Source of the DNA: an uncultured bacterium
GTDB taxonomy: Bacteria; CAIJMQ01
Direction of reading: 5' to 3'
Assembly: GCA_964573245.1 (NCBI GenBank)
Contig: CAZNJA010000010.1
Coordinates: 1 to 37,775 of the forward strand
Length of the DNA: 37,775 nt
Below, in pieces: positions 1-37,775 of the stretch (position 1 is the stretch's first letter; every line of letters begins with the position of its first letter). The position numbers and the translations under genes are program-made. The notes under the pieces are model-generated. The model was given only the letters and a program-made list of their open reading frames with translations, was not told the DNA's origin and did not search any database.

Positions 1-1
1 G

Positions 2-205
2 TTTCCTTTTTTATCCTATTTCTTTACTGCGGTGGTAAATTTTTTATTGTTTTTATTATTAAAAATAGCCGAAATAATGTCGTCGTGGCCTTTCATTTAT
101 AGCGAAGTCCCAAAGTTTAACCTGAGTATTGTTGCCCTCTACTATATCGTTTTAGCCGGGTTTTTATTCTATCCAAAATTAAAGGAATTTAAACATGCGT
201 CTTGA
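2..205 (+). CDS. 3' end of a membrane protein, likely ComEC/Rec2 competence-domain protein (partial, runs off window start)
   Basis: Open frame 2 reads FPFLSYFFTAVVNFLLFLLLKIAEIMSSWPFIYSEVPKFNLSIVALYYIVLAGFLFYPKLKEFKHAS*, resembling the last TM helices of ComEC; the stop overlaps the next ATG at 195. Not in the ORF track. Confidence 0.55.
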   Translation, partial: FPFLSYFFTAVVNFLLFLLLKIAEIMSSWPFIYSEVPKFNLSIVALYYIVLAGFLFYPKLKEFKHAS

Positions 206-1184
206 TAGAAAAGTTTTCCTGATATTGCCGATATGGCTTGTGTTATTGTTTTGTCCCATTTATCCGCAGGAGCAACCATCCTGTATTAAAACATTTTTTT
301 CACCCCCACAAGATTTAAATCGCGAACTTGCCCGAAATATTGATACTGCCCAAAAAAGCATCGACGGGTGTTTCTACGCAATGAATAGCGAAGAAGTGGC
401 TTATTCTTTAATAAAAGCACAGTTAAGAGGAGTAAACGTTCAAATTGTTATGGACGAGAGCAGATTATTCGAAGAGGATTCATTTTATCCGCAACTTAAA
501 AATTTTGGCATAGCAAAGAAAGATACTATAACAAAAGGGCTAATGCATAATAAGTTTTGCGTTATAGATGAAAAATTTGTCTGGACGGGCTCTTACAATC
601 CCAGTTCCCATGCTGTTTATACGAATAATGACGCGGTTGTGATCAAATCGGAAGAATTAGCCGAAATCTATCTGCGAGAATTTAGCTCACTCTGGGATAG
701 TCAGGCTATCGATGAAAAAAAGGAACTCAATAACAAAATAAAAATCGACGAGGATTTTGAAGCGGAAGTTTATTTTTCGCCTGAAGAAGGCGATGTTATA
801 TTACAAAGATTGAACAAAGTTTTGGAAGGAGCGAAAACCAGCATCTATTTCGCACAGTTTACCGTAACCCACCCCGATATTGCGGAGATTTTAATTAAAA
901 AGGCGAAAGGAGGGATAGAAGTGCAAGGTGTTATGGAATACGAACAAATCGGTTCGTATAGCCAGTATCCAAACTTCGAATTGGCGGGAATGAATATAAG
1001 AAAAGACAAAAATTATTGTTTTTCTTTCCACCACAAATTTTTCATTATTGACGGCAAAACGGTAATTACCGGCTCTCTAAATCCTACAAAATCGGCTTTT
1101 AGCAAAAATAGGGAAAACGTTCTCATAATCAACTCGACCAAAACTGCCCAAAAATATTTGGATTATTTTAAGAATATCAAATAA
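195..1184 (+). CDS. Phospholipase D-family nuclease-like protein (two HKD motifs), signal peptide
   Basis: HNKFCVID...WTGSYN and HHKFFIID...ITGSLN motifs; hydrophobic N-terminus. Confidence 0.9.
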   Translation: MRLDRKVFLILPIWLVLLFCPIYPQEQPSCIKTFFSPPQDLNRELARNIDTAQKSIDGCFYAMNSEEVAYSLIKAQLRGVNVQIVMDESRLFEEDSFYPQLKNFGIAKKDTITKGLMHNKFCVIDEKFVWTGSYNPSSHAVYTNNDAVVIKSEELAEIYLREFSSLWDSQAIDEKKELNNKIKIDEDFEAEVYFSPEEGDVILQRLNKVLEGAKTSIYFAQFTVTHPDIAEILIKKAKGGIEVQGVMEYEQIGSYSQYPNFELAGMNIRKDKNYCFSFHHKFFIIDGKTVITGSLNPTKSAFSKNRENVLIINSTKTAQKYLDYFKNIK

Positions 1185-1286
1185 AAAAGATTTACGTATT
1201 TAACAGCACGTTTCACATTACTAAATGTCTTTTTGTTTCCTCTGCCGCTAAAGCAGATTCTTGTTAGGCAAGCGAACTGAATTTTA

Positions 1287-1859
1287 TCACTTCTTGAACA
1301 GTTCCAACTGCGGTTTTTTGAAAAGTTTATAGTGTTTTAGGATTCTTAACAGTTCCAGAATATCGCTGTAATAATTTTTGTTGCTTTTTACGTTTTTTAT
1401 AATCCAAGAAAGCATTATCGGAAATGTTATAAGGTGGTCGATGCCTTTTGCCTTGAGAAGTTTTTCTGACTTGTCGCGCATTTCCTTGTTTACAGGAAGA
1501 TTTGAAATTACTAAAATTTTTTTAAAGCCATCGGTCTTTAAAATTTTTTTGGCTTCTTTTAAATTGTCAGGACTCAGGAAATCAATTAATCCTTCGTCTT
1601 TCTGTATTACCGAAGGATAAAATTTATCCGTATGCCAGGGTTCAATCCTTGCTATTGCATTATGCACCGATTTAACGGATTCGCCGTCTAATACAAATTC
1701 GCTTGACGGTTGAATTTGATTTGTGTTGAGATTGATAATAAAGAAATCCACGCCTCTTTTTGATTCTTTACCTTTTGGAATAAATTTGCGGTTGGCTTTT
1801 ACGACAAACCCCGACATTTCGAAAAATTCTCTTACCAGCGATTCGTTTATATTGCTCAT
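1287..1859 (-). CDS. Hypothetical protein, possible PD-(D/E)XK nuclease-like fold, C-terminal QLELF motif
   Basis: 190-aa ORF; ESLVREFFEMSGFVV...VDFF N-terminus resembles restriction-endonuclease-like folds. Confidence 0.7.
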   Translation of the reverse strand: MSNINESLVREFFEMSGFVVKANRKFIPKGKESKRGVDFFIINLNTNQIQPSSEFVLDGESVKSVHNAIARIEPWHTDKFYPSVIQKDEGLIDFLSPDNLKEAKKILKTDGFKKILVISNLPVNKEMRDKSEKLLKAKGIDHLITFPIMLSWIIKNVKSNKNYYSDILELLRILKHYKLFKKPQLELFKK

Positions 1860-1905
1860 TTTTTAACATTTTATCATACTTGCAGGTAACTTTTAACTTA
1901 AAGTT

Positions 1906-2784
1906 TCATTTACTCAAAATATCAATAAATACAGGTAAATGGTCACTATAAGTAGCCTTAAACTCCTCGGCAGTTTCTTTGTAATACTCCGGTTTGATTA
2001 CAAACCCCGACTTTTTTGTAAGTCTTTGCAACATTGAATTTGTAACATAGTGGTGGTCTAGGGCAGGGCCATCCAATCTTGTCGTGTTCCCGTTTATTTT
2101 AGGAATAAGATTAAGCACTCCGCCTTTATGGTACGTAATATGAGGATAACTATCCGGAGGTTCATTATTGAAATCGCCTAAAATAACAATATCATCTGTT
2201 TCATTTGGATCCTTTAACAGTTCCTTAACTCTGGTAAATAACCAGATACTTTCCTGCTTGCGGCTTTCTTCTTCAGCATAATGATGATGTACTCCGATTA
2301 CGCGGAACTTACTTGATTGGGGATATCCATTAGGCTTGAAAACGCCGCTTACGGGATATCGCTTATCCCATCCGGGGTAGATTGTATTAGGAGGATTTTT
2401 CGGCTTTATTAGGTGTTCTACCGATACCATTTCCACCTTTAAAACGTCGTATAGTAGGGCAGTTTGCCTATTATCGTGGTATATTTGCCAATTATCACCC
2501 AAATCTTTTTTTATAGCATCCAAAACAGACGGAACATTTATTTCCTGTAATGCTATTATACCCGCATCAAAGGTGAGAATACGCTCCGCAATTTTATGGA
2601 TTTGTTCAGAAGTCCTACGCGGGTCGCGCTCGCCGAGATGTTCGATGTTCCATGCTACAACACGAACATTTCCGCTTGGAGTAGGATAAGGAAAGGTTTC
2701 CGGGGTATTATTTGAACAGCCTGTAATCGCCATTACTGATATAAAAAACATAAATATAACACTGTATTTAAAAATCTGATCCAT
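1906..2784 (-). CDS. Endonuclease/exonuclease/phosphatase (EEP) family lipoprotein
   Basis: AWNIE, ALQEI, ILGDFN, LDH and SDHLPV motifs; lipobox ITGC. Confidence 0.9.
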   Translation of the reverse strand: MDQIFKYSVIFMFFISVMAITGCSNNTPETFPYPTPSGNVRVVAWNIEHLGERDPRRTSEQIHKIAERILTFDAGIIALQEINVPSVLDAIKKDLGDNWQIYHDNRQTALLYDVLKVEMVSVEHLIKPKNPPNTIYPGWDKRYPVSGVFKPNGYPQSSKFRVIGVHHHYAEEESRKQESIWLFTRVKELLKDPNETDDIVILGDFNNEPPDSYPHITYHKGGVLNLIPKINGNTTRLDGPALDHHYVTNSMLQRLTKKSGFVIKPEYYKETAEEFKATYSDHLPVFIDILSK

Positions 2785-2896
2785 AGTTAATTTTATATTT
2801 TATCATGCTCATAGACAACTTTTAATCAATTGAATTCATATAATTTCAAGCTAAATAGTATAATGAGAGAAATTAAAAGTTAGAAGGAGGTCTATC

Positions 2897-3808
2897 ATGC
2901 CACTAATTATTATTCTGATTATAGGTTATGCTTTATTTTTTTCTTTATTACTTTTTTACAAAAAAATCATAGAAGTATTCAAGAATACTAATAATCAATT
3001 TTCTCCTGTCAAATATGCTTTGATTGTTAGTGTAGGGATTGCCAGTTGGTTCATTGTATGGTCACTTATGGATTTGTTTAACCCTATGAACAACATTATT
3101 ATCGGTGGTTATGGTTTGTGTCTTTTGCTTTTGCCATCCATTGCAACTCTAGTAGGAGCTGGTGGATTCTTAGTTTCGTGGGCTTTAATCAGCCTTTTTT
3201 TTCTTTTTTCCCAGAAATATCGCTCCGCACTTCCCAAGAAAAAACTGGTTATTCATGTTATTTTGGCTATAGTAATCCTTAGTTTTGTATTCTTGCGTAC
3301 TTACCCATCTGTTTCTATTAAGTTGCTATTTCGAGAGATAGAATCTCCTCAAACCAGTCAAACTCATCTATCAGAGATTTATGCAAAGGCAATAAAGAAA
3401 GGTGACACAAGAATATTAGGGAAATTAGCAATAAATCCAAATCTATCCATTCAAATGTTGGAAGAGATTTATGCTTCTTTCCGACAATATCCAGTCAATG
3501 CCAAATACTACCCAATTTTTGTTTCTTTAGCTAAGAATAAAAATACTCCGGTTGAGATTCTTGAAGAGTTAGCTAAGAAACCGAGCGGAGATGTCAGACG
3601 TTATGTTGCAGGGAATCCGAATACATCAGGTGAGACTTTGGAAATGCTTGCTGACGATAAATCTTATGTAGTAAAAATTTATCTGGTGAAAAATCCAAAT
3701 ACAAGTCGTGATATTCTTCTTAAACTAAAATCCGACAGAAATGAAGAAGTTAAAAAAGCTGCCGATTTGGCTTGGAGTAGTAGAGGATTTGATAATAAAT
3801 CTGAGTAA
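2897..3808 (+). CDS. Membrane protein with C-terminal LRV/HEAT-like repeats
   Basis: About 4 TM helices, then repeats LAINPNLS, LAKNKNTP, VAGNPNTS, LVKNPNTS; AGGAGG RBS. Confidence 0.8.
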   Translation: MPLIIILIIGYALFFSLLLFYKKIIEVFKNTNNQFSPVKYALIVSVGIASWFIVWSLMDLFNPMNNIIIGGYGLCLLLLPSIATLVGAGGFLVSWALISLFFLFSQKYRSALPKKKLVIHVILAIVILSFVFLRTYPSVSIKLLFREIESPQTSQTHLSEIYAKAIKKGDTRILGKLAINPNLSIQMLEEIYASFRQYPVNAKYYPIFVSLAKNKNTPVEILEELAKKPSGDVRRYVAGNPNTSGETLEMLADDKSYVVKIYLVKNPNTSRDILLKLKSDRNEEVKKAADLAWSSRGFDNKSE

Positions 3809-3834
3809 AATATCTTTTATAGTATAATACCAAC

Positions 3835-4338
3835 ATGGAAAATTTATGGGCGCCGTGGAGAGGTGAATACGTAAAAAGCGTGAAAAAGATAAAAGGGTGT
3901 TTTCTTTGCCAAAGTTTAAAATTAAAGGATTCTTCTAAGAGTTTGATCCCTTATAAAGGGAAGTACTCTTTTATAATATTAAACAAATTCCCTTATAATA
4001 ACGGGCATATTTTGATATCCCCCGTCAGGCACATAAAGAATTTTGAGGATTTAAGCAATGAAGAAACAAATGAGATTTTCTCTCTTGCTAAAAGCATAAT
4101 TCCGGTGCTTAAAAAGGTATATCACCCGCAGGGGTTCAATGTCGGACTGAATCTGGGAGCATGCGCAGGAACAAGCGTGGCAAACCATATACACCTGCAT
4201 ATAGTTCCGCGCTGGGAAGGAGATACAAATTACATGCCCGTTATAGGAAAAACTAAAATCATCCCCGAATCTTTAGAAGAAAGTTGTAGAAAAATTAAAA
4301 GTGAAATGCAGAAGAGTTGGGATATAAAATCCAAATAA
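3835..4338 (+). CDS. HIT family hydrolase (Ap4A phosphorylase/FHIT-like)
   Basis: LWAPWR, CFLC, NKFPYNNGH and HIHLHIVPRW motifs. Confidence 0.93.
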   Translation: MENLWAPWRGEYVKSVKKIKGCFLCQSLKLKDSSKSLIPYKGKYSFIILNKFPYNNGHILISPVRHIKNFEDLSNEETNEIFSLAKSIIPVLKKVYHPQGFNVGLNLGACAGTSVANHIHLHIVPRWEGDTNYMPVIGKTKIIPESLEESCRKIKSEMQKSWDIKSK

Positions 4339-4367
4339 AAACGATTACACATCAAGGCTACATAAAT

Positions 4368-4399
4368 AAAACCCCCCACTATCTCTAGCGGGGGGTTTT
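4368..4399. terminator. Bidirectional intrinsic terminator between convergent HIT and LysM genes
   Basis: AAAACCCCCC(A)CTA-tctc-TAG(C)GGGGGGTTTT hairpin with A/T tails on both sides. Confidence 0.85.
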
Positions 4400-4427
4400 A
4401 CAATATTTCTTAAAGCAAATAGGACTT

Positions 4428-5039
4428 CTACTTTTTTACTTTTAACTGCGGAATCTGTAATTCTTGTCCTGCATATATAAGGTTAGGGTTTTTGATTGTA
4501 CTTTGATTAGCTCTGTAAATAAGGGGCCATTTGTTGGCATCGCCGTATTCTTTTCTGGCAATGCGCCAAAGTGAATCATTTTCCTGCACGATATAAGTTG
4601 TTCCGCCGAGTATCTCGAATTTTTCTTTATATGATGCAAGCTGTGATTCTATTTGCGATGAGTAATATTCAAGTTCTTCTCTTTGTTCCTTTTGAAACTG
4701 AACCATTTGCATAGACTGCGAAATTTCGTCTTTCAGCATTTGAAGTTCGCTTTCCGTAAGCATCTGCGGTGCCATAGCTGTTTCAGTCCTTCCCGTTCCA
4801 GGCGGTGTTCCTACTATATATCCTCCTGCCCCAACACCCTGATTTCCCCATATATCTTTATCCCCTGATTCATAAGTTCTGACTCTCCATCCAAAATATT
4901 CCAGTTTCGCTCTTATCGTAGTCATGAGTTCATCCAACACATTATCTTGTCCTCCGGATTCATCGGCAGCAAGGATAGGCATACATATAAAGACAGAAAC
5001 GCAAGCAACTAATAACATTTTAAAAACTTTATTACTCAT
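4428..5039 (-). CDS. Secreted LysM domain protein with coiled coil
   Basis: C-terminal YIVQENDSLWRIA...WPLIYRANQSTIKNPNLIYAGQELQIP; start reassigned to MSNKVF (5039) after a GGGAGGT RBS; signal peptide. Confidence 0.9.
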   Translation of the reverse strand: MSNKVFKMLLVACVSVFICMPILAADESGGQDNVLDELMTTIRAKLEYFGWRVRTYESGDKDIWGNQGVGAGGYIVGTPPGTGRTETAMAPQMLTESELQMLKDEISQSMQMVQFQKEQREELEYYSSQIESQLASYKEKFEILGGTTYIVQENDSLWRIARKEYGDANKWPLIYRANQSTIKNPNLIYAGQELQIPQLKVKK

Positions 5040-5111
5040 CTTTACCTCCCTTTCCATTAATTTCATGCCCCAGACAATTCGAATTTTACCTGCAGAAACA
5101 GATTTTTTCGT

Positions 5112-5139
5112 ATTATACATCTTTCGTTTGGCAAGTCAA
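5112..5139 (-). promoter_or_regulatory. Sigma70-like promoter for the LysM gene
   Basis: TTGACT-N16-TATAAT on the minus strand. Confidence 0.6.
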
Positions 5140-5166
5140 CAATGCGTAAGAATCCATAAAATATAG

Positions 5167-5196
5167 TTGACTAAATTAGATTTGAAATGGTATATT
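5167..5196 (+). promoter_or_regulatory. Sigma70-like promoter for the FmdB gene
   Basis: TTGACT-N18-TATATT with TG upstream of the -10 element. Confidence 0.55.
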
Positions 5197-5219
5197 CTCC
5201 TTTCGTTTTAGGAGAAAAA

Positions 5220-5480
5220 ATGCCCACTTATGAATATGAATGCGGAAGATGCGGACATAAATTCGAAGCGTTTCACAGCATGGTTGCGGAACCTCTGAAG
5301 AAGTGTCCAAAGTGTAGTGGAAAATTAAGACGATTAATAGGAAGCGGCGCAGGTGTGATATTTAAAGGGACAGGCTTTTATGCCACCGATTACAAGAAGA
5401 AGGTAAAAGAAGAAAAAAAAGAACCAAATTCAAAAGGTTGCCACACCTGCAATTCCAAAAATTGCCCTACCTGCAAGTAG
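5220..5480 (+). CDS. FmdB family zinc-ribbon protein
   Basis: MPTYEYECGRCGHKFE...CPKCSG...IFKGTGFYATDY; start at 5220 after an AGGAG RBS. Confidence 0.93.
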   Translation: MPTYEYECGRCGHKFEAFHSMVAEPLKKCPKCSGKLRRLIGSGAGVIFKGTGFYATDYKKKVKEEKKEPNSKGCHTCNSKNCPTCK

Positions 5481-5512
5481 ATTCTTAAGCAACATTCCAA
5501 AAAGCGCTGTTT

Positions 5513-6487
5513 TCAATAAAATAGGGGCAGGACTAATCTTCTGAATTTTTTCTTCTCAGTTCTTGGATTGGCAAGAGCTTTTTTAAAGGCAGCAATTTCC
5601 GACATAGCCTCTTTTTCTCCTTGTTTTATTATCTCTTCGGCTTTGGAGAAAGAGAACCAGTCCCATTCTCCGGTGTGGGGAGAAAACAGAAAATCCGCCA
5701 ATAAAGATTCTATACGTGCAAATTCCACCTCTTTTATTTCGTTTGTTCTTATCATTACATCTAATGCTTTTACCGGTTCTTTGTCGTTTAAATCGCCCGA
5801 AGATATCGCTATTACAAAATCAGCTCCCATCTTCTCCGCGGCAATAACAGGCATCCTGCTTAAAACACCCCCGTCCACCAAAAGTTTTCCGTCTTGTTTT
5901 ATAGGAGTAAAAACCCCAGGAATGCTTACGGAAGCAACCACTGCCCGTAAAAGTTCGCCCTTGTTAATGATAACTCTTTTGCCCTTCTTTATGTCTGTGG
6001 CTACGCAGGAAAATGGAATGTTTGCCTGGGAGAAAGTCAGTTCGGGAGATATAAGTTTGCTCAAGCCCTCAATCATAGTTTGTTCATTCCACATTGCTTC
6101 TTTGAATAAGTTAACAAGATAAAAACCTAAATCTCTCATAAATTCCCCGATTTTATTTATGCTCTCTGCTTCTGAAGTGAATGTTTTCTCTATCTCTTTT
6201 ATCTGTTTAAATTGGCAAAAATCGAGGATTATGTGTTCAATTTTTTCTACGGAAACACCCGTGGAAAAAAGCGCTCCCACAATTGCACCCATGCTGCATC
6301 CGACTATCATATCTATCGGGATTTTCTCTTTTTCCAGAACTTTTAAAACACCTATTTGGCACAAAGATCTTGCCCCGCCACCGGCAAGGACAAGAGCTGT
6401 TTTTTTATGAGGTAGCACGTGGATGGGTTTGACTCTTTGTATTCTTGATTTGATGCTATTCCAGCGAGATTGGTTTGTTTTATTCAT
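5513..6487 (-). CDS. Patatin-like phospholipase
   Basis: GGGAR glycine loop, GCSMG nucleophile elbow and DGG motif. Confidence 0.92.
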   Translation of the reverse strand: MNKTNQSRWNSIKSRIQRVKPIHVLPHKKTALVLAGGGARSLCQIGVLKVLEKEKIPIDMIVGCSMGAIVGALFSTGVSVEKIEHIILDFCQFKQIKEIEKTFTSEAESINKIGEFMRDLGFYLVNLFKEAMWNEQTMIEGLSKLISPELTFSQANIPFSCVATDIKKGKRVIINKGELLRAVVASVSIPGVFTPIKQDGKLLVDGGVLSRMPVIAAEKMGADFVIAISSGDLNDKEPVKALDVMIRTNEIKEVEFARIESLLADFLFSPHTGEWDWFSFSKAEEIIKQGEKEAMSEIAAFKKALANPRTEKKKFRRLVLPLFY

Positions 6488-7751
6488 ATCTTAACGCTTC
6501 TATCGGGTCAAGCAAAGCTGCTTTTCTGGCGGGATAAATCCCAAAAGTAACTCCCACTGCAACCGATATAATAAAAGCCAAAAGAACTGACCACAGAGTA
6601 ATTATTGTTATCATGCCCGCGAATTTGGAAACTATTGCCGGAATTACAATACCAACAGCCACGCCGATGAAACCTCCCGTAGCCGAGAGAATTACCGCTT
6701 CGGTAACGAATTGATAGATAATATCTCTTTGTTTTGCGCCTAGTGCTCTACGTATTCCTATCTCTTTAGTTCTTTCCGTAACCGTGGCAAGCATGATGTT
6801 CATAATACCTATGCCACCCACAACCAATGAAATTGCGGCAATTGAGCCCAAAACAATGCTGAAAATTCTTTTCCTATGTTCTTCCTGTTGTATCAATTCC
6901 AAAGGGACAAGAATTTCATAGTCCGGATTTTTATGAGCCGATTCCAGAATCTGGTTTATCAATGCTGAGGTTGGCATAATTTTATTAGTATCATTGACTT
7001 TTACCACGAAGCTATGAAATCTTACCCAGCTTGCCTGTCTGCTTCTCATCTTTACATCAAACTCCCCAAAATAGACTCTTGCTGTGCTTAAAGGGATATA
7101 GGCATCAAAGTTGATATCTTCTGCTTCAAAGGTCCCCGTCCCTTGCGAAAAAAGTTTTGCCTCCGCTACCCCAATAACGGTGAAATAATTACTCTTTATT
7201 TTTATTTTTTCGCCAATAGGGTCCACTGTGGGGAAAAGAATGTTCTTTATTGAAGAACCTATGACTACCACTGGCTTGCTCATGTCCATATCGACTTCAT
7301 TAATGAATCTTCCCCCGTCTCTGACTCTAATATTGGTAGTTTGAGCATAGTCAGGGGTTGTCCCGACAACTCTTCCGGGTGTGCTTTTAGCAAGATGCCA
7401 AATCTCTTCTTTGGTTTCCCATGTAGGGACAATAATCTCTACGGAAGGAATTGAGGAAATCTTTGTGAAATCCGCGGGAACAAGGCCGTAAACATCAAGA
7501 AACGAAGTTGTTTGAGTAGTAGCTTCTCGTGGCGGTTTTACACTTCTAATAATTATGTTGTCGCTTCCGAGTTCTTTGATTTTTTCTCTTGCTTCAAAGC
7601 TTGCGCCTTCGCCGATAGCAAGCATGGCTATAACGGAAGCAACTCCGAAAACAATTCCGAGCATAGTAAGAAAAGAACGGAGTTTATGAAGCCACAGGTT
7701 CTTCGCGCCAAACCTTATTATTCTTGTAATGTGAAGGACATTAATTTTCAT
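6480..7751 (-). CDS. MacB/FtsX-type ABC transporter permease
   Basis: RSFLTMLGIVFGVASV, GGIGIMNIMLATVTERTKEIGIRRALGA and PARKAALLDPIEALRYE motifs. Confidence 0.95.
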   Translation of the reverse strand: MKINVLHITRIIRFGAKNLWLHKLRSFLTMLGIVFGVASVIAMLAIGEGASFEAREKIKELGSDNIIIRSVKPPREATTQTTSFLDVYGLVPADFTKISSIPSVEIIVPTWETKEEIWHLAKSTPGRVVGTTPDYAQTTNIRVRDGGRFINEVDMDMSKPVVVIGSSIKNILFPTVDPIGEKIKIKSNYFTVIGVAEAKLFSQGTGTFEAEDINFDAYIPLSTARVYFGEFDVKMRSRQASWVRFHSFVVKVNDTNKIMPTSALINQILESAHKNPDYEILVPLELIQQEEHRKRIFSIVLGSIAAISLVVGGIGIMNIMLATVTERTKEIGIRRALGAKQRDIIYQFVTEAVILSATGGFIGVAVGIVIPAIVSKFAGMITIITLWSVLLAFIISVAVGVTFGIYPARKAALLDPIEALRYE

Positions 7752-8424
7752 TTACAGTCTTCCCGTCAAGCAGGCGAACTACTCTTTTTGAATAGTTCGC
7801 TATTTTGGGGTCATGAGTTATTACGACAAGGGTTTTCCCTTCTTCTTCGTTTAGTTTAATGAGAAGATTCATAATCTCCTCGCCGGTTTTACTGTCAAGA
7901 TTGCCGGTCGGCTCGTCAGCTAAGATCAAAACAGGTTCGTTTATTAAAGCTCTTGCGATTGCAACCCTCTGTCGTTCACCCCCTGACAGTTCCGAAGGTC
8001 TATGTCTAATACGCTCTCCCAAGCCTACTAGCTCTGCCAATTTTAACGCCTTCTCTTTAATAATACTTTCTTCAACTCCTTGATAAAAAAGCGGGATGCC
8101 TATATTTTCCAAAACGGAAAGTTGCGGGATGAGATTGAACACCTGGAAAACAAAACCTATTTTGCGGCTGCGAATTTCAGAAAGTTCATCATCCGAAAGA
8201 GAAGAAATCTTTCTTTCTTCCATGAGGTATTCTCCTTCCGTAGGTCTATCAAGACAACCGAGAATATTCAGCATGGTTGTTTTGCCGCTTCCCGAAGGTC
8301 CCATAATTGACAAATGCTCGCCTGTTTTTATACAGAGATTAATTCCTTTGAGAACGGGAACATCTACCAAACCAAGTTTGTAAGCCTTCCAAATGTTGAC
8401 AAGGTTTATTATTTCCTTATTCAT
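7741..8424 (-). CDS. ABC transporter ATP-binding protein (LolD/MacB-like)
   Basis: GPSGSGKT, LSGGERQRVAIARAL and ILADEPTGNLD motifs; probable start MNKEIIN (8424) overlaps the upstream stop. Confidence 0.95.
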   Translation of the reverse strand: MNKEIINLVNIWKAYKLGLVDVPVLKGINLCIKTGEHLSIMGPSGSGKTTMLNILGCLDRPTEGEYLMEERKISSLSDDELSEIRSRKIGFVFQVFNLIPQLSVLENIGIPLFYQGVEESIIKEKALKLAELVGLGERIRHRPSELSGGERQRVAIARALINEPVLILADEPTGNLDSKTGEEIMNLLIKLNEEEGKTLVVITHDPKIANYSKRVVRLLDGKTVNEN

Positions 8425-10132
8425 TGCTGGGCATATTTGTCCTATTATTTTTTGTACTCTCTGTTTTCCCTTTTTCGGTGCTCTCAAATTTTCCCGTTTC
8501 TGCCAGAGGTGTTTTTTTCACTTGTTCCCCTATTTTACCGGGCAGCATCGCAACAATTTCTCTTTCCTTCAGCCCGCTCCTTATCTCTACCATATCGGTG
8601 CTGCTGCTGCCGAGCGCAACTTCTCTAATTTCAATCCTGTTCCCTTTAAGAACAGCGCACACGGATTTCCCTTCTCTTTGTGATATCACCGTCAGAGGGA
8701 CGACCAAAACATCTTCTAATTTTTCGACTAGGATTTCTACTTCTGCGGATAAGCCCGGCTTTAGGCGAGCAAGATTCTGCCCATCTCTGTCAAGAGAAAT
8801 TTCGACAAGATAGACATTAAGGTCGGGATTCATCCACTTGAAAGTGGCATCAGGGAAAGCGGCAACTTTTTTAACTTCTCCTGTAAATTGCTCCCTGCCG
8901 CGAGCATCCACTTTTACGATAGCTTGCTGTTGGGGTTTTATTTTTTCTATCGAAGCCTCATGAATCTTAACTTCCACACCCATACTGCTGAAATCCGGGA
9001 GGTTTAATAAATCCTGCCTATAATAAACATTTGTGCCGGGTTGAATCGGGTCTTGCGAGCGCCAGGGATTGCTGCTTGTCGCATATGTAACAAGACCCGG
9101 CTGTGTTGCCCTGATCGTGCATTTGGCAATGTTCTCTTCTACCTCTGACAGGTTGTTTTTACGCTCTAAATATGTGGCTTCTTTACTCTTAACATCCGCT
9201 TCTGCCTTAATAATCTCCGATTCGCATTTGGCTTGTGTCCTATCCAACTCTTTTATGGATTCCTGATAATTGGAAAGAAGCAACGCCACCTGTTTGGGGA
9301 AGTCATAATCCAGAAAAAGTTGATATGCTAATTTAGCACTTTCCAAAGAAGCTTCTTTTTGTTGAAGTGAAAATCGGTCCGCATCCAACTCACTTTTTGT
9401 TATATATTCTTTTTCGGCTAACTTTTCACTCCATTGGACGGTGTCTTGCGCCCGGGCAACCTCCTCCTTTGCAAGTTCTATATTGTTTTCGAGTTCCCTT
9501 TTTTTGTTAAGGGCTTCCCCTTCCAGTTTCGGATTTGCTATTAAGGCGACAAAGTCTATACTTTCGTCCTCATTTATAATAAGCTCACCGGCTAATTCTT
9601 CCCCTAAGTATTTTTCTAAATCTATCTTTTCGAATTTGACATTCAGCTGTGCCTGTTTGATATCGCTGTCATTCTGCTTCCTCTGTATCTCGAGATTCTG
9701 CTGTGCCTGTGTGTAAGAAGACAAACTGTTTTCCACGGTTATCCTAAGTTCTTCCGCGCGGTCTTCCAAATCCTTAGAATCAAGTTTAATGAGAATTTTA
9801 CTGTCCTGAATATCCTGTTCGGTAATCAGAACTCCTTCATCGACCACTTCAAGAATATTCCTCTGTCCCGGGACATCGTTGGTAATCTTCTGGGAACGAA
9901 GCGCTTTGAGACTCCCGCCTTCCATGACGGATATAACCAGATTCTGTCTTTTCACCTGGTAAGTAATAAGTCCCTCCATCCTCTTTTTATTTTGAATAAA
10001 CCCGTTAAGAAGCAAGATTAAACATATCAAAACGATCCCGCTTACAAAGAAAAACTTTCTTTTACCATACAGTGTCTTATTCCATACAAAATCGAGATAG
10101 GATTTAGTATTCTTCGCCACTGATTTTCTCAT
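8417..10132 (-). CDS. Efflux periplasmic adaptor (MFP) with very long coiled-coil hairpin
   Basis: N-terminal TM, long helical segment, CTIRATQPGLV, LKPGLSAEVEI and VEIRSGLKERE motifs; start MRKSV after AAGGAG. Confidence 0.9.
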   Translation of the reverse strand: MRKSVAKNTKSYLDFVWNKTLYGKRKFFFVSGIVLICLILLLNGFIQNKKRMEGLITYQVKRQNLVISVMEGGSLKALRSQKITNDVPGQRNILEVVDEGVLITEQDIQDSKILIKLDSKDLEDRAEELRITVENSLSSYTQAQQNLEIQRKQNDSDIKQAQLNVKFEKIDLEKYLGEELAGELIINEDESIDFVALIANPKLEGEALNKKRELENNIELAKEEVARAQDTVQWSEKLAEKEYITKSELDADRFSLQQKEASLESAKLAYQLFLDYDFPKQVALLLSNYQESIKELDRTQAKCESEIIKAEADVKSKEATYLERKNNLSEVEENIAKCTIRATQPGLVTYATSSNPWRSQDPIQPGTNVYYRQDLLNLPDFSSMGVEVKIHEASIEKIKPQQQAIVKVDARGREQFTGEVKKVAAFPDATFKWMNPDLNVYLVEISLDRDGQNLARLKPGLSAEVEILVEKLEDVLVVPLTVISQREGKSVCAVLKGNRIEIREVALGSSSTDMVEIRSGLKEREIVAMLPGKIGEQVKKTPLAETGKFESTEKGKTESTKNNRTNMPSNE

Positions 10133-11741
10133 AAAGGTCTCCTTTCCATACTCCGCTTTCATCAATTTCTAAAGTTTCGGTGTCCCTTAAAAACTCCAGA
10201 TAAGAAACCAAATAGTTTACAATTGCACTTGACAGGGAATTTTTCGCATTCAGATATGCTTCCTGGGCTTCCAATAAATCTCTCGTGGTAGCCCTTCCGG
10301 CCTGAAGCAGCAAATCAGTCCCTTCAACTCTTTTTTGCGCAAGTTCAACACTTTTTCCCTGTATCAGATAGCTTTGGTAAGCTTCCTCCAGATTCCTGCA
10401 CAGATTAAGTATTTCAAGTTTTATGGAGTCTTCCGTATTTCCCACATTACGTTTAGCCCTGTCAAAATTAATCAAGGCTTGCACGTACGTGTTCCTTTCT
10501 TCGACTTTGTTTACGGGAAGCTCCCAATCCAATCCTGCCGTATAATAAGGTTTTTCAAAATCGTCCAATTCGAAAGAAAGTTTATTTTCTGAAAGCGGCG
10601 AACGCGTTTCAACGCCGAGTTTTAAATCAAGTTGTGTTCTCAAGGCACTCAAAGCCACATCCGCATTTCTTTTGCTGTCTTCCAATCGGTCGCGGGACGT
10701 GAGCAAATCAAGCCGTTTGTCAAGGGCCAATTTAATAGAATCCGCAGGGTCTATCTGTATTTGTGCTATCCCCTTGTCCAAAAACCGTTCCAACCCCTTC
10801 TCTTCAACCATAATATTCGCATCCGGGGACAGCCCCAAAAATATTTTAAATTCATCCAAAAGCCGCTGGTAGTTATTATTCGCGCTAATCCAGCTTTGGT
10901 TCGCCCTATATTCGTCCTGCCTTGTTTGGTCCACTCCCATGGGAGTCTCCCTACCGGCTTCGGAAAGCATTTCTATCCTTTCCCTTGTTTGCTTTAAGTA
11001 AGTGTAATTCGTACGGTAATTTTCAAGAGTGTTCTTCGTTTCTAAAAGAGTGTAATATTTATCCGCAACGGTTACGGAAAAATCCCGCTGGTATTTCAAG
11101 AATGTCCTTATCTGATAAATGGCATCTCTTTCCGCCTGAATTAAATCTGCTTGGGCAACGCTTCTGCCCGCACCTCTGAAAAGCGGCTGCAAGACATCCA
11201 ATCCGACAACCGTTTGGAAATTTTCGGCACTGTCTTCGACCATCAGGTCTCGGGAATATTCCTCTACAACGTTCAATGAAATCTGTGTGCCCTGCGCAAG
11301 CCATTGAATAAGGCCCAAATTCAAATCCGCGCTTATATCCTTTGTGTTTTCGTCCGCCGTCCACGTTACCGAACCGCCAACTCCGTATCTTAAATGATAA
11401 GAATGCCTGCGCGAAACCAAAGATAAAGTTTGAAGATATACATCCTCTTTCGCAGTTTGATAGTCGCGGTTATTTCTGGTGGCTATAATAAGAGCGTCTT
11501 TGAGAGTTAACGGGACCCCTTCGCTTATCAATTCTTTATCTTTTTTGGAATCGATATCCCAAGGAATTTTTTCGGTGGTGACTTCTTTTGTTTTTCTCTC
11601 CAGTATTTTATAAACTTCCTTATTTACAGAATTTCTCATACGCGAAGAGGCGCATCCCGTCAACAAGAAAATCGTGGATGCCGCTATCAAAGGTTTAAGA
11701 TACCTATGATAACCTCGTTTATTTGTGCAAATTTTAGGCAT
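10104..11741 (-). CDS. TolC family outer-membrane efflux lipoprotein
   Basis: Lipobox LTGC; LTLKDALIIA, QPLFRGAG and AGRATTRDLLEAQ motifs; first gene of the MFP/ABC operon. Confidence 0.9.
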   Translation of the reverse strand: MPKICTNKRGYHRYLKPLIAASTIFLLTGCASSRMRNSVNKEVYKILERKTKEVTTEKIPWDIDSKKDKELISEGVPLTLKDALIIATRNNRDYQTAKEDVYLQTLSLVSRRHSYHLRYGVGGSVTWTADENTKDISADLNLGLIQWLAQGTQISLNVVEEYSRDLMVEDSAENFQTVVGLDVLQPLFRGAGRSVAQADLIQAERDAIYQIRTFLKYQRDFSVTVADKYYTLLETKNTLENYRTNYTYLKQTRERIEMLSEAGRETPMGVDQTRQDEYRANQSWISANNNYQRLLDEFKIFLGLSPDANIMVEEKGLERFLDKGIAQIQIDPADSIKLALDKRLDLLTSRDRLEDSKRNADVALSALRTQLDLKLGVETRSPLSENKLSFELDDFEKPYYTAGLDWELPVNKVEERNTYVQALINFDRAKRNVGNTEDSIKLEILNLCRNLEEAYQSYLIQGKSVELAQKRVEGTDLLLQAGRATTRDLLEAQEAYLNAKNSLSSAIVNYLVSYLEFLRDTETLEIDESGVWKGDLYEKISGEEY

Positions 11742-11838
11742 AAAATTATTTTTCCGATTTTGTTAAAACAGTTTATTGCTTATAGTTCCAAAATTGTAGC
11801 ATAATGCGGCTGATTTGGCATTACCATCTTCTGGATTT

Positions 11839-12663
11839 TTACGGCGGAGGATTTCCCCTCTGTGGCATTCCTCCGCCGAACATGGGAGGCTGCATGTTCC
11901 GCATCAATTCTTGCACTTGCTTTGTAAACTCTTCTGTGTTTTCAACTTTGAATTGTTCAGCGAGAGTTTTCCATTGGTAAGAATTATATTCACTGTATAA
12001 TTCTCTAAGCGTGTTTCCTTCTGTAGCAATTGTCTGTCTCAATGCTTCCCGTTCTTCATTGGATGCAGTTCTCCATTTGTCCTGCAGGTCGAATAAATTA
12101 ATGGAAGCATCTCTTATTTCTGCCAATATCCCTGCTTCATACTCCGTTTTCGCTTGAGATATGCGGCTATCCATTGCTGAATAAGTCCTTTCTTTTATTG
12201 CGGCGGCAAAATTTTCCATCTGTTCAGGAGTGAATTCCCTCCCTCTTCGCTGCTGTGACGGTTCCGGCTCGATAAGTTGTTCTCTTAGCAGTTCGTTATA
12301 CGCCTCCTGCAACAGTGCATATTCTTCTTTTAATGCGTTATATTCGTCCGAATATGCTTCCAGTTCTCCCCCAGTTTTTTGATTTTCACTTTCAAGTGAC
12401 TCTTTATCCAATATCTGGAATTCGTTTAGAGTATTAATCATTGCTTTAAGTTGTTTATTCTCGTTCTCCAAACGCAATCGGGTTTCTTCCGTTTCATTTA
12501 ATCGGGATTGCAAATTAGCATTTTGCTGTTTTAATTTCGTTAAAGAAGAAAGAACGTTTTTTGAAGCGCCGTATCCGGCGATAGATATTATTGTCAAAAC
12601 AATGATTCCCAAACCAAGCGCGCCAATAACCAAATAAAATATAAAGTTCTTCGGTTGTCGCAC
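11839..12663 (-). CDS. Hypothetical membrane-anchored coiled-coil protein
   Basis: N-terminal TM, long heptad-rich region and Gly/Pro/Met-rich tail; GTG start after GGAGG. Confidence 0.75.
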   Translation of the reverse strand: MRQPKNFIFYLVIGALGLGIIVLTIISIAGYGASKNVLSSLTKLKQQNANLQSRLNETEETRLRLENENKQLKAMINTLNEFQILDKESLESENQKTGGELEAYSDEYNALKEEYALLQEAYNELLREQLIEPEPSQQRRGREFTPEQMENFAAAIKERTYSAMDSRISQAKTEYEAGILAEIRDASINLFDLQDKWRTASNEEREALRQTIATEGNTLRELYSEYNSYQWKTLAEQFKVENTEEFTKQVQELMRNMQPPMFGGGMPQRGNPPP

Positions 12664-12675
12664 AACTGCCTCCGT

Positions 12676-13671
12676 TCAAAATTCGTTGTCTGCTTCGTCT
12701 CCGAGATAGGAGTTGTCTTTCAAAAGATAATTTTTCACATAGTTCGATACGGACTCTTGAAGAGTATGAATTTTCTTTTTATATCCCTCTTCTTTTAATT
12801 TCGTCATATCGGCTTGAGTAAAATATTGATATTTATCTTCTATTGAATCCGGCATATCTATGTATTCTATCTTGATATCTTTACCCATAGATTCAAAGAC
12901 CGCTTTTACAAGTTCGTTGAAACTTCGCGCTTTTCCTGTCCCGATATTGAAAATTCCATTTGCTTTTTTGTTTTCGGATATAAACAGCGTCATATCTGCC
13001 GCGTCTTTCACGTACACAAAATCCCTTAACTGCTCCCCATCTTTATATTGGGACTTAAGCGATTTGAAAAGTTTGACCTTTCCGTCTCGTTTTATTTGCT
13101 CGAACGCCTGCAATATCATGCTTCTCATACTTCCTTTGTGATATTCGTTTGGACCGAAGCAATTGAAATATTTTAATCCTGCTATTTTTTCCAGCAACTC
13201 CTGCCTATAAGCCCATAAATCGAAGGAGTGTTTAGAATGGGCATATGGATTCAATGGCTTCAATTGTTCAAGTTGAGAGTGTTCGTCTGAAAAGCCCTGT
13301 TTTCCGTCTCCGTATGTTGCAGCAGAAGAAGCATATACAAATCTTTTGTTATTATTGACACACCATATCGCAAGTTTTTTTGTATATTCAAAATTATTTT
13401 GAGTAAGGTATTCGACATCATAAACGGTTGTAGAACTTTCCGCACCCAGGTGGATTATCTCGCCTATCTTGTCGGAGAGCCTGCCTTGCTGTAATTTTTC
13501 GATGAATTCATCTTTATCTATAAAATCCTCAAATTTTAAGCGAGCGAGATTCTTAATTTTGTTTTGTTTGTCGCTGTCATCAACAATCAAAATATCACTC
13601 TTCCCACCTTTATTAAGCGCCCAGACAATAGCACTGCCGATAAACCCTGCTGCTCCGGTTACTATAATCAT
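12676..13671 (-). CDS. hldD: ADP-L-glycero-D-manno-heptose 6-epimerase
   Basis: MIIVTGAAGFIGS, YASSAATYG, PLNPYAHSK, YFNCFGPNEYHKGSM and YQYFTQAD motifs; true start at 13671. Confidence 0.95.
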   Translation of the reverse strand: MIIVTGAAGFIGSAIVWALNKGGKSDILIVDDSDKQNKIKNLARLKFEDFIDKDEFIEKLQQGRLSDKIGEIIHLGAESSTTVYDVEYLTQNNFEYTKKLAIWCVNNNKRFVYASSAATYGDGKQGFSDEHSQLEQLKPLNPYAHSKHSFDLWAYRQELLEKIAGLKYFNCFGPNEYHKGSMRSMILQAFEQIKRDGKVKLFKSLKSQYKDGEQLRDFVYVKDAADMTLFISENKKANGIFNIGTGKARSFNELVKAVFESMGKDIKIEYIDMPDSIEDKYQYFTQADMTKLKEEGYKKKIHTLQESVSNYVKNYLLKDNSYLGDEADNEF

Positions 13672-13702
13672 ATTTTTAGGTTTTAAAGAAGTTATATGCA
13701 AA

Positions 13703-14086
13703 TCATAAGTAAAATTCCTTGCCATATTTTGTAAATGTTTCCGCCATAATAAATTTTTCATCCTTATTTTTAAGTATAGTGTTCTTTGCCGAAAGGTATC
13801 TGGATGGTTTTTTATAGTCGGGGAATTTATAATATTTAATATTTTCATATAAATGTAGAGGCTGAGTTTTAATCTGTCCCATAGTTTTATCGTTTGGAAG
13901 TTTTTCCCAAACCGAGCCCCATTCATCTTCCCATTTGGTTTTAGTGCTGAGTTTTGGATTAAATAAAGGGTTAGGGTCCGTGTTAACCCATAAAAAGTCG
14001 GAACTCCAAGGTTTGGGAAAATCAAAGGGGATTCTATCTGGCCCCTGGAAGAGAATCGCCTTTTTTACTCTGTTTTTAGATGTCAT
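13703..14086 (-). pseudogene. Truncated uroporphyrinogen decarboxylase (UroD/MtaA)-family protein, N-terminal third only
   Basis: MTSKNRVKKAILFQGPDRIP, EDEWGSVW and GQIKTQPL...YKFPD are typical of the family N-terminus; ends at 127 aa. Confidence 0.65.
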
Positions 14087-14592
14087 TTATATAAAGACTG
14101 AAAATGTTGAATCGAGCCCATCCCTGCAATTGATAGAACTGTTACTATTATTCCTGCAAGGAGTATTCCAACAAGAATTGCTATAAGCGAATATTTAAAA
14201 TTGAGTTTAAAAAGCACTGCTGCTGCACATCCGGACCAAGCGCCCGTAAAAGGGAGCGGGATTGCGACAAAAAATGCCAATCCTATCGCCTCGTATTTTT
14301 CGACTATCTTCGCCCTCCTTTTTGTTCTTTCGAAAAACCAGTCAAAGAATTTTTTAAAAGGCGCACACTTGCTTAAAAATTCCCTGACGGGTTTAAGAAA
14401 AAGGAGTAAAGGTATTACAGGAATAAAGTTTCCAAAAACTGCCAGGAGAAAACTTTTAAGAATTGAGAAATGGTAAAGAGCAAGACCTACGGGTATTCCT
14501 CCGCGCAATTCGGACACAGGTAGCGCGGAGATAATAATTACGATTAATTCTTCGGGAAAACCCTGAAGTATTTGAACAAGTTTTTCCATCAT
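14083..14592 (-). CDS. Small multi-drug export family membrane protein (COG2426)
   Basis: LPVSELRGGIP and FVAIPLPFTGAWSG motifs. Confidence 0.9.
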   Translation of the reverse strand: MMEKLVQILQGFPEELIVIIISALPVSELRGGIPVGLALYHFSILKSFLLAVFGNFIPVIPLLLFLKPVREFLSKCAPFKKFFDWFFERTKRRAKIVEKYEAIGLAFFVAIPLPFTGAWSGCAAAVLFKLNFKYSLIAILVGILLAGIIVTVLSIAGMGSIQHFQSLYK

Positions 14593-14615
14593 TTTCTTTT
14601 AAAAATTTTGCATTT

Positions 14616-15305
14616 TTAATTTTTGATATTTAATTTATTGTTATCCCATCCGTATTTTCCTATCAAAGGCACAAACATGCACCCACAAATAGTTCTCTGC
14701 GTCAATTCGCCTTTTGTTTTTCGCGCAACAATCAAATCCTGGGAAAAAGAATTTCCTATTGGGATAACGATTCTGCCATTTTCCGAAAGTTGTTCGATTA
14801 AAGGCTTGGGCATTTGCGGCGAACCCGCCGTTACTATAATCCCGTCATAAGGGGCGTGCTCACTCCAACCTTCGGTTCCGTCGCCTATTTTCACCTTTAT
14901 GTTCTTATGTCCTAATTCTTTAAAAATTTTTTCGGATTTTAAACCAAGAGATTCTATTTTTTCTACGGTATAAACTTCTTTTGCGATTCTGCTTAAAACC
15001 GCCGACTGATATCCGGACCCCGTGCCGATTTCCAAAACTTTTTCATGTTTTTTAAGATTAAGTGCTTGGGTCATTAAGGCCACCATATAAGGCTGGGAAA
15101 TTGTTTGAGATTCTCCTATAGGGAGGGGAAAATCCTCATAAGCATATTCTCTTTGTTGTTCCGGAATGAATAGATGTCTTGGGATTTTTCTTAAGGCGGT
15201 CAATACCTCTTTGCCATTTATTCCCCGCGCTTTTATCTGAACGCTTAACATATTCTCTCGCAACATTTTATATTGTTCTTCATTAAACATGGACGGTTCT
15301 GTCAT
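14616..15305 (-). CDS. pcm: Protein-L-isoaspartate O-methyltransferase
   Basis: QTISQPYMVA, VLEIGTGSGYQ, APYDGIIVTA and FVPLIG motifs. Confidence 0.96.
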   Translation of the reverse strand: MTEPSMFNEEQYKMLRENMLSVQIKARGINGKEVLTALRKIPRHLFIPEQQREYAYEDFPLPIGESQTISQPYMVALMTQALNLKKHEKVLEIGTGSGYQSAVLSRIAKEVYTVEKIESLGLKSEKIFKELGHKNIKVKIGDGTEGWSEHAPYDGIIVTAGSPQMPKPLIEQLSENGRIVIPIGNSFSQDLIVARKTKGELTQRTICGCMFVPLIGKYGWDNNKLNIKN

Positions 15306-15985
15306 TGTAGGTTTTTCAGGACAAATCGGAAAAACCTCAAACTATCGATAAGCGGGTTGATTTTGCTTCTTTTCGTTGAATCCGTATGGTAAACGGTAGA
15401 AATAGGAATCTCCTTAATTGTGAAACCCCTGCGCGCGGATTTTATTATAACTTCGGATTCTATTTCGAAATTAGAAGCAGACAGGTCTATTTTTTTAAGC
15501 ACTCCTGTCGATATGAGCCTGAAACCTGATTGGCTGTCAGTAACGCTGCATTTACCCACAACAGAAGTGAGAAAAGATGTGAAATGGTTTGTGGCGTATC
15601 TTATAAAAGGCATTCCCGACCGCCTTGCGCAAGCAAGCATTCTTGAACCGACTATAATATCAGCATCGCCTTTTTTATATTCCTCTATAAAATTCGGAAT
15701 TTCGCTGTATTTGTGTTGCCCGTCACCGTCTAAAGTGATGACTGCATCGCAATTCTGCTCTTTTATATAAGTAAAGCCTGTTCGTAGCGCCGCGCCTTTG
15801 CCTTTGTTTTCCCCGTGTTTTAAAACAAGCGCACCTGCTTTTTCGGCTTCTTCGCATGTGCAATCGACAGAGCCGTCGTCAATTACAATTATTTTGGAAA
15901 CGCCATCCAGTTTTTGGATTCGGGAAACCAACTGCCCTATTTTCCCGCTCTCGTTATAAGCGGCAATTAATATGCATATTTTCAT
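15302..15985 (-). CDS. Glycosyltransferase family 2 (DPM1-like)
   Basis: AYNE, IDDGSVD, NKGKGAAL, LDGDGQH and DSQSGFR motifs. Confidence 0.93.
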   Translation of the reverse strand: MKICILIAAYNESGKIGQLVSRIQKLDGVSKIIVIDDGSVDCTCEEAEKAGALVLKHGENKGKGAALRTGFTYIKEQNCDAVITLDGDGQHKYSEIPNFIEEYKKGDADIIVGSRMLACARRSGMPFIRYATNHFTSFLTSVVGKCSVTDSQSGFRLISTGVLKKIDLSASNFEIESEVIIKSARRGFTIKEIPISTVYHTDSTKRSKINPLIDSLRFFRFVLKNLQ

Positions 15986-16006
15986 GTATATCCTTTTTTA
16001 TCCTAA

Positions 16007-16888
16007 TCAACCCCATACTTCCTCGAAAACGCACCATTGCTCGGGATAAAGCCGAACATATTTTTCTATCACAGAAGCTATTTTTTGTGTGTTTATCTTA
16101 ATGAATTCTTCTTTGTCTTTGCATCTTTCAACTTTTATGGGGCTTTCAAAATGAAGCGTGTATTTATTGTCCTTTTCTCTTACAGTAAAACCGGGAAGGA
16201 CTAACGCTTGAGTCCAATACGCCAAAATCGCGGGTCCTTTCGGAAAATAAGCTTTCCTGCCGAAAAAATTCACTTCCACTCCCGCAAGTTTATTTATAGT
16301 TTTGTCCGTTATATCGCGTGAAAACCCGATGTTCCTATCCCCGACTATAGCCAAAACTTCCCCCCTTTTTAATCTCCGTACCCCTTCTATCAAATTCTGT
16401 CCAAGAAATATAGATTTGAGCCCCTTTTCCAAACGTTGTTTGAAAAATATATTATTCACGAACTTATTCCTTTGGGGTAAAACGATTGCAGAAATAGGGT
16501 ATCCCATAAGAGAAAGGACTGTGCCGCCCAACTCCCAATTGCCGATATGAGCTGTAAGGGCTATAACTCCCTTTTTCTTTTTGTAGGCTTCATCGAAATA
16601 CTTTTTGTTTACGGTTCTCACCCAATTTTTCCAGTTATCCTTATTTAGTTGGGAGATAAACAAAAAATCCGCCAAGGACTTTGAAAAATTATGGAACATA
16701 GTTCTTGCGACTTTATGCTTGCTTTTTTCTAGCGGGATTTTATCGAAATTAGAAAGAACTGTTCTTCTGTTTTTTTTATGGAACAAAAAATACATATCCG
16801 AAACTCTCAATCCTATCCAATGTTTCAGGGGAGTAGGAAAAGAAACAGCTAAAAATCTGGCACATAAATATAAGATATATTCCAGCAT
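16007..16888 (-). CDS. LpxL/HtrB-like lysophospholipid acyltransferase
   Basis: TAHIGNWE, VGDR, FFGRKAYFPKGP and YPEQW motifs. Confidence 0.9.
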   Translation of the reverse strand: MLEYILYLCARFLAVSFPTPLKHWIGLRVSDMYFLFHKKNRRTVLSNFDKIPLEKSKHKVARTMFHNFSKSLADFLFISQLNKDNWKNWVRTVNKKYFDEAYKKKKGVIALTAHIGNWELGGTVLSLMGYPISAIVLPQRNKFVNNIFFKQRLEKGLKSIFLGQNLIEGVRRLKRGEVLAIVGDRNIGFSRDITDKTINKLAGVEVNFFGRKAYFPKGPAILAYWTQALVLPGFTVREKDNKYTLHFESPIKVERCKDKEEFIKINTQKIASVIEKYVRLYPEQWCVFEEVWG

Positions 16889-16999
16889 TTTTAAAAGAAT
16901 AATTGTTTGATACTATCGGAAATCGCGTAAGTTACGTTTCCATAGTCATCGTCTTTTTGCTAGAATGGATTATAACAGCAAAAGGAGCTTAAATCCAAG

Positions 17000-18277
17000 A
17001 TGAGCGTTGGCAAAGAGCTATACAAAAAAATAAGCAAAATCCCGATACTAGACATCCACACTCATGTCGATTTTCAAAACCCTTTCGCAAAAAATGCATG
17101 GCAAATATTAAGCTATCATTATTTTACGGAAATGGCTCACAGCCAAGGTATGCCGAGCGAAATAGTCGAATCGAAAAAAATTTCCGACAAAGAAAAAACG
17201 GAAAAACTTTCGAAATACCTGCCTTATATGCAGACAACCCAACCTTATTTCTGGCTAATGGCGCTATCAAAAAAACTGTTCGATTTCCCCTATTCGCAAC
17301 TTAGCCCCCAAAACTGGAAAGTTCTCTGGGAATGCGTAGAAAAAAAAGCTAAAAAAACCAACAGATTGCGCGAGATTAGTAAACTTTCCAACATAGAGAA
17401 CATATCAACTACCAATCTTCCTTGGGAAAATTTAGACGGCATAGAAAAACATAAAAACAAGAAAGGCAAGCAATTTTTTGTTCCCACTTTTAGAGTGGAT
17501 TCGCTCTTAACCGCCGATAAAACCACGATAAAAAATCTTGAAGAAGCAACCTGTGCAAAAATATCGAATCTTGAAGATTACGAAAAAGCCATAAGCAAAA
17601 GACTGGCATATTTCGTTAAAAAAGGCGCGAAATCGCTTGCGACATCCTTGAATTCGACCCCTCTAACGATACGCGTCGAAAAGAAACAGGCTCGCATAAT
17701 TTTCAAAAAACTTTCAAAAGGCAAATCAAACGATTCAGCTGAATTTTCCGCTTACATGCTGGATTTTCTTTCGAATCTATGCGAAAAAAATAAACTTCCT
17801 TTCCAGTTGATGCTCGGAGTAGAAAGAAATGTTTACTCCAAAGGTGTTCCCGGCGGCAAAGACGTTTTCTGGCCCGATGGTAATCTTTTGGGTCTTAAGT
17901 ATCTTTTGAACAAATACCCTAAAGTAAAATTTCCGATTTCCGTCCTTTCTTTTACTGAGGATAAGGAACTTGCGGTTTACGCGAGAATATTTCCGAATGT
18001 ATATGCTTCAGGACACTGGTGGTTTGAGAACACTTTTGAATCCATAAAAACAAATCTGAAAAATCGTTTAAGGCTCGTGCCTCATCAAAAAATGATAGGA
18101 CAATATTCCGATGCATACACTTTAGAACTCATAGAAACGAAGATAGATATGTATAAACGTGCTTTGAGCGATGTTTTGGAGGAATACGTCAAAGAAAAAA
18201 GCATAGACGCCGAAACGGCTATAGATATTGCCGAAGATCTGCTGTATAACGAGCCCAAAAGAATCTTTAGTTTATAA
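17000..18277 (+). CDS. uxaC: Glucuronate isomerase (amidohydrolase fold)
   Basis: PILDIHTH, YHYFTEMAHSQG, PTFRVD, GHWWF and SDAY motifs. Confidence 0.85.
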   Translation: MSVGKELYKKISKIPILDIHTHVDFQNPFAKNAWQILSYHYFTEMAHSQGMPSEIVESKKISDKEKTEKLSKYLPYMQTTQPYFWLMALSKKLFDFPYSQLSPQNWKVLWECVEKKAKKTNRLREISKLSNIENISTTNLPWENLDGIEKHKNKKGKQFFVPTFRVDSLLTADKTTIKNLEEATCAKISNLEDYEKAISKRLAYFVKKGAKSLATSLNSTPLTIRVEKKQARIIFKKLSKGKSNDSAEFSAYMLDFLSNLCEKNKLPFQLMLGVERNVYSKGVPGGKDVFWPDGNLLGLKYLLNKYPKVKFPISVLSFTEDKELAVYARIFPNVYASGHWWFENTFESIKTNLKNRLRLVPHQKMIGQYSDAYTLELIETKIDMYKRALSDVLEEYVKEKSIDAETAIDIAEDLLYNEPKRIFSL

Positions 18278-18307
18278 AATATTATTCGTTTCAACTCTTA
18301 ACAAAGA

Positions 18308-19045
18308 ATGGCAATAGAAAAACACCAATATTTAATGAGAAACCGCAAAATAAAAATCGGTTTTTATTATTGGCTCAAAAACACAATCCTCAGTCCTTTG
18401 ATAAATCGACTTTTAGATATACAAGCCATAGGACTGGAAAATGTTCCAAAACAGCCCTGTATAATCGTTACACATCATTGCCTATATTTTGACTCTTCCG
18501 TGATAGGCGTTAGCCTTGACAGAAAAATACACGGATGGATAGATGAAGACGCTTTTTCAAAACCCGGATTAAGAATTTTAAGTACTATGCTTGAGCAAGT
18601 ACCCGTCAAGACAGGGGGGCAAGCAACCCGAAAAGATTACAAAAGGACTAAGGAAATGAGTATTGTGTGGCTAAAGAACACCAAGGACCTCGTCGCTTTG
18701 ACAAATGACGGGGCATCAAGATATCTTTTTGACGGAAACGGTAATATAAAAGACCTTTCTTCCAGAATGAATTATTCCGGGGCTGCCAATTTGGGGATGG
18801 AGACAAACGTTCCTATTATTCCTACCGCCCTCTGGATTCCCCCCAAACATCAGAAAGAATTGTTCGTTTCAAAAGGATTAAGAAGTATAAACTATATGGA
18901 AAGGAATAAAAAAATTCCTTATCTTATTTATTTTTCAAAACCACTATATCCTTCCCAATACAAAAGCAGGAAAGATTTACAGGAAGACATAAGGAAAAAA
19001 CAGTTGGAATCTTACGAAAAGATTTCCAATAAATCCGCTCGCTAA
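18308..19045 (+). CDS. PlsC-like acyltransferase (divergent)
   Basis: GLENVPKQPCIIVTHHCLYFD (HX4D) and VPIIP motifs. Confidence 0.75.
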   Translation: MAIEKHQYLMRNRKIKIGFYYWLKNTILSPLINRLLDIQAIGLENVPKQPCIIVTHHCLYFDSSVIGVSLDRKIHGWIDEDAFSKPGLRILSTMLEQVPVKTGGQATRKDYKRTKEMSIVWLKNTKDLVALTNDGASRYLFDGNGNIKDLSSRMNYSGAANLGMETNVPIIPTALWIPPKHQKELFVSKGLRSINYMERNKKIPYLIYFSKPLYPSQYKSRKDLQEDIRKKQLESYEKISNKSAR

Positions 19046-19084
19046 AAATTTTGGGATGAGCATAAGAACAATATAATTTTAAAT

Positions 19085-19861
19085 ATGGGCATTAAAAGAG
19101 CAAACATCTTAAATCCTTTCTGGAAAGTCCTGTATTGGTATATAAGCCATTTGGATAAAAAAGGAGAGATTATATTTTTAAATTATGGTTATGCTGGTGA
19201 GGAAAATCTTCATTTAAATAGAGAAGATGAACAGAACAGATATCCTCTACAGCTTTATTACCATGTCGCCAATTCTATAGAATTAAAAGGGTTGGATGTG
19301 CTGGAAGTGGGATGCGGAAGAGGAGGGGGAACTTCTTATGTTGCCAGATATTTAGCTCCTAAATCAATAAAGGGAACTGATATCTGCAGAAAAGCGATTG
19401 ACTTTTGCAAAGAAAAATATTCTTATGACAACCTTTCTTTCTGTGCAGGGGACGCGCTTAATCTGCCTTGCGAAGATGAAAATGTGGATGTGGTAATAAA
19501 TATAGAATCGTCCCACCGTTATCCCAGCATGAAAAAGTTCTTAAGCGAAGTTTATAGAGTGCTTAAGCCCGGCGGACATTTTTTGTTTGCAGACCTAAGA
19601 TACAAAGAATCTATTAAAACTCTAAGAAACCAATTTAAAAATTCTTCATTAAAACTTATAAAAGAAGAGTTTATAACCGGCAATGTGATCAAAGCATTAC
19701 AATTGGACCACGATAGAAGAATAGCCCTCATTGAAAGGCTGGCACCCAAATTTCTTCACAAGTTCGTTAAGGAATTTGCCGGGACCAAAGAGACAGATTT
19801 GTATAAAGCTTTTTTGAAAGGAGAGAAAGAATACCTTAATTACATACTGCAGAAGGCTTAA
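19085..19861 (+). CDS. Class I SAM-dependent methyltransferase (fatty-acid/phthiotriol O-methyltransferase-like)
   Basis: FLNYGY, VLEVGCGRGGG, NIESSHRYP and RVLKPGG motifs. Confidence 0.9.
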   Translation: MGIKRANILNPFWKVLYWYISHLDKKGEIIFLNYGYAGEENLHLNREDEQNRYPLQLYYHVANSIELKGLDVLEVGCGRGGGTSYVARYLAPKSIKGTDICRKAIDFCKEKYSYDNLSFCAGDALNLPCEDENVDVVINIESSHRYPSMKKFLSEVYRVLKPGGHFLFADLRYKESIKTLRNQFKNSSLKLIKEEFITGNVIKALQLDHDRRIALIERLAPKFLHKFVKEFAGTKETDLYKAFLKGEKEYLNYILQKA

Positions 19862-19869
19862 TTTTTTAT

Positions 19870-21030
19870 TCACAGAATAATTTCCTTATTACCTTCATCC
19901 TTTTTTAGTTCTACTTGTTTCTGTTTACCCTCCGATTCAACAATATGAGAACCATAGAAAACATTCGTGCTGCATATACCTTTCTCGTCGGCTTTGCCTT
20001 CCCAATTTGTCCACCATTTATTAAAAACTAAATTTCTATAAGCCTCAACCGAAGGAGTCGGCGTCCAATTTTTTTCCCAAAGCGCGGTATATCCTTTAAT
20101 TCCATATTCTTTGTTTGCGGAAAGCCAATGCGATCTTTGCCAAAAGCCCCACATAAGGATGCCGTCAACCAAAGGATGAGCAAAGCAAACTTTATAAAGA
20201 TTTTCCAATCCTTTAACCTTTGCATCTTCATCCAAAGTCCTCATGTCAAATTCTGTAATTTTCATCGGCAGGTTAAACTGAGCCAATCCTTCAAGAACTT
20301 TTTTGATTCTATCTGCATCCAAAGCTTGTCCCTGGAGCAAATGTCCTTGTATTCCGATACCTCCAATGGGTGCACCTGCGTTTAACAATTCTTCAATATG
20401 TTCTACATATCTATTAAAAATATCCTTTTCCAATATTTCATAATCATTAACATAAAGCCTTGCATTCGGGTCGGCTTCTTGAGCCCATTTAAACATATCC
20501 ACATGAATACTGCTACCTAATTTACTTTTGTAGAAATCACCGTGGAGCATTTCGTTGTTTACATCATATTCGGAAATTTTATCTTTATAATAAGTAAGAA
20601 CGCCTTTAGCTCTGTTTTTAACTCTCTGTTTAAGTTCCTCCTTGTCTAAATTTTTAAGCCAATCCTGAACATGCATATCCTTTTCCCAGTAAAGACAATG
20701 CCCCCGCATCTTAATATCATTCTGCTGGCACCAGTCAAGTATCATGTCGGCTTCCTCATAGGAAACTTTGTCTTTTTCTATCTCCGTATTTTCCCACTTA
20801 AGCGCGTTTTCATGAACAGCGCTGTTGAAGTTCTCTTTTATAATCTGCCGATACTTTTCCATGTCTTCAGCGTGTTCTGTTCCCAATAATGTTCTTCTCG
20901 CGATACAAGTTCCGAACCAGAACTCATGTTTTAACTGTTTGACTTTAACGGAAGCATTGGGAGTTGTTTTAATTGTAAGTGTTCCTGTCCTGTTCTGTTT
21001 TATTGCTTGGTCTATATCTGTATTTTCCAT
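19870..21030 (-). CDS. Glycoside hydrolase family 10 (endo-1,4-beta-xylanase-like), no signal peptide
   Basis: ENALKW, RGHCLYW, YDVNNE (acid/base), GIGIQGH and ITEFD (nucleophile) motifs. Confidence 0.92.
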   Translation of the reverse strand: MENTDIDQAIKQNRTGTLTIKTTPNASVKVKQLKHEFWFGTCIARRTLLGTEHAEDMEKYRQIIKENFNSAVHENALKWENTEIEKDKVSYEEADMILDWCQQNDIKMRGHCLYWEKDMHVQDWLKNLDKEELKQRVKNRAKGVLTYYKDKISEYDVNNEMLHGDFYKSKLGSSIHVDMFKWAQEADPNARLYVNDYEILEKDIFNRYVEHIEELLNAGAPIGGIGIQGHLLQGQALDADRIKKVLEGLAQFNLPMKITEFDMRTLDEDAKVKGLENLYKVCFAHPLVDGILMWGFWQRSHWLSANKEYGIKGYTALWEKNWTPTPSVEAYRNLVFNKWWTNWEGKADEKGICSTNVFYGSHIVESEGKQKQVELKKDEGNKEIIL

Positions 21031-21045
21031 CTATATCCCCCCTTA

Positions 21046-21966
21046 TCAATGTTTGATAAATTTTTCTACCTTTGCAAAGACGGCAATTATATCATCATCA
21101 CTGCCCGAATCAAACCATTTGATTTCCTTGTTCTTTCTGAAATAAGTCATCTGCCGTTTCGCGAAATTTCTGGTATTTTTCTTGACCTTTTCTTTTGCTT
21201 CTTCCAAATCCAACTTGCCTTTTAAATACTGCGCTATTTCCTTATACCCTAACGCCTGGAACGAAGAAAGCTCGCTGCTGTATCCTTCGTCCAAAAGCGT
21301 CCTTACTTCTTCCACAAGGCCCTCCTCGAACATCTTGTCAACTCTTGCTTCTACTCTTTCATAAAGCTCATCCCTTTTTCTGTTTAATCCTATAAGCAAA
21401 TATTTATAGTTTTTAATTGCCTTTTCCATTTTTTGAATTTCGGAGAGTTGCTCACCTGATAACCGATAGACCTCCAGAGCGCGAATTACTCTTTTTAAAT
21501 CGTTTGAATGTATTTTTTTCGCCGACACGGGGTCTATCTCGTTTAACAATTCGTGTAAAAAAGCGTTTCCCTTTTTAAGTGCTTCCTGTTTTAGTTTTTT
21601 TCTGAACTTAAGGTCGGCTTTGGGCATGGAAGATATGCCGTAAATAAGAGCGTCAAGATATAAACCGCTTCCCCCTGATACCAACGGAAACGCGCCCCGT
21701 TTGGTTATGCCTTCAATTACTTTTTCCGCGTCGTGCGCATATTCTCCGGCGCTGTAATGATAATCAGGCGTAACGATATTAAGCATGTGATAATTGTATT
21801 TTTCTATCTCTTCGGGCGAGGGCTTAGCCGTTCCTATGTCCATACCGGTATAAACCTGTATAGAATCGCAGGACACGATTTCAAAACCAAACTTCTGCGC
21901 CAATTTATGGCTCAACTGTGTCTTGCCTACAGCAGTAGGCCCAATAAGAGCGATTAGTTTTATCAT
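21046..21966 (-). CDS. miaA: tRNA dimethylallyltransferase
   Basis: GPTAVGKT, DSIQVYTGMDIGTAKP, GGSGLY and TRNFAKRQMTYF motifs; start MIKLIAL at 21966. Confidence 0.96.
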   Translation of the reverse strand: MIKLIALIGPTAVGKTQLSHKLAQKFGFEIVSCDSIQVYTGMDIGTAKPSPEEIEKYNYHMLNIVTPDYHYSAGEYAHDAEKVIEGITKRGAFPLVSGGSGLYLDALIYGISSMPKADLKFRKKLKQEALKKGNAFLHELLNEIDPVSAKKIHSNDLKRVIRALEVYRLSGEQLSEIQKMEKAIKNYKYLLIGLNRKRDELYERVEARVDKMFEEGLVEEVRTLLDEGYSSELSSFQALGYKEIAQYLKGKLDLEEAKEKVKKNTRNFAKRQMTYFRKNKEIKWFDSGSDDDIIAVFAKVEKFIKH

Positions 21967-22110
21967 GTATTTATTATACGCTAAACAGCCGCATACATTG
22001 ACAATCTTACCAAAGTAGTGCTGTAATTCCTGCAAGAAAGAATTTTAGACAAAATTTAACAGGATAAACGTCTTTATATGTGAGGACAGAAAATAATTTC
22101 TGATTTTTAG

Positions 22111-22671
22111 TTGAACTCCTTGATGGAAAAAGAAATAGAATCGAAAATAAAACAGTTGATTCGGCAAAATGATCCTTTTGCGCTTGAAATTATTTACAAT
22201 GAACTCGGAGAAAAACTTTATAAGTATATATTGTCGATACTCTGGTCGGATATTAAAGCGGAGGAAGTTATGCAGAACTTGTTCGTAGCGGTAGCAGAAA
22301 AACGAAACCACATCGCAAGAGCGCGCAATTTGACGGGATATATCTTTGCTATGGCAAGAAATCAAGCAATGGACTTTTTAAGAACCGAACCCAAAAATGG
22401 AAAAAACATTGAGGATTATAAAAATGTACTTGTTCTAAAAGACGCCTCAACCAATAGTTTTGATAGCGAAGAACTAGAAAAGATTACAAAAGCAATTTTA
22501 TCTTTGCCTTCAAAACAAAAAGAAGTAATCAGCATGAAAATCTTTCAGGATATGACATTTGAGAATATCGCAAGAGCGCTAAATATATCTATAAACACAG
22601 CCGCCAGCCGTTACCGCTACGGTATAGAAAAGTTAAAAAGTAAACTTAAGGAGTTTGAAAATGAAATATGA
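22111..22671 (+). CDS. ECF RNA polymerase sigma factor
   Basis: AEEVMQNLF, YIFAMARNQAMD and LPSKQKEVI...MTFENIARALNISINTAASRYRYG; start may be ATG 22123. Confidence 0.92.
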   Translation: MNSLMEKEIESKIKQLIRQNDPFALEIIYNELGEKLYKYILSILWSDIKAEEVMQNLFVAVAEKRNHIARARNLTGYIFAMARNQAMDFLRTEPKNGKNIEDYKNVLVLKDASTNSFDSEELEKITKAILSLPSKQKEVISMKIFQDMTFENIARALNISINTAASRYRYGIEKLKSKLKEFENEI

Positions 22672-23098
22672 CGATATAGAAAAAGAACTCTCCCTTTTTG
22701 CATTAAAAGAAATTGGCAGTAGTTTAAAAGACAAAGTCCTTGAACGAGCAAGAAACGTATGGACAGCAAAACAACAAAATCCTGTCTTTACTTTCAAATT
22801 AATAAGGAATTATGCCTACGCTTTGGCAACACTGCTTGTAATCAGCATAACAAGTTCAAAAATCGACTTGTTTCTCACGGATAAATTAATTGATGGCAAG
22901 ACCATATCAGTCACAAAGACCATCGGAAAATCCAACGGCATCGAACAATTGTGCTCCGATTTGGGAGTTGACTGTGCAAATTACAAACTACTTGCAAAGA
23001 TGTTTAAAGTAGAAGAGAAAGAATCTTATCCGACAATCTTTGATTTAAGAGACCAGTTAATGGAAGAATTTAATTTAATAAACGGAGGGATATCATGA
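22661..23098 (+). CDS. Putative anti-sigma factor (single TM)
   Basis: Overlaps the ECF stop; N-terminal helical domain plus TM helix; ATG 22661 after AAGGAG. Confidence 0.65.
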   Translation: MKYDDIEKELSLFALKEIGSSLKDKVLERARNVWTAKQQNPVFTFKLIRNYAYALATLLVISITSSKIDLFLTDKLIDGKTISVTKTIGKSNGIEQLCSDLGVDCANYKLLAKMFKVEEKESYPTIFDLRDQLMEEFNLINGGIS

Positions 23099-24438
23099 AT
23101 AAAGCAAAGAAAGCTTTAAAAGTAACATGCGTTATATTGGGCGGATTAATCACTTTGGTTATAGTGCTGAATATTATCTTCAACATTATGTTCGGAATTC
23201 AACTGCGCAACAAAATTGCCGAATTAAAAGCGGAAGGAAAACCCATGACTATTGCCGAAATCGTCCCGCCGCCGGTTCCCGATGAAGATAACGCGGCGCT
23301 TATTTGCAAGACAGTGCTTACATTACTCCAAGTAGAAGAAGGCAAACAAATAAACAAAATAGTCAGAGAATTAGAATCTTTTTCTGATATTTCCAAGTGG
23401 ACTGACGAGCAAAAACAACAAATATCCCAAATAGTAAATTCCAGAGACACCCAGTATGTCTACGAACTTATTGAAGAGGCTTCCCGTAAACCTAAAAGCA
23501 ATTTCAACTACAATTACGGAGAGGGCCCTAATTTACTTGCGCCGGAACTAACGTATATGCGAACTGCAGTAAGACTAATTTGCGCAAAAGCCCTGCTTGA
23601 AGCAGATTCCGGTAAAGTATCAGAAGCCTTCGACACACTTCTTGGCGGCTTAAAATTTTCAAATCATCTAAAAGACGAACCTCTTCTTATTTCACAATTG
23701 ATAAGAATCGCCTGCGATAATATAATAATGGATTGCATCAAAAGCATTGCCGATTCAAAAGAAATACCTGCAGAAGAAACAAATTCAATAATGGATGAAT
23801 TGTATATCCACCAAAATATAGAGCCGTTTATTAAAAGTATGGATGGGGAGAGAGTTGCTTTTGGTATGTGGGTATTTGAACGAATACTCCAGGGAAAAAC
23901 AAAAGATTTGGAAGCCCTAACATTTGGTGCTTGTTCTCCTCCAGCACCTTTAGCTATGCTTATATCATTCTTAGGAAAACCAGTCTTTGAAAAAGATTTC
24001 GTATGTTATTTAACATTAATCTCAAAAGCACAGGATTCTTATAATATTCCCTATTACAATAAAGTTAATGGGCAAAATGAAGTTATCCCCAAATATTGTA
24101 TTCTTTCTAATAAACTCTTGCCTGCTATTGGAAGAATACGGGAGAAGGTAGCAGCATATCAGGCAAATATTGATGTTTGTAGAATAGGGCTTGCTTTGAA
24201 AATTTATAAGGCAAAAAACGGAACTTATCCTGAAAAGTTAGAAAACTTAGTCCCCGAATTTTTGAGTGAAGTGCCTATTGACCCATTTAGTGGTAAAAGT
24301 CTTAAATATTCAAGTTACGGCAACAGTTTCAAACTTTACAGCATTGGTCCTAATATGCGAGACGATTTTGGAACTCCGAAAGCAAAAGAAAGTTCGGCTT
24401 ATAATGATTATGATATTGTTTGGGAATCTCGTTCTTGA
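23095..24438 (+). CDS. Membrane-anchored hypothetical protein with C-terminal GspG/pseudopilin-like segment
   Basis: N-terminal TM; tail LALKIYKAKNGTYPEKLENLVPEFLSEVPIDPFSG...LYSIGPNMRDD; ATGA overlap with the upstream gene. Confidence 0.75.
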   Translation: MNKAKKALKVTCVILGGLITLVIVLNIIFNIMFGIQLRNKIAELKAEGKPMTIAEIVPPPVPDEDNAALICKTVLTLLQVEEGKQINKIVRELESFSDISKWTDEQKQQISQIVNSRDTQYVYELIEEASRKPKSNFNYNYGEGPNLLAPELTYMRTAVRLICAKALLEADSGKVSEAFDTLLGGLKFSNHLKDEPLLISQLIRIACDNIIMDCIKSIADSKEIPAEETNSIMDELYIHQNIEPFIKSMDGERVAFGMWVFERILQGKTKDLEALTFGACSPPAPLAMLISFLGKPVFEKDFVCYLTLISKAQDSYNIPYYNKVNGQNEVIPKYCILSNKLLPAIGRIREKVAAYQANIDVCRIGLALKIYKAKNGTYPEKLENLVPEFLSEVPIDPFSGKSLKYSSYGNSFKLYSIGPNMRDDFGTPKAKESSAYNDYDIVWESRS

Positions 24439-24515
24439 TTCTAGATGCCAGATACTAGATTCTAGTCACTGAATATTAAGAATTTTGTTTCTACAAGTAT
24501 CCAGCATCTAGTATC
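24437..24515. repeat. Heptamer tandem repeats arranged as an inverted pair
   Basis: GATTCTA-GATGCCA-GATACTA-GATTCTA at 24437-24464; opposite strand GATACTA-GATGCTG-GATACTT at 24515-24495. Confidence 0.75.
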
Positions 24516-24835
24516 TATTGTTTCTTCTTCATATTCAACGGACAGGAATCGGAGGAAACTTCGCTTTTTTTTATATCTTGAGGAATTTCTTCGCCCATAC
24601 CATCCGCAATAAATCCGATAACGGTTAAAACTGCAACTTTTTCGCCTTCCTTTATCAATATTTTTCTAAGTAATCCGTCGTACTGGGACTCAATTTCCAA
24701 AGCTGCTTTGTCGGTCGTAATTTCAAGTAGAACTTCGCCCTTTGAGACCTTATCGCCTTCTTTTTTTAGCCATTTTTCAATCGTCGCTTCCTTAATCGTC
24801 TGCCCCAATTTAGGTATTATAATTTCCCTAATCAT
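24515..24835 (-). CDS. Stand-alone lipoyl-domain protein
   Basis: IIPKLGQTIKEATIEKWLKKEGDKV...ITTDKAALEIES (lipoyl-Lys DKA); no E2 catalytic domain. Confidence 0.85.
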   Translation of the reverse strand: MIREIIIPKLGQTIKEATIEKWLKKEGDKVSKGEVLLEITTDKAALEIESQYDGLLRKILIKEGEKVAVLTVIGFIADGMGEEIPQDIKKSEVSSDSCPLNMKKKQ

Positions 24836-24930
24836 TTAATCATTCTCCATTAATCCATACGAATAAGCAAAACTACGATTTTACGGATATTGTATTAAGT
24901 ATTAGAAATTTTTCATTACGATAAGTCGTA

Positions 24931-25455
24931 TCACTTCTTGAAATTATTGCTGGGATATATCATTCTGCCATCTTTTAATTTTACCGGCTCAGGCTTGTCC
25001 GAGCCGATATCGAAACCCTTTAAGAAACACAAAATCGCATCCACATTTTTAGCGTTCATCAGTCCTTCTCTCATCTTCCTATTTTTGCAAAGCCGCGCTA
25101 TTCTTGCCAAAACTTGAAGATGTGCCTTTGTTTCGCCGCTGGAACATCCTATCATAAAGATAAGATGAACCGGTTTGCCGTCCAAAGACGCAAACTCCAC
25201 CCCTGCCGAAGACCTGCCCAAGGCAACAACCAATTTCTCCACCGTATCCGAGCGCGCATGGGGTATTGCTATTCCCCCTCCGATAGCGGTGCTTTCTATC
25301 TCTTCTCTTGTTCTTATGGCGTTTATAAAAGAATCCTCGTTTTGGACCACTCCTGCCTGGCTAAATTTGGAAGCCATTTCTTTGATAACACCTTCTTTAT
25401 TATTGGAACGCAGTTCGGAAATAATCAAATCCCTGTCTATGACTTCTATAAGCAT
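24931..25455 (-). CDS. PTS EIIA component (Fru/Ntr type, PtsN-like)
   Basis: REEIESTAIGGGIAIPHAR and FASLDGKPVHLIF motifs; probable start MLIEVID. Confidence 0.92.
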   Translation of the reverse strand: MLIEVIDRDLIISELRSNNKEGVIKEMASKFSQAGVVQNEDSFINAIRTREEIESTAIGGGIAIPHARSDTVEKLVVALGRSSAGVEFASLDGKPVHLIFMIGCSSGETKAHLQVLARIARLCKNRKMREGLMNAKNVDAILCFLKGFDIGSDKPEPVKLKDGRMIYPSNNFKK

Positions 25456-25525
25456 CTTTTCTCCCTTCATAACAGTCTGTTAACTTTTTAGAACCAAAGA
25501 TTATATGTATTGTGTTGATTTAATG

Positions 25526-26260
25526 TCAAATCTCACAACTGCAAGCAAGCGTTATTACATTTATTTGTTTTACTCTTGCTTTACGGATCTCTTTTGCGCA
25601 TTCGTTTACTGTTGAACCTGTAGTAAAAACATCGTCTAGGAGAAGAATGTTTTTATTTTCGAGAATTTCAGGGTTTTTTACTCTGAACGCATCTTTGACA
25701 TTTTTGACTCTTTGCTTAACAGAAAGAGTTGTCTGGGATGGGGTTCTTTTACATTTCATCAATCTGTCGGATAAAATCGGCACACCGATTTTTTTGCTTA
25801 TTTCGCGAGCCAAAAGTTCGGTCTGATTATAACCCCTTTTGAATTTATCGAACCGATGCATAGGAACGGGAAGGATAAAATCGATATCTTTTAAATCATC
25901 GCTTTCGGATATTTTTTTTATAAGAAACCCCGCTAAAAGTCTATCCAAATAATCGTTTTTGCCATATTTGAAAAGGTGAATCAATTTCCTAAAAACATCC
26001 TCATATATAGCGATGTGAAAAGCTCCGTCGAAAAAAAGTTTTGGTTTTTTGTTACATTTGGAACAAATATGAGAATTGGAAGGCCTTCCGCACTTTTCGC
26101 ATATGGGAGAGACAACGAATTTTATTTTTTTGAAACAATCGGCGCAGAGATATTCGTTGCCCGGTTCTTCGATGGGAAGAACCGAACCACAAACAAAGCA
26201 CTTAAGAGGATAAATAAGATTTAAGCAAAACCTGAAGTATTTGCGAATGACTTTAAACAC
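25526..26260 (-). CDS. comF: ComF family protein (double zinc ribbon plus PRTase domain)
   Basis: CFVC/CADC/CEKC/CSKC, PVPMH...RGYNQ and LLLDDVFTTGSTVNEC motifs; probable GTG start at 26260, although the frame is open to 26371. Confidence 0.92.
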   Translation of the reverse strand: MFKVIRKYFRFCLNLIYPLKCFVCGSVLPIEEPGNEYLCADCFKKIKFVVSPICEKCGRPSNSHICSKCNKKPKLFFDGAFHIAIYEDVFRKLIHLFKYGKNDYLDRLLAGFLIKKISESDDLKDIDFILPVPMHRFDKFKRGYNQTELLAREISKKIGVPILSDRLMKCKRTPSQTTLSVKQRVKNVKDAFRVKNPEILENKNILLLDDVFTTGSTVNECAKEIRKARVKQINVITLACSCEI

Positions 26261-26279
26261 GAAACTATCAACTTTCTTA

Positions 26280-26350
26280 TGGTGGAGCAGACCGGGATTG
26301 AACCGGCGACTTTCCCGACGTAACGTCGGGACGCTCTCCCGAATTGACCA
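26280..26350 (-). pseudogene. tRNA-Ala-derived partial duplicate with palindromic anticodon-arm replacement
   Basis: 31-nt exact match to the tRNA 3' end including CCA (26280-26310) plus the GGGAGAGCG D-arm remnant; no 5' acceptor strand. Confidence 0.85.
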
Positions 26351-26384
26351 ATAATATAATCTTGTATCCAAGTAAGAAATGAGC

Positions 26385-26460
26385 TGGTGGAGCAGACCGG
26401 GATTGAACCGGCGACCTCATCCATGCGAAGGATGCGCTCTCCCAGCTGAGCTACTGCCCC
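26385..26460 (-). tRNA. tRNA-Ala (anticodon CGC)
   Basis: 76-nt cloverleaf GGGGCAG...CATCC-TTCGCAT-GGATG...GGTTCAATCC...CTGCTCCACCA; G3:U70; encoded CCA. Confidence 0.97.
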
Positions 26461-26468
26461 GATTGCGT

Positions 26469-26498
26469 ATTCTACTTAAATGCTAAAACCGCTGTCAA
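26469..26498 (-). promoter_or_regulatory. Sigma70 promoter of tRNA-Ala
   Basis: TTGACA-N18-TAGAAT ending 8 nt upstream of the tRNA. Confidence 0.75.
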
Positions 26499-26750
26499 AC
26501 TTTCTTGCTTGGTCTATGATAGATGCATAGAATTTCAAAAGGTGTAAATGACCTTCTCCTTACCCACCCATTTGAACAGGCGAGGATGTTGAGGTTTTGC
26601 TAGGGAGGTGTTTTCTTTTGAAGCCTGTTGGAACGTGATATCTAAAAAATTAATAGACTATTCTTAGATAAATATATGATTCCAAAACTGAAACCCCATG
26701 ATATATATCATTAGATTCGTTTCTCATCTCAGGAGAGCGCTATTCATTTT

Positions 26751-26960
26751 TTATTCTGAAGCTTTCGCTACATTGGAAGCTTGCGGACCCTTGTCGCCTT
26801 TGGAAATTTCGAATTCGACCTTGTCGCCTTCTCGCAATGTTTTGAACCCAGCGCCTTGAATAGCGCTGTAGTGCACGAAACAATCTTCGCTTCCGTCGTC
26901 AGGGGTAATGAACCCATACCCTTTCTTTTCGTTGAACCATTTTACTGTTCCTACTGCCAT
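26751..26960 (-). CDS. cspA: Cold-shock protein
   Basis: [18 protein letters not shown]...FVHYSAI...KGPQA; GGAGGTG RBS. Confidence 0.96.
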
Positions 26961-27171
26961 GCTTATATCACCTCCCTCTTTGCAAAAAAATACCGCAAGA
27001 GAAATTATCCTTTCGCTTGTCTTCGCCAATTAAATGAAAACAGGCGGGATATTCCCTCACGGATAAAATTTATGTTTCTCTGCTTCCCGTAAAAGCAAAC
27101 AACCTGCTCACTTCTGCTGATAATTCTTAGCAATACCAATTTAACTATATCCTTAATAACTTTCGAAGCGA

Positions 27172-27201
27172 ATTCTATAAAATAAATTCATATCTTGTCA
27201 A
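27172..27201 (-). promoter_or_regulatory. Sigma70 promoter of the cold-shock gene, implying a ~200-nt 5' UTR
   Basis: TTGACA-N18-TAGAAT on the minus strand. Confidence 0.6.
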
Positions 27202-27206
27202 GTATG

Positions 27207-28130
27207 TCAAATGGAAAAAACGACGGAAGGACTTATTTTTTCTTTTTGAAGATGTTTTTCAAAAAAAGTTTTTATTTTATCTTTATACACTTTAGAATTT
27301 ATAGCGCCGTGCGTTGCGTCTTCAAAAACAAGAAGTTCTTTCGGTTCCTTGGCTTTATCGTAGAGTCTTTGAGCGTGTTGGACAGGCACAAGTGGGTCAT
27401 CTCTTGTATGAATAATCAAAATAGGAATGCCTAAAGAACCTATAAAATTTTCCGGATTAAGTTCGGACAATCCGCCTTTATATAGAATGTTTCCTAGAAA
27501 TCTTCCCCCAAAGCCGAAAACGTGTTTTAAAGGCCCCAAATTTCCGTAATATTGGGTTATCATTTCTGGAAAGTCCGCATAAGCACTGTCTGTGACAAGC
27601 GCTTTTACTTCTTTTGTCAAAGACAAAGTCTTTTCTTTGTCTTGAGAGCATGCTTTTATCGCGACTGCTCCTCCCAAAGAATACCCCCAAATCCCAATGG
27701 GCAGCCTGTTTATTTTTGGGTTGTTTTTTATGTAATTTATCGCTCCCAGAATGTCTCGATTTTCTCTAAACCCGAAACTTACCAACTTGCCTTGGCTGTC
27801 TCCATGTCCCCGGAAATCAAATAAAAAAAGATTGAACTGCGGATACAGGAAGGAGACAACAGGCAAAATGTCCGACTTGTTTGCAGGATATCCATGGCAA
27901 CAGATAATAGTTCCACGAGCTTGAGGAGAATATATAAGCCAACCGGAAAGTTTTTTGTTGTCTGAGGAAAAAAATGTTATTTCTTCGTAATATAATCCGA
28001 GATTTTGAGGTGTATATATGTTAGGTAAATGGGCAGGGAATAAAGCACGAATAACCGTAATAAGAAACACACCGATTATAATGAGAAAAAAGTCAATAAT
28101 AATTCTTCCTGTTATTTTTTTAAAGTGCAT
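27207..28130 (-). CDS. Alpha/beta hydrolase with N-terminal TM
   Basis: CHGY, FDFRGHGDS, GYSLGG, HTRDDPLVP and ATHG motifs (Ser-Asp-His triad). Confidence 0.92.
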   Translation of the reverse strand: MHFKKITGRIIIDFFLIIIGVFLITVIRALFPAHLPNIYTPQNLGLYYEEITFFSSDNKKLSGWLIYSPQARGTIICCHGYPANKSDILPVVSFLYPQFNLFLFDFRGHGDSQGKLVSFGFRENRDILGAINYIKNNPKINRLPIGIWGYSLGGAVAIKACSQDKEKTLSLTKEVKALVTDSAYADFPEMITQYYGNLGPLKHVFGFGGRFLGNILYKGGLSELNPENFIGSLGIPILIIHTRDDPLVPVQHAQRLYDKAKEPKELLVFEDATHGAINSKVYKDKIKTFFEKHLQKEKISPSVVFSI

Positions 28131-28211
28131 ATCTTATTTTCCGTAGTAGTAAATTTTTTTCAGAAGATATTGACGAAGGTTTATTTCTCGTTATTCTTTG
28201 TCGGAAATTTA

Positions 28212-28985
28212 TTAAAAATGGACCGATACGAAAACAGTGTAGGCCTGCTCATCTATAAATCTGCCTTCAAATCCGATTGTGGTATTCTCGTTCAGTATGA
28301 ATTCACAACCCCCAAAAACCCCTATTTTATTGGCGCTATATAACGTTTTTTCAATGTCTATAGCGCCTGCTTCCGCCTTTAGTAAAGTTTTTACATCCGA
28401 ATATTTTATCCCGCCGTATCCCAGAAAATTATCTGTCAATCCGCATAAACCTAAAGCAGCCTGCCATTCTTGGTACTGGCAATCCAAAGACACATTATCG
28501 TCGCTTTTGGAAAAACTGGTGCCGTCAATTTTGATTTTGTTTACGACCGGATTGGTCTGACGGTATTTTACATCCAGGCCTAAGCCCAACCTACTGGTTA
28601 TTCTGTAAAGTAAAATTGTTGTCCCTGCTCCCCAGAAAAAAGCGTCCTCTGTTATATATTTGATGTCTGCATTATCAACTTCTTGTTCAAATTCTCCGTC
28701 AAGCAAAGCTCCAAACAAAACATATGGCTGAATTTGCTCTTCCAGAAATATTCCCGTGGCTTTTAAGCCGGCCCAATTAGTCCGAGTAATTCGGGCATCT
28801 TTTTCCAATGTTCTACCGACGACAAAATCTCCTTCAATGGCTATATTCGCCGGGGGCTCGGAGTTCATTTGCGCGCTAAGTAGAGGTCTGCCAGGCACAT
28901 GAACAGGAGCACTGAAACTTCCAAAAGGGAAACTTATAACCAAACTTTGTGTCAACAAAAAAATTAAAACTTTTCTACTCATCAT
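28212..28985 (-). CDS. Outer-membrane beta-barrel protein, Chlamydia MOMP-like
   Basis: Signal peptide, amphipathic strands, YQEWQAALGL and EGRFIDEQA motifs, terminal Phe. Confidence 0.75.
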   Translation of the reverse strand: MMSRKVLIFLLTQSLVISFPFGSFSAPVHVPGRPLLSAQMNSEPPANIAIEGDFVVGRTLEKDARITRTNWAGLKATGIFLEEQIQPYVLFGALLDGEFEQEVDNADIKYITEDAFFWGAGTTILLYRITSRLGLGLDVKYRQTNPVVNKIKIDGTSFSKSDDNVSLDCQYQEWQAALGLCGLTDNFLGYGGIKYSDVKTLLKAEAGAIDIEKTLYSANKIGVFGGCEFILNENTTIGFEGRFIDEQAYTVFVSVHF

Positions 28986-29025
28986 TCTCCCCTTTTTAAT
29001 ATAATTATTCCCCGACTTACTCCTA

Positions 29026-29955
29026 CTAAGCTGAAGCGCCTTTTTTTGTCGGGACATCCACATTGATTTCTCTTTTTATAATCTCGTCGAGTTTTTCAAA
29101 AGGAATCGACATGGGCCTTCCCTCTTTGCTTTTAGATAAAAGGTCCGGAAGATTGCCTTGGACAACGCAGTCCGCCGCCCAAACGTTATAGACCATAGAT
29201 TCCGTAGCTAAGTCTATATCATATCCTTTTAAGATTGCAAGAAATATACCCTCGCTTTTATCAATTTCTTCAGTCTCTTTCCCGTCAAAATAACTGTCTT
29301 TTTTTATCTGATGAGTTACTTTCCAAGTAAAAGAAAAAACCGGCATATCCGGAGGAGTTAACGCTAAAGGATACCAACGCCTCGTAAACGTTCCGTCCTT
29401 TAAGTGAATAATTTTCATAAAATAAAAATCGATATGCGCACCTACCAAATCGTTTATCCGTAGATTCGTTACACGAAATAACAGTGATGGAATTCCCTCA
29501 TGTTCATCAAGAGCGATATGTTTGCTAAAATGGATTCTAATGCGAGCTCGGCTTAATCGGGAGAAAACCAAAGCGGTGAAAACGCCAATGAACATAAGCC
29601 CCGCAACTGCTTCCATCCCTGAAGCGATACGGCCTATACCTACTGCTCTTATATCGCCGTAACCAAGAGTAGTAATAGTAACTATGCTAAAAAATAACGA
29701 ATCCCAAATACTAATCATACTATTGGCAGCGTCTGAATAATTTAGTTTGAGAGTGTTGGAAAAATAATAAGACAATCCAAACAGAAGGGTGATGAGCAGC
29801 AGGAATAAAAACGTCCAGAAAAGGAAAAGAGACCACGGCAAGGCAACCAAATAATGGTAGGTGTCCTCCTGAAATCCCTTTCCCAAATAGCCCTTTTCGG
29901 GCGCGAGAATAGCCGCAAGTTTTTCGGATCCTGTTTTTTTGTTTCGCGTATTCAC
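29026..29955 (-). CDS. Inward-rectifier potassium channel (KirBac-like)
   Basis: FFSIVTITTLGYGD filter, 2 TM helices, IHFSKH..., LLFRVTNLR and TWKVTHQI cytoplasmic domain. Confidence 0.88.
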   Translation of the reverse strand: MNTRNKKTGSEKLAAILAPEKGYLGKGFQEDTYHYLVALPWSLFLFWTFLFLLLITLLFGLSYYFSNTLKLNYSDAANSMISIWDSLFFSIVTITTLGYGDIRAVGIGRIASGMEAVAGLMFIGVFTALVFSRLSRARIRIHFSKHIALDEHEGIPSLLFRVTNLRINDLVGAHIDFYFMKIIHLKDGTFTRRWYPLALTPPDMPVFSFTWKVTHQIKKDSYFDGKETEEIDKSEGIFLAILKGYDIDLATESMVYNVWAADCVVQGNLPDLLSKSKEGRPMSIPFEKLDEIIKREINVDVPTKKGASA

Positions 29956-30019
29956 AAAACCCTTGTCTTAAAATTAAAAGCGTTCAAGAACAATGTAAAT
30001 TGCTAACTGCACAGCGGAT

Positions 30020-30547
30020 TTATTTCATCCCCAGATATTTTTGCAATATATTCCAAGTCTCTTTTCCCACGATACCGTCGGCTTTAATGCCGTTGGCTTC
30101 TTGAAAACCCTTTATCGCTTGAATTGTTTGAGATCCCATTTTTCCGTCTATTTTGCCGGGGTCAAAGCCTGCAGTATAAAGGCATAATTGAACTTTCTTC
30201 GTGAAATCGTCCGTGGCTATCGTAGGGCTAGTTTCATATGTGCTCATTACTTTGAAAGACTGCAATTCGCTGGACAAAGCCGCCATTTTATTTTCAAGCT
30301 CCATGGTTCTTTCCTTTTCTTGGGAAAGCGCATTACGCAAATTATCTAATTCTGATTTAGTCTCTTGAGATAATCGTTCCACGCTTATTTTATAAGCATC
30401 TCTTTGCATAGCAAGCATTTCGTTTTCTTGCTTTAACCATTCGACTTCCTCTTTTAAATTTTTTTCGCTAACAGGGGCTTTCATTGTTGCGCATCCCGAA
30501 AACACCAAAACCAGAGACAACAATGCTATAAAAGTTATGGTTCTCAT
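30020..30547 (-). CDS. Lipoprotein with coiled coil and peptidoglycan-binding domain
   Basis: Lipobox FSGC; AGFDPGKIDGKMGSQTIQAIKGFQEANGIKADGIVGKETW. Confidence 0.9.
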   Translation of the reverse strand: MRTITFIALLSLVLVFSGCATMKAPVSEKNLKEEVEWLKQENEMLAMQRDAYKISVERLSQETKSELDNLRNALSQEKERTMELENKMAALSSELQSFKVMSTYETSPTIATDDFTKKVQLCLYTAGFDPGKIDGKMGSQTIQAIKGFQEANGIKADGIVGKETWNILQKYLGMK

Positions 30548-30677
30548 TAATACCTCCTTTGTTCTTTATCCCTTACTCTTAAGGGCTTGGGTTTAGAAGC
30601 AATATTTTTAAAAATTTTACACATGGGATTATATCACAAACGATATTTTTTGATGTCAAGTTCTTAGCTTGTAAAAG

Positions 30678-31391
30678 TCACATCAACCCTCTGTCTGCAA
30701 AACTGAAATACCTGTCATCTCCGATTATTATATGGTCAACCGCTTTTACATTAAGAATATTACTTGCTTGAACAAGTTGTCTTGTGAAATTCTTATCTTC
30801 CTCGCTTGGATTGGGGTCGCCTGAAGGATGATTATGAAAACAAATAATAGATGGAGCAAAATTTTCTATCGCCTTATGCAGAATCTCCCTTATTATAGGA
30901 TTTGCCTCGTTTACAGTACCAGCCTCAATCTCCACTACCTCTATTATTTTATTCTTGGAATTTAGAAGCAGAACTTTAAAAATCTCTTTCTTTAAGTCCC
31001 TCATTCTCGGCATAAGAATTTTAGCCGCATCTTTGGAAGTTCTTATTTTGGGCCTGTTTTCTCTTGCTTCGTCCTCCCTAAACCTTCGCCCAATTTCTAT
31101 TGCTGCTCTTATTTGCGCTGTTTTCGCTTTACCCACGCCCTTAAATTCTTTCCATGCGGACATATCCGTGTGCGACATATTCCGAAACGTTTTGAACTTT
31201 TTTAAAATCTTTCTTGCCAAATCTATTGCGCTGTCCCCTTTCACTCCTGTCCTTAAAAGAATAGCCAAAAGTTCCGTGTTAGACAGGTTATGTTCGCCGT
31301 TTTTTAAAAGTTTTTCGCGGGGGCGGTCGTCTTCGGGCCAAGAATTTATACCGGAAACGAGATATTTTTTGAGATTAGTAGAATTTCGCAT
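30678..31391 (-). CDS. radC: RadC family JAB/MPN domain protein
   Basis: PREKLL, ELLAILLRTG, GVGKAK, HNHPSGDPNPSEED and DHIIIG motifs. Confidence 0.95.
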   Translation of the reverse strand: MRNSTNLKKYLVSGINSWPEDDRPREKLLKNGEHNLSNTELLAILLRTGVKGDSAIDLARKILKKFKTFRNMSHTDMSAWKEFKGVGKAKTAQIRAAIEIGRRFREDEARENRPKIRTSKDAAKILMPRMRDLKKEIFKVLLLNSKNKIIEVVEIEAGTVNEANPIIREILHKAIENFAPSIICFHNHPSGDPNPSEEDKNFTRQLVQASNILNVKAVDHIIIGDDRYFSFADRGLM

Positions 31392-31407
31392 ATTGCTTCT
31401 GTCTTTT

Positions 31408-33522
31408 TCATTTATGGTCGGGAACGCTCTTATTTTCCCCTTGCCCCATATTATAACGATTATAAAGGTATGATACGCTCACGAACAAAATGCCTAACAC
31501 AATAAAAGTGATAATCTTAAATATAATGTCTACCCTTCCTAAGTCTATAAAGGCAACCCTCCACAAGGTTAGGGCAAGCATCAACAATCCTCCCAAGCGT
31601 TCGGTCTTATTTTTGTCAAGGATTCCCATAAGAATTACCGAAACACTCGCAATACCCAAACCTAGTGAAATCCATTGTGAGGTAAAGTATTGTAAGATAG
31701 CACATATTAATAAGGTTATCCCAGCCCAAAAAGTAATTTGCTCTTCCTTTTCAAAAAGCAAAACGATTTTCTTGCTTTGTTTGAGATATTTCATGGTAAA
31801 ATAAACTGCAAAAAATACTAAGACATTTGCGGCAACAATACACCATTTCAAAAGAGCTGAAGGAACGTGAATTTTTTCTATCATAAAAATTCCAGCCGCG
31901 ACCAATAAGACCAAATAGAGATATATTCTAAAACGTCTTAACCGCAACACAACGTTTAATCCCAATAAACCAAGTACTTCTGCGGATAAGGCAAGTGATA
32001 CCCACGGCTGTTTTATAATAGATAAGAGCAAAAGCGTAATATAAATCCAGGAAGCCGCAGAAAAAACATGGTCGACCCCCTTTTCCTCTTTATCAAAGCT
32101 CAAACCTGTTTTTGCGCGTTGCATCAGACAGAAACTTGCCGCCATTGAAATGGCCGCCCACAAAAACATAAATTCCAGCCATGTCCAGGTTAAACCCAAG
32201 AAATTCACATCCGCCATTCTTTCGCAACATGATAGAAAAACCAACCAGAAAGCGATACAAACGGATAAAGCATAACTAAGATAGCGGAATATTTTGTCTT
32301 TGAAATGTATCCCTACAAATAATAAGAACGGAACTTCAATTAACCATATAAGCAGGGTTGAGGTGGGTAAGAGTTTAAGAGGTATTGAAACGGTTATAAG
32401 AAACACGGCCGCTATAATATCGCTTATATATAATTTTTCTCGTCCCATTTTTTTCATTGCTAAGGACGAGAGCAAATATATAAGTCCTATAATTAGAACC
32501 AGAGTGAACCGCTGATTATAAAATAGTTTTAGAATTAAAGGATAGGCAAGAATACTGTATAAGGCGATATTCCCAAAATTAGTTACGGCGATAAGTTCGT
32601 TAAATTCTGGTTTTTTAAATGTTCTGGCAATATGGGCCCCCGCGAAAAAAACCAACCAATATGCAGTTAAAAAGAACAGGTTCATTAAAAGAGGATAATT
32701 AGCGGTTGTCATGCCAAAAAGAGTTGTTTGCCCGGTAGAAGCGGAAATATTTGGCATGACCCAGATGTAATGGATTGCGTAGGTAAGAATAATTCCAAGA
32801 ATAAATGTCTTCACCCATTGGAAATTATAAACTAGGAAAAGGATCACAAGCGCCAACAACATGCAACTTATAATCGTAAAACCTGTTATCTGTCCCAATG
32901 TCGCCGTTAAATACGCGATGAAAAGCGTTAACGACATCATCCCTTCGGATTTGTACTTTAAAACATGGGCCATCATGCCAACAACAACAAGCGACAAGAA
33001 CAGGATATCAACGAACTGATTTTGTATAATTCGAGATGCTTCAAAATGGTGCATAGCGTAAGTTGTAAAATAAACCAAAGCCCATCCCCCGCCCAAGAGG
33101 ACACGGCCAAAATTAATAAATTTCTCTTTTGCCTCCAACTTAAATCCCAAGAAAAATAGAACAGCGCTTACTAAATAACCAAACCCAATTTTCATTGCAG
33201 CACCGAAATACTTAAAGCTGTAACTAATCAAAAAACCTATGCCCAATGTCAAAATAACAATGCCGATTTTATTAAGCCAGTTTCTTCCAAAATTTAATTC
33301 TATATCAGCAGCTTGTTTTTTATCATCCAAAACACTTTTCACTTTCCTAACAGGAGGAGCTTCAATAGGAGTTTTAATAATATCTGTTTTTCCCGTATCC
33401 TCTTCTTGGGTTTTCGTCTCTTGCCCTGTCATCGACGATTCCAACTTATCCATTCTCCGCTGTAAATTAGATAATGACTTTCCAATATCACCTAACTGCT
33501 TTTTAACATCTTCGGGAATCAT
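31408..33522 (-). CDS. DUF2339 family polytopic membrane protein
   Basis: N-terminal coil, IELNFGRNWLNKIGIVILTLGIGFLI, many TM helices, C-terminal FIDL...KIITFIVLGILF. Confidence 0.85.
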   Translation of the reverse strand: MIPEDVKKQLGDIGKSLSNLQRRMDKLESSMTGQETKTQEEDTGKTDIIKTPIEAPPVRKVKSVLDDKKQAADIELNFGRNWLNKIGIVILTLGIGFLISYSFKYFGAAMKIGFGYLVSAVLFFLGFKLEAKEKFINFGRVLLGGGWALVYFTTYAMHHFEASRIIQNQFVDILFLSLVVVGMMAHVLKYKSEGMMSLTLFIAYLTATLGQITGFTIISCMLLALVILFLVYNFQWVKTFILGIILTYAIHYIWVMPNISASTGQTTLFGMTTANYPLLMNLFFLTAYWLVFFAGAHIARTFKKPEFNELIAVTNFGNIALYSILAYPLILKLFYNQRFTLVLIIGLIYLLSSLAMKKMGREKLYISDIIAAVFLITVSIPLKLLPTSTLLIWLIEVPFLLFVGIHFKDKIFRYLSYALSVCIAFWLVFLSCCERMADVNFLGLTWTWLEFMFLWAAISMAASFCLMQRAKTGLSFDKEEKGVDHVFSAASWIYITLLLLSIIKQPWVSLALSAEVLGLLGLNVVLRLRRFRIYLYLVLLVAAGIFMIEKIHVPSALLKWCIVAANVLVFFAVYFTMKYLKQSKKIVLLFEKEEQITFWAGITLLICAILQYFTSQWISLGLGIASVSVILMGILDKNKTERLGGLLMLALTLWRVAFIDLGRVDIIFKIITFIVLGILFVSVSYLYNRYNMGQGENKSVPDHK

Positions 33523-33595
33523 GGGAATCTCCTTTTGACTAAATTTAAAAACGTTCTAATCAAGATACGTCTTATTCCTTTGCATGCTTATGTAA

Positions 33596-34738
33596 TTATT
33601 TTAATTTTGCGTGAATTTCGCTCATCAGTTTGCCGGGTTTGATTCCTTGAGGGCATTTTTCTTCGCATTGGCCGCATTGATTGCACAGATTTGCGCGTTG
33701 TGCTTCCGGGACAAATCTTCCGTAGGCAAAGCGGGAGGCAGGCATATCGTCATATATAATACCGTTGTTATATAGTTCCAGAATCCAGGGGATATTCACA
33801 CCCTGAGGGCAGGGGAGGCAATAACCGCATTTCGTGCAGGGAACAGCGGTCCGCTTTAGAAATGCTGAGCGTACTTGCTCAATAAGTTTCAGGTCTTTGG
33901 GCGAAAGTGGTTGGGTGCTGAGTAATTCGGCAGCCTGCAGATTTTCATCAAGCTGTTGCATTTTACTCATGCCGCTAAGCAGGCAAGTGACTTCCGGCTG
34001 GTTCCATATCCATTGCAAAGCCCACTGCGCAGGAGAACGCTTAATAGAATATTCTTCGAATATTTTCCGCACTTTCGGCGGCGGGTTTGCAAGCTTGCCT
34101 CCTAATAAGGGCTCCATGACGACAACAGCAAGTCCTTTAGATGCGGCGTAGCGCAGTCCTTTAGTTCCTGCCTGGTTTTCAATGTCCATGTAGTTATACT
34201 GTATCTGGCAAAAATCCCAGCGCTCGTAGCCATCAACAATCAGTTTGAATGAATCATACTTGTCATGAAACGAAAACCCAATGTGTCCTATTCTTCCGTC
34301 TGCTATAGCCATCTCGGCTTTTTTCAGGAGTCCTAATTTGAGAATAGTATCTTCCCATCTCTTTTTGTTGATTCCGTGCAGAAGATAAAAATCAATATGC
34401 TCGGTTTGCAATTTTTTCAGTTGTTCGTTTAAGAATTTGTCGAAGTCGCCGGGCGAGGCAACGGACCACAGCGGTGATTTTGTCGCCAGTTTTACTTTAT
34501 TCCGGTATCCGTCTTTAAGTGCTTTGCCGGTAACAATCTCACTGTTTCCGCCATGATACGGATATGCGGTATCAATGTAATTCACGCCGCGATCGATTGC
34601 AGAGCGGATAAGCCACACAGACTCTTTTTCGTCTATATCACCGCTCATAATTTTGTTGTCTTGCGTAGGAAGGCGCATACAGCCAAACCCCAGCGCAGAT
34701 ATCTGATAATCAAGTTTTCCGAATTTTCTATATTTCAC
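33596..34738 (-). CDS. Aldo/keto reductase with C-terminal Fe-S domain
   Basis: LGFGCMRLP, YIDTAYPYH, IGFSFHD, CTKCGYCLPCP and CNQCGQCEEKCPQ motifs. Confidence 0.95.
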   Translation of the reverse strand: MKYRKFGKLDYQISALGFGCMRLPTQDNKIMSGDIDEKESVWLIRSAIDRGVNYIDTAYPYHGGNSEIVTGKALKDGYRNKVKLATKSPLWSVASPGDFDKFLNEQLKKLQTEHIDFYLLHGINKKRWEDTILKLGLLKKAEMAIADGRIGHIGFSFHDKYDSFKLIVDGYERWDFCQIQYNYMDIENQAGTKGLRYAASKGLAVVVMEPLLGGKLANPPPKVRKIFEEYSIKRSPAQWALQWIWNQPEVTCLLSGMSKMQQLDENLQAAELLSTQPLSPKDLKLIEQVRSAFLKRTAVPCTKCGYCLPCPQGVNIPWILELYNNGIIYDDMPASRFAYGRFVPEAQRANLCNQCGQCEEKCPQGIKPGKLMSEIHAKLK

Positions 34739-34756
34739 AAGAAACCCTTTTCTGAA

Positions 34757-35326
34757 TTATCCTTTTTTCTCTTTGCCGATATTAAACGCATCACCCTGAT
34801 ATTTACCTATCCCGTAATAAGTACGACTTGCGGGATTGAAAATCAGCGGTTTTATTTTCTCGATATCGGGGCCATTTTCTCCAAGCACAGCATCTTCGGC
34901 TTTTATATCCTTGATTTCTCCTATAAACTGCGTATGCAATCCCAGTTTCACACTCTTGAACAAAACGCATTCCAGGATAAAAGGAAACTCCTTAACATAC
35001 GGCGCGTCCACACAATCGCTTTTTATGGGAGTAAGCTTCATCGCCGCAAACTTATCTTCCGCCCTGCCCGAGACTATTCCAAAATAGTCGGCTTCCTTTA
35101 TGTGTTTTTCCGAAGGAATGCTTATGGTAAATGCCCTGTGCTCTTGTATATTAGCATAAGTATATGTGGCTTCCCGCAGAGCAACATAAACACAGGGAGG
35201 CTGTGAACAACATATGCCTGCCCAGGCGGCAGTCATAACGTTCGGCTTGCCGCTTTTATCGTATGTTCCCACGACAAAGACAGGAGTGGGGAAAACAATG
35301 GTCTTGGCTCCGATAGAAATTTTCAT
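34757..35326 (-). CDS. Flavin reductase family protein (flavoredoxin-like)
   Basis: [28 protein letters not shown] and HTQFIGEI motifs; AAGGAG RBS. Confidence 0.93.
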
Positions 35327-35382
35327 CGTATTCTCCTTAATTGGTAGTGAGTTTTAAAAAGCCATAAACGCTGGGTCTAATT

Positions 35383-35535
35383 ATGGTTTTTTAGTCTTTT
35401 ATGTTTGCTCCCTTGCGTAAAACGCTTGAAAATTTCTTGCAAAATTTTCTTCGCACACTTCGGGATGGTTTTTTCGCCTTTTGTGTTTGCTCCTTGCCTA
35501 ACCGCCCCAAAATTCTTTTTGATAATTTTTGGGCA
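35383..35535. repeat. Degenerate tandem duplication, ~82-nt unit
   Basis: Cores at 35383-35416 and 35465-35497 are identical at 30 of 34 positions; each is adjoined by an AAAATT...AATTTT hairpin. Confidence 0.8.
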
Positions 35536-35981
35536 GGCTGCGGAGTTAATCCGCCTATACAACTTACGTGTTCACCATAGGCGGACAACGTAAGTTGTGG
35601 GCTCATTAAGGGTCCTACTCATTAAATGATGAGGAAAACCTCTCTTTTATTTAGCGTTTGTTATTATACTATCAATGTTAGGATTCTCAAAAAATTGACT
35701 ATTTTGAGAGGTCTTTCCTCACTTAATTTGTCTTAATTGTCCTGTCTTTTGGGGATGAAAAGTGCGTAAGTATCTTTAAAATTGAGACTTACGCATTGTT
35801 CATTTAAAAGAGTTGGACATTTGGCAGAAAATTGAATTTTTAACGAGATTTTTCAGTTATGGTTATCTCGTTTTTCTTGCAGCCCAAACAACTGGTTTTA
35901 GTATTACTCTAACTGTTTTTTTCAATAAAGGTATCTCGTTTATGAAGTCTGCAATTGGTGGAGATATTTTATAGTGAGTGG

Positions 35982-36767
35982 TTACGAAAACTGCATCCTA
36001 CTCCAAAAATACAGAATCCCAATTAGTATAGGCTGGTGGAGAAAGTAAATTACTAATGAATGCCTGCCTAAGAAACAAAAAGATTTTATAATAGGAAAAT
36101 TGGAAATATCAGCCAGAGTAAACCTTCGTATATAATTAGGATAGAAAACTCTTCCGAAAAATAATCCTATCAAAACTATCCCAAACCATGGCAGTAACGG
36201 GAAATAATCTACAGTATGATAGTAATGAGTTTTAATGAACAAAAGCCAAAAGAGCCACGAAAAATCAAAAGTAATACTTTTTAAGTATATTCCCAAAGCT
36301 ACAAAAACAATGCCTATCCAAAGATTCCAGAAATGCAGTTTTTTCAGGAATGGATAGGCCAGAACAATGGAAACCCCAATAAGATGAAGTATCCCAAATC
36401 TTACAAAATTTTCCCCCAAGAAAATTCGTGTCATTAAGGTGATGAACAATCCTAGAGAAAAGATTATCAAGCCTCTCTTTAGATATTTAAGAAACAGCCT
36501 CTTAGTGCTATATATTCTTTCAGCCCTTGAATAATTGATGGTTAAGGATACTCCGACCAGAAAGAGAAAAATTGTTGCAATGATAGTTTGAAATATATGC
36601 CAGAAGCCCAATGTCAAACTAAAATTATAACCAGTAAAGTAATTCAGGAAATAGAGTGAATGAAAAATAACCATCATAACCATTGCCACACCACGTAGGA
36701 AGTCTATTTCCCAAAAGCGTTGTTGTAGTTTTCCAATGTTACTATTTATTGCTACTTTGAACAGCAT
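35982..36767 (-). CDS. DUF1624 / heparan-alpha-glucosaminide N-acetyltransferase-like membrane protein
   Basis: RFWEIDFLRG, FLFLVGVS, FGILHLIG, DYFPLLPW and LGRHSLVIYFLHQP motifs. Confidence 0.9.
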   Translation of the reverse strand: MLFKVAINSNIGKLQQRFWEIDFLRGVAMVMMVIFHSLYFLNYFTGYNFSLTLGFWHIFQTIIATIFLFLVGVSLTINYSRAERIYSTKRLFLKYLKRGLIIFSLGLFITLMTRIFLGENFVRFGILHLIGVSIVLAYPFLKKLHFWNLWIGIVFVALGIYLKSITFDFSWLFWLLFIKTHYYHTVDYFPLLPWFGIVLIGLFFGRVFYPNYIRRFTLADISNFPIIKSFCFLGRHSLVIYFLHQPILIGILYFWSRMQFS

Positions 36768-36865
36768 ACTTTAAAATCTCACAATCACATAAAGGCATAA
36801 ACTGCTATCTAAAGGGAAACGTTTTGGTAAAAGAACTAAATTGATATAGAAAATTTCAAAATAGG

Positions 36866-37774
36866 TTATTTTCCAAGAACTGAAATGGTACCGTAAAGGC
36901 TATTTGTTATATATACATAGTTTCCTTCAGGCGTAATAGCTACACCATCCGGCCCATCTCCCACAGAAATAATCCTAATCACTGCATTATCAGAAGTTCT
37001 GATGACTGAGACGGTATTAGAACGATAGTTTGTTACATACACATAGTTTCCATTAGGCGTAACAGCTACGCCTTGAGGAAAATCTCCCACAGAAATAGTG
37101 TTAATCACTGTATTATCAGAAGTCCTGATAACTGAAACGGTATCATCTCCTCTGTTTGTCACATACACATAGTCTCCATTAGATGTAACAGCTATCCCCT
37201 CTGGCCAACCTCCTACAGAAAAAGTCTCAATCACTGTATTATCGGAAGTTCTGATAACTGAAACGGTGGCAGAAAAGTAATTTACTACATACACATAGTT
37301 TCCATTAGGCATAACAGCTATTCCCATTGGCACAATATCTCCCACAAAAATACTATTAATTACATGGTCTGGGTAATCAGCTCCGTCATTACCAACATAG
37401 CCCAGAGCTCTAATCATTAGGTTATAGTTGTTTGAATCTTGACTAAGAGGTCGCCAATATGGTGGTGAACCCGCTGTAAACAAGATCATACTACGCCCAT
37501 TATCTGGATTGGTTGTGTCATACCCTATACTATAGTCTAATGTATATATATCTTCATATAAATAAGAATAACAAAACCCAACATAGAAGCTACCAGAATT
37601 GATTGTTACTTCTTCAGAGGAAATATCTTTCACCCACCATTCATTTTCCGGCACATCATCAGGACTAATCAGAAAAGGGGTATGTAACAAATCTGTTCCC
37701 GGCGCTCCCCCCGAACCGTCATCATCCCAAACATGAAGATAAAACCCACGATTGCTATCTACCTGCTTGAAGTA
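36866..37774 (-). CDS. YVTN/YncE beta-propeller repeat protein (partial; 5' end beyond window)
   Basis: Four ~42-aa repeats VG..P.GIAV.PNG.YVYVTN...TVSVIRTSDN; frame stays open to the window end (YFKQVDSNRGFYLHVWDDDGSGGAPGTDL). Confidence 0.88.
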   Translation of the reverse strand, partial: YFKQVDSNRGFYLHVWDDDGSGGAPGTDLLHTPFLISPDDVPENEWWVKDISSEEVTINSGSFYVGFCYSYLYEDIYTLDYSIGYDTTNPDNGRSMILFTAGSPPYWRPLSQDSNNYNLMIRALGYVGNDGADYPDHVINSIFVGDIVPMGIAVMPNGNYVYVVNYFSATVSVIRTSDNTVIETFSVGGWPEGIAVTSNGDYVYVTNRGDDTVSVIRTSDNTVINTISVGDFPQGVAVTPNGNYVYVTNYRSNTVSVIRTSDNAVIRIISVGDGPDGVAITPEGNYVYITNSLYGTISVLGK

Positions 37775-37775
37775 C

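Follow-up and report, generated by a model that had tools for sequence, protein, structure and literature searches.

What is an incomplete second tRNA-Ala, with a palindrome where its anticodon arm should be, doing between an intact tRNA-Ala gene and comF? The question is raised by a short segment of the window, by which I mean the whole stretch of 37,775 nucleotides that was analyzed, taken from a genome referred to below as G000. The original prediction considered that the copy might be the footprint of a mobile element, a signal for comF, or part of an unusual RNA. I will argue that it is, with good probability, the nuclease-less end of a cassette embedded in a tRNA gene and made up of a GIY-YIG nuclease and a hairpin, a dead duplicate of tRNA-Ala with its anticodon arm overwritten by NN-CCGACGTNACGTCGG-NN.

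A partial tRNA-Ala copy ahead of comF

The features of the segment are collected in Table 1. The copy had been described beforehand as keeping 31 nt of identity with the 3' end of the tRNA, CCA included, along with the 3' half of the D arm, as having an 8-bp palindrome with TTA at its apex in place of the anticodon arm, and as missing the 5' acceptor strand. All of this is correct, and only the distance between tRNA and copy, put at about 35 nt, needs amendment, to 44 nt (26384..26341). The dinucleotide AA joins the palindromic arm to the 31-nt repeat. Within the genome of 1.456 Mb, the 31-mer occurs at two sites only, the tRNA and the copy, and neither the spacer nor the leader has another copy elsewhere in the genome.

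Table 1. Features of the segment from tRNA-Ala to comF. All features of the tRNA, the copy and comF lie on the minus strand.
Feature	Positions	Strand	Basis or remark
Promoter-like site: TTGACA, 18 nt, TAGAAT	26469..26498	minus	consensus match only, 11/12; ends 9 nt upstream of tRNA
Working tRNA-Ala(CGC), CCA encoded	26385..26460	minus	ARAGORN; Rfam RF00005, 61.5 bits, E 1.8e-12
Spacer, AT-rich, 44 nt	26341..26384	minus	interval from tRNA to copy
Partial tRNA-Ala copy, 61 nt, tRNA positions 18-76	26280..26340	minus	repeat search and sequence comparison
D-arm 3' half of copy, GGGAGAGCG, 9 nt, equal to tRNA-Ala positions 18-26	26332..26340	minus	
Palindromic arm TCCCGACG-TTA-CGTCGGGA, 19 nt, equal to TC-CCGACGTTACGTCGG-GA, in place of 17-nt anticodon arm	26313..26331	minus	
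15-nt palindrome core	26315-26329	minus	inside 19-nt arm
Variable loop, T arm, 3' acceptor strand and CCA of copy	26280..26310	minus	exact 31-nt direct repeat of 26385-26415
Leader, 19 nt, from CCA of copy to comF start codon	26261..26279	minus	
comF-type gene, GTG start 26260	25526..26260	minus	DZR_2, 47 bits, and Pribosyltran, 32 bits (Pfam)

The copy is a partial duplicate and not a tRNA. It begins at tRNA position 18, so that no 5' acceptor strand is present, and instead of an anticodon stem of 5 bp with a loop of 7 nt it has a stem of 8 bp with a loop of 3 nt (DNA fold -9.1 kcal/mol, z -3.5). ARAGORN does not call it, and the Infernal run proposed as a check gave no Rfam tRNA match at E up to 10. 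Rows of 17 bits for 'Plastid-ycf2' on the opposite strand were set aside as noise. The RNA run X19 covers 26385-26460 only, which is the tRNA itself, and probably represents many organisms.

The reading frame of comF (ORF 25526..26371) stays open across the copy, as had been noted, and the GTG at 26260, 20 nt past the CCA, is invariant in all four congeners compared. This GTG, also the start favored beforehand, is most likely the start of comF, judging from the alignment. The gene itself is a neighbor, outside the element. Both halves of the promoter-like site, TTGACA and TAGAAT, are kept in the alignment of the four congeners. Between tRNA and copy there is only the 44-nt spacer, in agreement with the earlier remark that neither integrase nor cargo lies there. 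Profiles for integrases, GIY-YIG nucleases and Y1 transposases have no match on the window's contig, and the spacer contains no remnant of a GIY-YIG gene, since 44 nt are too short for one.

The arrangement is no assembly artefact, the first thing that could have overturned it. An independently assembled congener, G003, has the same order of tRNA, copy and comF. Logan unitigs of runs X1 and X3 extend over 26280/1-26414/5 (135 nt) with 0 differences, spanning the arm, the spacer and the 3' end of the tRNA, and those of run X2 (26190-26309 and 26314-26414) reach from the comF leader into the copy; runs X1-X3 may include the source sample. The unitigs end at the 31-nt repeat because k-mer graphs must break there.

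Filled and empty sites, and a dispersed hairpin

In an alignment of four congeners (G000 to G003), a block of 105 nt is present in G000 and G003, and in G001 and G002 the tRNA-Ala runs straight into the comF leader. The copy is dispensable for the tRNA-comF arrangement. The two filled sites are conserved unevenly. G000 and G003 agree at 74/76 positions of the tRNA, 29/30 of the D piece, hairpin arm and AA, 10/11 of the copy's 3' acceptor strand and 80/111 of the comF start region; the corresponding figures are 25/48 aligned columns (0.52) for the spacer, 6/19 for the leader and 11/20 for the copy's variable loop and T arm. The collected locus L052 is identical to G003 over this stretch.

The T arm of the G003 copy deserves comment. 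It differs from that of the G000 copy and yet pairs well (GGGAG/CTCCT), with compensatory changes relative to every tRNA found in G000-G004. A search for its donor gave 0 other matches in G000-G004 and, among the collected loci, only a tRNA-Ala in L070, with 3 mismatches. Simple duplication in place cannot explain this T arm. Two explanations fit: import of the block from a donor whose tRNA-Ala was a different one, or gene conversion in G000, with the neighboring gene as template for the copy.

A second locus of the same kind, at a tRNA-Val on contig C14, is occupied in G000 and G002, and G001 and G003 have a clean empty site there. Clean empty sites thus accompany filled ones at both the Ala and the Val locus, and the two patterns are incongruent among the four genomes. 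On no tree of the four genomes can one event per locus account for both patterns together, and the blocks must therefore have been gained or lost repeatedly.

The palindrome is not confined to these loci. The sequence CCGACGTTACGTCGG occurs at 15 sites in the genome (reversed control, 0), and the 15-nt palindrome CCGACGTNACGTCGG, with any base at its center, at 17. For the stem core CCGAY-N3-9-RTCGG the count is 59, as against 7 for the reversed control, and compensatory variants such as CCGATGTTACATCGG are present. On a crude ORF map, 11 of the 17 palindromes fall outside ORFs of at least 120 aa, while such ORFs span 87% of the genome. Five of the 17 are at the anticodon-arm position of a tRNA copy: the one in the window, three in 5' copies of tRNA-Val on C14, and one in a 3' copy of tRNA-Ala(GGC) on C58, where the 3' end of the tRNA is followed by a spacer of about 100 nt and then by the hairpin-plugged copy. 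A sixth tRNA-linked palindrome lies between two tRNA-Met genes. Of 41 genomes searched, 7 have the palindrome: all 4 of the genus, the 1 genome from another genus of the family, and 2 of 3 from another family of the class; it is found in 0 of the remaining 33.

A miniature element is also found in the genome. Its terminal repeats are ACCCCGTTAGAGATAG, of which there are 76 half-sites, and it has a subterminal hairpin whose sequence varies; in about nine copies of the element a CCGAY...RTCGG hairpin stands exactly where the usual subterminal hairpin would be. A separate family of GC-rich hairpins, CCCGCCTGCTTGC, loop, GCGGGCAGG, has small loops in 5 of 7 copies and the palindrome in the loop in 2 of 7.

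The positions taken by the palindrome suggest that the hairpin overwrites or caps existing hairpins, those of tRNA copies included.

Cassettes with a GIY-YIG nuclease

Both in this genome and in distant phyla, the hairpin is the mark of cassettes that are embedded in tRNA genes and belong to a single GIY-YIG subfamily. In the window's own genome, Pfam finds seven GIY-YIG matches, namely UvrC and six ORFs of about 80-105 aa. One of the six (C14:13244-13510) encodes a protein of 89 aa with a single domain, PF01541 over residues 3-71 (51 bits), and it is situated between the real tRNA-Val(GAC), at 13159-13235, and a hairpin-bearing 3' copy of that tRNA, at 13571-13618. There are hairpins both upstream of the nuclease ORF and 60 nt downstream of it. 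Those upstream belong to at least three tandem units of 108 nt, in an array interrupted by a run of N, each made up of positions 1-26 of tRNA-Val, then the arm with the hairpin, then the variable loop.

With 14 hairpin-linked proteins the C14 protein shares 36-52% identity and the C-terminal motif LKxLKxRxIIExI; to its own paralogues it is 32-42% identical. In G003, an assembly 81% complete that does have the Ala copy, its best match is 42% identical, and no close orthologue is found. In NCBIfam the protein reaches only 25 bits against TIGR01453, over its N-terminal part and below the cut-off of 56, and the best relatives of solved structure (PDB) are the UPF0213 proteins 1zg2 and 1ywl. Because a maximum-likelihood tree of the GIY-YIG proteins leaves 14 of 18 inner branches open, with 3 changes needed for the hairpin-linked set, I do not claim that this set forms a clade.

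To look beyond the genus, one genome per species was scanned for the hairpin followed after 11 nt by a T loop. The scan returned 29 stretches representing 28 non-overlapping loci (L044 overlaps L043 on the same contig and is left out of the counts), from Patescibacteria lineages, Gammaproteobacteria, Planctomycetia MAGs and others. A same-strand tRNA is nearby in 26 of the 28, and the T arms and acceptor strands of the plugged copies match the local tRNA. Two further features recur: GAGC plus 3 nt directly 5' of the palindrome in 21 of 28 loci, which the search pattern did not impose, and extension of the stem by two complementary pairs in 25 of 28. The base at the center of the palindrome is free across loci (A, C, G or T). 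One member, L042 from Ruminiclostridium, is probably a chance match, having no tRNA context and unpaired flanks. L040 is a degenerate case of the pattern. Viral contigs gave 0 matches to the hairpin and T-loop pattern.

A small single-domain GIY-YIG ORF (about 90 aa) abuts in 15 of the 28 loci. Nuclease genes, of GIY-YIG or HUH type, had been named as possible neighbors of such copies; the first possibility is borne out at C14 and at these 15 loci, and the HUH one is not. The one Y1_Tnp match (PF01797) in the window's genome, at C12:23931, is on a contig devoid of the palindrome, and a link to REP/RAYT was rejected.

The cassettes follow two layouts. In one, the order is tRNA, nuclease ORF, hairpin and 3' part of the tRNA, with an ORF that begins 2-10 nt downstream of the tRNA and stops at the TAG of the copy's TAGAGC. 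In the other, a hairpin-plugged 5' copy is followed by the nuclease ORF, the tRNA and a hairpin-plugged 3' copy, and the ORF stops at the TAG of positions 8-10 of the real tRNA. Either way the nuclease ORF borrows its stop codon from the D region of a tRNA. L051 provides a cassette at a tRNA-Ala(CGC); it has its nuclease on the upstream side, and downstream there are two plugged copies.

As a control, metagenome contigs were searched starting from the protein, with four proteins of the subfamily as queries, and 80 loci were kept of 155 relatives. In 72 of the 80, a same-strand tRNA abuts the ORF, and in 8 there is one on neither side. The tRNA is just downstream in 61 (in 30 of these it starts 6-11 nt before the end of the frame) and 3-29 nt upstream in 11. 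The CCGAY-N3-9-RTCGG hairpin is found in 61 of the 80 loci (46 of 60 when redundancy is removed), mostly 7-134 nt from the ORF, and the reversed control in 1 of 80. Just 5 of the 80 have the exact 15-nt palindrome, with one mismatch allowed; most relatives have the same CCGAY/RTCGG stem with other apical sequences, which differ from lineage to lineage. ARAGORN miscalled full-length plugged relatives as tRNA-SeC(tca), tRNA-Leu(taa) or a tta suppressor.

In five of the cross-phylum cassette genomes, the palindrome is at 2-5 sites each. Of these 15 sites, the 14 that were examined all lie inside cassette loci, so that, among the genomes checked, only the window's genus has the palindrome dispersed beyond tRNA genes.

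The window has one part of this cassette, a partial same-strand copy beside an intact tRNA, with a GC-rich palindrome for an anticodon arm. The other part, a small GIY-YIG ORF abutting tRNA or copy, is present at C14 and at the 15 loci and is absent here, and for that reason I file the window as a nuclease-less end and not as a full member. As the window, like 13 of the 28 loci, has no nuclease gene, its link to the cassettes is made through the shared hairpin and layout.

Origin of the block and its likeness to known systems

The suggestion that a non-autonomous, REP-like element aimed at tRNA genes left the copy behind as its footprint turns out to be essentially right, given the 17 dispersed copies and the recurrence of plugged tRNA copies in this genome and in the 28 loci; a search for such copies elsewhere, proposed with it, found them in the genome, its congeners and other phyla. 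I read the block as a solo end or relic, which arose by deletion or was made in trans, and the copy as probably inert. It presumably plays no part in translation and does not specifically serve the expression of comF. The reading may err as to origin, and only in that respect does it differ from the possibility that the block was never a full cassette: that a nuclease encoded elsewhere acted in trans to write its hairpin, the block being a non-autonomous element of miniature size or else a tandem duplicate of the tRNA's 3' end, which may still be mobilisable. This I consider a possibility to be kept in mind, though not the one to bet on. A matching nuclease is encoded on C14, the hairpin in the same genome also replaces or caps hairpins of non-tRNA repeats, which suggests action in trans, the 44-nt spacer has no ORF remnant, and at other loci (L035, L036, L037, L041 and L045, for example) the copy is about 10-50 nt from its tRNA with no nuclease within 1.5 kb. 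Deletion of the nuclease gene is equally compatible with the missing gene, however, and the Val cassettes of G000 and G002, about 80% identical like their flanks, suggest vertical descent with losses.

The remaining explanations run into more serious trouble. An exact direct repeat of 31 nt from the 3' end of a tRNA is the classical mark of integration (as treated in the relevant part of PMC9897764), and one could imagine that a tyrosine-integrase island entered tRNA-Ala and was later deleted. That is very improbable. It was argued at the outset that a simple att scar should not leave sequence both 5' and 3' of a replaced arm, and the argument holds: 9 nt of the D arm persist 5' of the palindrome. 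Moreover, the repeats are separated by just 44 nt of spacer, the two Phage_integrase matches (PF00589) in the genome are on C13 and C42 and none is on the window's contig, and plugged copies elsewhere adjoin GIY-YIG genes, not integrases. A cis-acting RNA element in the comF leader, be it a processing site, a stabiliser or an attenuator, would suit the position of the block, downstream of a tRNA driven by a promoter and upstream of comF, with nothing like a terminator in the interval, and the conservation of the hairpin arm between G000 and G003. Yet G001 and G002, with the same synteny and the same GTG start, keep tRNA-Ala and comF together with no block, the same structure follows tRNAs for Val, Ile, Arg, Pro, Thr and Gly beside unrelated genes, no run of T follows the hairpin, and no Rfam family matches; the comF signal entertained earlier is thus a most unlikely reading. 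There is scarcely more to be said for a functional tRNA-like RNA, whether the real 5' strand joins the copy's 3' strand in a long Ala-acceptor or the RNA diverts enzymes directed at tRNAs as a decoy. In the minimum-energy fold of the 201-nt RNA the first 5' strand is indeed paired to the 3' strand of the copy, but this is forced, as the two 3' strands are identical. G003's copy does retain a well-formed, different T arm; against this, the real tRNA is complete and transcribed first, the copy lacks an anticodon loop (8-bp stem, 3-nt loop) and is rejected by ARAGORN and Infernal, and many members of the family are cut at other points (5' types, tandem arrays, copies with nested insertions). I would give such an RNA hardly any credence.

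If the window holds the nuclease-less end of a cassette, its behavior may be pictured as follows. The hairpin, by analogy with the Ssn system discussed below, may be the structure that the nuclease recognizes in single-stranded DNA. Blocks would be gained by break-repair copying, with the tRNA halves serving as homology arms, and recombination between the 31-nt direct repeats would remove them, leaving a clean tRNA-comF junction like that of G001 and G002.

A more speculative extension, which I put forward tentatively and would not expect to hold in full, treats the CCGACGTNACGTCGG hairpin as a micro-element that homes to hairpins: it would overwrite or cap DNA hairpins through a GIY-YIG nuclease, reduced to its catalytic domain, acting on single-stranded DNA, and would have escaped from its tRNA niche. 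The ancestral niche would have been the anticodon arm of a spare tRNA copy. With the sole working tRNA kept between two plugged copies, the cassette could be lost only together with the tRNA or by an exact excision between repeats. Within this genus the hairpin would have left that niche for the miniature element with terminal inverted repeats and for the loops of GC-rich hairpins, and a family of REP-like repeats would descend from a parasite of tRNA genes. The hairpin's movement into hairpins unrelated to it offers a testable route to such families.

There are other consequences. Within one genus, two tRNA loci disagree as to which genomes are filled and which are empty, and this points to continuing gain and loss. 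For annotation, recognition of the class removes false suppressor and selenocysteine tRNAs, especially in Patescibacteria. If the link between nuclease and hairpin is true, the cassette is a minimal selfish element, with about 270 nt of coding sequence and a 19-nt hairpin, for which tRNA genes are a safe harbor across phyla. The tRNA-embedded nuclease-hairpin element is apparently undescribed, and the window offers a clear instance of it, with filled and empty sites in one genus.

Several known systems invite comparison. REP/BIME-RAYT systems and the IS200/IS605 elements have short dispersed palindromes that are recognized as hairpins in single-stranded DNA, and solo repeats in REP systems far outnumber the enzyme genes. 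The present system is like REP/RAYT in its short dispersed palindromes and in the excess of solo copies over enzyme genes, and unlike it in the class of enzyme, GIY-YIG and not HUH/Y1. REPs are not known to overwrite the anticodon arms of tRNAs. Partial tRNA duplicates at integrase attachment sites (attL/attR) are said to have been described by Williams in 2002. Judging from the portion of van der Gulik et al. (2023, PMC9897764) that concerns att duplicates, the likeness extends to the repeat of the tRNA 3' end only; here there is no island, tRNA sequence is found 5' of the arm, the gap is 44 nt, and a conserved palindrome forms the arm.

SegB of phage T4 is, according to the abstract of PMC2330249, a free-standing GIY-YIG homing endonuclease in a cluster of tRNA genes, which cuts double-stranded DNA at a site of 27 bp, recognizes sequence that includes the conserved motif of the tRNA T loop, and spreads along with the surrounding tRNA genes. 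In both cases a GIY-YIG nuclease gene is found among tRNA genes. In contrast to what is found here, that abstract describes no hairpin repeats, partial tRNA copies or replaced arms for SegB, and SegB is a phage protein, whereas the proteins considered here are encoded in chromosomes and have no domain besides the catalytic one (89 aa).

Among described systems, the Ssn nucleases with their NTS/SRM hairpin repeats come closest. In the relevant parts of Chenal et al. (2025, PMC11893778), these are single-domain GIY-YIG nucleases, with the catalytic domain only, that bind and cut single-stranded DNA at hairpins dispersed in the genome and flanking their own genes, and that tolerate any letters in the loop; the Discussion draws the parallel of these hairpins with REP/RAYT and IS200/IS605. 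The main text of PMC11893778 has 0 occurrences of 'tRNA', and I found no description of tRNA-embedded GIY-YIG cassettes or hairpin-swapped tRNA copies in the literature, the supplements of PMC11893778 aside, which could list tRNA-adjacent homologues. If the nuclease-hairpin link is true, the cassettes are a second natural context for Ssn-type nucleases of single-stranded DNA. The cassette nucleases, whose best solved relatives are UPF0213 proteins, are at most candidate members of the Ssn family (CDD cd10448). The likeness, drawn from gene and hairpin sequences, lies in the following: a nuclease of about 90 aa with no domain besides GIY-YIG (89 aa for the ORF on C14, outside the window), a conserved hairpin that flanks the nuclease gene, often on both sides, and dispersal of the hairpin in the genome (here 17 copies of the exact palindrome and 59 of the core motif) with a free base at the center of the loop. 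Unlike the Ssn system, the module described here has a hairpin of different sequence and sits in tRNA genes, with a partial duplication and a swapped anticodon arm.

Repeats that keep company with the palindrome

Throughout the genome under study (G000) there are copies of a miniature element bounded by the inverted repeats ACCCCGTTAGAGATAG / CTATCTCTAACGGGGT, of which there are 76 half-sites. The copies come in two size forms: the shorter, about 70 nt long, contains two hairpins, and the longer measures about 125–150 nt. Certain copies lie within ORFs. In about nine copies the usual subterminal hairpin is replaced by the CCGAY...RTCGG hairpin, the same type of palindrome that takes the place of the anticodon arm in the tRNA copies. 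The palindrome also has as a neighbor a second GC-rich motif, CCCGCCTGC... / ...GCAGGCGGG, present both in loci of Patescibacteria and in G000.

Features of G000 and motif-bearing loci (L numbers)
Feature	Location
Miniature element, example copies	C6:22223-22293; C5:31325-31395; C3:26779-26915
Second GC-rich motif	L031, L036, L050; C2:22730, C23:12178, C82:5208
tRNA-Gln(CTG) arrangement (L027)	C1:9943-10391
GIY-YIG ORF of L027, 87 aa	C1:10068-10280
Intact tRNA-Gln of L027	C1:10317-10391
tRNA-Ser(GGA) arrangement (L028)	C23:2-480
GIY-YIG ORF of L028, 81 aa	C23:234-437
Hairpin repeat in Val 3' copy	C14:13528-13573 (L030 ~1779-1824)
Additional tRNA-Val 5' fragment	C14:12662-12770
tRNA-Lys(TTT) fragment	C11:25948-25980
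cspA thermoregulator match	window 26688-27084 (-)
Cold-shock-domain gene	window 26754-27029

Other tRNA fragments and GIY-YIG genes

A second and distinct GIY-YIG arrangement is found at tRNA-Gln(CTG), where positions 1–36 of the tRNA, ending precisely behind the anticodon, are followed by hairpins of another family (CCATGAACC...GGTTCATGG), the GIY-YIG ORF and finally the intact tRNA gene. There is no CCGAC-type palindrome in this locus. At tRNA-Ser(GGA) the tRNA is followed by GC-rich hairpins and a GIY-YIG ORF, and no partial tRNA-Ser copy was seen downstream.

The contig bearing the tRNA-Val cassette (C14) holds further repeats. Nested inside the Val 3' copy is a hairpin repeat of about 45 nt (CTCCGAAGAG...CTTTCGGAG), at least 12 copies of which (88–100% identity) are scattered through the congener G002. 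In an additional Val 5' fragment (positions 1–18), a hairpin-rich stretch of about 75 nt splits the D loop, after which the fragment continues with GGTTAGAGCAC. On C11, a lone fragment of tRNA-Lys(TTT), comprising positions 9–41 at 97% identity, lies 3 kb away from the real gene; the palindrome is absent from it.

Matches to known RNA families

Within the window, a cspA thermoregulator match from Rfam, sub-threshold at 41 bits vs a gathering score of 78, covers the leader and coding region of a cold-shock-domain gene. Full-length hairpin-plugged tRNA copies (L033, L053 and L057, from genome_contigs) were called tRNA-Stop(tta), tRNA-SeC(tca) and tRNA-Leu(taa) by ARAGORN, which took the center of the palindrome for the anticodon. 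These copies are likely annotation traps.
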